A stretch of 48,609 bases of DNA from Ignavibacteriota bacterium (GTDB taxonomy: Bacteria > Bacteroidota > Ignavibacteria > UBA10030 > SZUA-254): NCBI GenBank assembly GCA_016209795.1, contig JACQVI010000141.1, positions 1 to 48,609 of the forward strand, written 5' to 3'. Below the pieces are notes generated by a model that was not told where the DNA came from, ran no database searches, and saw only the letters and a program-made list of their open reading frames with translations. Both the position numbers and the translations under genes were made by a program. This document shows, piece after piece, positions 1 to 48,609 of this stretch (its first letter is position 1; each line of letters starts with the position of its first letter).

Positions 1-474
1 ATGAGACACATCTTTTCATTTTTTATTTTCTCATGTTGCATTTTTCAGTTTGCGCTGCCGCAGGTTCCCACAGATCGTGAGGGCTTGCTTAATGCTGAGG
101 GCATGGGTCAGGCAATGGTCGCTGAAATGAACGGCTATCCAGGACCAAAGCATGTGTTGGAGTTAGCAAAAGAACTCAACCTGACTGATCAGCAAAAGAA
201 ATCTGTTCGTGAAGCGTATGAAGAAATGCGTGCGCGAGCGAGAGAGTTGGGCAAGCGGATCATCGATATTGAACAGGAAATGAACGACGCGTTCAGGAAT
301 GGTTTGGTGAGTGCGAAATCCCTCAGTGATGATGCTGAGCAAATTGGCAGACTCCGTGGGAGGTTACGCGGAGTACATTTGGTTGCACATCTCAGAACGA
401 AGGACATCCTAACGACAAAGCAGCTTGAACTCTATAAGAAATTGAGGAAGACAGAATCGGAAGGAAAACGCTGA
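1..474 (+). CDS. Spy/CpxP-like periplasmic helical protein (heavy-metal sensor/chaperone family)
   Basis: N-terminal signal peptide, AEMNGYPGPKHVLEL segment, and two LTxxQ motifs (LNLTDQQ, ILTTKQL) typical of the Spy/CpxP/ZraP family. Confidence 0.7.
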   Translation: MRHIFSFFIFSCCIFQFALPQVPTDREGLLNAEGMGQAMVAEMNGYPGPKHVLELAKELNLTDQQKKSVREAYEEMRARARELGKRIIDIEQEMNDAFRNGLVSAKSLSDDAEQIGRLRGRLRGVHLVAHLRTKDILTTKQLELYKKLRKTESEGKR

Positions 475-499
475 AGTTAGATTTGCAGTTGATACATCT

Positions 500-2290
500 G
501 TGAAAAAAATTACTTATGACATACTATTGAAAGCCAAGCAAGACGGTTTCTCGGATCGTCAGCTCGCCTATCTCTGGAAGACAGATGAGCTAACGGTTCG
601 CAAGCTACGCAAACAACTTGGTGTCGAGCCGGTATTTAAAACCGTCGATACCTGTGCGGCAGAGTTTGAAGCACATACGCCTTACCATTACTCAACATAC
701 GAGACAGAGAACGAAGTCAACGTTAGTTCTCAAAAGAAAGTGATCATCCTAGGTGGTGGACCAAATCGTATTGGTCAGGGTATCGAGTTTGATTACTGTT
801 GTGTGCATGGTGTCTTTGCCCTGAAGGAAGAAGGATACGAGACGATCATGATCAACTGTAATCCTGAGACTGTCTCAACAGACTACGATCAAACTGACAA
901 GCTGTATTTTGAGCCCCTGACGTTAGAAAATGTCCTTGATATATGTGAAGTGGAAAAACCTGAAGGAGTGATCGTCAGTTTTGGTGGACAGACTCCTTTG
1001 AAGCTTGCGAAGGCTCTTGAAGAGAATGGCGTGAAAATTCTTGGCACTTCTTCTGACAGTATCGACATTGCAGAAGATCGCAAGCGCTTCGGTGATTTAT
1101 TGAAAAAGCTTCATATCCCTCATCCGCAGGATGGCATTTCAAGTTCTCTGGAAGAAGCAAAAGCAGTTGCAGCATCGATAGGCTATCCGGTTCTTATACG
1201 CCCTTCGTATGTGCTTGGTGGTCGAGCAATGGAAATCGTGTACAAGCCAGAAGCACTGGAAGAGTACATGAAAGCCGCCGTTAATGTATCACCTGATCAT
1301 CCAATCCTCATCGACAAATTCTTGGAAGATGCAAAGGAGTTTGATGTCGACGCCGTCTGCGATGGAAAAGACGTGCTCATCGGTGGTGTGTTACAGCATA
1401 TTGAAGAAGCGGGCATTCATTCTGGTGATAGTGCATGCGTGCTGATGTCAGAAGCCGAGAGCGTTCAGGTGGTGGAGCAATTGAAGGATTTCACCCGTAA
1501 GCTCGCACTTGCACTCCGTGTTCGTGGTCTCATCAACGTTCAGTGTGCCGAGAAAAATGGAATTGTCTATGTGCTTGAGGTCAATCCACGTGCATCTCGC
1601 ACAGTGCCGTTTGTGAGCAAAGCAGTTGGTATTCCTCTGGCGAAGATTGCCGCAAAGGTGATGGTCGGTCGAACGCTCAAGGAGCTTGGTGCGCGACTCG
1701 AGGCTCCACTGGAACATATAGCTGTCAAGGAGCCTGTTTTTCCATTTGGGAAATTCCCAAAAGCTAAAGTATTTCTCGGACCTGAAATGCGCTCTACAGG
1801 GGAAGTGATGGCACTTTCAGACACGTATGGAGAAGCCGTTGCCAAAGCACTCATTGGAGCGGGAGGAAATTTACCGACAGAAGGAGGCGTCTTCATTAGC
1901 ATCAATGACAACGACAAAAATTATGATATGGCTGAGGTAGCAAAAGGTCTTGCCAGACTTAATTTCAGAATCTTTGCAACAAGAGGAACCTCGGCTTTTC
2001 TGGAGAGGTACAACATCCACAATACAATGGTTTTTAAGGTAAACGAGGGTGTGCCTAACGTTGTTGATCACATTAAAAACGGTAACATCCAACTTGTCAT
2101 CAATACCCCGCTTGGTGAAGTGTCGCGCTTCGATGAGCTTGCGATTGGAAGTGCTGCGCTTGAAGCCAAACTTCCCATCATCACAACTGTCTCAGCGGCG
2201 GCGGCAGTGGTTAAAGGCATTCAGTGGATGAGAGAGAAACATTCGAGCGTGAAGAGCCTTCAGGAATATCACAATGAAGTATTATCATAA
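500..2290 (+). CDS. carB: Carbamoyl-phosphate synthase large subunit, C-terminal half only (split CarB)
   Basis: GFSDRQLA, FKTVDTCAAEF, GGGPNRIGQGIEFDYCC, HIEEAGIHSGDS, EVNPRASRTVPF, LGPEMRSTGEVM and a C-terminal MGS domain. Only 596 aa, GTG start. Confidence 0.93.
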   Translation: MKKITYDILLKAKQDGFSDRQLAYLWKTDELTVRKLRKQLGVEPVFKTVDTCAAEFEAHTPYHYSTYETENEVNVSSQKKVIILGGGPNRIGQGIEFDYCCVHGVFALKEEGYETIMINCNPETVSTDYDQTDKLYFEPLTLENVLDICEVEKPEGVIVSFGGQTPLKLAKALEENGVKILGTSSDSIDIAEDRKRFGDLLKKLHIPHPQDGISSSLEEAKAVAASIGYPVLIRPSYVLGGRAMEIVYKPEALEEYMKAAVNVSPDHPILIDKFLEDAKEFDVDAVCDGKDVLIGGVLQHIEEAGIHSGDSACVLMSEAESVQVVEQLKDFTRKLALALRVRGLINVQCAEKNGIVYVLEVNPRASRTVPFVSKAVGIPLAKIAAKVMVGRTLKELGARLEAPLEHIAVKEPVFPFGKFPKAKVFLGPEMRSTGEVMALSDTYGEAVAKALIGAGGNLPTEGGVFISINDNDKNYDMAEVAKGLARLNFRIFATRGTSAFLERYNIHNTMVFKVNEGVPNVVDHIKNGNIQLVINTPLGEVSRFDELAIGSAALEAKLPIITTVSAAAAVVKGIQWMREKHSSVKSLQEYHNEVLS

Positions 2291-2345
2291 AAGTAAAATC
2301 GTATCATCTAAATCACTATTTCAAAAACAAACAGGAGATCATTCT

Positions 2346-2906
2346 ATGAAGAAATCTTTGGTGGTGGGGATGTTTATTATTATGTTGTTTTCCCATGCGA
2401 CTTACTCTCAGATGCCAGGTGTAAGCTCACCTGTTAAATTCGATCTTGGGGTAGGTGGAGGTGTGTCGTTACCGACCGGCAAATTAAGTGACGCCTCCAA
2501 GACGGGATACCATGTTGGTGCAAAAATTCGCTTGCATAGTTTCATACCGCTGAGCATTGTCAGCTCAGGATATTATAATCGATTGCCAGAAAAGAATACG
2601 GACAAGACTGATTCGCAGTGGATGCTTGGTGTTGGACTGGAATACCCGATCCCTTCAGTCATGGTCAAACCTTATTTCGGTGCCGATGCGCTTGTGAATA
2701 TTTTTAAGAATGAGGGAACGGGCACATCATCTTATACGCGAGGTGGAGTAGGGCTTGGTGCAGGTGTTGAATTTTCGATTCCTGCGTTTGGGAGTTTTGA
2801 TACCTCATTAAAATATCAAATCTTCAATGTGGTTGGAAAAGAAGACGGAGAAGAAACGTTCTCTCAAATTGCAGCGAGCGTCGCGTTGATGGTTAGCCTG
2901 CTTTAA
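2346..2906 (+). CDS. Outer-membrane beta-barrel protein (OmpA/porin-like)
   Basis: ATG at 2346 follows an AGGAG RBS (the ORF track starts at 2274). Signal peptide, then alternating Gly/aromatic beta-strands (KPYFG, GLGAGVEF). Confidence 0.7.
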   Translation: MKKSLVVGMFIIMLFSHATYSQMPGVSSPVKFDLGVGGGVSLPTGKLSDASKTGYHVGAKIRLHSFIPLSIVSSGYYNRLPEKNTDKTDSQWMLGVGLEYPIPSVMVKPYFGADALVNIFKNEGTGTSSYTRGGVGLGAGVEFSIPAFGSFDTSLKYQIFNVVGKEDGEETFSQIAASVALMVSLL

Positions 2907-2912
2907 ATGTGT

Positions 2913-2966
2913 GCCAAGATGCGACGCACTTATCGATGAAGTGACGATGCGAAGTGCGTCGCACAT
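2913..2966 (+). repeat. REP-like palindromic element, family A, copy 1
   Basis: Perfect 12-bp inverted repeat TGCGACGCACTT (2920-2931) / AAGTGCGTCGCA (2952-2963); related copy at 7891-7945. Confidence 0.75.
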
Positions 2967-2977
2967 TGAAGTAAAGT

Positions 2978-5842
2978 ATGCTAAAGACAAAGCGTCAAAA
3001 ATCGGTTGACGAACAGACTGTCAAACCTATAATTCCTGCTACTCGTCGGAATCACTCCAACATCATCATCCGTGGTGCCCGTGTCCACAACCTCAAAAAC
3101 ATTTCACTTGAACTTCCAAGGAATAAGCTCATCGTCTTCACTGGCGTCAGCGGTTCGGGGAAGTCAAGCCTCGCTTTCGACACCATCTACGCAGAAGGGC
3201 AGCGCAGGTTTGTTGAGAGTCTTTCAGCCTATGCACGCCAATTCCTCGAGCGCATGGATAAGCCCGACGTCGATTTTATTCAGGGCATTAGTCCAGCGAT
3301 TGCTATTGAACAGAAGACCATGTCGCGGAATCCACGCTCCACTGTAGGCACGACAACAGAAATTTATGATTACCTCCGACTTCTCTTTGCTCGAATTGGA
3401 AAAACGTATTGCTATAAATGTGGGCAGCTCGTGCAGAGAGATTCCGTGAGGACAGTGTTGGAGAAGCTGAGAGCAGAGAGTCAAGAACATAGAGAACTCA
3501 AATTATATATCCTCTTCCCGCTCCATGAGCATAAGGATGCAACGCTTTTGCAAGAATTGGAAAATCTGAAGAAACAGGGATTTTTCCGTGTGCTTTACAA
3601 GAATGAATTGATCGATCTCAACGAGCGATCTATCAACTCAAAAGCAAAGAAGAGGGATATTCTTGTCCTTGTTGATCGTTTAATGTTCCGCAACGATACA
3701 GAGGACACACGGTGGGTGGATTCGATTGAAATGGCGTTCAAAGCTGGAGATGGGTATGCAATCATTAAGCTATTAGATGTAGAGAAAGAATTACACTTCA
3801 ATCAGCATTACGAGTGTTCAAGGTGCAACATACGCTATGAAGAGCCCGATCCACGACTGTTTACGTTCAACAACCCCTACGGTGCCTGTCCGAAATGTCA
3901 AGGCTTTGGTCGTGCCGTTGGTATCGATATGGATCTTGTCGTGCCGAATAAAGACTTATCGATTCGTGATGGGGCAATTCACCCATGGACGACACCGAAG
4001 TGGCATCACAATCTGCGAAATCTGTTGCGCATTGCCTATGATGCAAAGCTTCGGGTTGACATGCCATTCAAGGATTTGACTCGAAGAGAACTTGATATTG
4101 TGTTGAATGGATACGATGGCTATGAAGGCATTTATGATTTCTTCAAGCAGATCGAGCGCAAGACATACAAAATTTACTACCGAATCTTTTTAAGCCGCTA
4201 CCGTGGTTACACCACGTGCGATGCCTGTCATGCTGCACGTCTCAGACCAGAGGCACTCTACATCAAAATTGATGGTAAGACAATTCACGATGTTGTCCAG
4301 ATGACCATCGAAGAAGCTCACACATTTTTTAACAAGCTTGAGCTGTCTTCATATGAACTAGAAGTTGCCAGAAGAATCTTGGAAGAACTCCGCAGGAGAT
4401 TGAAATACCTTGTTGATGTAGGCATCGGTTATCTCACGCTTGATCGATTGTCGAACACATTGTCAGGTGGAGAATCACAGCGAATCAACCTCGCCACAGC
4501 CCTTGGCTCGTCGTTAGTCGGATCGCTCTATGTGTTGGATGAGCCGAGCATCGGACTTCATCCAAGAGATAATAACAAGCTGATCTCTATTCTGAAATCA
4601 CTGCGAGATGTGGGCAACACAGTTCTCGTCGTCGAGCATGATGCTGATATGATTAAATCCGCCGATGTGATAGTCGATCTTGGTCCGCGAGCTGGAGAAT
4701 TTGGTGGTGAAGTCGTTTTCCAAGGAGAGTATCAGACTCTTCTGAAGGATAAGCAATCGCTTACAGGACAATATCTTGGCGGGGAGTTCTCCATCCCCGT
4801 TCCTGCAAAACGCCGCAAAGGAAGTGGAAAAGGAATCACCGTTCGTGGAGCAGCAGAGCATAATCTTAAGTCTATAGACATCACAATGCCACTGAACATG
4901 TTCGTTGCTGTTACGGGTGTCAGTGGCTCAGGAAAAAGCACGCTTGTCCATGAGGTTCTGTATGCTGGCTTAAAGAAGTTAAAAGGACAACAGAGTAATG
5001 CGGTGGGTAAGCACAGGGCAATTGAAGGAATGGAGTTGATCGATGACGTTGAGCTTGTTGATCAATCGCCGATAGGCAGAACACCACGCTCTAATCCTGC
5101 AACCTACATCAAGGTGTTCGACTTGATCCGTGAGCTGTTCGCTCAGACTCAAGCAGCAAAGATCCACGGGTACACACCGGGATACTTTTCGTTCAACGTT
5201 CCTGGCGGACGATGTGAAGGGTGTGAAGGAAGTGGTGTTCAAACCATTGAGATGCAATTTCTTGCCGATATAGAGCTTACCTGCGAGGTTTGTAAAGGGA
5301 AACGCTTTAAGAGAGAGGTATTAGAGATACGCTACAGAGATAAAAACATTGATGAGATCCTCAACATGACGGTGAACGAGGCAATGCAATTCTTCAATGC
5401 CCACGCAAGCGGTCGAAAAGTTGCCAAGCGGTTGAAGGTGCTAGATGATGTTGGCATGGGATACATTCGTCTTGGGCAGTCGGCCACAACGCTTTCTGGT
5501 GGTGAAGCGCAGCGAGTGAAGCTTGCCGCACACCTTGCGAATCAAGAGGAAGGTAAACACACGCTGTTTATCTTCGATGAACCGACAACAGGACTTCACT
5601 TCGATGACATCGCTAAGTTGCTCAACGCCTTCAATGCACTCATCGAGAAGGGTAACTCTATTCTCATCATTGAGCATAACATGGATGTCATTAAGTGTGC
5701 GGATTGGATTGTTGATTTAGGTCCTGAGGCAGGTGATAAAGGAGGAGATGTAGTCGCAGTTGGAACACCGGAGGATGTGATCAGGGTTGAGAAGTCGTAT
5801 ACGGGCAAGTTCCTGAGGAACTATTTGCTGGTTCGAGGTTAG
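2978..5842 (+). CDS. uvrA: Excinuclease ABC subunit UvrA
   Basis: GARVHNLK, two Walker A motifs (GVSGSGKS), LSGGE signatures, CxxC zinc fingers, [17 protein letters not shown]. Confidence 0.97.
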
Positions 5843-5843
5843 G

Positions 5844-5903
5844 GGTTCGGAAAATGAGATTTCAAGTCATGTGTATGTCATACTGAATCTCAAAACTCGA
5901 ACC
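5844..5903. terminator. Imperfect long hairpin between convergent genes
   Basis: GGTTCG..TGAGATTTCA / TGAATCTCA..CGAACC inverted repeat between the uvrA stop and the stop of the opposing gene. Confidence 0.4.
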
Positions 5904-5915
5904 ACTAAGCTCTTC

Positions 5916-6632
5916 TCACCACGAGCTACCAAAGTTCACCGTGATATAAAATCCACCGAATTGCTTCTTATAACTATCCCTTAAACTTTCGATACCCGCA
6001 GGATACGGAACGAAATAGTAACGGAGATTTAGTCCGAGGAGGCTCGCCCGCTCAGAACCGAAGAAAGCACCGATACCCACGTAGCCGCCAAATGTATATT
6101 CTGGATGTCCGCGTCCAAGGGCTTTGAAGTACTCTTCGTTGTAAGGAAAAACATAAATCAAAGTTGGTCCGGCTGCAGCATTAAGGTAAGGGCGAAAGTT
6201 GTCCATAATATCATCCTTGAACAGCCTTCTCTGGACGCCTACATACAAGGGCATCACAAGGAAGCGGTTAACCTTGCCCGGCGTAAAGCTCACACCGAAG
6301 ATGTTGACGTAATCTTTTTCATCTTCATCCTTCGATTCAGAGATTGAAAAATCGATGAAGCCCGAGAGATGATCAGAATACTCGTGCCGATAGAACGTTC
6401 CTAATCCGAAGCCACCATTAGAAACGAGCAAATCCACACCCCATGAATTTCTTGGAGACTTAACCTCTATTGGTGGCAATGGTTGGGTGATCGTCCCAAA
6501 AACCATCGTTGAGTCGTTTCTCGATGAGTTTTGTTCTTGTGAATTCAGAGACGACAAAGCAACACATAGGCTTATGAGAATTACGGATAACCTACGACGC
6601 ACCACAACACCTACACCCTTAGGATCTGACAC
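5916..6632 (-). CDS. Outer-membrane beta-barrel hypothetical protein
   Basis: Signal-peptide-like N-terminus (true start probably a downstream GTG near VRRRLS), amphipathic beta-strands, C-terminal aromatic residue (FGSSW). Confidence 0.65.
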   Translation of the reverse strand: MSDPKGVGVVVRRRLSVILISLCVALSSLNSQEQNSSRNDSTMVFGTITQPLPPIEVKSPRNSWGVDLLVSNGGFGLGTFYRHEYSDHLSGFIDFSISESKDEDEKDYVNIFGVSFTPGKVNRFLVMPLYVGVQRRLFKDDIMDNFRPYLNAAAGPTLIYVFPYNEEYFKALGRGHPEYTFGGYVGIGAFFGSERASLLGLNLRYYFVPYPAGIESLRDSYKKQFGGFYITVNFGSSW

Positions 6633-6677
6633 AGTTTCTTCTTCAATATAACTCCGATTCTTGACAAAGGCAACTCT

Positions 6678-6706
6678 TTAGTGAGTTATACATTAGTGAG
6701 TTATAC
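6678..6706. repeat. 14-bp perfect direct repeat
   Basis: TTAGTGAGTTATAC at 6678-6691 and 6693-6706. Confidence 0.85.
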
Positions 6707-6708
6707 GG

Positions 6709-7881
6709 CTACTCTACCCAAAAGATGCCGAATTTTAGATATTTGGTTTCTGGCATTGCAGGAAGTGTTGGGTGATCTGGTGCAGCACCGTGCCACTCTA
6801 AAAGGCTTATATTCCTTCCAGCATCTCGGGCAGTCTCATTGATAAGAGAGAGAAACGTCTCTTCAGTGATGTGATACGAACAGGAAGCAGTTGCAAGAAT
6901 TCCTTCAGGTTTCAACAAACGAAAAGCATGAGTGTGAATGTCTTTGTAACCTCGCTTTGCCTTCCGAACCGTTTTCTTACTTTTAGTGAATGACGGTGGA
7001 TCAAGATTGATAACATCAAATTGCCGGTTATTGCTGACAGCTTCGGTGAGAAACGTAAAGACATCAGCAGGGACGAATTGGAGACGTGAATCAAGGTTAT
7101 TCAACTTCGTGTTGGAGATAGCTCGCTGAATGGCTGGTTCAGAAATATCGATGCCTGTAACGTGCGATGCTTCTGCGTATGCTGCATTGAGTGCAAATCC
7201 CCCATCGTTACAAAAACAATCGAGCACATTCATGCCTTTCGCATAGCGCTGAAATGCTTTCCGGTTTTCGCGCTGGTCTAAGAAAAATCCTGTCTTCTGC
7301 CCTTCCAGTAAATCAATAGAGTACTTAATATCGTACTCCGAGATTGTGACGGTATCGATCGAGCCTCGAAGTATCCCTTTCCGCTGCTCTAACCCTTCGA
7401 GTGATCGAACAGGTGTTTCGTTTCGCTCGACGATGCCCTTTGGATGGAATAGTGATTCAATGACGTCGCAGATAAGTGTCAACCGTTTATCCATTCCTAC
7501 AGAAAACGTTTGAACAGAGAGATATTCGTTATACTTGTCCACAATAAGCCCGGGGAGAAAATCCGATTCCCCATGGATCAAACGGAAAGTCTCTGAATCT
7601 GGATAGATAGTTTTGCGCAAGGCAAAAGCTGTTTCTATCCTTTTTTTGAAGAACTGAAAATCGATTTCTTCACGTTGACGCGTTAGAAGACGAACGCTGA
7701 TGAGCGAATGCGGGTTGAATAGTCCGATGCCCAGAAATTCTCCAGCGTGATTGCGAAGCTCAACAATATCCCCCATCTGTGGATCACCTTGAATCTCCTG
7801 AATCTCATTACTAAATGCCCAGAGGTGACCGCTGGCAATGCGCTTGTCTTCGTTTTTTTTGAGTGTGATTGTTTTGTTCAA
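6709..7881 (-). CDS. rlmI: RlmI/RlmK-family SAM-dependent 23S rRNA methyltransferase
   Basis: N-terminal PUA-like domain (GHLWAFSNEI), HGESDFLPGLIVD, GQKTGFFLDQRENR, LDPPSF, SCS; TTG start. Confidence 0.85.
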   Translation of the reverse strand: MNKTITLKKNEDKRIASGHLWAFSNEIQEIQGDPQMGDIVELRNHAGEFLGIGLFNPHSLISVRLLTRQREEIDFQFFKKRIETAFALRKTIYPDSETFRLIHGESDFLPGLIVDKYNEYLSVQTFSVGMDKRLTLICDVIESLFHPKGIVERNETPVRSLEGLEQRKGILRGSIDTVTISEYDIKYSIDLLEGQKTGFFLDQRENRKAFQRYAKGMNVLDCFCNDGGFALNAAYAEASHVTGIDISEPAIQRAISNTKLNNLDSRLQFVPADVFTFLTEAVSNNRQFDVINLDPPSFTKSKKTVRKAKRGYKDIHTHAFRLLKPEGILATASCSYHITEETFLSLINETARDAGRNISLLEWHGAAPDHPTLPAMPETKYLKFGIFWVE

Positions 7882-7890
7882 GGTAATATG

Positions 7891-7945
7891 ATATGCAACG
7901 CACTTCCGGCGCTGTTCATTCGGAACAAGGTGCGTCGCACTTGGC
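7891..7945 (-). repeat. REP-like palindromic element, family A, copy 2
   Basis: Minus strand reads GCCAAGTGCGACGCACC...GAAGTGCGTTGCATAT, matching both arms of the 2913-2966 element. Confidence 0.75.
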
Positions 7946-7946
7946 G

Positions 7947-9005
7947 TTAGGCTACTGTAACCTCTTTACAGAGATACACATCCTGAATTGCGTTGAGAAT
8001 CTTAATCCCCTCCTCCATTGGCTTTTGGAATGCCTTGCGACCGGAGATCAGTCCCATGCCTCCCGCACGTTTGTTAATCACTGCTGTTCGAACCGCCTCT
8101 GCCATATCTGAAGCGCCTTTGGATTCACCACCAGAATTGATCAAGCCAGCTCTTCCCACGTAAGAATTTGCAACCTGATACCGGCAGAGGTCAATCGGGT
8201 GATCGCTTGTGAGATCGGTGTAAACTTTCTTGTGTGTACGGCCGAACTTTAATGCTTCAAAGCCGGCATTATTCTCCGGCAGTTTCTGCTTCACAATGTC
8301 AGCTTCGAGGGTAACACCAAGATGGTTTGCTTGTCCGGTGAGATCGGCGGCGAGGTGATAATCTTTTTCTGGAGTTTTGAACGCGGCATTGCGCAAATAA
8401 CACCAGCAAACCGTTGCCATGCCAAGTTCATGTGCTTGTTGAAACACAAGTCCAATTTCCTGGATTTGTCGTTTGGATTCCGCCGACCCGAAGTAGATCG
8501 TTGCACCCACAGCAACAGCGCCCATGTCGAATGCTTGCTTCACTCGTGCGAAGATGATTTGATCGTACGTATTAGGGTACGAGAGGAATTCATTGTGATT
8601 GAGTTTCAGGATAAAAGGAATTTTGTGTGAGTACTTCCGTGCAACAGAGCCAAGCACACCAAGCGTTGATGCAACCGCATTGCATCCACCCTCAATGGCA
8701 AGCTTTACAATATTTTCAGGATCAAAGTAGAATGGGTTCGGTGCAAACGAAGCACCGGCTGAATGTTCAATGCCCTGATCGACTGGCAAGATCGAAAGAT
8801 ACCCTGTATGTTTCAGTCGACCCTGATGAATCATCCAGTTCAGGCTTTTCAACACGGGTGCGGGACGGTCGGACAGTCCGTACATCCGATCTACCCACTC
8901 GGGTCCGGGAAGCTGGAGCGAATCCTTCGGAATTCCCTTACATTTGTACTCAAGCAAATTTTTTGCATCAGTGCCTAAGCATTGTGCGATGTTGTCGATG
9001 GTCAT
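7947..9005 (-). CDS. fbaB: Class I fructose-bisphosphate aldolase (DhnA/FbaB type)
   Basis: [37 protein letters not shown] (Schiff-base Lys), [10 protein letters not shown]. Confidence 0.95.
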
Positions 9006-9071
9006 GATTTTACCTTACGAGAATTGTTAATAGCATTTTATGCTTGATGAGGTGAACTTTCTTTATATGCA

Positions 9072-9100
9072 AATATATAGAAAATAATCTAAATCTACAA
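9072..9100 (-). promoter_or_regulatory. Putative sigma70-type promoter for fbaB
   Basis: Minus strand TTGTAG-17 bp-TATATT(TG). Confidence 0.4.
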
Positions 9101-9124
9101 TCCCTAATCCGAAATCTAAAATCC
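9085..9124. repeat. Degenerate heptamer tandem array
   Basis: aatctaa atctaca atcccta atccgaa atctaaa atcc. Confidence 0.65.
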
Positions 9125-9131
9125 TTCTCCT

Positions 9132-9160
9132 TTGTAACTCCCTCCATTTTTTGGTATATT
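9132..9160 (+). promoter_or_regulatory. Putative sigma70-type promoter for the HAD operon
   Basis: TTGTAA-17 bp-TATATT ending 9 nt before the ATG at 9170. Confidence 0.45.
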
Positions 9161-9169
9161 TTTGATACT

Positions 9170-9847
9170 ATGAAACGTTTTTCTTGTATCATCTTCGACC
9201 TCGACGGCACCCTCGCCCAAACCAATGAGTTGATTTTTTCAACGTTCAACCATGTTGCTAAGAAGTACGCGGGTAAGGTATTTACTCCGAGTGAAATCAC
9301 CGCAATGTTTGGTCCCCCTGAAGAAGTTGCCATTGAAAAGCTTGTCGGTGCTGAGCGTGCTGATGAAGCCATGGATGAGTTTTACACTTTTTACGAGGCT
9401 CATCATCCCCGGCTGGCTGATGCATATCAGGGAATACGAGAGATTCTTGACTTCCTCAAGCAGCGAGGGATTCTGTTAGCAGTCTTTACGGGTAAAGGAA
9501 GTCGGACAGCGTTGATCACTCTGGAAAAGATTGGACTTAAAGATTATTTCGATATTATTATTACCGGTCATGATGTGAGCAGTCACAAACCATCGTCTGA
9601 AGGAATACAAAAAGTGATGAAGAGATTCCGTCTGCGACCGCATGAAGTCTTAATGGTCGGCGATTCAGTGGCTGATGTGAAGGCAGCACATGAGGCTGGC
9701 GTTCCCATCGCTGCCGTGCTGTGGGATTCCTACAGCAAAGATAAGGTGCTGCAGATGGATGTTGACTTCCGCTTTCACAGCGTGATGGAGTTTTCTGATT
9801 GGATACGAACAGCCATCTCAACCATAGAGAGTAATCCTATTGAGTAA
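9170..9847 (+). CDS. HAD-superfamily hydrolase (PpaX/phosphoglycolate phosphatase-like)
   Basis: FDLDGTL motif I, VFTGK motif II, HKP, MVGDSVAD motif IV. Confidence 0.9.
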   Translation: MKRFSCIIFDLDGTLAQTNELIFSTFNHVAKKYAGKVFTPSEITAMFGPPEEVAIEKLVGAERADEAMDEFYTFYEAHHPRLADAYQGIREILDFLKQRGILLAVFTGKGSRTALITLEKIGLKDYFDIIITGHDVSSHKPSSEGIQKVMKRFRLRPHEVLMVGDSVADVKAAHEAGVPIAAVLWDSYSKDKVLQMDVDFRFHSVMEFSDWIRTAISTIESNPIE

Positions 9848-11378
9848 CGACCATCTGAACAAGAGGCTGATCCTGTTTGCGTTACCATTTATCGTGCTCG
9901 TCTTTTATGTAACAGCAGGCTCACATTTTGGTTACACTCCCGACGATACGTACATCTATTTGCAGTTTGCAAAAAACATTCTCCATGGCAAAGGGATTTC
10001 ATTTAATGCTGGAGAGCCGACGTATGGTTTCACCAGTCCGCTCTGGATGTTTATCATCTCATTGAGTGGTGTGTTGGGCACAGATCTATACACTGCAGCG
10101 AAAGCGATCGATCTTTTTTTCGCAGGTATGTCAATTTTGATTTATTACTTCGTAGCGTATGAAGTCATTCGTGAGACCATTGTCTCGATTCTAGCAACGT
10201 TAGCGTACTCGCTGAATATCTGGCTTCTCCGCTGGGCTGGGTCGGGCATGGAGACATCGCTTGCTGTGTTTCTCATGCTAATCGCATTTCTTTTTACATT
10301 GAGAAACGAGTATGTCTTTGCAACGGTATGTGCTGCTCTACTGGCTTTGGTTCGACCAGAAGCGTGCTTGCTGATCGTTATCATTCTTTTAGATCTCTAC
10401 ATCAACTCACACGATAAACAGCGTGCACGTAAGATGATGATAGTAGCTGCCTCTCTCTACGTACTTCTTCTTGCACCGTGGCTGATGTATGCTTTTATGA
10501 CGTTTGGGACGATCACTCCAACTACTGTGCGTGTGAAATCTCATGTGGGATTGGATATTGGTGATATGATACAAGAGTTCTGGAACATCTGTAAAATTAT
10601 CGGTGCATCGGATGGTATTGGACTGGTCGTGATGATTGTCAGCGGAGTGTTGCTTCTGCGAAATTTTAGTCGTGACGGTTTGCCATTTCCAACTAACGAG
10701 GAAAAATTCTATGTCTTCCGAGTAAGTGTTCTGGCACTCGGCTGGTTGATATTGATTCCGCTTCTGTACACCATCATGCATGTCCATGCAGTCTCGCGCT
10801 ACTTGTTGCTTGTAACACCGTTCATTACTATCTTAGCTTTTACATACGTCTTCCGCCTCTTATTGAGGTCACCTATGAATCGATTTGCGTATGCTGGAGT
10901 TGTACTGTTAGCAGGGGTAATGATTACGCAGAGCCAGATTGTTTATCAAGCTACCGTAAAACCTGGCATTGAAGCATTTCAAGTTGGGATGGAAGCATCG
11001 CTTGTCTCGATTGGAGAGTGGCTAAAACAGAATACCAAGCCTGAAGATGTTATTCTGGTATGGGATATTGGTGCTCTTGGTTACTATTCAGATCGGAAAA
11101 TTTGTGATGGTGCAGGAATAGCTTCTCCAGAAATGATTCCTTATGTCAAAGCGGGACATACCGCTGAAGAAGTTGTTACCCAAAAACTCTATCAATCATC
11201 CTGCGATGCGGATTACATCGTCTACCGCTCCGAAGAGCCAGAAGCAATGAAGAAAAATGCTAATCTGATTCCCTTATTTACCAAACCATTTTACCGGATG
11301 GGCTTGTTGAACATGGAACTGCGGTACTACACTGTTTACAAAGTGAGAAAGAACCTGAAAACAGATCGAGTGAATTAA
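9840..11378 (+). CDS. Polytopic membrane glycosyltransferase-like protein (GT-C/ArnT-PMT type)
   Basis: Loop motif PDDTYI followed by GFTSPLW, SGMETSL, RPE and DIGALGYYS; about 10 hydrophobic helices. Confidence 0.7.
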   Translation: MSNDHLNKRLILFALPFIVLVFYVTAGSHFGYTPDDTYIYLQFAKNILHGKGISFNAGEPTYGFTSPLWMFIISLSGVLGTDLYTAAKAIDLFFAGMSILIYYFVAYEVIRETIVSILATLAYSLNIWLLRWAGSGMETSLAVFLMLIAFLFTLRNEYVFATVCAALLALVRPEACLLIVIILLDLYINSHDKQRARKMMIVAASLYVLLLAPWLMYAFMTFGTITPTTVRVKSHVGLDIGDMIQEFWNICKIIGASDGIGLVVMIVSGVLLLRNFSRDGLPFPTNEEKFYVFRVSVLALGWLILIPLLYTIMHVHAVSRYLLLVTPFITILAFTYVFRLLLRSPMNRFAYAGVVLLAGVMITQSQIVYQATVKPGIEAFQVGMEASLVSIGEWLKQNTKPEDVILVWDIGALGYYSDRKICDGAGIASPEMIPYVKAGHTAEEVVTQKLYQSSCDADYIVYRSEEPEAMKKNANLIPLFTKPFYRMGLLNMELRYYTVYKVRKNLKTDRVN

Positions 11379-11381
11379 CGT

Positions 11382-12374
11382 ATGCTCAAGTTTCCTGTGG
11401 GTGTTATTGGTGTCGGGCATCTTGGCTCGCTGCATGCGAAGATGTATGCGGAAATTCCATTTGTTGAATTGATTGGAATGATGGATGTAGATAGGAATCG
11501 CTCTGAAAGTCTTGCACGAGAATTAGACGTGAAAGCGTTTGATTCCGTAGATGAACTCCTCAAGAACGTCAAAGCGGTCAGCATTGCCACGCCGACAAGC
11601 ACACATTGTGCACTTGCACAGCAAGCGATTCAACAAGGAATACATGTGTTGATTGAAAAACCGATCACGAAGACTATCACTGAAGCAGAGTTGCTCATCA
11701 CATTAGCGAAGAAAAACGGTGTTAAGATTCAGGTGGGACACATTGAACGTTTCAATCCAGCGCTGTTGGCACTCGAACACTATCATCTGCACCCGATGTT
11801 TATCGAATCGCATCGACTGGCACAGTTCAACCCGCGAGGTACGGATGTGGCGGTTGTTCTCGACTTGATGATTCACGATATTGATATTATCCTGAGCTTG
11901 GTTCATTCCCCTGTTGAAAAGATTGAAGCAAACGGTATAGCAGTTGTCTCTGACAACATTGATATCGCTAATGCCCGTCTGCAATTTGAAAATGGCTGCG
12001 TGGCGAACGTAACAGCAAGTCGGATCTCGCAAAAGAAGATGCGGAAGATGCGTATGTTCCAGCGCGATGCGTATATCTCGGTCGATTTCTCGGAGGGCAT
12101 TGCTGAAGTTTTCCGACTTGTAGATGAAGATGATAAATCTGCCGAAGCTACGATGATGTTAGGAGCAATAACCTCGGGCAGCAGGAAGCGGAAAATCATT
12201 TACGAGCAGCCCGAGATCAAAGAAGTGAATGCCTTGAAGTATGAATTAGAGACGTTCATCGGCTCCATCCAGAATGGCAAAGAACCCATGGTGACAGCAG
12301 AAGAAGGACTTCAGGCTTTGCAAATTGCCCATGCGATTATGGAAAAGATTCATCAACAAAAAATTTCATTGTGA
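11382..12374 (+). CDS. Gfo/Idh/MocA oxidoreductase (GnnA-like)
   Basis: GVIGVGHLG, LIEKP, QVGHIERFNP, DLMIHDID, TASRIS. Confidence 0.88.
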   Translation: MLKFPVGVIGVGHLGSLHAKMYAEIPFVELIGMMDVDRNRSESLARELDVKAFDSVDELLKNVKAVSIATPTSTHCALAQQAIQQGIHVLIEKPITKTITEAELLITLAKKNGVKIQVGHIERFNPALLALEHYHLHPMFIESHRLAQFNPRGTDVAVVLDLMIHDIDIILSLVHSPVEKIEANGIAVVSDNIDIANARLQFENGCVANVTASRISQKKMRKMRMFQRDAYISVDFSEGIAEVFRLVDEDDKSAEATMMLGAITSGSRKRKIIYEQPEIKEVNALKYELETFIGSIQNGKEPMVTAEEGLQALQIAHAIMEKIHQQKISL

Positions 12375-12377
12375 ATT

Positions 12378-13787
12378 ATGACTCGAGCTAAACGCTCTAT
12401 CGAAATAACACAGGACAAGCTTCTTCACATTGGCTCCATCGCCGATGCGTTAGGCTTGGAAGCATACGTCGTTGGTGGCTATGTGCGTGATAAGCTTCTT
12501 GGCAAAGAAGTAAAAGACATCGATATCGTTGTCATCGGTGATGGGGTTGCATTTGCAAAACATGTTGCAACGAGGCTCGGCTTCAGCCAAGTTGTAACCT
12601 ATGACAGGTTTGGTACCGCGATGCTTCCCTTGGACGATGGAAACATTGAATTCGTTACTGCGCGCGAGGAACACTACGAGCCCGCTTCACGTAAACCTAA
12701 GGTCAAAAAGGCTTCGCTGGAAAGTGACCTCTCCCGTCGGGATTTCACAATCAATACGATTGCAGCGTCAATCAACAAGGAACACCTTGGCGAGATCATC
12801 GATCCTTTTGGTGGTGAGAAAGACATGAAAGTAAAAATTATCCGTACTCCGCTCGAACCGGAAAAAACGTTCGACGATGATCCGCTGCGGATGATGCGGG
12901 CAATTAGATTTTCGTCCCAACTTCAATTTCATATCGAGAGGGACACGCTTGAAGGGATTCGACACAAGGCGGATCGCATCACGATTGTTTCGAAGGAGCG
13001 GATTGCAGATGAATTTATCAAGATCCTTGTTTCACCAAAACCTTCGATCGGCTTAAAGCTGCTATACGATACGAGCTTAGCAAACCATGTGTTCCCTGAA
13101 CTTGTAGAGATGGTTGGCGTCGAGCAGCGGAAAGATTATCACCACAAAGATGTGTTCCTTCATACACTCAAAGTAGTCGATAACATCGCCGAGGCAACAG
13201 AGAATGTCTGGCTTCGGTTTGCAGCGCTCGTCCACGACATCGGAAAGCCACGCACAAAAGCATTCAAGGAAGACGTGGGCTGGACATTCCACGGTCATGA
13301 GGAAGTAGGTGCCCGCATGATTAAACCGATCTTCCAGCGCATGCGTCTAACAATGGACAAACTGCCGTACGTTGAAAAACTCGTTCGCCTCCACCTGCGA
13401 CCGATGGTGCTTGTCAGTGAAGAGGTGAAGGACTCTGCAATTCGCAGGCTCCTCTTCGAAGCCAGCAATGAAATTGACGATTTGATGGCACTGTGCCGCG
13501 CAGATATTACATCACAGAATCCTCAACGGGTTGCCCGTTATCTGAAAAATTACGATATTGTACTGCAAAAAATGAAGGAAGTCGAGGAGAAAGATCGACT
13601 TCGCAACTGGCAGCCGCCTGTAAGGGGCGATGAAATCATGAGGGTCTGTGACTTGGAGCCCGGTCCGCTCGTTGGCATTCTCAAAAAGAAGATTGAAGAA
13701 GCAATACTCGAAGGCACTATTCCGAATGAACACGATGCTGCGCTTGAGTATCTGCTCTCAATTAAAGATACCCTGTTGTCGAAGTGA
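12378..13787 (+). CDS. cca: tRNA nucleotidyltransferase (CCA-adding type) with HD domain
   Basis: VVGGYVRD, DIDIV, RFGT, ExY..SRKP loop, DLSRRDFTIN, DDPLRMMRA, HDIGKP. Confidence 0.85.
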   Translation: MTRAKRSIEITQDKLLHIGSIADALGLEAYVVGGYVRDKLLGKEVKDIDIVVIGDGVAFAKHVATRLGFSQVVTYDRFGTAMLPLDDGNIEFVTAREEHYEPASRKPKVKKASLESDLSRRDFTINTIAASINKEHLGEIIDPFGGEKDMKVKIIRTPLEPEKTFDDDPLRMMRAIRFSSQLQFHIERDTLEGIRHKADRITIVSKERIADEFIKILVSPKPSIGLKLLYDTSLANHVFPELVEMVGVEQRKDYHHKDVFLHTLKVVDNIAEATENVWLRFAALVHDIGKPRTKAFKEDVGWTFHGHEEVGARMIKPIFQRMRLTMDKLPYVEKLVRLHLRPMVLVSEEVKDSAIRRLLFEASNEIDDLMALCRADITSQNPQRVARYLKNYDIVLQKMKEVEEKDRLRNWQPPVRGDEIMRVCDLEPGPLVGILKKKIEEAILEGTIPNEHDAALEYLLSIKDTLLSK

Positions 13788-13921
13788 TCACTTTGTGACA
13801 AGAAAATCTGTAGTTTCGTCCTCGCCCCTGTAACTTTTTCGGTCAAGCTTCGTTAACATGGATAGTCTCGATGAACCCTATCCGTGATCACTCAATACTT
13901 AAGATGAAAAGGGATGTATCA

Positions 13922-15268
13922 ATGAAACTCATAAGTTCATTTATCATTTTGTTGTTGTTTATTATAGAGGCATTTGCTCAGCAGACGAAAACGTACACAT
14001 TGAATGAGGCGATAAACCTCGCCTTGGAAAGAAACCTCTCCGTTGTGCAGGCACAGAACAATGTTGAATCTGCGCAGGCGCGTGTTCTTGCGGCATATGG
14101 AAACTACCTGCCTGCGCTATCTGCATTTGGTGGATGGAATCGAACACAGAATGATCGTGCTGCCTCTTCAACCCAGATCATCGGTGGACAAGCTCTTTCT
14201 TTTCCTGCCTCCTTCAGTGTCACGAATAATTTTTCTACAAGGGTCGATCTCAGCTATGTTCTTTTTGATGGATTTGCACGTGAGGCAAACTTCAATTCAG
14301 CCTCAGCCAGTGCACTCTCCACAGAGCAGCAGGCTGCGCGCACACGGCAATCAATTGTGTATCAAGTTGAAAATGCCTACTTGAATGTCCTTCGCAAGGA
14401 ACAATTAGTGAAGGTGAGCGAAGAGAATCTGAAGCGAGGTAGACGACAGCTTGAGCGTATCACCGAATCAAACCGTGTTGGCGCTTTGCCACTTGCTGAT
14501 GTGTATCGTCAACAGTCGCAGGTTGCTGCTGATGAACTCAATCTTATCACTGCACAGAATGACTATGAAAAGGCGAAGGCAGACCTCGTTGCTCTGATTG
14601 GATCGGATATGGCACAAGAGCACAACTTTTCTGATCCAAGCATTTCACCGGAGACTAACCAGACAGAACTTGATTCCACAAAGGAGATGTATAGCAACTT
14701 TCATGAATTGACTCAGCGATCACTTGCCAATCGACCAGACTACATGGCGACGAAAGAAAGTTTTCGCTCTGCAGAAGCTGGTGTAACGGCAGCGCGAAGT
14801 GGATATTTCCCAACCATCTCCGCATCAGCGGGATATTCTCTGTCGAATACTGAGTTATCAACTCTTCGAAACAATAAAAATATAGCATGGGGAATCAACA
14901 TCCGCTGGAATCTGTTTGATGCATTTCAAACGAATCAATCACTCCAGTCAGCCATCGCTGATCAGCATAATGCTGAAGTAGCCATGCGACAGGCAGAGCG
15001 AGATATTGGTGTCGAAGTCAAGAAAGCACTCTTAGATCTGGAAGCAGCGCGGAAAGGAGTCGAAGTAAGTCAAAAAGGATTGCGATCGGCGATGGAAGAT
15101 CGGAAGATTGCTGAAGAACGGTATAATCTCGGTGCCGGGACACTACTCGACTTGCTGACGGCAAATGCCGGGTTGGTAAATGCACAGGCAAACAATATTA
15201 ATGCATCCTACTTTTATATCATTGCTAAGCGAAATCTTGAGTATGTTATTGGTGAGCGAACATACTAA
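13922..15268 (+). CDS. TolC-family outer membrane efflux protein
   Basis: Signal peptide from ATG 13922 (track start 13871), TLNEAINLAL, two OEP repeats, ERYNLGAGTLLDLL. Confidence 0.9.
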   Translation: MKLISSFIILLLFIIEAFAQQTKTYTLNEAINLALERNLSVVQAQNNVESAQARVLAAYGNYLPALSAFGGWNRTQNDRAASSTQIIGGQALSFPASFSVTNNFSTRVDLSYVLFDGFAREANFNSASASALSTEQQAARTRQSIVYQVENAYLNVLRKEQLVKVSEENLKRGRRQLERITESNRVGALPLADVYRQQSQVAADELNLITAQNDYEKAKADLVALIGSDMAQEHNFSDPSISPETNQTELDSTKEMYSNFHELTQRSLANRPDYMATKESFRSAEAGVTAARSGYFPTISASAGYSLSNTELSTLRNNKNIAWGINIRWNLFDAFQTNQSLQSAIADQHNAEVAMRQAERDIGVEVKKALLDLEAARKGVEVSQKGLRSAMEDRKIAEERYNLGAGTLLDLLTANAGLVNAQANNINASYFYIIAKRNLEYVIGERTY

Positions 15269-15320
15269 GTCCTTCATCGCTCTAACAACTAACTTGTCCA
15301 TACTGCGAGGAGTAACGTAA

Positions 15321-16580
15321 ATGAAAAATAATAAAAAATCCAGGAAGAAAGTCATCATCTTTTCCATTGCCGGTGTTCTTCTCATTGTCTTGACGTTGCT
15401 TGTCATCCTTGGTAGTAAGAAGGAAACGGTGTACACAGTCCAGACGGAAAAAGTCCAGCGACGAATCATTACACAAACCGTGACTGCTACTGGGAAGATT
15501 TATCCCGAAGTACAGGTCGTCATTACTCCTGAAGTGAGTGGAGAAATTATTACACTTCCCGTGAAGGAAGGTGCAAAAGTAAAGAAGGGTGATTTGTTAC
15601 TCAAGATCAAACCGGATATTTACATAGCTCTTCGTGATCGATCAGCGGCGGAGCTAACCTCTGCAAAGGCAAGCCTCCAGCGCAGTGAATCAGAATACAA
15701 GCGTGGAAACGAATTATTTGCGAAAGGCTTGATCTCGAATTCGGAACTTGAACAGGTACATACATCCTATGAAGTTGCAAAAGCACAATTCGATCAAGCT
15801 CAGGCTGCACTCAAGCAGGCAGATGAGAACCTTGCGAAGTCGACGATTGATTCACCAATGGATGGTACTGTAAGCCAGTTGAAAGTAGAACTTGGAGAAC
15901 GGGTGTTGGGAACAAGTCAGTTCCAGGGAACGACTGTGATGACCGTTGCAGATTTATCTCGCATGGAAGCTCGTGTCGATGTAGGTGAGAATGATATCAT
16001 CCTCATTTCGATTGGAGATACTGCACGGATCGAGGTAGATGCGTTACCTGAAAGGAAATTAACCGGTGTTGTCTACGAGATAGGCAATACAGCGAAGACA
16101 AAAGGATTGGGAACTCAGGAGGAAGTGACCAATTTCGAAGTGAAAATCCGGATTCTTGATAAGGATGTGACGCTCAGACCAGGAATGTCAATGACGGCAA
16201 CGATTGAAACCGAGACAAAGCACAACGTCCTTGCAGTGCCTATCCAGAGTGTAACAACGCGTACCCCAGGGAAAGGCAAAGGTGAAGAGAAAAAGGAGTC
16301 AGATGAAAGTGATGAGATGGCTGCAAGCGATTCACGCATCAAACAAAAAGAAGATAAGCCAAAAGAGGTTGTCTTTATCGCCGATAATAATAGCGCAAAG
16401 ATGGTTGAAGTCAAACGAGGAATCTCTGATGATTCACACACCGAAATCACCTCCGGAATTGAAGAAGGTAAGGAGGTTGTCTCTGGAAGTTACAAGGCAA
16501 TTAACCGGGAATTAGAAGATGGTGTCAAAATTAAAGTCGATAACGCAAAGAAAAAACCTGGAACAACAGCTTCGAAATAA
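15321..16580 (+). CDS. MacA-like periplasmic adaptor (membrane fusion protein)
   Basis: N-terminal TM anchor, VTATGKI, EVSGEI, lipoyl-like [23 protein letters not shown]. Confidence 0.9.
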
Positions 16581-16597
16581 GGAAAGACTGGAGTCGA

Positions 16598-17332
16598 ATG
16601 AGAATGAATAACTCAGAAGTCATTAATCTACAGCAGATCATAAAAACGTACGACATGGGCGGCGCGGAAGAAGTCCACGCCCTCCGTGGTGTCTCAATAC
16701 AAATCCGTAAGAACGAATATGTGGCGATCATGGGTCCTTCAGGCTCAGGAAAATCAACGCTGATGAATATTATCGGCTGTTTGGATACCCCAACGTCCGG
16801 GCTGTATGAATTTAACAGTGTTAATGTCAGTGAGATGAATGATAATCAGCTGGCAAAGGTTCGAAACAAGGAGATCGGCTTCGTCTTCCAGACCTTTAAC
16901 TTGTTGGCTCGTTCCGATGCACTTCACAATGTTGAGCTTCCGTTAATATATGGTGGGGTTACCTCAGCGGATCGGAAGCGCCGTGCACGTGAGGCGCTTG
17001 AACACGTTGGACTTGGTGATCGGATTCATCATAAGCCTAACGAACTTTCCGGAGGGCAGCGGCAACGCGTTGCTATTGCTCGTGCCTTAGTGAACCAGCC
17101 TTCAATTCTTCTTGCCGATGAGCCAACGGGAAACTTAGATTCAAAAACTGGCGATGAAATTATGCAGCTCTTTGAAGAACTTCACCGTCAAGGCAACACG
17201 ATTATTCTGGTTACACACGAAGAGTACATTGCTGAACATGCACATCGTATTGTCCGTATTCGTGACGGAATGATCGAAAGTGATCAGACGATCAACAAGC
17301 GTACACCAGCCCTGGCGGATCAAGGTCGATGA
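16598..17332 (+). CDS. ABC transporter ATP-binding protein (MacB/LolD family)
   Basis: [46 protein letters not shown]. Confidence 0.95.
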
Positions 17333-17349
17333 GCATTAATATTAATATT

Positions 17350-17440
17350 GGAATGATGGAGTGATGGATCATTGGAGTATTTGTGCATTGACTCAATGAC
17401 TAATTTACCAATGACAAATGACCATTGACAGATGACTAAT
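17350..17440. repeat. Intergenic octamer plus heptamer tandem arrays
   Basis: GGAATGAT GGAGTGAT GGATCATT GGAGTATT, then caatgac/aaatgac/cattgac/agatgac units. Confidence 0.75.
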
Positions 17441-17442
17441 CC

Positions 17443-18666
17443 ATGTATTTTCTCTTTGAAGTAAAAGAGGGGTTGTATATAGCATTCCGGGCAATTAAAG
17501 CCAACAAAATGCGATCAGTCCTGACAACGCTTGGGATTGTCATTGGTATCGTATCTGTGACCATGATGGCAACAGCAATTGAAGGAGTGACCCGTGCTTT
17601 TGAAAAAAGCGCTTCAGCCTTTGGCTCAAAAGTTCTCTACATCCAGAAATTCCCTTGGGTTGGCGGTGATGATTGGTGGCGGTATCGCAACCGCAAGGAG
17701 TTGAAAGCAGAATTTGCAAAGTACATTGCTGAGCATGCTTCCCTTGTTGATGCCGTTGCGCCGGATGTTACAACGTTTAAAGACGTCCGGTATGGTACTC
17801 GCTCAATGCTGAATGCCTGGATTACAGGGACAACGCACGAGTATCAAGAAGCTTCTGGGACAACGATCAAAGATGGAAGATTCTTCTCTCAGGAAGAATC
17901 GGATGGTGGCAGACCTGTCTGTTGCATTGGAGCTAATGTTGCTGAGACAATCTTCCCTTCCGTCGATCCTATTGGTCAAACGGTTAAAGTTGGTGGCTAT
18001 CCCTACAAAGTTTTGGCGGTGTTCGAAAAGCAGGGCGGACTCTTTGGAGAATTTACTTCCGACAACCGTGTGTTTATTCCCATCAGGTCGTTCATGAGTC
18101 AGTTTGGTTCCCATCATGATGTCACGCTCAACGTTCGAGTAGCAAAAGATGTTGATATCGATAATGCAAAGGAAGAGCTTCGAGGTATCATGCGAAAACT
18201 CCGCCGCTTGCGTCCAGCACAGGAGGATGATTTTAACATCAACGAGCAAGAGCTTCTCACTCAAGTGTTCGGTGCAGTAACTGGGGTCATTGCTGCAGTC
18301 GGGTTTTTCATTACGGGGTTATCTCTTTTCGTTGGCGGAATTGGCATTATGAACATCATGTATGTTTCCGTGACAGAACGAACCAAGGAGATCGGTATTC
18401 GCAAGGCAATTGGTGCCCGTCGACGTACAATACTCTTCCAATTCCTTGTCGAATCCGCGTTAATCTGTCTCCTTGGAGGAATCATCGGGTTGATGGTATC
18501 ATACCCCCTCAGTCTAATTGCCGATCAGATTCTCCCCACGGCTATGCCTGTATCAGTGGTAATCCTTGCACTATTCGTTTCGCTTCTCGTCGGAGTAGTG
18601 TCAGGATTTCTGCCGGCATATAGAGCATCAAAGCTCGATCCGGTTGAGGCGCTGAGGTACGAATAA
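17443..18666 (+). CDS. MacB-type ABC permease 1
   Basis: RSVLTTLGIVIG, periplasmic core, GIGIMNIMYVSVTERTKEIGIRKAIGA, LDPVEALRYE. Confidence 0.93.
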   Translation: MYFLFEVKEGLYIAFRAIKANKMRSVLTTLGIVIGIVSVTMMATAIEGVTRAFEKSASAFGSKVLYIQKFPWVGGDDWWRYRNRKELKAEFAKYIAEHASLVDAVAPDVTTFKDVRYGTRSMLNAWITGTTHEYQEASGTTIKDGRFFSQEESDGGRPVCCIGANVAETIFPSVDPIGQTVKVGGYPYKVLAVFEKQGGLFGEFTSDNRVFIPIRSFMSQFGSHHDVTLNVRVAKDVDIDNAKEELRGIMRKLRRLRPAQEDDFNINEQELLTQVFGAVTGVIAAVGFFITGLSLFVGGIGIMNIMYVSVTERTKEIGIRKAIGARRRTILFQFLVESALICLLGGIIGLMVSYPLSLIADQILPTAMPVSVVILALFVSLLVGVVSGFLPAYRASKLDPVEALRYE

Positions 18667-18670
18667 TCAA

Positions 18671-18752
18671 CACAAAATGCAAAGGGAAAAATGAAAAACC
18701 AATGAGAACGAATAGCTATTTTTGCCCTTTGCTTGTTACATCTTGACTTGAC
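18671..18752. repeat. Inverted degenerate heptamer arrays forming a hairpin
   Basis: GCAAAGGGAAAAAT ... ATTTTTGCCCTTTGC near-perfect inverted repeat within caaaatg/caaaggg/aaaaatg and ttttgcc/ctttgct/tcttgac units. Confidence 0.55.
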
Positions 18753-20000
18753 ATGACCCTCCTGCTTGAAGCCAAAGAAAGCCTTGCCATGGCACTGAGC
18801 GCCCTGAGGACAAACAAGCTCCGTTCGATTCTCACGCTGCTTGGCATTGCGGTTGGAGTCTTTTCTATCATCGCAGTGATGACAGCGATGGGTGTATTAG
18901 TCAATAGTATCCAAGGAGGAATGAGCTGGCTTGGTGCACATACCTTTCAGGTACAGAAATACCCTATGTTTAACTCCGGGACAGCAAGTGAAGAAGCGAA
19001 GCTGCGCAATCGTCGAGATATCACGTATGAACAAGCCGAAAGGTTGAAGGAACACGTCACACTTGCGAAAGCAGTCGGTGTGTTCTGCTTTGTAGATTTT
19101 GGTAAAGTGGTTGTTTCTCCTCGAGGTGAGAAAACGAATCCGAATGTTTTCCTCGCAGGAAGAGACATTGATGGATTTCTCGCCAATAATTGGACCATTG
19201 CAGATGGAAGGCTTTATACTCAGGAGGAGGTTGAATCAGCTAAACGGGTTGCTGTTTTAGGAATGGATGTGGTGAAGAAACTCTTCCCGAAAACCGATCC
19301 TATCGGTCAGACAATCCGAATTGATGGACGTGAATACGATGTCATTGGTGTCGTATCACGGCGAGGAGGAATGCTCGGTGGGAGTGGTGATTATCACGTG
19401 ACAATACCGATCACAACATTCTTTTCAGTGTACGGCAAGGATCATAGATTAGGCATTAAAGTGCAATCGTTAACCCCGGAGACTTACGAAGACTGCATTG
19501 AACAAGTGCGCGGTATTCTTCGTACAGTTCGTCATGTCCCTCCGGGTGAGGAGGACGATTTCTACATCTGGTCAAATGATTCTCTTATCCAACAGTTTAA
19601 CGATTTAACAAAATATGTTCGGTTAGGTATCTTTCTCGTCAGTGCAGTAGCGCTCATTGCTGCGGGTGTGGGAATTATGAACATCATGTTGGTATCGGTG
19701 ACGGAGCGAACGAGAGAGATTGGCATTCGCAAAGCCATTGGTGCACGGAAATCGAATATTCTCACACAATTTATTCTCGAAGCGATAGTGTTAAGTGAAT
19801 TCGGCGGCATCATTGGCATCATTCTCGGAATAGTCGCGGGTAATCTTGCAGCAGTCTTTTTCGAGATCCCCCCTGTTATTCCTTTTGATTGGGCAGCAAT
19901 TGGGTTCACCATCTGTTCTATCATCGGTATTATCTTCGGTGTCTACCCTGCGTGGAAAGCTTCAAATCTTGATCCGATTGAATCGTTACGGTATGAATAA
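18753..20000 (+). CDS. MacB-type ABC permease 2
   Basis: NKLRSILTLLGIAVG, GVGIMNIMLVSVTERTREIG, LDPIESLRYE. Confidence 0.93.
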   Translation: MTLLLEAKESLAMALSALRTNKLRSILTLLGIAVGVFSIIAVMTAMGVLVNSIQGGMSWLGAHTFQVQKYPMFNSGTASEEAKLRNRRDITYEQAERLKEHVTLAKAVGVFCFVDFGKVVVSPRGEKTNPNVFLAGRDIDGFLANNWTIADGRLYTQEEVESAKRVAVLGMDVVKKLFPKTDPIGQTIRIDGREYDVIGVVSRRGGMLGGSGDYHVTIPITTFFSVYGKDHRLGIKVQSLTPETYEDCIEQVRGILRTVRHVPPGEEDDFYIWSNDSLIQQFNDLTKYVRLGIFLVSAVALIAAGVGIMNIMLVSVTERTREIGIRKAIGARKSNILTQFILEAIVLSEFGGIIGIILGIVAGNLAAVFFEIPPVIPFDWAAIGFTICSIIGIIFGVYPAWKASNLDPIESLRYE

Positions 20001-20033
20001 CCAATACAAAATTTGACTTTATAACTGTAACAA

Positions 20034-21293
20034 ATGAATCAGTCGTTTGAAACTCTTGTTTATGAAATCAGAGAAAGCCTTGGGATGGCACTTGCCGCCC
20101 TTCGGACGAACAAGCTTCGTTCGATTTTGACCTTGTTGGGAATTGCAGTTGGCGTCTTTTCCATTATTGCAGTGATGACGGCGATGGGTGTGCTTGTGAG
20201 CAGCATTGAGAGTGGACTAAGCCAACTTGGGGTAAACACCTTTCAGGTTCAGCGACGACCAATTTTCCATTCAAATGATCCGAGAGAACGTGCTAAAATA
20301 CGGAAGAGAAAGTTTATTAAATACGAACAAGGTTTGCGGGTGAAAGAGAATGCGACTCAGGCAAAAGCTGTTGGCTTGGAATCGTGGCAGTTCGGCAGAA
20401 TTGTTGTAACACCTTTCGGAAATAAGACCAATCCCAATGTCTCGCTGGCTGGAGAAGATATCGAAGGTTTTACCACAAATAACTGGGCAATAGGTGATGG
20501 AAGACTTTTTACGTCTGAGGAACTCTCGGCAGCCAAGTCCGTTGCCATCGTTGGCATGGGTGTTGTCGAAAAGATATTTCCCAAAATGGATCCCATTAAT
20601 CAAACGGTGCGGATCGATGGTGAGGAGTACCAGGTTATCGGAGTTATCGAACGGAAGGGAGGAATGCTTGGTGGCAACTTTGATAATTTCGTTGCTATTC
20701 CTCTGACAACGTACTTCGAAGTATACGGAAAAGATCGTGACGTTCACATTATGGTACAATCAACAGATCGAGAAACGTACGACGATTGCATTGAACAAGT
20801 CCGAGGAATTCTTCGAACAGCACGGCACGTTGCGCCGGGTGATGAGGATGATTTCTATATTTTCTCCAACGACTCACTGATTGAACGATTCAACGAGGTT
20901 ACTTACTACGTTCGTCTTGGGATTTTGCTTGTCAGTGCTATCGCTCTCCTTGCTGCCGGTGTTGGTATTATGAATATTATGCTTGTGTCAGTCACCGAAC
21001 GAACAAGGGAAATTGGTATACGTAAAGCAATCGGTGCAAGGAAGACAAACATCCTCACACAATTTATCCTCGAAGCGATTGTACTGAGTGAATTTGGCGG
21101 GATGATCGGTATCCTCCTCGGAGTCATTGCAGGTAACCTTGCTGCAGTCTTTTTAGAAATTCCTCCAGTCATCCCTTTCGACTGGGCGGCGATTGGTTTT
21201 TTCATCTGTTCTATCATAGGCATTGCCTTTGGCGTCTACCCCGCCTGGAAGGCTTCCAACCTCGATCCCATCGAATCGTTGCGATACGAATAA
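20034..21293 (+). CDS. MacB-type ABC permease 3 (close paralog of permease 2)
   Basis: Same motifs; TM segments nearly identical to permease 2. Confidence 0.93.
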   Translation: MNQSFETLVYEIRESLGMALAALRTNKLRSILTLLGIAVGVFSIIAVMTAMGVLVSSIESGLSQLGVNTFQVQRRPIFHSNDPRERAKIRKRKFIKYEQGLRVKENATQAKAVGLESWQFGRIVVTPFGNKTNPNVSLAGEDIEGFTTNNWAIGDGRLFTSEELSAAKSVAIVGMGVVEKIFPKMDPINQTVRIDGEEYQVIGVIERKGGMLGGNFDNFVAIPLTTYFEVYGKDRDVHIMVQSTDRETYDDCIEQVRGILRTARHVAPGDEDDFYIFSNDSLIERFNEVTYYVRLGILLVSAIALLAAGVGIMNIMLVSVTERTREIGIRKAIGARKTNILTQFILEAIVLSEFGGMIGILLGVIAGNLAAVFLEIPPVIPFDWAAIGFFICSIIGIAFGVYPAWKASNLDPIESLRYE

Positions 21294-21376
21294 GTGCATT
21301 TCTGCACAAAATTCATTGCTTTAGCTCATTGTTTCTCATTTCCCCGTAAAGAATACGTAAATGAGGAATCTTAGAC

Positions 21377-21404
21377 TTGATTAATTCGGGAAATGTGTTA
21401 TCTT
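21377..21404 (+). promoter_or_regulatory. Putative promoter
   Basis: TTGATT-16 bp-TATCTT with an extended TG, upstream of the AAAGGAG RBS. Confidence 0.4.
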
Positions 21405-21455
21405 TACAATACACATCAATTCCGCGTTTTTTCAATCAAGAAAGGAGTGTTTTGT

Positions 21456-22841
21456 ATGAAACATTCTATCAACCTGTTAGTAGTTGTTTTGTTTTTACTT
21501 TTCTCCAATGCTTTTGGACAACCGAAATACCGAACCTTTAATCAATCTGACTTAGCACAGAAGAAGGGGAAACCTGGAAAAGCTCTCTCTAGTAGCGTGT
21601 GCTTTACGTTCCGCAATGACAGTACCGGCATTACAGTGAACAGCCTCCATGCTCGACTAAACTCTGCAGTCATCTCTATTGTCGACTCAGGAGGTTTTAC
21701 AACATTTACGTTTAATCCGAAGAAAAGAGAATTCGATGCCACTGGAAGGACTGTTGCTGCTGGAGATTCTGTTACACTCTGTTTTCATGTTGAGAAGAAA
21801 GCACCCGGTACGCATGCGAATTTCTGGTGGTGGGATACCAATGGTGTACTGGTAGGGACGAAGAGAACGGAACTTGCTGCTAACTCCGATTCACAAATTG
21901 TAGCGCAACCTAATGGTGGGAACGTGAGGGAATATCTCTACAAACGAGTCATCAGGCGTCCTGCTGGAGTAATCGTAGGATTACCGACAGACACCCCTGA
22001 CGTTGGATGGATACGCTACAAAACTGCCGATAGAAAGTACTTCCCACACACGGGATCGGCACGATGCTTCGATAGGATCGCTACCGGGCGTGGTGGAGAT
22101 CGCGATTTTGATGGTGAGCTTAAGAATCCACACGTGAAGAAACACAACAATCATCTTCTGGGTGAGCTGCACTCACTCAAACTTGCAATCATTGCCAATG
22201 ATTCAGGTGTGACAGAACCACTGGACACAACTGCTTTGGGTAATCTTATCTATAATGACACTGGGAATTCAAGCGATCCATGTAACAATTTGACCCTCCG
22301 CCAGCTTGTTCATTTGATCGATTCTGCGTTAACGTACTGCACACATTTTGATTCAGTCACGTATGTCCAGTTTGATTCATGCGTCACGAGGATCAATCGT
22401 GCTTTTGACGGTCCCTACATGGCAGTAACACTCTCTCCATTGCTGATCGCAGGAACGCATAGTCTCGGTGAAGTATCGTTCATTCACCCCAATCCGTCTG
22501 CAACGCCTAAACCTTCACTTCGATACTATGGTGAGTTGGAGGATTTATATCCAGCATCTGCGTCACTTGGACAGAACTATCCAAATCCTTTCAACCCAAC
22601 AACGACTATCTCATTCTATTTACCAGAAGCAAGTATCGTATCATTGAAGATTTACAACATCCTTGGACAGGAGGTTGCAACCCTATTCGATAAGGTAGAA
22701 ATGGAAGAGGGAGAGGAGACCGTAGAATTCGATGCAGCCCTATTAACCTCGGGTGTGTACTTCTATAAAATAACTGCAGAAGGCTTTGGTGAGACTAGAC
22801 AGCAATTCCAATCGATTAAGCGGATGCTGTTGCTGAAGTAA
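21456..22841 (+). CDS. Secreted protein with T9SS type A C-terminal sorting domain; N-terminal region not recognised
   Basis: ATG 21456 after AAAGGAG, signal peptide, LGQNYPNPFNPTTTISF...SGVYFY...KRMLLLK. Confidence 0.88.
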   Translation: MKHSINLLVVVLFLLFSNAFGQPKYRTFNQSDLAQKKGKPGKALSSSVCFTFRNDSTGITVNSLHARLNSAVISIVDSGGFTTFTFNPKKREFDATGRTVAAGDSVTLCFHVEKKAPGTHANFWWWDTNGVLVGTKRTELAANSDSQIVAQPNGGNVREYLYKRVIRRPAGVIVGLPTDTPDVGWIRYKTADRKYFPHTGSARCFDRIATGRGGDRDFDGELKNPHVKKHNNHLLGELHSLKLAIIANDSGVTEPLDTTALGNLIYNDTGNSSDPCNNLTLRQLVHLIDSALTYCTHFDSVTYVQFDSCVTRINRAFDGPYMAVTLSPLLIAGTHSLGEVSFIHPNPSATPKPSLRYYGELEDLYPASASLGQNYPNPFNPTTTISFYLPEASIVSLKIYNILGQEVATLFDKVEMEEGEETVEFDAALLTSGVYFYKITAEGFGETRQQFQSIKRMLLLK

Positions 22842-22865
22842 ATAGCGCAATTATCTAATCAATTT

Positions 22866-22904
22866 GAGACTCTGAGCCGAAAGGACTCGGAGTTTCTTAT
22901 TTTT
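22866..22904 (+). terminator. Rho-independent terminator
   Basis: GAGACTCTGAGCC-GAAA-GGACTCGGAGTTTC stem-loop followed by a T-tract. Confidence 0.7.
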
Positions 22905-23014
22905 GGACGGTAGGTTCCATCCGAGGCATTTGACTTTCATATGGATTGTTCTTAAGATTGTTTGAAGCGACAATCAAGTTCAGTGAATTACGCCAACTTT
23001 TAGGTGAGACGACC

Positions 23015-25273
23015 ATGAATGCATCTCGACTATTTGCTCTTGCGGTAATGTTGGTAATGCTTTTTTGCCAATTCACAATAGCTCAAAAGGATTCTTTAAA
23101 GCAACGTACTTCAGCATCACCCTATGCTATACCACCCGGCAAGTCTCACGAGCAGTATTTTGAGGAACTCTACAAACAGCAGCCACAGCAATTCATCAAG
23201 CCACCACAACTGAGATCACCATCTCTTTTTCCCAATGTGAGTGTTTCTAATGATACGTTCCCACAGAATGAGCCATCGATCAGAATCAGTCACAAAAATT
23301 CCAACCGCATGGTCGCTGCATGGCGGGACTTCCGGACTGGGGTAGAGCCAGCAGTCCGGCGCGTTGGATACAGCTTTTCCAACGATGGAGGATTGACGTG
23401 GTCGCCCAGCGAGTTGCTCCCCCTCTTTTACCAGGACATTGGCTACACACGGAACTCTGATCCTGCCGTCTGCGTCGACACGGCGGGGAATTTCTACATC
23501 GCCACGGTCGCGCTCGATGATAATAATGGAAACTTGAAACTCCTCGTATACAAATCCAGCGAAGCATTTGGCGACTTTTTCTACCAAGCATATTTTGCGC
23601 CGACGGACACAGAAAATTTGTTCTATGATAAGGAGTACATCGAGTGCGACCTCAGCCCGACAAGCCCCTTTGTCAATAATCTGTACATCGTCTGGTCGGG
23701 GACACGGTTCACGAGATCTACAGACGGTGGAATTACATGGTCCCACGCGTTGGAGATCAGCGACCCTGGCAATGGTGGCTTTGCGCCAGACCTTGCTATT
23801 GGACCGGACGGCTCTGTTAATGTTGTTTCTTATGGTGATGCGCTAATACTGTTCGACAAGTCTACAGATGGTGGTCTTAGCTTTGGGACAGACGTGATCG
23901 TTGACTCTGTCATCAACCTCTTCACTTGCAGTTTCGGCGGATTCGTTGGAGGTGGTCTTCCCTCAATTGCGGCCGATCTCACAATGGGTCCCACGAAGGG
24001 ACACCTATATATCGTTTGGCCAGATACGCGCAATGGAGATTTTGATGTTTTCCTGAAGGTCTCCTCCGACAGCGGCAGTACATGGTCAGAGGCTCGGCGC
24101 GTGAACGATGATCCAGTAGGGAATGGTAGAGATCAATTCTGGCCCTGGGTCGCGGTGGATGACCGTGGAGTGGTTACGATCGTCTACTACGACAATCGAA
24201 ATACTTCCGACTGCTCAATCTCAGAAACATACCTTGCTCATTCATGGGATGGCGGACGCAGCTTCACCAATAGGCTGATCAGCACGGCACAGTCTCCTCA
24301 TAACATTCCCAACGGTGCTGTCCGCTTTGGCGATTACATCGGGATCGACTCGTGGGGTGGACATACGGTCCCTGTGTGGACAGATGAACGTGCGGGGGGA
24401 TTCGACATGGATATCTACACTGCTGTGCTCGATACGCTGCCTTTGATCAATTTTTCAGGCGTGACTTTAATAACTCGCAGCCGATGGAATCTTTTGTCCT
24501 TGCCTGTCTTGCATTCAAATCCTCTCACACAATCCATTTTCCAGGGTGCTTCAACAAGTGCATTGGCTTACGATGGCAGTTACCACCCTGAAGATACGCT
24601 TCAGAATGGGGTGGGCTATTGGATAAAGTTTCCAACAAGCCAAACCATCCGGATCATTGGTGATACGATCACAACTGACACCCTCCCTGTCATCGAAGGC
24701 TGGAATCTCATCGGCTCTATTACCAAGCCAGTTGCTGTGACCTCAATTGTCAGCGATCCCCCGGGCATTACCACAACTAGGTTCTTCGACTACGCGGGCA
24801 CATACTTCATAACTGATACCATCGAGCCTGGCAAAGGTTATTGGGTCAAGGCAGGTCAGGCTGGATCAATTATTCTCAGTTCGAGTACTTCTGCAGCTTC
24901 GATTGCAAATCGTATCAGAATTATGCCCACAAGCGAACAGCCGCCTTTGCCTCCACAGGATATTTCTTCAGGTCACCCTTTGCCTAATTATTATTCACTT
25001 GAAAATAACTACCCAAACCCCTTCAACCCTAAGACTACAATTGATTTTAGTTTGGCTGAACCGAGCATTGTCACTCTGAAAGTGTACAATGTACTCGGAC
25101 AACAAGTAGCTACTCTGCTTAATCGGGAAGAGTTTGAAGAAGGTCAAACGTCCATTGAATTCAATGCAACACAGTTAACTTCTGGTATCTATTTTTACAA
25201 ATTCACTGCCCTCAGCATCAGCGAGCGTAAGGAGCAATTCCAATCAGTTAGGCGGATGCTGTTACTGAAATAA
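23015..25273 (+). CDS. Secreted BNR/Asp-box (sialidase-like beta-propeller) protein with T9SS C-terminal domain
   Basis: ATG 23015 after AGGTGA, signal peptide, Asp-boxes (SNDGGLTW, STDGGITW, STDGGLSF, SSDSGSTW, SWDGGRSF), FGDYIG, two WNL..GYW repeats, NYPNPFNP CTD. Confidence 0.88.
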   Translation: MNASRLFALAVMLVMLFCQFTIAQKDSLKQRTSASPYAIPPGKSHEQYFEELYKQQPQQFIKPPQLRSPSLFPNVSVSNDTFPQNEPSIRISHKNSNRMVAAWRDFRTGVEPAVRRVGYSFSNDGGLTWSPSELLPLFYQDIGYTRNSDPAVCVDTAGNFYIATVALDDNNGNLKLLVYKSSEAFGDFFYQAYFAPTDTENLFYDKEYIECDLSPTSPFVNNLYIVWSGTRFTRSTDGGITWSHALEISDPGNGGFAPDLAIGPDGSVNVVSYGDALILFDKSTDGGLSFGTDVIVDSVINLFTCSFGGFVGGGLPSIAADLTMGPTKGHLYIVWPDTRNGDFDVFLKVSSDSGSTWSEARRVNDDPVGNGRDQFWPWVAVDDRGVVTIVYYDNRNTSDCSISETYLAHSWDGGRSFTNRLISTAQSPHNIPNGAVRFGDYIGIDSWGGHTVPVWTDERAGGFDMDIYTAVLDTLPLINFSGVTLITRSRWNLLSLPVLHSNPLTQSIFQGASTSALAYDGSYHPEDTLQNGVGYWIKFPTSQTIRIIGDTITTDTLPVIEGWNLIGSITKPVAVTSIVSDPPGITTTRFFDYAGTYFITDTIEPGKGYWVKAGQAGSIILSSSTSAASIANRIRIMPTSEQPPLPPQDISSGHPLPNYYSLENNYPNPFNPKTTIDFSLAEPSIVTLKVYNVLGQQVATLLNREEFEEGQTSIEFNATQLTSGIYFYKFTALSISERKEQFQSVRRMLLLK

Positions 25274-25290
25274 GCGGTTGTTCTGAGGAT

Positions 25291-25333
25291 AAAAAATGAA
25301 AGCCCCGAAAACAAACTCGGGGGTTTTTGTTTT
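25291..25333. terminator. Bidirectional rho-independent terminator
   Basis: A-tract, AAAGCCCCGA / TCGGGGGTTT stem, T-tract; lies between convergent genes. Confidence 0.7.
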
Positions 25334-25349
25334 CCACACTATAACAAGA

Positions 25350-27062
25350 TCATGCCTTCATTCGCATCCCTTCTTCCTCGTAACTGAAAATCCATCCTGC
25401 AAGTTTTCCGGGATTGATGTCGTTGAAATGATCCCAGTACTCCCGGGTGTGCATGTAACGAGAGCCTGTTTCAGATGGAGGGATGTGTTCAACCATCGCT
25501 ATGATTTTCTTGAAGCGCTCCTGCCAGTGTTTCATGTTAGCAATACGCAGATCAACCCATCCATCATGAGCCCACAGATCGATTTTTTTCGGTGTGACTG
25601 AGAGTTCATTCTCACCGCGATAGGCAGGAATCTTAATTTCATCCGCTCGTAAAAGCGTTTTACCATTTGGCATAAGGATTGGAATTCCAATGGAAATGAT
25701 GTGTGAACGAAGTCGCTTATCTGCAACAATCTTTTGGCGGAGTTTTTTCGAGAGGATGAATGGTCGTGTTTTCAACACAGCACGCATGTTCGTAAAGCAG
25801 AGTTTCAGGAGATACGCTTCATACAAAAGTTTAGAGAGTCTTGGCGGTCCAAGGACCTCAAAGGCGACACTATCGACATGGTGCTTCCTTTCAAGTTCTT
25901 TGATGCGTTCTAAGGCACCCTGAAAAAGGTATCCTGCCCGATACGTCGGTGCCAGTGTTGCATTATCAAGCGCATTGATGATGTCGTGTCCCGTATTGCC
26001 GCCTTTAATTTCGTAAATTGCTGCTTCTGCAATTTCCTCAGGTGTCACAAATTCCATCTGCCCTGGTGTTGCAATGGCTTCAAACTCACCGCGCGAAAAC
26101 AATCCATTCTCACCTGTATCAATAAACACCGATTTCACTGTATCGTGCATCGGCTTCGCTGTGTTGCTCATTCGTATCTGGAATGATCGGTTCAGTTTCA
26201 CTCCCTTCGTTGGAGGGCAATCGTATAACTCAATAGGCTTGCCACGTCTCTTAATTTCACCGAACGCTACCTTTTTCCATGCAATTGCAGCGGTAGGTTT
26301 GATTTCTTTTGTGATTGGTGCGCCGGGTGTGCGCCCCATGAGAAACAGCAATAACGTATGTGCACCTGCAACTGCGGATTTGCTGAGGAGAACACTCGAA
26401 GGACGCTCTTCACTGTGCGTGTATGGAATGTTCAGTCCCATGCCCCCTGTACCACTTGTCCCGATCTTCACATAAATCTTTGTACCGGATTCTTGCATCG
26501 ATCGATAGAGAAGTTGAACATGACGAATAAGCTGCGGAACGTAGAGGGTGCACAGAAGCTGCTCCGTTGCAGTCGTCAATGGAGCTATTGACCCTGTAAG
26601 CTTTTGAGAACGTGAAATCTGTTTCAGCACGCCTCGTGCGCTTTGATAGATGTCCTGATACGCAATTGCAGTGGCGGAGTTGATGCAGTCGATAATGGTA
26701 TCGGGTTTGAACTTGTTGACAAGATGGAAGATTGCTGAGCGATGAAGAACGTCCTCTGTCAACTCATCAAGCATGTCCTCGATGAGCATTGCACGAGCCT
26801 TGGAATCATTCAGAAGCTCTTCTCGTTTTGCATCCTTGAGTTCAAAGCGGACAAAAATATTGCCCCACCATGGAATGAAATATTTTTTTCCAAGACGTTG
26901 AAATTCTTTTTGGAGAAATGCGACAGCTTCTTCTGCTTCTGAACGCAAAAGGGAGGTAACAATGATTTTCTTAGGACGTTCATCGACGAGCTTGCGGCAA
27001 ATGGCTGAGCCAACCAACCCCCAACCGCCCAGGACTACTACCGTACGTCCTTCAATGTCCAT
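25350..27062 (-). CDS. Large atypical NAD(P)-binding Rossmann-fold protein (SDR-like), function unknown
   Basis: VVVLGGWGLVGSAI nucleotide-binding loop at the N-terminus; GTSGTGGMG segment; 570 aa. Confidence 0.6.
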   Translation of the reverse strand: MDIEGRTVVVLGGWGLVGSAICRKLVDERPKKIIVTSLLRSEAEEAVAFLQKEFQRLGKKYFIPWWGNIFVRFELKDAKREELLNDSKARAMLIEDMLDELTEDVLHRSAIFHLVNKFKPDTIIDCINSATAIAYQDIYQSARGVLKQISRSQKLTGSIAPLTTATEQLLCTLYVPQLIRHVQLLYRSMQESGTKIYVKIGTSGTGGMGLNIPYTHSEERPSSVLLSKSAVAGAHTLLLFLMGRTPGAPITKEIKPTAAIAWKKVAFGEIKRRGKPIELYDCPPTKGVKLNRSFQIRMSNTAKPMHDTVKSVFIDTGENGLFSRGEFEAIATPGQMEFVTPEEIAEAAIYEIKGGNTGHDIINALDNATLAPTYRAGYLFQGALERIKELERKHHVDSVAFEVLGPPRLSKLLYEAYLLKLCFTNMRAVLKTRPFILSKKLRQKIVADKRLRSHIISIGIPILMPNGKTLLRADEIKIPAYRGENELSVTPKKIDLWAHDGWVDLRIANMKHWQERFKKIIAMVEHIPPSETGSRYMHTREYWDHFNDINPGKLAGWIFSYEEEGMRMKA

Positions 27063-27071
27063 TGAACAACC

Positions 27072-27407
27072 TCATCGTTGTCTTTCGACGATTACTGCTG
27101 TGCCATACGCGAGAACTTCGGTAGCGCCTGAGACAACTTCATTGGCATCATAGCGCATTCCGATGATCGCGTTGGCACCTAACTGCTCGGCATGCTGTAT
27201 CATTATATCGTAAGCTTCTTGACGTGCTTTCTCACATAATTGTTGATAAAGGGAGATATTTCCGCCAAACAATATTTGGATTGCCGCCCCAATATTGCCA
27301 ATGATCGATCGGGATCTGACGGTAATGCCGCGTACCAACCCTAATTGCTTTACTATTCTGTACCCATCCAGTGAAAACGCTGTTGTTACTAGCGCATGAT
27401 CGATCAT
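27072..27407 (-). CDS. YbjQ/UPF0145 family protein
   Basis: [36 protein letters not shown]. Confidence 0.92.
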
Positions 27408-27413
27408 ATAATC

Positions 27414-28421
27414 TCATTTCAGTTTAATGGAAGTAACACATCTCTCAAACACGGGGAAATACGCATCTTTCTGTGGTGCATACCAATTGAGGATGATACG
27501 AACAACCTTGTCATTTTTCACGACAAAGTACGCGCGGCTGTTGATGTCTTTCACCCGTGGTGGAACATAATCGACCCAATGTGCTTTATTCGCGTCGATG
27601 GTTGCCGTCCCGGTGTTTTTCGCTTTATAGTTGCCTTTATTCTGTTCCCACACTTTATCGACTGTCAATCCCTTTGCACCAAAGACATCGATGTGGATGC
27701 TGCAATCCAAACGGTCTGCTCTCATTTCCATTGCCAAGTCTTTGTCTCCTTTTTTCACTGTGACAAATTCGAGATTGTCTGGATACTGCATTGTAAAGTA
27801 ATTTGATTTATATGTCTCAAGCGACGGTGAGGGCTGCCAAACATCGGGACGTTTTACAACAATCACCGGTAACTCAAAAGAGTTCAGCATAGCATCAAAT
27901 ACCGCTGCATGTGCCTGGAAGTGATCACCGAATCCAACAAAGTCTAAACGATACAATGCAGTGTCACCTGGAACATACACCTCATAACCCATAATCTTTG
28001 TCTTCAAGGTGACCGGGATGGCATACGGAACCTTCGTTGCTTGTTTCCCGCCAACTGTGACCGGAACGTCTGTTTGCACTTCGATATTCTGCCACGTTTG
28101 CTTGAGCTTCTCTTTGCCTGCTTGCACCAGTTCTTCGGGTGATTTCCCCCCATACTGAACGATTTCAGCCATCACTTGTGCCCCGGCTTCACCGCTTTGT
28201 GGATCGATGAATTTATTCACAACCTCTTGGGACCGAGCAAAGACAGCTTTCCCCGCTGTACCTAATTGTAACCATTCTTTCGGATATTTGATTTTGAATC
28301 CATAAGCGGGATCACGGTACTCATTCATTTCTCCAACGGGCACTGGCTCAAGTTTTTTCTCACAGCCGATGATGAAGAATACGAGCATAAAGATAAAAAC
28401 GAGTGAAGATTTCATAATCAT
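27414..28421 (-). CDS. Lipoprotein with two PsbP/DcrB-like domains
   Basis: Lipobox IIGC; YRDPAYGFKIKYPKEW...FDAMLNSF and YKSNYFTMQYPDNL...FERCVTSIKL. Confidence 0.65.
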   Translation of the reverse strand: MIMKSSLVFIFMLVFFIIGCEKKLEPVPVGEMNEYRDPAYGFKIKYPKEWLQLGTAGKAVFARSQEVVNKFIDPQSGEAGAQVMAEIVQYGGKSPEELVQAGKEKLKQTWQNIEVQTDVPVTVGGKQATKVPYAIPVTLKTKIMGYEVYVPGDTALYRLDFVGFGDHFQAHAAVFDAMLNSFELPVIVVKRPDVWQPSPSLETYKSNYFTMQYPDNLEFVTVKKGDKDLAMEMRADRLDCSIHIDVFGAKGLTVDKVWEQNKGNYKAKNTGTATIDANKAHWVDYVPPRVKDINSRAYFVVKNDKVVRIILNWYAPQKDAYFPVFERCVTSIKLK

Positions 28422-28463
28422 GTTACTCCATGTATATAGTGTTAGGTGAATGTGATCTAATGT

Positions 28464-28498
28464 TTCTTCCTCTGCAAGGGGGAGAATGGAAGAGGGTG
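28464..28498 (-). repeat. Possible degenerate solo copy of the palindromic family flanking the DUF559 gene
   Basis: TTCTTCCTCT-GCA-AGGGGGAGAA 10-bp stem (with G-T pairs) and a 3-nt loop; minus strand begins CACCCTC. Confidence 0.4.
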
Positions 28499-28527
28499 GT
28501 CATGATTGTTACTGCAACACAACCGTC

Positions 28528-30030
28528 CTAATTTTTCGGAACAACTGTATCATACCAAAACTTTTTTTCACGAACACCAACTTCATCAATATGCAGATGC
28601 TTCGTCTCGGTATACTCTCGCAGTCCTTCGACGCCGAATTCACGTCCCACACCGCTCTGTTTGTAACCACCAAACGGCGCTTTCTCAGAGATCAAATGCC
28701 ATTCGTTAATCCATACTGTGCCGGCACGAAGCTGCTTCGCCACAGCCATTGCTTTCTCTTTATCTCGTGACCAGACGCCGCCGCCAAGGCCATACATGCT
28801 ATCGTTTGCCATTCCAATAGCTTCCTCGATGGTCTTGTATTTGATGACAGAGAGAACTGGACCAAAAATTTCTTCCCGCGCAATCTTCATCTTGTTACCG
28901 ACATTGGTAAAAATTGTCGGCTCCACAAAAAATCCTTTTTTGAGTTTGGGAGTTTGTGGGACTGATCCACCAATTGCCACCTTTGCTCCCTGTTCAATTC
29001 CACTTTTGATATAGACAAGAACTCGCTCTCGTTGTTTTTCTGAGATGAGTGGACCCATGTCGGTAGTCATATCGTTTGGATCACCAAGCGTTATCTTCTC
29101 CGTCTTTTCAATCATCCGGTTGAGAAACTCATCGTGGATTTTTTCTGGTAACAACAATCGTGTGCCGGCTTCACAGCATTGACCCTGATGGTAGAAGATA
29201 GCATACAACGCACCGTCGACAGCAAGATTGAGATCGGCATCGTCGAGAACGATGTTAGCAGATTTGCCGCCGCACTCAAGCGTGCACTTCTTCAATGTGA
29301 TAGCCGCAAGGCTCATCACGCGTCTTCCTACTGCCGTTGAGCCGGTGAACGAAACTTTATCGACCATCGGATTTCTGACCAGCTCCTCACCCGCATCTTC
29401 ACCGTAGCCGGGAATAATATTGACAACCCCTGGCGGAAATCCAACTTCGTGAATAATCTTCGCAAGCTCCATTGCTGTTACAGGTGTGAGTTCGGATGGC
29501 TTCAGAACAACGGTATTTCCCGCTGCCAGTGCTGGTCCTAATTTCCAAACAGCCATCTTGAGCGGGAAATTCCACGGGATGATTGCAGCCACGACGCCAA
29601 TTGGTTCACGAACAAGGAAGTTTTGACTGAAGCCCGGTTTTGAAAGTCCATCGACCGGCTCGACTGTGTCCATCGCAGCAAGCTTCGAGAAATAATTCAT
29701 CGCCCGTGCACTGAGGTGGACGTCTTCTTTCGCTTTGCGGATGGTCGAGCCGGAGTCTTCGACTTCCAACTGTTCAAGCTCGGCTTTTCTCTCGTTGATT
29801 TTATCTGAAACGGCTTTGATGAGTGCACTCCGTTCTTCTTTCGACATCTTCGTCCACGGACCTTCATCGAAAGCTTTCCTCGCGGCACGAACTGCACGCT
29901 GGGTATCTTCTATCCCCGCAAGCGCTACGCGTGCAACGACTTCTTGATTAAAGGGATTGATCGAATCGAAGGTTTTCTTCCCTCCCGATTCTACAAACTC
30001 ACCATTGATATAGAGAAGATATTCGTGCAT
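28528..30030 (-). CDS. NAD-dependent aldehyde dehydrogenase
   Basis: IIPWNFP, LKPSE, FTGSTAVG, LECGGKS, GQCCEAG, EEIFGPV, PFGGYKQSG; likely start MHEYLL at 30030. Confidence 0.95.
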   Translation of the reverse strand: MHEYLLYINGEFVESGGKKTFDSINPFNQEVVARVALAGIEDTQRAVRAARKAFDEGPWTKMSKEERSALIKAVSDKINERKAELEQLEVEDSGSTIRKAKEDVHLSARAMNYFSKLAAMDTVEPVDGLSKPGFSQNFLVREPIGVVAAIIPWNFPLKMAVWKLGPALAAGNTVVLKPSELTPVTAMELAKIIHEVGFPPGVVNIIPGYGEDAGEELVRNPMVDKVSFTGSTAVGRRVMSLAAITLKKCTLECGGKSANIVLDDADLNLAVDGALYAIFYHQGQCCEAGTRLLLPEKIHDEFLNRMIEKTEKITLGDPNDMTTDMGPLISEKQRERVLVYIKSGIEQGAKVAIGGSVPQTPKLKKGFFVEPTIFTNVGNKMKIAREEIFGPVLSVIKYKTIEEAIGMANDSMYGLGGGVWSRDKEKAMAVAKQLRAGTVWINEWHLISEKAPFGGYKQSGVGREFGVEGLREYTETKHLHIDEVGVREKKFWYDTVVPKN

Positions 30031-30037
30031 ATTATTA

Positions 30038-30535
30038 TTATTGAGCACTAAGTTGCTGGACGAGAGCTACGTGGCCCATGACAGATAAGTAGAGAATGAT
30101 CAGAAGAAGTAACGGCATGACAATATAAAATATGGAAATCTGTTTATCGTAGCTTTGAAGCAGTTGCTCAGAATCTGGCTGAGCTTGACCTTGTGCCATT
30201 TGGTGAACTAATGCGCCACGCTTTCGAGATTTGACTGCAAAAAGAATTCCGCTAATCATGGCAATTGCAAAGAAAATAATTTTTGCGGTCAATCGGCCGT
30301 CTGTGAACAATCCAAATCCTCGTGAGATCATATTGGCAATTCCTGTTACTAACATGATGAACATGCCGAGTGGACTCATCAGTCCAACTGATTTCAACGC
30401 TTTTACGATGAGTGCCTTTGACTGAGCATCTGTTGCTTTTTTATAGTGTGCATTCAGAATGAACCCTGCAACTAACGTAGTCATCAGCAGACCAAGCCCG
30501 ATAAAATGAAGCAGAAGTGTTACTTCACGTGCCAA
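30038..30535 (-). CDS. Four-helix integral membrane protein (DUF2269-like)
   Basis: LLLHFIG start and four hydrophobic segments; start codon uncertain. Confidence 0.55.
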   Translation of the reverse strand: MAREVTLLLHFIGLGLLMTTLVAGFILNAHYKKATDAQSKALIVKALKSVGLMSPLGMFIMLVTGIANMISRGFGLFTDGRLTAKIIFFAIAMISGILFAVKSRKRGALVHQMAQGQAQPDSEQLLQSYDKQISIFYIVMPLLLLIILYLSVMGHVALVQQLSAQ

Positions 30536-30905
30536 TCAGATTGCCTTTCTTGAGACGACTCTTAATGGATTCTTTGTTGATTGCGTATAGACGTTGAAAT
30601 GACGGCAATAAAGATACAAAAAGTTTTTATGAGACTCAACCCACTGGTCTCGTGATGGATAGTTCTTTTTGCAAAAACCAATATTATTTAGTAGTTTTAC
30701 AAGCGGTTCCCACGAAACACAAATAGGGTGGTTTCTCCCAAAGAAGCATAGCAGAATGGCTTTTAATGTACTCTTGTGGGAGAAGCTTTCTGCACTGTCA
30801 CCTACCAAGTTTTTCAAGTAGAGTGAAGTAGAGAGTTAGACAATACCGCAGTATATGATTCTGGGATTTATCAAAAGAACAAAGAGTAACTACATTCACT
30901 ATCCA

Positions 30906-32483
30906 ATGTTTAGAAAATTGATTTTTCCATTGATATTCGATGCACTCATTGGGGTTGCACGATTGGCGTATGGACAAATCCAGCCAACTAATCCGGACAG
31001 CGCTCTTCAGATTATTCTTAGCCATTTGGAAGGAACATCTCTTTCTTTGACGGACGCTATGAAGTATGGATTGCAGAACGCGACATCAGTCCGCACTGCT
31101 GAGGCTACATATCTTGCAGCCAGAGGCGCCGCACGAAGAGAAGCAGGAGGTTTCGATCCTGAGTTGTTTTTCGCGCTGAACCATCTCGACCAGGAGCTAC
31201 CGACAGCCTCTTTCTTTTCCGGTGCACCAGTGTTGAGCACAACCCAAACCATCACCAGTGGTGGATTACGGATGGAGCTGCCAATCGGAACGAATATTGA
31301 AGCGTCGCTCAGCACCCTCCGATTAAAGACCAACTCTGCGTTTGCATTTTTGAATCCACAGTACACTGCATTTGGAAGCTTAAGTTTTCGACAACCGCTG
31401 TTAGGTGGACTCCATATCTCCGCCCGCAAACAAGCCAGAAAAGCTGATCAGGAAATGGAAGCTGCTAAAGCACGATACGATCAAGAAGTCCTTGCCATCA
31501 GCACGGAAGCTGAGCATGGGTATTGGGATCTCTACGCTGTCGAACGCGACTACGCCGTGCAAAAGCTTACACGCGACCGCGCCGAAGCGTTCCTGAGAGA
31601 AACAGAGTTGCGAGCCAAGACAGGATTGATCGGTCCAAATCAAGTTGCTAATGCTCGTACTTTTCTGGCGGAACAAGAAATTCTCTTACTCGACCGAGAA
31701 GAACAATTGGATCGACTTTCGGATCAGCTTGCCTCTTTGATTGGAACCAGACCCGACGCAGGACAACGTCGTTTCATCACAATTGACGATCCACCTGCTG
31801 AGTTTCCTCTTGAGGATGTCGATGCACTGGTACAACAAGCAATTCAAAACAATCTTGACCTTCAGGCAGCCAAGGCAGACGTTGAAGCAAAGCGGACATT
31901 ATCAAGTGCAGCATTCTGGGAAGCTCTGCCGAGCGTCAATCTTGTTGGCTCGCTTGGAGGAAGCGGTCTATTAGGAACACTGCAGGATGTTTCCTTTGGA
32001 GATACTACGTACCGTGCGCCATCTGATCGTCAAGGGCAGTTCGGAGATGTAATAAGTCAGGCTGTCAAGCGTGAGTTTCCATCGTGGAGTGTAGGTGTGG
32101 AAGTCAATATCCCAATTGCACTGCGAAGTGGATTAGGTGAAAAAGAACGACTGGAGGCAGAGGTGATGATGGCGGAACAGCAATATATTCAACAGGCAAG
32201 GATATTGGAAGAACGGGCACGCTCAGCGTACCGAGAGCTGTCGCATGGAAAGCAGCGATTGATTGCCGCTAGAGAAGGAGTTGATGCAGCCCAGGAGCAA
32301 GTACGCATCGGGTTGATTGAGTTTCAAAACGGGCTTTCAACGGCATTTGAACTTGTACGCCTCGGTGCGGACTTTGCTGTTGCTCAGCAACGATACTCGC
32401 AAGCATTAGTCCGTGGTGCCAAAGCCGCCGCTACGTTGAGGCAGTTAACTTCTGGCGAGTACAAGAGTGGTGCGGTACGCTGA
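30906..32483 (+). CDS. TolC-family outer membrane efflux protein
   Basis: LSLTDAMKYGL, QPLLGG, YWDL, OEP repeats, FQNGLST; start at 30855 or 30906. Confidence 0.85.
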   Translation: MFRKLIFPLIFDALIGVARLAYGQIQPTNPDSALQIILSHLEGTSLSLTDAMKYGLQNATSVRTAEATYLAARGAARREAGGFDPELFFALNHLDQELPTASFFSGAPVLSTTQTITSGGLRMELPIGTNIEASLSTLRLKTNSAFAFLNPQYTAFGSLSFRQPLLGGLHISARKQARKADQEMEAAKARYDQEVLAISTEAEHGYWDLYAVERDYAVQKLTRDRAEAFLRETELRAKTGLIGPNQVANARTFLAEQEILLLDREEQLDRLSDQLASLIGTRPDAGQRRFITIDDPPAEFPLEDVDALVQQAIQNNLDLQAAKADVEAKRTLSSAAFWEALPSVNLVGSLGGSGLLGTLQDVSFGDTTYRAPSDRQGQFGDVISQAVKREFPSWSVGVEVNIPIALRSGLGEKERLEAEVMMAEQQYIQQARILEERARSAYRELSHGKQRLIAAREGVDAAQEQVRIGLIEFQNGLSTAFELVRLGADFAVAQQRYSQALVRGAKAAATLRQLTSGEYKSGAVR

Positions 32484-32512
32484 CAGGGGTGATAGTAAAG
32501 ATTGTTTATTTT

Positions 32513-32565
32513 GAACTCACCCTAAATCCCTCTCTTAGAAAGAGAGGGACGGCAGGGATGAGTTC
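32513..32565 (+). repeat. Nested palindromic repeat, family B, left copy
   Basis: GAACTCACCCT..TCCCTCTCTT-AGA-AAGAGAGGGA..AGGGATGAGTTC. Confidence 0.9.
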
Positions 32566-32583
32566 GATGGAAAGAGTTCAACA

Positions 32584-32979
32584 ATGCACAAACAAACAAT
32601 AGAAGCTGCCAAGCAGCGGTGTCGTGAACTGCACAAGCATCAAACACCAAGTGAGAGACATCTCTGGCAATCAGTTCGGAATCGGAGTTTTCTGGGGAAG
32701 AAATTCAATCGTCAGTTTCCGATCTTCTTCACGAACCCCTCCGGTACGGAAGGTTTTTACATCGCTGACTTCTATTGTCATGAACATCGATTGGTGGTCG
32801 AACTTGACGGCAAGAGCCATTATTTTCAGCAGGAGTACGACGCAGAAAGGTCAGATATCCTTCACGGAATGGGACTCCAAGTTGTGAGATTTCGCAACGA
32901 TGAATTGGCAGCGAACTTTGATGATGTGTTGCAGCGCTTAAAGAAAACGCTTGGAACTCACCCTCATTCCCTCTCTTAG
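32584..32979 (+). CDS. DUF559 / Vsr-like PD-(D/E)xK endonuclease domain protein
   Basis: TPSERHLW, KFNRQFPI, YIADFYC, VVELDGKSH, YDAERSDIL, VVRFRN. Confidence 0.9.
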   Translation: MHKQTIEAAKQRCRELHKHQTPSERHLWQSVRNRSFLGKKFNRQFPIFFTNPSGTEGFYIADFYCHEHRLVVELDGKSHYFQQEYDAERSDILHGMGLQVVRFRNDELAANFDDVLQRLKKTLGTHPHSLS

Positions 32980-33036
32980 GAAGAGAGGGACTTTTCCTCT
33001 TCTCTTTTCAAGAGAAGGGGTCAGGGGATGAGTTCC
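32953..33036 (+). repeat. Nested palindromic repeat, family B, right copy (two internal hairpins)
   Basis: GGAACTCACCCT..TCCCTCTCTT-AGG-AAGAGAGGGA..CTCTTCTCTT-TTC-AAGAGAAGGG..GGGGATGAGTTCC. Confidence 0.9.
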
Positions 33037-33073
33037 ACAAAGTGATGTCACGAAAACAGAAAGGTACAAACTC

Positions 33074-34171
33074 ATGGTCATAATGAAAACAGTAGCTCGA
33101 GGATTATTTCTCTCGATACTTTATATCTCAATTGCTTTGTTACTGATCGACTGTGGAGAAAACAAAGGCAGCGGTGGGTTCTCGATGCCACCCATGCCTG
33201 TGGAGGTCAGTCAGGTCAAATTCCGAAAGGTTGTCGATAAGTTTGAAGCAGTCGGCACGATCGAAGCAATTGAGGCGATTACCGTTGTTGCCGAGATTGA
33301 CGGCGCAGTGAAAGCTCTCCCCTTCAACGAGGGTGGTTTTATCAAACAAGGCGAAATCATCGCACAGCTCGATGATGCCCAGCTTGCAGCGGAAGTTGCG
33401 CGTGCGGAAGCCTTGCGGTCACAGAGCCAAGTAACGTACGATCGGGTGAAAGCGATTGTTGATCAAGGTGCTGGTGCTCCTCAAGATCTCGATGATGCCG
33501 CCGCAGCGCTGAAGGTCGCTCAAGCGAACCTCGATCTTGCCAAAGCACGCTTCGCAAAAACGAGGATTATCGCTCCCTTCGATGGGATTATTGGTGCTCG
33601 ACGAGTTAGTGTGGGAACTTTCATGCGAACGGGGCAGTCAGTAACAGATCTTGCGAACATCGATGAAATCAGAGTAACGTTTGCAGCCCCGGAGCGATTT
33701 CTCTCACAGCTTACTCGGGGTGCATCTGTTGCCGTTTCGACAACGGCATTTCCGGGGTATGAATTACAAGGAAAGATCATCGCAATCGAACCCATCATCG
33801 ATCCCACGACCCGAAGCACCCGTGTGGTTGCACGTGTTCAGAATCCGGAGCGAAAATTTCGTCCGGGAATGTCTGCCAATATCTCAGCCGTCTTGAGCGA
33901 GAGACCTAACGCCTTGACAATACCGAACGAAGCTGTCTTTGGCAGTGGAAACCAGATGTTCGTGTTTATCGTAAAGCCAGATAGCACAGTGGCTCGAGTT
34001 CCTCTCACACTCGGAACTCGACTTGCTGATGTGGTGGAAGTGCTGGATGGTTTGCAGCAAGGAATGACTGTAGTTCGGGCAGGACATCAAAAGCTGTTCG
34101 ATGGTGGAAAGGTAATGCCAATGACAAGCCAGACAGACATGCAATCAACAGAGACTAAGACTGGAGGGTAA
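33074..34171 (+). CDS. RND efflux periplasmic adaptor subunit
   Basis: EAVGTIEA, AEIDGAV, IIAPFDGIIG, FRPGMS, IPNEAV. Confidence 0.92.
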   Translation: MVIMKTVARGLFLSILYISIALLLIDCGENKGSGGFSMPPMPVEVSQVKFRKVVDKFEAVGTIEAIEAITVVAEIDGAVKALPFNEGGFIKQGEIIAQLDDAQLAAEVARAEALRSQSQVTYDRVKAIVDQGAGAPQDLDDAAAALKVAQANLDLAKARFAKTRIIAPFDGIIGARRVSVGTFMRTGQSVTDLANIDEIRVTFAAPERFLSQLTRGASVAVSTTAFPGYELQGKIIAIEPIIDPTTRSTRVVARVQNPERKFRPGMSANISAVLSERPNALTIPNEAVFGSGNQMFVFIVKPDSTVARVPLTLGTRLADVVEVLDGLQQGMTVVRAGHQKLFDGGKVMPMTSQTDMQSTETKTGG

Positions 34172-37100
34172 TGACTATGAAACTCAGTACAACATCCATT
34201 CAACGCCCGGTATTTGCCAGCGTTATGAGCTTTACGATCCTGCTCTTCGGGATCATTTCCTTCTTGCGCCTGCCGGTGCGCGAGTACCCTGATATCGATC
34301 CGCCGATCGTTTCGGTTGTTACCTTGTATCGCGGAGCGAGTCCAAGCGTTGTAGAAACTGAAATCACCAACGTGTTGGAAGAGCAGTTTGCCACACTCGA
34401 AGGAGTCAAGACGATGACCTCCTCGAGCCGTGAGCAGGGATCGGTGATCACTATTGAGTTTGAATTGAGCCGCAACGTCGATGAGGCGTCCAACGATGTT
34501 CGTGATCGTGTCTCGCGCGTACGAGGAAGACTTCCCCGTGAGATCGATAATCCCATCGTCTCCAAAGTCGATGCGAACGCCCAGGCAATCGTGTGGCTCG
34601 CACTGTACAGTGATAGGCACAGCGGTTTGGAATTGACCGACGTTGCCGACCGCATTTTGAAGGAACGCATCCAACGCCTTCCCGGAGTTGGCTCGGTCAT
34701 TATTGGCGGAGAGCGCCGTTACGCTATGCGTGTCTGGCTCGATCCGCTGCGCATGGCAGCCCACGGACTGACGACGCAGGATATCGAGGTAGCCATCCGT
34801 CGAGAGAATGCGGAAATACCGGCAGGACGAGTTGAAGGCGTAGAACGGGAGTTTTCGGTTCGTACGCGCGGGGAGCTTGTCACACCTGAGGAATTCGGTG
34901 CCATCATTGTTTCTCGTAGAGCGGACCGCATCGTGCACCTCCGTGATGTTGCGGAAGTGAATGTCGGTGCAGCGGATGAGCGGTCTGCTGCACGGTACAA
35001 CGGACAAACGGCAGTCGGCTTGGGTATCGTCAAGCAGTCCAAGGCAAGCACTGTCGATGTCGCAGAAGAAGTGCGTAACGCTTTGAAAGAATTGGTCAAA
35101 CTCTTACCTGCTGGCATGAATTTAGACGTTGCGTACGACTCGTCAACGTTCATCAATGAGTCAATCGATGAAGTTCAACAGACGCTGATCATTGCCATGT
35201 GCCTGGTGGTGTTAGTGGTGTTTGCGTTCCTGAAAAGTCTGCGTGCAACAGCGATTCCTTCGTTGGCAATTCCGATCTCCATCATCGGGGCGCTTGCTGT
35301 CGTGTACTTCGCTGGATTCACACTGAATATCTTAACGCTCTTAGCTTTGGTGCTCGCCATAGGTCTGGTCGTCGATGATGCCATCGTCGTATTAGAGAAC
35401 ATCTACCGCCACATGGAAATGGGAAAGAACCGATGGAGAGCAGCGCTCGATGGAAGCAAGGAGATCGGCTTCGCAGTTGTTGCAACGACGATCACTCTTG
35501 TTGCTGTATTTGTACCACTGGCTTTTTTGACCGGAAACGTCGGACGATTGTTCAATGAGTTTGGAGTCGCACTTGCTGTGGCTGTACTGATCTCCGGCTT
35601 CGTTGCTCTGACATTAACGCCGATGCTTTGTTCCAAGATTCTCAAGCCCCTCCACGGTGTGGGAAAGGGCTTGGCCTCCCGCTCGTTTGATGCATTCTTC
35701 GAATGGCTCAACAAAGTGTATGATCACATTCTACGATTTGCTCTACGGCGAAGAACTCTGATGATTGTTGCGGCAGTAGCAAGCGTTGTAGTGTGTGTGG
35801 TTCTGTTTAAATTTCTGCCGAGTGAGCTTGTGCCTATCGAAGATCGCGGCATCGGCTTCGGTATTGTGATTGCACCGGAAGGAGCGACATTGGAGTATAC
35901 AGACCGATACATGCGTGAAGTGGAAAGAAGACTGATGGCGCTTCCGGAACGGCGTGCGCTGTTCACCGCTGTTGGATTGGGATTCGGCGGTCCCGGACGT
36001 GTGACCAACGGATTCCTGTTCCTTGCTCTAAAGCCGCGCAGTGAGCGCGACAAATCGCAGCAGCAAATTATCCAGGAACTCTTCCCGCAGCTTCTGTCGA
36101 TACCCGGTGTGTTGGCATTCGTTATCAATCCCCCAAGTATCGGTGGAAGATTTAGCTCAAGTCCTGTGGAGTATGTTCTTCAAGCAGAAAGTTATGAGGA
36201 GCTGAACCAAGGCGTTGGCATCATGATGGGGGAAGCGCAAAGGTTAGGATATTTGATTAATCTCGACACCGACCTGCGACTGAACAAGCCGCAGCTTGAC
36301 CTTACCATCGACAGAGAACGTGCTGCAGGACTTGGTGCATCTGTTTCAGACATTGGCTTAACGCTTGAAACGTTCCTTGGCGGTCGTGCGGTCACCAACT
36401 TCAAGCGGGGCACAAAGCAGTACGATGTCATCTTGCAGATGAAGCCTGCCGCACGCTCGACGCCCGATGCCATCAGGGAAATTTATATTCGAGGTACTGG
36501 TGGACTTGTGCAGCTTGCTAATGTTGTAAAGGTGGAGGAAACGCTTGCACCGAAAGAGCTGAACCATTACAACCGCGTACGCTCTGCAACGTTCAATGCG
36601 CAGCTCGCTCCCGGCATAAGCTTGGGACAAGCGCTCGACGATCTCGACCGCATCGCTGCCGAGAAACTTCCGGCAGGTTTCAAGCGGGAGTATGCGGGCC
36701 AGTCACTTGAGTTCAAGTCGTCAAGCTCCAGTCTTTACTTTATGTTTCTCCTTGCGATAATCTTCATTTACCTCGTGCTTGCTGCACAGTTCGAGAGCTT
36801 CATACACCCTCTGACCATTCAGCTCTCGGTGCCGCTTGCCGTATTCGGGGCGCTGCTGACTCTGTTCATCTTCGGACAAAGCTTGAACATCTATTCGCAG
36901 ATTGGGTTGATCATGCTTATTGGTCTGGTGACCAAGAATTCAATTCTAATTGTAGAGTTCTCAAACCAATTGCGTGCACGCGGCGAATCGGTGTTGGACG
37001 CTGTTATCCAGGCTGCTACAATCCGCCTACGACCAATTCTCATGACGTCATTCTCGACTATTTTCGGCATACTGCCAATTGCGATTGGTGTTGGCGCAGG

Positions 37101-37308
37101 TGCAGAATCGCGTCGGCCATTAGGACTTGCAGTAGTCGGTGGAGTGTTCTTCTCTACCTTCCTGACGCTCGTGCTAGTGCCTGTGGTGTACACGCTTCTC
37201 GCTCGCTTCACAAGTGCAAGTAAATTAAGGAAAGAAGAACTAGAAGAATTTGAGCCAAAAGAAGAAGTCACACGTGAGGCTGAGTTGGTTGCAGCAGCCG
37301 GGAAGTGA
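34171..37308 (+). CDS. RND efflux permease (AcrB/MdtC-like, HAE1 family)
   Basis: RPVFA, LPVREYP, GLVVDDAIVVLEN, GLVTKNSILIVE, RLRPILMTS; 1045 aa. Confidence 0.95.
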   Translation: MTMKLSTTSIQRPVFASVMSFTILLFGIISFLRLPVREYPDIDPPIVSVVTLYRGASPSVVETEITNVLEEQFATLEGVKTMTSSSREQGSVITIEFELSRNVDEASNDVRDRVSRVRGRLPREIDNPIVSKVDANAQAIVWLALYSDRHSGLELTDVADRILKERIQRLPGVGSVIIGGERRYAMRVWLDPLRMAAHGLTTQDIEVAIRRENAEIPAGRVEGVEREFSVRTRGELVTPEEFGAIIVSRRADRIVHLRDVAEVNVGAADERSAARYNGQTAVGLGIVKQSKASTVDVAEEVRNALKELVKLLPAGMNLDVAYDSSTFINESIDEVQQTLIIAMCLVVLVVFAFLKSLRATAIPSLAIPISIIGALAVVYFAGFTLNILTLLALVLAIGLVVDDAIVVLENIYRHMEMGKNRWRAALDGSKEIGFAVVATTITLVAVFVPLAFLTGNVGRLFNEFGVALAVAVLISGFVALTLTPMLCSKILKPLHGVGKGLASRSFDAFFEWLNKVYDHILRFALRRRTLMIVAAVASVVVCVVLFKFLPSELVPIEDRGIGFGIVIAPEGATLEYTDRYMREVERRLMALPERRALFTAVGLGFGGPGRVTNGFLFLALKPRSERDKSQQQIIQELFPQLLSIPGVLAFVINPPSIGGRFSSSPVEYVLQAESYEELNQGVGIMMGEAQRLGYLINLDTDLRLNKPQLDLTIDRERAAGLGASVSDIGLTLETFLGGRAVTNFKRGTKQYDVILQMKPAARSTPDAIREIYIRGTGGLVQLANVVKVEETLAPKELNHYNRVRSATFNAQLAPGISLGQALDDLDRIAAEKLPAGFKREYAGQSLEFKSSSSSLYFMFLLAIIFIYLVLAAQFESFIHPLTIQLSVPLAVFGALLTLFIFGQSLNIYSQIGLIMLIGLVTKNSILIVEFSNQLRARGESVLDAVIQAATIRLRPILMTSFSTIFGILPIAIGVGAGAESRRPLGLAVVGGVFFSTFLTLVLVPVVYTLLARFTSASKLRKEELEEFEPKEEVTREAELVAAAGK

Positions 37309-37380
37309 AGAGATGATTACTCTGCATGCTCTACAGTTAAAACACTGATTGTTACGCCACAGAGAGTGCAACGATCGGAT

Positions 37381-37409
37381 TTGACAGAGATATGTTTTTT
37401 GAGTAGATT
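37381..37409 (+). promoter_or_regulatory. Putative sigma70 promoter
   Basis: TTGACA-17 bp-TAGATT upstream of 37439. Confidence 0.55.
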
Positions 37410-37438
37410 CAGTTCACTCAAGTTGTGCGTAGTTACCG

Positions 37439-37825
37439 ATGGAGACCTCAATCTTTCTAGCTAAAGTGATAGGGCTGTTCGGCGCAATAAGTACTTTAGC
37501 AATAATTATCCGTTATGAAACACATCTGGTGATGGAAGAAAATGCCGTGCAAAGTCCGGCAGTGATATATCTTTCAGGATTCTTATTTTTACTCCTCGGT
37601 ATCTTAGTAACAGTGAGCCATCAGGTTTGGACACGTGATTGGCGAGTTGTCATCACGATCTTGGGGTGGCTACTGTTGGCTAAGGGGCTTATGCGGATTT
37701 TCTTTCCGGAAGCCGTCAAAAAGTTTATTGAGAAAAAGAGAAACGACCGACGTTTTTTACTGGCTGAGGTAGTAACTTTCTTTATCAGTCTCTATCTTAT
37801 TTATCAGGGATTCATTGGTCATTGA
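37439..37825 (+). CDS. Small hypothetical membrane protein
   Basis: Four hydrophobic segments; HQVW..W..VITILGW..L.KG..RIFFP pattern. Confidence 0.65.
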   Translation: METSIFLAKVIGLFGAISTLAIIIRYETHLVMEENAVQSPAVIYLSGFLFLLLGILVTVSHQVWTRDWRVVITILGWLLLAKGLMRIFFPEAVKKFIEKKRNDRRFLLAEVVTFFISLYLIYQGFIGH

Positions 37826-37925
37826 TTTAGAATTATATTCAAGAACTCTGAGGAAACTCGACAGAACAAAATTAACCCCACAATCCACAATAACTCATCA
37901 TCAACTAACATGTAAGGAGATTAAT

Positions 37926-38426
37926 ATGACAAAACATTTCTGTTTCACCGTTTTGATTGGCTGCTGCTTAGCGATGCTTGTGCTCGGCTGTACACCGCAG
38001 CAACCAGATACTCGTGCGAAGGATGAGGCTGCGATTCGCGATGCCGACATCGGCTGGTCCAAGGTTGCTGAAACAAATCAAGTGGATCAGATGATTGCAT
38101 ACTTCCTCGAAGATGCAGTTGTGTTAGCACCGAACGAGCCGATGGCAAGCGGAAAGGAAGCCATTGGCACAATGCTTCGGGGGTTTTTCGCGATGCCCGG
38201 TTTTTCAGTCAAATGGCAACCAACGAAGGTGGAAGTGTCACGCTCCGGCGATCTCGGTTATTCATTAGGAACGTACGAGATGACTATGAACGATCCCAAA
38301 GGAATACCCATGACGGATCGAGGCAAGTACGCAACGGTGTGGAAGAAACAAGCCGATGGAAGCTGGAAGGTTGCAGCCGATATGTTCAACTCGGATTTAC
38401 CTCTACCACAACTGCCGTCACAGTAA
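37926..38426 (+). CDS. DUF4440/SnoaL (NTF2-like) lipoprotein
   Basis: ATG after TAAGGAG, lipobox VLGC, VSRSGDLGYSLGTY, GKYATVWKKQADGSWK. Confidence 0.88.
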   Translation: MTKHFCFTVLIGCCLAMLVLGCTPQQPDTRAKDEAAIRDADIGWSKVAETNQVDQMIAYFLEDAVVLAPNEPMASGKEAIGTMLRGFFAMPGFSVKWQPTKVEVSRSGDLGYSLGTYEMTMNDPKGIPMTDRGKYATVWKKQADGSWKVAADMFNSDLPLPQLPSQ

Positions 38427-38555
38427 GGTCGGGTACTGCGCTTACATGATTTGAAAAAGGCGAGGAGATAGACGACGTTCATTGTTTACTACCACCGTTG
38501 GGTGAAAATGTACAATGCGGACGTCCAGTAGTTATTCATAGTTGCTCGATAGAGA

Positions 38556-40298
38556 ATGTTAAGTAAGAAGGAGTTCATTATACTGAAGAAGTGTTTCGTT
38601 GCCGCGGCTGTCGTCACCAACGTATGTTTCTCGTTGATCGCCTTTGCTCAGAATGTACGGTCCGTGCTCGGTAGAGCGGATACGCTGGTTGGACTTTGGG
38701 GTACCGAGCAAATCATTGCACCGATGGTTCGGGGTGAACTCACCATTGACGCGCGCGATTCAATATGGCGAGCGAGCATCGGAGGGTTCAGTACCTCTGT
38801 TCAACACATGAAAGATAGAATTTTGTTCACGATGCTTGGGGCAGGTGAGTTTCGCGGCAAGATGAGCGCGAATCCCGCGAGAATTCTGGGCCATTGGATT
38901 CAACCCAGCAGCAGCACCGACGCCTACAGCCAGCGGTACGCAAGCCCTGTTGAACTTTCGGAAGTGAGCACGAACGTGTGGAGAGGAAGGGTTACTCCAC
39001 TGGACTATCTCATATCGTTCTATATCTCGATTCAATCTGCCAACGATGGGACACTAAGCGCCTTCATACGCAATCCGGAAGCGAATTTCTTTGCGGGCCG
39101 CACTTACAAGGTCGAATTGAAGGGCGATTCAGTTATGTTCTCCCATCCGCCCCTCGTATTCACACGTCGCAAGGGCAATGATGCGGTCGGATTTTTCCCG
39201 AGAGTTGTTCCTGAAAGCGGGCAGTACGTGTACAGAACACCGCTTGCCGAAAACGATGGGTGGGCCACTGCCTCACTCACAGATGTGGGCATGGGCGTAC
39301 GCGCGATAGAGGAATTCGTTGAAAAGATTCTTACGGCGGTTCCCTCTCTGGAAAACCCAGTGAACATCCACAGTTTGCTCATCGCACGTCACGGGAAATT
39401 GGTACTGGAAGAATATTTCTACGGATTTGACAAAGACCGCACACACGACATGCGCTCTGCGAGCAAATCAATCGTGCCTGTTCTGGTCGGCATTGCCCGT
39501 GATCGCGGCGTCAAAATAGGACCGGACACTCCGGTGTATTCCTTATTCCCGGAATACAAGCCGTTTGCCAACTGGGATGTACGCAACAGCAAGATAACTC
39601 TCGAAGACCTGATGAACATGGCAAGTGGACTGGCAATCGATGACGTAGATCCGTTCTCTCCTGGTAATGAAGGACATATGCAAGAGCAAACAGAACAGCC
39701 GGACTGGTACAAGTACACGCTCGACCTTCCAATGGTGCGCGATCCCGGAGGTGATCATCCGATATACGGCTCGGCAAATATCAACCTCGTGGGAGGTGCA
39801 GTCAGGAACGCTACGGGTAAGTGGCTCCCCGAACTCTTTGATGAATACTTTGCCCGGCCTCTTCAGATCAGCACTTACCACATGAATCTGATGCCTACAG
39901 GTGAAGCCTACACTGGCGGAGGTCTCTACATGCGCCCGCGCGATCAACTCAAACTCGGCCAATTATACCTTGCTGGAGGAGTTTGGAACGGGCATGTCAT
40001 TGTGAGTAAGGATTGGGTGAAGCAGTCGACCGTTCGACACGGCAACATGAAACCACGAATGGATATTGATACAGATCATGGGTATGGCTACGCATGGCAT
40101 TTTAGGGATTGTGAAAGAAGTGGACGTGTGTTCCACTACTACTGGGCTGGAGGAAATGGTGGACAGCTCATCATTGTCATCCCAGAAATAGACATGGTAG
40201 TGAGTTTCACTGGTGGAGATTATGGTGAATTCCGCAAATACCTCAGGTGGGAGATCGAATTACTGCCCCAATACATATTGCCTGCGGTAATGCACTAA
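38556..40298 (+). CDS. Serine hydrolase (beta-lactamase/AmpC-like, NylB-type)
   Basis: SLLIARHGKLVLEEYF, SxxK motif (RSASKS), ITLEDLMNMASG, YGS, GYGYAW, AGGNGGQ. Confidence 0.88.
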   Translation: MLSKKEFIILKKCFVAAAVVTNVCFSLIAFAQNVRSVLGRADTLVGLWGTEQIIAPMVRGELTIDARDSIWRASIGGFSTSVQHMKDRILFTMLGAGEFRGKMSANPARILGHWIQPSSSTDAYSQRYASPVELSEVSTNVWRGRVTPLDYLISFYISIQSANDGTLSAFIRNPEANFFAGRTYKVELKGDSVMFSHPPLVFTRRKGNDAVGFFPRVVPESGQYVYRTPLAENDGWATASLTDVGMGVRAIEEFVEKILTAVPSLENPVNIHSLLIARHGKLVLEEYFYGFDKDRTHDMRSASKSIVPVLVGIARDRGVKIGPDTPVYSLFPEYKPFANWDVRNSKITLEDLMNMASGLAIDDVDPFSPGNEGHMQEQTEQPDWYKYTLDLPMVRDPGGDHPIYGSANINLVGGAVRNATGKWLPELFDEYFARPLQISTYHMNLMPTGEAYTGGGLYMRPRDQLKLGQLYLAGGVWNGHVIVSKDWVKQSTVRHGNMKPRMDIDTDHGYGYAWHFRDCERSGRVFHYYWAGGNGGQLIIVIPEIDMVVSFTGGDYGEFRKYLRWEIELLPQYILPAVMH

Positions 40299-40424
40299 AG
40301 AACAATGAAGTCCTCGCGTTCATCAAGCGTCAAACTGCAAATACTCGTCCAGCAACCAGTAAGAAAGGTGAGAAATTCTTGAAGAATCTTGAAAACTCAA
40401 CTACCAGGAAAGGAGAGTAAATCC

Positions 40425-40814
40425 ATGAGATCATTCAAATTTGTTTTCTTGTACGGGTTTCTTGTTTGGCTGATCCCCTTCATTGTTGCAGTCCTCATCT
40501 TCCCTATTCGTGAGAATGATCGACCGCTGTTTGAGTCTATCATGCCTGTCGTGGTGACTCTGAGTGTCGTGTTGTTCTCGCATCTCTATTTCAAGAAGGT
40601 GGGCACTGCTTTCGTCAGAGAGGGCACCCTCCTCGGTGTGACTTGGTTTCTGATTAGTGTGATCATCGACCTCTTGCTGTTCAGCTCTGGACCAATGAAG
40701 ATGGGTTTTGTCGACTACTTCAAGGACATTGGCTTAACCTATGTGATTATTCCCTCGATAACTATCGGCTCGGGATTTCTGATTCAAAGCAAAATCAAGA
40801 CCGAAACAACATGA
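40425..40814 (+). CDS. Small hypothetical membrane protein
   Basis: ATG after AGGAG; four hydrophobic segments. Confidence 0.7.
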   Translation: MRSFKFVFLYGFLVWLIPFIVAVLIFPIRENDRPLFESIMPVVVTLSVVLFSHLYFKKVGTAFVREGTLLGVTWFLISVIIDLLLFSSGPMKMGFVDYFKDIGLTYVIIPSITIGSGFLIQSKIKTETT

Positions 40815-40860
40815 TGGATTTAGAAATTCACATGAGGAGCGCTTATCTTTACGAGGATGG

Positions 40861-42169
40861 ATGATTAAAACTTTCTTCTGCATCATCGTTTTCTCTTTCA
40901 TTTCTTCTACTGCCTTAGCTCAAGGCCATCAATCCAATGGACTGGTCATACGGGATTGTTAACCTCATCCCGATGACTCAGGAGACAGTCATTACCAATC
41001 AAACCATCACAATCTTCGATGGATGGATAACACAAATTAGCAAGTCGCACAACATTGCCGTGCCAGCAGGCACAACGATCATTGATGGAAACGGAAAATA
41101 CCTCATGCCCGGAATGGCAGATATGCATGCCCACCTGCCGGGGAAAGATGGACAGCCACATAATCTCCACGATTACTTGCTGCTGCAATTAGCTGGTGGC
41201 GTAACGACAATTCGAGTGATGCGCGGCGATGAAAGCCATTTATCGTTGCGTGATAGTGTCAATCAAGGTTTGCTTCTTGGTCCCACGCTTTACATCGCTT
41301 GTCCAGCCTTGAGATTGGATTCGTTGGCTTCATTTGAGCAAGTCAAAGTGCAAATCAACAAATACAAGCATCAGGGTTTTGGTTTTGTCAAATTGGTGTC
41401 GGTGGAAAACTCAGATCTCTTGCAGCCAGTCGCTGACTATATCCACAGCATCGGGCTAAAGTTTACAGGACACTGTCCGGAAGGTGGTCTTGAGCTTGCC
41501 GTCAAAGCAAACATGGAATCAATTGAACACTACAAAGTGTACATCGATCTTTACAAACAGGATAGCCTGAAGCTGTGGACTTTGCTGAATGAGATGGCTG
41601 AGAAGAAATTGTTCAGTTGCCCCACGCTTTACTGGTCGCTCGTGGCATTTAACCAATTCACAATGGATGGACTACGAGAAACCTACGGACTGAGCCATGT
41701 GAACGCAGCTGTTGCTAAATTATGGGTCAACAAATTCCAAAAACAGCATGATTCACAGCTCGGTCGGAATATAGAAAAATTCTTGTCGGACAAAGAAAAC
41801 TTTAGAATAGACATGCAACTATTTTTAAGGATACTGAAACAGATGCAGGAGGCCGGTGTCCCGTTGCTGGTAAGTCCATCAGACGGATCGTTTTGTGTGC
41901 CGGGGTTCAGCATGACGGAGGAGTTAAGGCTGGTTGTCCAAGCAGGCTTAACACCATACCAAGCATTGCGTGCAGCAACGTATAATGCTGCAGATTTTTT
42001 CGATGATCTCGGCAACTCTGGCACAGTAGAAGTTGGCAAAAAGGCAAATCTGATCTTGTTGGACAAGAATCCATTGGAGGACATTGAACATGTCAAGAAA
42101 ATCGATGCTGTAATTAAGAATGGTAGCTTGTATAAACGAAAAGACATACTACAGCAGCTCAAGAAGTAA
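40861..42169 (+). pseudogene. Secreted amidohydrolase-family protein with a 1-nt frameshift near 40956 (pseudogene or sequence error)
   Basis: The frame from ATG 40861 gives a signal peptide and LVIRD, then TAA at 40960-40962. The body continues in another frame (VNLIPMT, GKYLMPGMADMHAH, GTVEVGKKANLILL). Confidence 0.75.
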
Positions 42170-42261
42170 CCATACTAACAATCTAAAAACCCCATCGCTC
42201 CGATGAAACTGTCCCTTCGGGAGACCACACTACTACTTCCTGCCTCTTCGGTGAAAAAGTT

Positions 42262-42290
42262 TTGCTAATCCCACTTGCATTTCCTATATT
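42262..42290 (+). promoter_or_regulatory. Putative promoter for the murI cluster
   Basis: TTGCTA-17 bp-TATATT. Confidence 0.4.
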
Positions 42291-42305
42291 CTTTCGGTAG
42301 CATTC

Positions 42306-43124
42306 ATGAGCTCAAAGTCATTGCAGGCACAACCTATCGGTGTGTTCGATTCGGGTATTGGAGGACTCACAGTTGTGCGAGCACTGATGCATCGTTTGCC
42401 GCATGAGAACATCGTCTATTTTGGAGATACGGCACGTGTCCCCTACGGACCAAAATCGCCACAGGTTGTACGGGAGTATGCTGCTCAAGACACCGACTTT
42501 CTCCTAAGCCACAATGTGAAAATGATCGTGGTTGCTTGCAACACCGTCTCATCGGTAGCACTCGATGTTGTGCAAAAACGTGCAAAAGTGTCCGTTGTAG
42601 GCGTGATCGTGCCAGGGGCTAAGGCGGCAGTGAATGCAACAAAGAAAAAGCGTATCGGGGTGATCGGCACGATTGGAACGATACACAGCAATGCATACAC
42701 GAATGCTATACGACTATTGGATGGGTCAGTCACTGTGGTTGCTCAGGCGTGTCCTCTGTTTGTCCCTCTGGCGGAAGAAGGCTGGACTGATCACCTGGCA
42801 ACGGAGTTAATCGCAAAGGAATATCTTTTCCCCTTGAAGGTACAAAAGATCGATACCTTAGTTCTTGGCTGCACACACTATCCGATACTGAAAGATGTTA
42901 TCACATCTATATTTGATAGCAGCGTAACGGTGATTGATTCAGGGGAAGCAACTGCGCTCGAAGTTGAACGGATTCTTTATGAAGAGAATCTTTGTAATAC
43001 AAATACTCATAAAGCGAATGTACAGTTTTACGTGAGTGATATTCCACATCGGTTTTCAGAGATTGGAGAAAGATTCTTAGGGCAAATGCTTGGAAAAGTC
43101 AGAAGGGCGGAAGGATTTCTTTAA
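42306..43124 (+). CDS. murI: Glutamate racemase
   Basis: GVFDSGIGGLTV, GDTARVPYG, VACNT, LGCTHYP. Confidence 0.97.
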   Translation: MSSKSLQAQPIGVFDSGIGGLTVVRALMHRLPHENIVYFGDTARVPYGPKSPQVVREYAAQDTDFLLSHNVKMIVVACNTVSSVALDVVQKRAKVSVVGVIVPGAKAAVNATKKKRIGVIGTIGTIHSNAYTNAIRLLDGSVTVVAQACPLFVPLAEEGWTDHLATELIAKEYLFPLKVQKIDTLVLGCTHYPILKDVITSIFDSSVTVIDSGEATALEVERILYEENLCNTNTHKANVQFYVSDIPHRFSEIGERFLGQMLGKVRRAEGFL

Positions 43125-43130
43125 TTCTTC

Positions 43131-43191
43131 ATTTTAGAATTTAGATTTTGGATTTCAGATTTTGCTAAACTCAAAACACAAATCTCAAATC
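43131..43191. repeat. Degenerate heptamer arrays in inverted arrangement
   Basis: attttag aatttag attttgg atttcag attttg ... aactcaa aacacaa atctcaa atc. Confidence 0.65.
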
Positions 43192-43214
43192 ATTATAAGG
43201 CATTGGAGTAATCT

Positions 43215-43883
43215 ATGACTCAAACATTTATCAGTAAACTCGATGACATCATCAAGCGAAACAGCATGCTCAATCATCCATTCTACCAGACATGGAGCAT
43301 GGGGAAGCTCAGTCGAGAAGCGTTGCGGGAATATGCGAAGCAATACTATCATTTCGTGCAGGCGTTTCCGACATTCCTGAGTGCGACACATGCAAACACG
43401 CCACATCTCTCGGTTCGGCAAGAGCTGCTTGAAAATTTGATCGAAGAGGAGCGCGGTGAAGGAAATCATCCTGAGCTGTGGATGAAATTTGTAGAATCAC
43501 TTGGCGTGACATCTCAGGAAGTGACTTACACACCGCTTTTGCCCGAAACGAAAGAAGCAATCGACACGTTTCGTTCACTGACGCGTGATGGTGAGTATCT
43601 TGAAGGCGTTGCTGCACTGTATGCGTATGAATCCCAAATTCCTCAGGTTGCCGGTGTCAAGATTTCTGGTTTAAAAAAGTTTTATGGCATACGTGCTAAC
43701 GATGCATTATTGTTCTTCACCGTCCACCAGGAAGCCGATGTGTACCATTCAAGTGGCGAGCGCAAGATTCTTCAACAATATGCAACGAATGATCACGAAC
43801 GGCAGGCATGCCTCGAAGCCGCGAGGAAGTCGTCGCAAGCTATGCTGAGGTTGCTTGACGGTGTGTATCGGGCGTACGTTTAG
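43215..43883 (+). CDS. CADD-family (PqqC/TenA heme-oxygenase-like fold) dimetal oxidase, putative pABA synthase
   Basis: HPFY..W..G.L....L.EYAKQYY, LLENLIEEE..NHPELW, GVAALYAYESQIP, KISGL, FFTVHQEADVYH. Confidence 0.85.
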   Translation: MTQTFISKLDDIIKRNSMLNHPFYQTWSMGKLSREALREYAKQYYHFVQAFPTFLSATHANTPHLSVRQELLENLIEEERGEGNHPELWMKFVESLGVTSQEVTYTPLLPETKEAIDTFRSLTRDGEYLEGVAALYAYESQIPQVAGVKISGLKKFYGIRANDALLFFTVHQEADVYHSSGERKILQQYATNDHERQACLEAARKSSQAMLRLLDGVYRAYV

Positions 43884-43901
43884 CCATGCATGAATTAGCG
43901 T

Positions 43902-44429
43902 ATGGCGGTCAGAGAAATCCTACTTCTCGGTAATCCGATACTCAGGACGAAATGCGAGAAGGTGAGAAATTTCAATGAGCCAATGTTACGCCAAACGATT
44001 GATGACCTGAGAGATACACTTGATGATTTTCGAGCAACACATGGATTTGGAAGAGGAATTGCAGCCCCCCAAATTGGCATTACGCAGCGAGTGATCTTCA
44101 TTAACATCGATAAGCCAGTGGTACTCATTAATCCTGAAATTATCAAACGCTCGCGACAGATGATGATGCTCTGGGATGACTGCTTCTCGTTCCAGAATAT
44201 TTTGGCCAAGCTCAAACGACATCTGAAGATTACCGTCAACTACCATGATGAAGCTGGAAAGAAGCAAATTCTGGAAGCGGTCGGAGGATTATCGGAGTTG
44301 CTGCAGCACGAGAACGATCACGTTGAGGGTATTCTTGCTATTGATCATGCAATCGACTCAAAGCATATCATTCTGCGAAGTGAGTGGAAGAAATTGACTG
44401 CGAATACAAAACAGGTGTATCAATTGTGA
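43902..44429 (+). CDS. def: Peptide deformylase-like protein
   Basis: GRGIAAPQIG, INPEI, QHENDH; motif 2 is DDCFS instead of EGCLS. Confidence 0.8.
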   Translation: MAVREILLLGNPILRTKCEKVRNFNEPMLRQTIDDLRDTLDDFRATHGFGRGIAAPQIGITQRVIFINIDKPVVLINPEIIKRSRQMMMLWDDCFSFQNILAKLKRHLKITVNYHDEAGKKQILEAVGGLSELLQHENDHVEGILAIDHAIDSKHIILRSEWKKLTANTKQVYQL

Positions 44430-44448
44430 ATAAATGAATGGAGGGTCT

Positions 44449-44724
44449 ATGCCTTTACTAACTGATGCGCAAATCGCCAAAGAACTTCAGACGCTTAGTG
44501 GTTGGGAACGAATCGGTAGGGAGATTAAGAGAACATATCAGTTAAAAGATTTTGTCCACGCAATGGGGTTTGTGAATTCTGTTGCACTTCTCGCCGAAAA
44601 AGCAAATCATCATCCTGACATTGACATTCGCTGGAATAAAGTCACGCTGACGCTCTCGACACACAGCGCTGGTGGACTTACGGAAAACGATTTCAAGCTT
44701 GCAAGGGAAATTAACAGTTTATGA
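44449..44724 (+). CDS. phhB: Pterin-4a-carbinolamine dehydratase
   Basis: AEKANHHPDI, LSTHSAGGLTENDF; ATG after GGAGG. Confidence 0.93.
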   Translation: MPLLTDAQIAKELQTLSGWERIGREIKRTYQLKDFVHAMGFVNSVALLAEKANHHPDIDIRWNKVTLTLSTHSAGGLTENDFKLAREINSL

Positions 44725-45035
44725 GCACAACGCGGCTCGAAGCGTTACAGAAGTTTCTTCAAGATGATCCGGCTGATGTGTTCACACATTACGCACTTGC
44801 ACTCGAGTTTGCATCGTTAAATAATTATCAGGAAGCGATTACAAAACTTGAGGCATTATTAAGCCTTGATCCGAATTATCTTCCTGCCTATCATCAACTT
44901 GGTTTGATATTGACGACGCTTCACCGCACAGAGGGGGCGCGCAAGATATTCGAAAAGGGTATTCAAGTCGCTGTTGCATCTGGAAATACTCATGCACAAG
45001 ATGAGATACAGGAGGCGCTTGATGAATTGCCGTAA
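44721..45035 (+). CDS. Small TPR protein
   Basis: DP.D.F.HYALALE, DPNYLPAYHQLG, HA..EI. Confidence 0.85.
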   Translation: MSTTRLEALQKFLQDDPADVFTHYALALEFASLNNYQEAITKLEALLSLDPNYLPAYHQLGLILTTLHRTEGARKIFEKGIQVAVASGNTHAQDEIQEALDELP

Positions 45036-45041
45036 GTGCCC

Positions 45042-45620
45042 ATGACCCGAAAAGAAATCCTTGACCTCTTCAAAGAAACCAATGCTTTGTTGGAAGGACA
45101 CTTCCAGTTAACTTCGGGGTTACACAGTCCACAGTATTTCCAGTGTGCGAAGGTCCTCCAGTACCCGAAGAATGCTGAAAGGCTCTGCAAAGAGATTGCT
45201 CGAAAGTTTTCTGCAAACTCAATTGATGTTGTTATCTCCCCTGCACTGGGCGGAATTGTCGTTGGCCAGGAAGTCGGTCGACAGTTGGACGCTCGCACAA
45301 TATTTGCAGAGCGAAAAAATGGCAAGCTCGAGCTTCGACGAGGATTTGAAGTCTCAGTAGGGGAAAAAGTGCTCGTGTGTGAAGATGTCATTACAACTGG
45401 TGGCTCTGTTCAGGAAGTCATCGACATAGTAAGAAAAAATCGTGCAAACATTATCGGGGTTGGAGCTATCGTGGACCGAAGCAGCGGCAAGATGGTGTTA
45501 CCCAATCTTTTTGCTACCATTACGATGGACGTGGTAACATACACCAATGAAGAATGTCCAATGTGTAAACAGGGAATTCCAATTGAACAACCAGGCAGTC
45601 GCATTGCCAACGCAAATTGA
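45042..45620 (+). CDS. pyrE: Orotate phosphoribosyltransferase
   Basis: GHFQLTSGLHSPQY, PALGGI, FAER, PRPP loop VCEDVITTGGS, IVDRS. Confidence 0.95.
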   Translation: MTRKEILDLFKETNALLEGHFQLTSGLHSPQYFQCAKVLQYPKNAERLCKEIARKFSANSIDVVISPALGGIVVGQEVGRQLDARTIFAERKNGKLELRRGFEVSVGEKVLVCEDVITTGGSVQEVIDIVRKNRANIIGVGAIVDRSSGKMVLPNLFATITMDVVTYTNEECPMCKQGIPIEQPGSRIANAN

Positions 45621-45685
45621 AAAATCAAAAAAATAGCACTGAAATATACTTACAGCAACAAGTAAACTTAGATTGGTGAACTCAA

Positions 45686-46246
45686 ATGCAGCTCAAGCTT
45701 CTAAGAAGAAATACAATGTATCAGGGCAAAGTGTTCAACGTCATTGTCGATGATGTTGAATATCCATCGGGCAACAAATCGATTCGAGAAGTTGCTGAAC
45801 ACCCGGGTGGTGCTGTGGTATTGGGAGTGTTTCCTGATGAGCGTATCATCTTGATCCGTCAACATCGTTATCCTTTTGATGATTTTATCTGGGAATTGCC
45901 AGCAGGCCGATTGGGACCGGGCGAAGATCCTTTCAAGTGTGCTAAGCGCGAATTAGAAGAGGAAACTGGGTACTATGGAACGGAGTGGAATAAGATTACG
46001 TCAATCTACACCACACCCGGTTTCTGCAGTGAAGTTCTTCACATCTACATGGCAAGAAATCTCACCAACGCTCCAGACGGAAGAAAACTTGAAGAAGGAG
46101 AAGCAACGATGACGATGAAGATTGTTCCGCTTTCCGAAGCCATAGCCATGATCGAGCGAGGCGAGATTCGAGATGGCAAGACCATCTGTGGCATTCTACT
46201 GGGTGAGCGACTGTTACAAGAAGGACGAACGAGTGGAAGAGAATGA
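45686..46246 (+). CDS. NUDIX hydrolase (ADP-ribose pyrophosphatase-like)
   Basis: REVAEHPGG, ELPAG..GE.P..CAKRELEEETG Nudix box, TPGFCSE, DGKT. Confidence 0.9.
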   Translation: MQLKLLRRNTMYQGKVFNVIVDDVEYPSGNKSIREVAEHPGGAVVLGVFPDERIILIRQHRYPFDDFIWELPAGRLGPGEDPFKCAKRELEEETGYYGTEWNKITSIYTTPGFCSEVLHIYMARNLTNAPDGRKLEEGEATMTMKIVPLSEAIAMIERGEIRDGKTICGILLGERLLQEGRTSGRE

Positions 46247-46421
46247 ACTACCATTAGCTCAACCTAATCGGATGTATCGATTGGATCTCAAACGTTGCAT
46301 CGTGAACAAATGCGAAGGTGAGCTTGCTGAAATTTCATATTACGAGCGCAACAACTGGGCGACGTTTGAGCTACAATGCAATCGGTGTAAGAAGAAATTT
46401 GTCGTGAAGGTTGAAATCTAA
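46233..46421 (+). CDS. Small Cys-rich (zinc-ribbon-like) protein
   Basis: GTG at 46233 after GAAGGA; CIVNKC ... CNRC; fills the gap between the NUDIX gene and pdp. Confidence 0.5.
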   Translation: MEENELPLAQPNRMYRLDLKRCIVNKCEGELAEISYYERNNWATFELQCNRCKKKFVVKVEI

Positions 46422-46442
46422 ATCTCTCGCACAAAACGCTCA

Positions 46443-47777
46443 GTGAATCCACTCGAACTCATCCGCAAGAAACGCAATCGAGGTACGCTTTCTTATGAGG
46501 AATTGAATTCCCTCATCACAGGGTATGTAGATGGACGCATTCCTGATTACCAGATGGCAGCCTTCCTGATGGCGGTGTATTTTCAAAAGATGGACTTTGA
46601 AGAGACTGCTCATCTTGTTGATATCATGGTACATTCAGGGAAAGTGATAGATTTATCTTTGATACCCGGAATCAAAGTTGATAAACACTCAACGGGTGGT
46701 GTTGGGGACAAGGTTTCGCTCATCTTAGCCCCGATGGTTGCAGCGTGTGGTGTGCCTGTACCGATGATTTCTGGGCGTGGACTTGGACACACAGGAGGAA
46801 CGCTCGACAAACTTGAATCTATTCCTGGATTCAGAACCAACCTTTCCATTGAAGAGTACAAATCCGTCCTTCGGGATGTCGGTGTTGTGATGATCGGACA
46901 GACTGATGACCTTGTGCCTGCCGATAAGAAAATGTACGCGCTGCGTGACGTTACAGCGACAGTGGAGTGTATTCCTCTTATTGCTGGGAGTATCATGAGT
47001 AAAAAACTTGCTGAGGGGATGGACGCTTTAGTGCTCGACGTTAAAACAGGACGGGGTGCGTTCATGCACTCGGAAGCTGATGCAATTGAGCTTGCGAAGA
47101 CGCTAATCGCTCTTGGCGAAAGGTTTGGAAAGAAGACAATCGGCTTTATCACCGATATGAATCAACCATTGGGCTGTACGGTTGGTAATTGGTTGGAAGT
47201 TGTTGAGTGCATTGAATGCATGCAGGGTAAGGATGTTCCTGATCTCATGGAAGTCACTTACGTTCTCGGTGGTGCAATGCTGATGCTCGGCGGGAAAGCC
47301 AAAACGATCGATGAAGGAACGAATCGTTGTCGGGAAGCGGTTCACAATGGAAAGGCGCTCCAGAAATTCAAGGAGATGGTTAAGCGGCAAGGTGGTCAGC
47401 TTTCGTATATCGAAAAGCCGGCAAGCTATCCTCAAAGCAAGCATTGCGTTGAAATCACCAGCACCTCATCAGGAGATATTGATAATATTGATGCACTTGA
47501 AATCGGTTTTGCCAGCGCCTTGCTCGGCGCTGGACGAATGAAAGTTAATGATGCCATCGATCCGAAGGCAGGGATTCTTCTGAAAAAGAAAGTTGGTGAT
47601 ACTGTGCAAATCGGAGAGACGCTTGCGGTGCTTTATAGCGATAATGAGAATGTTCTCAACAACGTCAAACATCGTGTAGCTATGGCATTCAGCATTGCCA
47701 CGGAGCCATCCGCTGAGTCACCTCTGATTCATGCAATCATTGATGAACTTGGCATACACCCGTGGCACGGCACCTGA
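46443..47777 (+). CDS. pdp: Pyrimidine-nucleoside / thymidine phosphorylase
   Basis: PDYQMAAFLMA, VDKHSTGGVGDK, SGRGLGHTGGTLDKLESIPG, SIMSKK, LGAGR. Confidence 0.95.
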   Translation: MNPLELIRKKRNRGTLSYEELNSLITGYVDGRIPDYQMAAFLMAVYFQKMDFEETAHLVDIMVHSGKVIDLSLIPGIKVDKHSTGGVGDKVSLILAPMVAACGVPVPMISGRGLGHTGGTLDKLESIPGFRTNLSIEEYKSVLRDVGVVMIGQTDDLVPADKKMYALRDVTATVECIPLIAGSIMSKKLAEGMDALVLDVKTGRGAFMHSEADAIELAKTLIALGERFGKKTIGFITDMNQPLGCTVGNWLEVVECIECMQGKDVPDLMEVTYVLGGAMLMLGGKAKTIDEGTNRCREAVHNGKALQKFKEMVKRQGGQLSYIEKPASYPQSKHCVEITSTSSGDIDNIDALEIGFASALLGAGRMKVNDAIDPKAGILLKKKVGDTVQIGETLAVLYSDNENVLNNVKHRVAMAFSIATEPSAESPLIHAIIDELGIHPWHGT

Positions 47778-47795
47778 TTGACTGAACTTGATTAT

Positions 47796-47824
47796 TTGAA
47801 TTCTCTCAAGAAATTTTTTATCTT
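47796..47824 (+). promoter_or_regulatory. Putative promoter for the ferredoxin gene
   Basis: TTGAAT-17 bp-TATCTT(TG). Confidence 0.4.
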
Positions 47825-47899
47825 TGTCATCACTTTGAATGAACTATGAGTTTACAGTGTAACAATATACTCCGTCATGTTTTACGACGAGATTCGTGA

Positions 47900-48340
47900 A
47901 TGCCTGTCATTACATTAGTCAACGAAGGGAAAACAATTGAAGTTACGGAGGGAGAAAATCTTCGGAAGGTACTCCGCAAACATGGTATCTCACCGTATCT
48001 CGGGAAAGACAACTTCCTGAATTGCCGTGGCAATGGTCTCTGTGGTACCTGTCGCGTAGAGATCGTTGATGGCAAGGGTGCTTCGCCGATGACGCCACTT
48101 GAAGAAGCGGCACTCGTAGGCCTTGCTCCGTTTTATGCTCGACTGGTTCCAAAGAATGTCCGTCTCTCTTGTCGTATTGACGTCACACAGGACATGACAG
48201 TGAGAACTTACCCGAAAGTAACTCTTGACTGGCAGCGCACGAAGGAACGCTTGACACTTCTCATCATTTGGGCATTCTTTGGAGGAACCTTCTTATTCGT
48301 CATGTTTCGGCTTCTCTACGAAATCGCTACTGGACTGTAG
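47900..48340 (+). CDS. 2Fe-2S ferredoxin with a C-terminal transmembrane helix
   Basis: NCRGNGLCGTC ... RLSC cluster motif; hydrophobic tail LTLLIIWAFFGGTFLFVMF. Confidence 0.85.
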   Translation: MPVITLVNEGKTIEVTEGENLRKVLRKHGISPYLGKDNFLNCRGNGLCGTCRVEIVDGKGASPMTPLEEAALVGLAPFYARLVPKNVRLSCRIDVTQDMTVRTYPKVTLDWQRTKERLTLLIIWAFFGGTFLFVMFRLLYEIATGL

Positions 48341-48609
48341 ATAGTTACCTTTTCTTGCTTTTCAAAAAGGCGGGAATAGCAGATTCTTTCCTTTATTTTC
48401 CATCCTTGTTTTAGCTAAGTTTTTGGTGTTTTGACTTTAAGGGAAAACCATTAGTGCCTTACCATAAATTCCCTACCTGTTGACTCATGTAAGAATCTAC
48501 TCCAAATTGGTACTCTCGGACTGAGAGTGAATATAGGAAATAGTTTTTTTCTTTGCGTTGTTTTTTGACAGTGTTTGTTTACGGATTTTGTGTTCAGTGA
48601 GTGTGAAGA

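What the first reader, a model, noticed from the sequence alone, without database searches (positions are those of the whole stretch)
32513..33036. DUF559 endonuclease gene bracketed by its own nested-palindrome repeats inside an efflux operon: candidate REP-type mobile system without a transposase
Seen: a 131-aa DUF559/Vsr-like nuclease ORF lies between tolC and the MFP gene of a TolC-MFP-RND operon. Two same-orientation copies of one element flank it. Both copies start GAACTCACCCT, contain the 10-bp hairpin TCCCTCTCTT-(AGA/AGG)-AAGAGAGGGA and end in GGGATGAGTTC, which pairs back with the start. The right copy has a second hairpin and supplies the last codons (GTHPHSLS) and the TAG stop of the gene. 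I see no target-site duplication. Known: RAYT HUH transposases are flanked by REP palindromes that they process. Inference: the architecture here is the same, but the protein is a PD-(D/E)xK-like nuclease. It may be a poorly described selfish unit in which the nuclease recognises or nicks the hairpins and spreads the gene and/or solo repeats.
Basis: partly seen in the sequence, partly recalled or inferred. Interest (0 to 1): 0.8.

Follow-up and report, generated by a model that had tools for sequence, protein, structure and literature searches.

The report
Nuclease gene bracketed by cognate hairpin repeats
A small DNA-cutting enzyme gene flanked by two copies of a structured repeat has been inserted into an efflux-pump operon, and each branch of this enzyme family carries its own matching repeat, which suggests a little-described kind of selfish DNA.

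Summary
Window 32584-32979 encodes a 131-aa DUF559 protein (Pfam E 1.4e-32). It is bracketed by two same-orientation nested palindromes (32513-32565, 32954-33035), and the right one supplies the last codons and the stop. The block lies between tolC-like and MFP genes and is missing at that junction in 10 of 10 relatives examined.

The repeats are not private to this gene. They belong to a dispersed family (11 full copies in this genome, 8 of them solo) with the mirror-repeat logic of the known BoxC/PIT/TMECO "intrastrand triplex" repeats.

- In 44 Ignavibacteriales genomes, 62 of 67 testable DUF559 loci have such a hairpin within 250 nt, about 50-fold above the distal flanks.
- Repeat type follows the protein tree.
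- The window's protein clade keeps the same 8-nt repeat arm in 62 of 80 loci from many phyla, against 3 of 51 loci of other clades.

Best reading, confidence 0.55: a selfish cassette in which the Vsr/I-Bth0305I-like nuclease is the cognate partner of its repeats, analogous to REP-RAYT. Cleavage and mobility were not shown. Some genomes hold solo repeats without the matching gene.

This scan has noted the same pairing on other DNA (91 earlier notes). I found no paper that links DUF559 to these repeats.

The parts
30855..32483 (+). tolC-like outer membrane efflux protein gene (542 aa), upstream host gene of the operon
   Evidence: ORF. Pfam OEP E 7.8e-39. Orthologues 61-78% identical in 10 relatives.
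32489..32496 (.). Weak candidate left copy of a target-site duplication (GTGATAGT). May be chance.
   Evidence: Read. Its partner is GTGATGT at 33042-33048. Only 5 contiguous identical bases. Prompted by a 7-nt duplication seen at a solo insertion in a relative.
32513..32565 (+). Left repeat copy (53 nt): arm GAACTCACCC, one pyrimidine/purine hairpin (32527-32549), arm GGGATGAGTTC
   Evidence: DNA fold -17.8 kcal/mol, z -6.0. Member of a family with 11 full copies in this genome.
32584..32979 (+). DUF559 gene (131 aa, P0001), a Vsr-like PD-(D/E)xK nuclease. The last eight codons and the TAG lie in the right repeat.
   Evidence: PDB 3HRL E 2.7e-12. Model pLDDT 87.8. Foldseek 3HRL E 1.2e-6 and I-Bth0305I catalytic domain E 1e-3. 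Conserved D54, E65, G68, H71, D78, R94 of the core.
32954..33035 (+). Right repeat copy (82 nt): same arms, two hairpins (32968-32990 and 32996-33020), same orientation as the left copy
   Evidence: DNA fold -26 kcal/mol, z -5.5. The reversed purine arm of the second hairpin matches the right arm at 11 of 11 positions under the triplex rule G to G, A to A/T (read).
33042..33048 (.). Weak candidate right copy of a target-site duplication (GTGATGT)
   Evidence: Read. See the entry for 32489-32496.
33074..34171 (+). Membrane fusion protein gene (365 aa), downstream host gene
   Evidence: Pfam HlyD_D23 E 6.4e-27. Orthologues in relatives lie 0-150 nt after tolC.
34171..37308 (+). RND transporter gene (1045 aa)
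   Evidence: Pfam ACR_tran, 1056 bits.

Best explanation
The 523-nt block is a small selfish cassette: repeat, DUF559 nuclease gene, repeat. It was inserted into the tolC-MFP spacer of an Ignavibacteriales efflux operon and is read in the operon's direction.

The repeats are nested palindromes of the intrastrand-triplex (BoxC/PIT/TMECO-like) kind. Each has a pyrimidine/purine hairpin and, on each strand, a G/T-rich arm that mirrors the purine stem.

Shown here:
- The block is an insertion.
- The repeats are a dispersed family, mostly solo.
- DUF559 genes are almost always flanked by such repeats.
- Each protein clade has its own repeat type, and this pairing is kept across phyla.

Inferred: the nuclease recognises the clade-specific arms, or the folded hairpin/triplex, and nicks or cuts there. 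Repair of a cut solo repeat from a gene-bearing copy, with the repeats serving as homology arms, would then copy the gene between two full repeats (homing-like). The same breaks would drive the spread, inversion and decay of solo repeats.
For: 1. Insertion. All 10 related tolC-MFP junctions lack the gene. Nine have short spacers. The nearest relative (G016) has a roughly 40-nt degenerate arm-like remnant.

2. Dispersed family. This genome has 11 full A-type elements, 3 beside a DUF559 gene and 8 solo. The reversed-pattern control found 0 in all 44 genomes.

3. Association. 62 of 67 loci with enough flank have a pyrimidine/purine hairpin within 250 nt of the DUF559 core, and 31 of 67 have one on both sides. 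Density is 0.76 and 1.11 per 250 nt near the gene, against 9 in 136,239 nt (0.0165 per 250 nt) distally. DUF559 is the only recurring small gene beside the repeats.

4. Co-variation.
- Repeat-arm class changes 18 times on the protein tree, against a mean of 39.1 and a minimum of 33 in 300 shuffles.
- Protein distance against shared flank 9-mers gives Spearman -0.36, reached by 0 of 1000 permutations.
- In this one genome a second DUF559 (34% identical, contig C169) is bracketed by same-orientation copies of a different family, GAATCCCC...GGGGATTC.

5. Constraint across phyla. The arm 8-mer ACTCAYCC/GGRTGAGT lies within 250 nt in 62 of 80 clade-A loci, and in 40 of the 55 not labelled Ignavibacteria. 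It is on both sides in 41 of 80. The distal rate is 0.057 per 500 nt. Other clades show it in 3 of 51 loci. The proteins are only about 50% identical.

6. Fixed anatomy.
- In 12 of 12 loci with two full elements both copies have the same orientation.
- The 3' arm starts a median of 19 nt after the core.
- The stop codon lies inside the element in 13 of 25.

7. Activity at the arms. The 3' element is flipped in place between congeneric genomes: 84 identical columns as reverse complement against 69 on the same strand.

8. Enzyme. The acidic and histidine residues are conserved. The closest characterised fold is the catalytic domain of the homing endonuclease I-Bth0305I (passages of PMC3239194).

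9. The pairing also holds at E. coli K-12 ycjD.
Against: - No cleavage, binding or movement was observed. Every mechanistic step is inference.
- Co-variation would also arise if gene and repeats merely descend together as one unit.
- The arm classes were defined by me after seeing the data. The flank zone includes some N-terminal coding sequence. Related genomes are not independent.
- Solo A-type elements occur without a clade-A gene: 9 in G021 and 8 in G049. This genome also has C- and D-type solos with no matching clade in the assembly. Many DUF559 loci lie at contig ends, so genes may be unassembled.
- One cassette is shared at the same site by four genera with core identity (83-87%) like its left flank (81-85%). 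That points to long vertical retention rather than turnover. The six relatives without it show no solo repeat there.
- Both flanking repeats are complete. A simple homing model, in which insertion destroys the target, does not fit.
- Only 25 and 22 of 95 clade-A loci have a strictly defined full element at the 3' and 5' side.
Confidence: 0.55

Rival explanations
1. Passenger gene. The repeats spread on their own, by an unidentified trans-acting enzyme, replication slippage or recombination. The DUF559 gene is cargo trapped between two of them. Protein and repeats co-vary only because the block is copied and inherited as a unit.
For: - Solo elements far outnumber gene-linked ones (8 of 11 here; 19 elements against one clade-A gene in G010).
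- They occur in genomes with no clade-A gene (G021, G049).
- A solo unit of about 305 nt inserted with a 7-nt imperfect duplication at a stop/start overlap, a transposition-like footprint.
Against: - DUF559 is the only gene family that recurs beside the repeats.
- Several protein clades, each with its own repeat family, coexist in one genome. One shared host factor would not give a one-to-one pairing.
- The arm motif stays fixed across phyla while the protein has diverged to about 50% identity. This is selection on the repeat tied to this clade.
- No transposase lies beside the repeats.
Confidence: 0.22
2. Host function. DUF559 is a Vsr-like repair or restriction-type nuclease kept for the cell's benefit. 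The palindromes are regulatory or RNA-stabilising structures (REP-like), or terminators that insulate it.
For: - One cassette has been kept intact at one site in four genera with flank-like divergence.
- Genes point the same way as the upstream neighbour in 106 of 133 loci.
- Most copies are open (5 of 70 loci with internal stops).
Against: - Distribution is patchy: 25 of 44 genomes, 0-8 copies each.
- The gene is absent from 10 of 10 orthologous junctions and lies in the middle of an operon.
- The repeats occur mostly away from any such gene.
- No Rfam family matches. The arms are not followed by a T run, although the scan flags the first hairpin of the right copy, with the C/T-rich stem of the second hairpin as its tail, as terminator-like.
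- PADLOC gives no meaningful hit (E 0.005).
Confidence: 0.1
3. The repeats are ordinary REPs mobilised by the RAYT/IS200-like (Y1 HUH) transposases of the same genome. Their position beside DUF559 is secondary.
For: The genome has 9 matches to Pfam Y1_Tnp. One weak fragment lies 306 nt from an A-type element.
Against: - None of the other 8 is flanked by these repeats. Four have none on their contig, and four have the nearest at 3.4-4.5 kb. Flanking by its own REPs is the hallmark of a RAYT.
- This reading does not explain the clade-specific pairing with DUF559.
Confidence: 0.05

Closest known systems
REP-RAYT units (REP-associated tyrosine transposases with their cognate repetitive extragenic palindromes). 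Search listing and abstracts of PMC3479197 and PMC3686654 seen; otherwise recalled.
   Same: A single small enzyme gene is flanked by copies of a palindromic repeat that is also scattered solo through the genome. Different enzyme clades go with different repeat families.
   Different: The enzyme here is a Vsr-like PD-(D/E)xK nuclease, not an HUH Y1 transposase. The repeats are pyrimidine/purine hairpins with mirror-repeat arms, not REP stem-loops with a GTAG head. The flanking copies are direct, not inverted.
BoxC / PIT elements / TMECO intrastrand triplex motifs of E. coli and other bacteria (Holder et al. 2015, PMC4666352: outline and passages read)
   Same: A C-rich stem, a short loop, a G-rich stem, a short loop and a second G/T-rich block that mirrors the purine stem. 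Intergenic and dispersed, sometimes as inverted pairs. One family in this genome (ACCCTCACCC...GGGTGAGGGT) is close to the TMECO consensus.
   Different: The window's family has other stems (CCCTCTCTT, CCCTTCTCTT) and arms (ACTCAYCC), so it does not fit the strict TMECO pattern. The paper reports no mobility gene near TMECO and does not mention endonuclease or ycjD (0 occurrences). Here a gene family is tied to the repeats.
EDxHD (Vsr-like) homing endonucleases, prototype I-Bth0305I (PMC3239194, passages read; PDB 3R3P)
   Same: Nearest characterised fold to the model (Foldseek E 1e-3, TM 0.70 by target). A selfish nuclease that promotes copying of its own gene.
   Different: - Sequence similarity is marginal (E 0.12).
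- There is no intron or intein.
- There is no N-terminal NUMOD/HTH region; the protein is only 131 aa.
- The gene lies between two complete repeats rather than splitting its target.
E. coli YcjD and Neisseria NGO0050 (PDB 3HRL), uncharacterised DUF559 proteins
   Same: Same Pfam family. 3HRL matches at E 2.7e-12. The ycjD stop codon overlaps a degenerate pyrimidine/purine hairpin, and a canonical TMECO lies about 190 nt downstream.
   Different: No function is known for either. NCBIfam's YcjD equivalog model scores 69 bits against a cut-off of 218, so the window protein is not a YcjD orthologue.

Membership tests
Pfam DUF559 (PF04480) | Score above the curated gathering threshold over most of the model | tested here: met
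   112.3 bits against a cut-off of 20.6; model positions 3-107 of 109.
Vsr-like PD-(D/E)xK nuclease fold | Mixed beta-sheet core with flanking helices, superposable on solved Vsr-like domains | tested here: met
   Model pLDDT 87.8. Foldseek: 3HRL E 1.2e-6, TM 0.78 by target; 3R3P E 1e-3; 1CW0 (Vsr) TM 0.64 by query, E 0.2.
Vsr-like PD-(D/E)xK nuclease fold | Conserved catalytic acidic and histidine residues | tested here: inconclusive
   D54, E65, G68, H71, D78 and R94 are invariant in 24 family sequences. D67 is replaced by E in one clade. I did not map them residue by residue onto Vsr D51/H64/H69/D97, which are named in PMC3239194.
EDxHD homing endonucleases (I-Bth0305I type) | N-terminal NUMOD/HTH DNA-binding region, and residence in an intron or intein or beside a split target | tested here: not met
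   Only DUF559, plus a sub-threshold REase match, was found in Pfam. The protein is 131 aa. The gene lies between two complete repeats in an intergenic spacer.
Intrastrand triplex motif repeats (PIT / class II purine motif) | Pyrimidine stem, loop, purine stem, loop, then a G/T(A) block that mirrors the purine stem | tested here: met
   Right copy: 11 of 11 under the rule G to G, A to A/T (read). Genome-wide: 91 of 196 arms score at least 7 of 8 and 61 score 8 of 8, against 3 and 1 for random 25-mers. A non-reversed control gives 53 and 15.
TMECO sensu stricto (Holder et al. 2015) | Pattern CCCTCTCCC-type 9-nt stem, N3-6, GGGNGAGGG, N3, GGGNGAGGG | tested here: not met
   The window's stems are AAGAGAGGGA and AAGAGAAGGGG, and its arm is GGGATGAGTT. 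Other families in the same genome do fit closely.
Intrastrand triplex motif repeats | Triplex actually forms (CD, NMR, footprinting) | not testable with these tools
   Only hairpin folding could be computed.
REP-RAYT | The enzyme is an HUH Y1 transposase flanked by its own REPs | tested here: not met
   The flanked gene is DUF559. Of 9 Y1_Tnp matches in the genome, none is flanked by these repeats except one weak fragment 306 nt away.
MITE / insertion sequence | Terminal inverted repeats, a target-site duplication and a cognate transposase | tested here: inconclusive
   Inverted arms are present. One solo insertion in a relative has a 7-nt imperfect duplication. At the window there is only a weak 5-7 nt candidate. 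No transposase is linked.

The most novel reading that the evidence does not exclude
DUF559/YcjD-type nucleases are the long-missing partner enzymes of the BoxC/PIT/TMECO-type triplex repeats found across bacteria. Each nuclease clade recognises the folded form (hairpin plus mirror arm) of its own repeat and cuts there. This drives spread, in-place inversion and loss of the repeats, and homing-like copying of its own gene between two repeats. It would be a third kind of repeat-enzyme partnership, beside IS/MITE and REP-RAYT, and would explain the genomic instability reported at TMECO sites.
Probability: 0.4. Interest if true: 0.85.

Novelty: new variant of a known kind. Interest (0 to 1): 0.74.

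Why it matters
BoxC/PIT/TMECO repeats have been catalogued in E. coli and hundreds of other genomes. The 2015 survey I read (PMC4666352, dated in the outline) lists two studies from 2000 and 2002 in its references. It states that no mobility function was ever found near the repeats. DUF559 is a very widespread family of unknown function.

A clade-specific pairing of the two, conserved across phyla, gives both a testable role. It names a candidate structure-specific nuclease. It also offers a simple system that can be tested in E. coli K-12 with ycjD and its neighbouring repeats.

For genome annotation, such cassettes split operons and extend reading frames into repeats. They also seem to lie at contig ends: about a dozen of the 80 family matches lie within some 650 nt of a contig start, and several fetched stretches were cut by a contig end. 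I did not test this against a control.

Tried and rejected
- **Metagenome runs.** Four groundwater runs of one study hold the stretch, as contigs only. One contig spans 31972-33345 without a difference. The only joint (32550 to 33006, with 17 other letters between) belongs to another two-hairpin solo element with different flanks. It is not an excision product. No empty-site or circle form was seen. No RNA holder was listed.
- **Rfam.** Nothing except far-sub-threshold miRNA-hairpin matches, E at least 0.03.
- **Letter-permutation control.** It gave 89 against 98 hairpins. It was ill-conceived, because it counts A/T-rich hairpins, and I do not use it.
- **The search for related loci with the 24-sequence alignment.** It failed for lack of a conserved stretch. 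I repeated it with the six clade-A sequences, so the cross-phylum survey covers clade A only.
- **Filled against empty comparisons for cassette boundaries, G010 against G049.**
  - One site is rearranged.
  - One has unalignable spacers.
  - One shows a decayed cassette.
  - No clean cassette target-site duplication was obtained.
- **Strict dependence of solo repeats on the cognate gene.** Not supported (G021, G049).
- **Integron attC reading (ORF plus a 3' imperfect palindrome with a bulged base).** Considered by eye only. The arms do not show the RYYYAAC/GTTRRRY core sites as I recall them, and the cassettes are dispersed, not in arrays. intI was not searched.
- **PADLOC.** Only a marginal hit, E 0.005.
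- **Literature.** Searches for DUF559, ycjD, Vsr-like plus homing endonuclease plus repeats, intrastrand triplex, BoxC plus REP, potential intrastrand triplex, and RAYT plus nuclease found no paper that links DUF559 to these repeats. Supplementary tables of PMC4666352, which list genes flanking TMECO, could not be seen and may bear on this.

Full report
**What is there**

The window (contig C115 of a 3.39-Mb assembly in 263 contigs) holds a co-directional set of genes. These are a TolC-type outer membrane protein (30855-32483), a HlyD-type membrane fusion protein (33074-34171) and an AcrB-type RND pump (34171-37308). Between the first two lies a 131-aa ORF (32584-32979) that matches Pfam DUF559 at E 1.4e-32.

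The ORF is bracketed by two same-orientation copies of a nested palindrome, at 32513-32565 and 32954-33035.
- They are 90% identical over 41 nt and 441 nt apart.
- Each has the arms GAACTCACCC and GGGATGAGTTC and a perfect 10-bp hairpin. The right copy has a second hairpin.
- The right copy encodes the last residues (GTHPHSLS) and the TAG.
- As single strands both copies fold into the nested form on either strand, with z -5.5 to -7.4.

**It is an insertion**

I located the tolC-MFP junction in 10 relatives of the same family and order. None has the gene. Nine have a short spacer. The nearest (G016, TolC 78% identical) has a roughly 40-nt degenerate stretch with arm-like ends at the same place.

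The sequence after the right repeat (...AAAACAGAAAGGTACAAA..ATGG) aligns with the spacer of the empty sites. A possible short duplication (GTGATAGT / GTGATGT) lies a few bases outside the arms, but it is too short to trust.

**The repeats are a dispersed family of a known kind**

The genome has 11 full elements with these arms. Three lie beside a DUF559 gene and eight are solo. There are also partial copies. The pattern read backwards finds none in any of 44 genomes.

More broadly the genome has about 70 loci of pyrimidine/purine hairpins nested in arms. They fall into several families (ACTCAYCC, AATCCCC, CCCTCACCC, ACCTCACC and others).

Holder et al. 2015 (PMC4666352, passages read) define a C-rich stem, a loop, a G-rich stem, a loop and a second G-rich block that can form an intrastrand purine-motif triplex. 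The window's elements obey the same logic. The reversed purine arm of the second hairpin matches the right arm at 11 of 11 positions under the rule G to G, A to A or T. The left arm is the complement of the equivalent block on the other strand.

Genome-wide, 91 of 196 arms score at least 7 of 8 and 61 score 8 of 8, against 3 and 1 for random 25-mers. A non-reversed control gives 53 and 15. The window's family does not fit the strict TMECO consensus, but another family in the same genome nearly does.

**DUF559 genes and these repeats go together**

In this genome Pfam DUF559 matches six loci.
- The C8 copy (64% identical) has an A-type element over its 3' end.
- The broken C242 copy has a hairpin at its 3' end and an arm at its 5' side.
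- The C169 copy (34% identical) is bracketed by same-orientation copies of a different family.
- The C187 copy has another hairpin at its 5' side.
- DUF559 is the only recurring small gene beside the repeats.

In the family (44 genomes) DUF559 is patchy: 25 genomes, 0-8 copies each, 80 places. I analysed 70 of the 80 and left out ten short or weak matches.
- Of 67 loci with at least 150 nt on both sides, 62 have a pyrimidine/purine hairpin within 250 nt of the core, and 31 have one on both sides.
- Density is 0.76 (5') and 1.11 (3') per 250 nt, against 0.0165 in the distal flanks.

**Repeat type follows protein clade**

On a tree of 66 cores, with the repeat-encoded tails excluded, the arm class changes 18 times. 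In 300 shuffles the mean is 39.1 and the minimum 33. The window's clade (15 rows, SH-aLRT 97) is class A in 14 of 15. I defined the classes after seeing the data.

A label-free test gives Spearman -0.36, reached by 0 of 1000 permutations. It compares shared flank 9-mers with protein distance over 2133 of 2145 pairs, with 12 orthologous pairs removed. Its upstream zone includes some N-terminal coding sequence.

The strongest result comes from other phyla. A scan of one genome per species with six clade-A sequences confirmed 454 relatives. The 80 best come from Ignavibacteria, Calditrichia, Zixibacteria, many Bacteroidota, Cyanobacteriota, Cloacimonadota and others.
- The arm 8-mer lies within 250 nt in 62 of 80, and in 40 of the 55 not labelled Ignavibacteria.
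- It lies on both sides in 41 of 80, against 0.057 per 500 nt distally.
- It occurs in 3 of 51 loci of other clades.

At about 50% protein identity, neutral DNA would retain nothing. The repeat is therefore under selection tied to this clade.

**Anatomy and behaviour**

Among 95 clade-A loci:
- 25 have a strictly defined full 3' element, 22 a 5' one and 12 both.
- All 12 pairs have the same orientation.
- The 3' arm starts a median of 19 nt after the core, and the stop lies inside the element in 13 of 25.

The genes point the same way as the upstream neighbour in 106 of 133 loci and the downstream neighbour in 90 of 125.

At one orthologous cassette the 3' element is inverted in place between genomes of one genus: 84 identical columns as reverse complement against 69 on the same strand.

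In G010 a solo unit of about 305 nt carrying an A-type element sits exactly on a TGATG stop/start overlap that is intact in its congener G049. It has a 7-nt imperfect duplication. At another site G049 keeps the upstream element and the first nine codons of a DUF559 gene, and the rest is replaced by an element of another family.

**The enzyme**

- The closest solved sequence is the uncharacterised 3HRL (E 2.7e-12).
- The model (pLDDT 87.8) matches 3HRL, then the catalytic domain of the EDxHD homing endonuclease I-Bth0305I, then Vsr more weakly.
- D54, E65, G68, H71, D78 and R94 of the core are invariant in 24 family sequences.
- The protein has no extra DNA-binding domain beyond two N-terminal helices.

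**What speaks against a simple partner model**

- Nothing shows cleavage or movement.
- G021 and G049 have 9 and 8 A-type elements but no clade-A gene. Their remaining fragments belong to clade D.
- A clade-C cassette lies at the same site in four genera, with core identity of 83-87% against 81-85% for its left flank. Six relatives lack it without any solo repeat left behind, including congeners. One of these has a 3-nt spacer. This fits long vertical retention with clean absence elsewhere.
- Both flanking repeats are complete, unlike a classical homing site.
- The genome also has nine Y1_Tnp (RAYT/IS200-like) matches, but they are not flanked by these repeats.

**Comparison and novelty**

The system works like REP-RAYT in architecture and clade pairing, but it fails the defining feature, an HUH enzyme. 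Its fold is nearest to EDxHD homing endonucleases, but it lacks their DNA-binding region and intron context. Its repeats belong to the triplex-motif class.

Holder et al. wrote that they never found mobility functions near TMECO, and their text has no 'endonuclease' or 'ycjD'. Yet at E. coli K-12 ycjD the stop overlaps a degenerate hairpin, a partial copy of the gene's 3' end follows, and a canonical TMECO lies about 190 nt downstream. A 2026 paper notes that ycjD lies where the eefRABCD operon is absent (PMC12817139, passages).

Seven literature searches found no paper that links DUF559 to these repeats. This scan has 91 earlier notes on the theme. I tested their leads here rather than relying on them.

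**Verdict**

- It is a new variant of a known kind.
- Interest is 0.74.

Noticed in passing
L067 (G018), L072 (G015) against L031 (G050), L032 (G051); 3' side of the DUF559 gene: The same two-hairpin element at the same cassette is reverse-complemented in place between genomes of one genus: 84 identical columns as reverse complement against 69 on the same strand.
   Followed up: yes
L031, L032, L072: after each flanking element: The direct repeat extends beyond the element. It includes a promoter-like stretch (TTGACT, 17 nt, TAATAT) on both sides of the gene, as a single-crossover integration of a circle would leave.
   Followed up: no
L179/L180 (G049:C1 about 435000-435365) against L050 (G010): A decayed cassette. 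The upstream C-type element and the first nine codons of the DUF559 gene remain. The rest is replaced by an element of another family.
   Followed up: partly
L164 1789-2093 (G010:C13) against L173 (G049:C1 about 149470): A solo unit of about 305 nt with a central A-type element is inserted exactly at a TGATG stop/start overlap, with a 7-nt imperfect duplication. Its roughly 200-nt core recurs elsewhere in G049 at 81-92% identity, so the solo mobile unit may be larger than the nested palindrome.
   Followed up: partly
L043 5030-5850 (E. coli K-12, ycjD to fabI spacer): The ycjD stop overlaps a degenerate pyrimidine/purine hairpin. A partial duplicate of the gene's last roughly 45 nt follows, then a canonical TMECO. 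PMC12817139 reports that ycjD occupies the place of the eefRABCD RND operon in strains that lack it.
   Followed up: partly
G000 contigs C108, C107, C56, C164, C153, C250, C204, C237: Nine matches to the Y1_Tnp (RAYT/IS200-like) family in this genome, several of them open frames of 150-250 aa. Their own repeats, if any, were not looked for.
   Followed up: partly
G000 contigs C169 (2544-3283), C19 (8858-9057), C246 (2111-2171): Elements of the GAATCCCC family occur in tandem with conserved spacers of about 60 nt. C246 ends just after a sequence like the 5' leader of the C169 DUF559 gene, so another copy may be lost at the contig end.
   Followed up: no
sequences: L044, L020, L038, L017, L047: The DUF559 clade paired with BoxC-like (CCCTCACCC) repeats has E-L-E-G where all other clades have E-x-D-G in the conserved motif.
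   Followed up: no
L002 (G016), tolC-MFP spacer: The nearest relative has, at the window's insertion site, a roughly 40-nt degenerate stretch with arm-like ends and a TCGACTCGTC module. That module also occurs inside two A-type elements of the window's genome (C108, C250).
   Followed up: partly
I did not check it.
   Followed up: no
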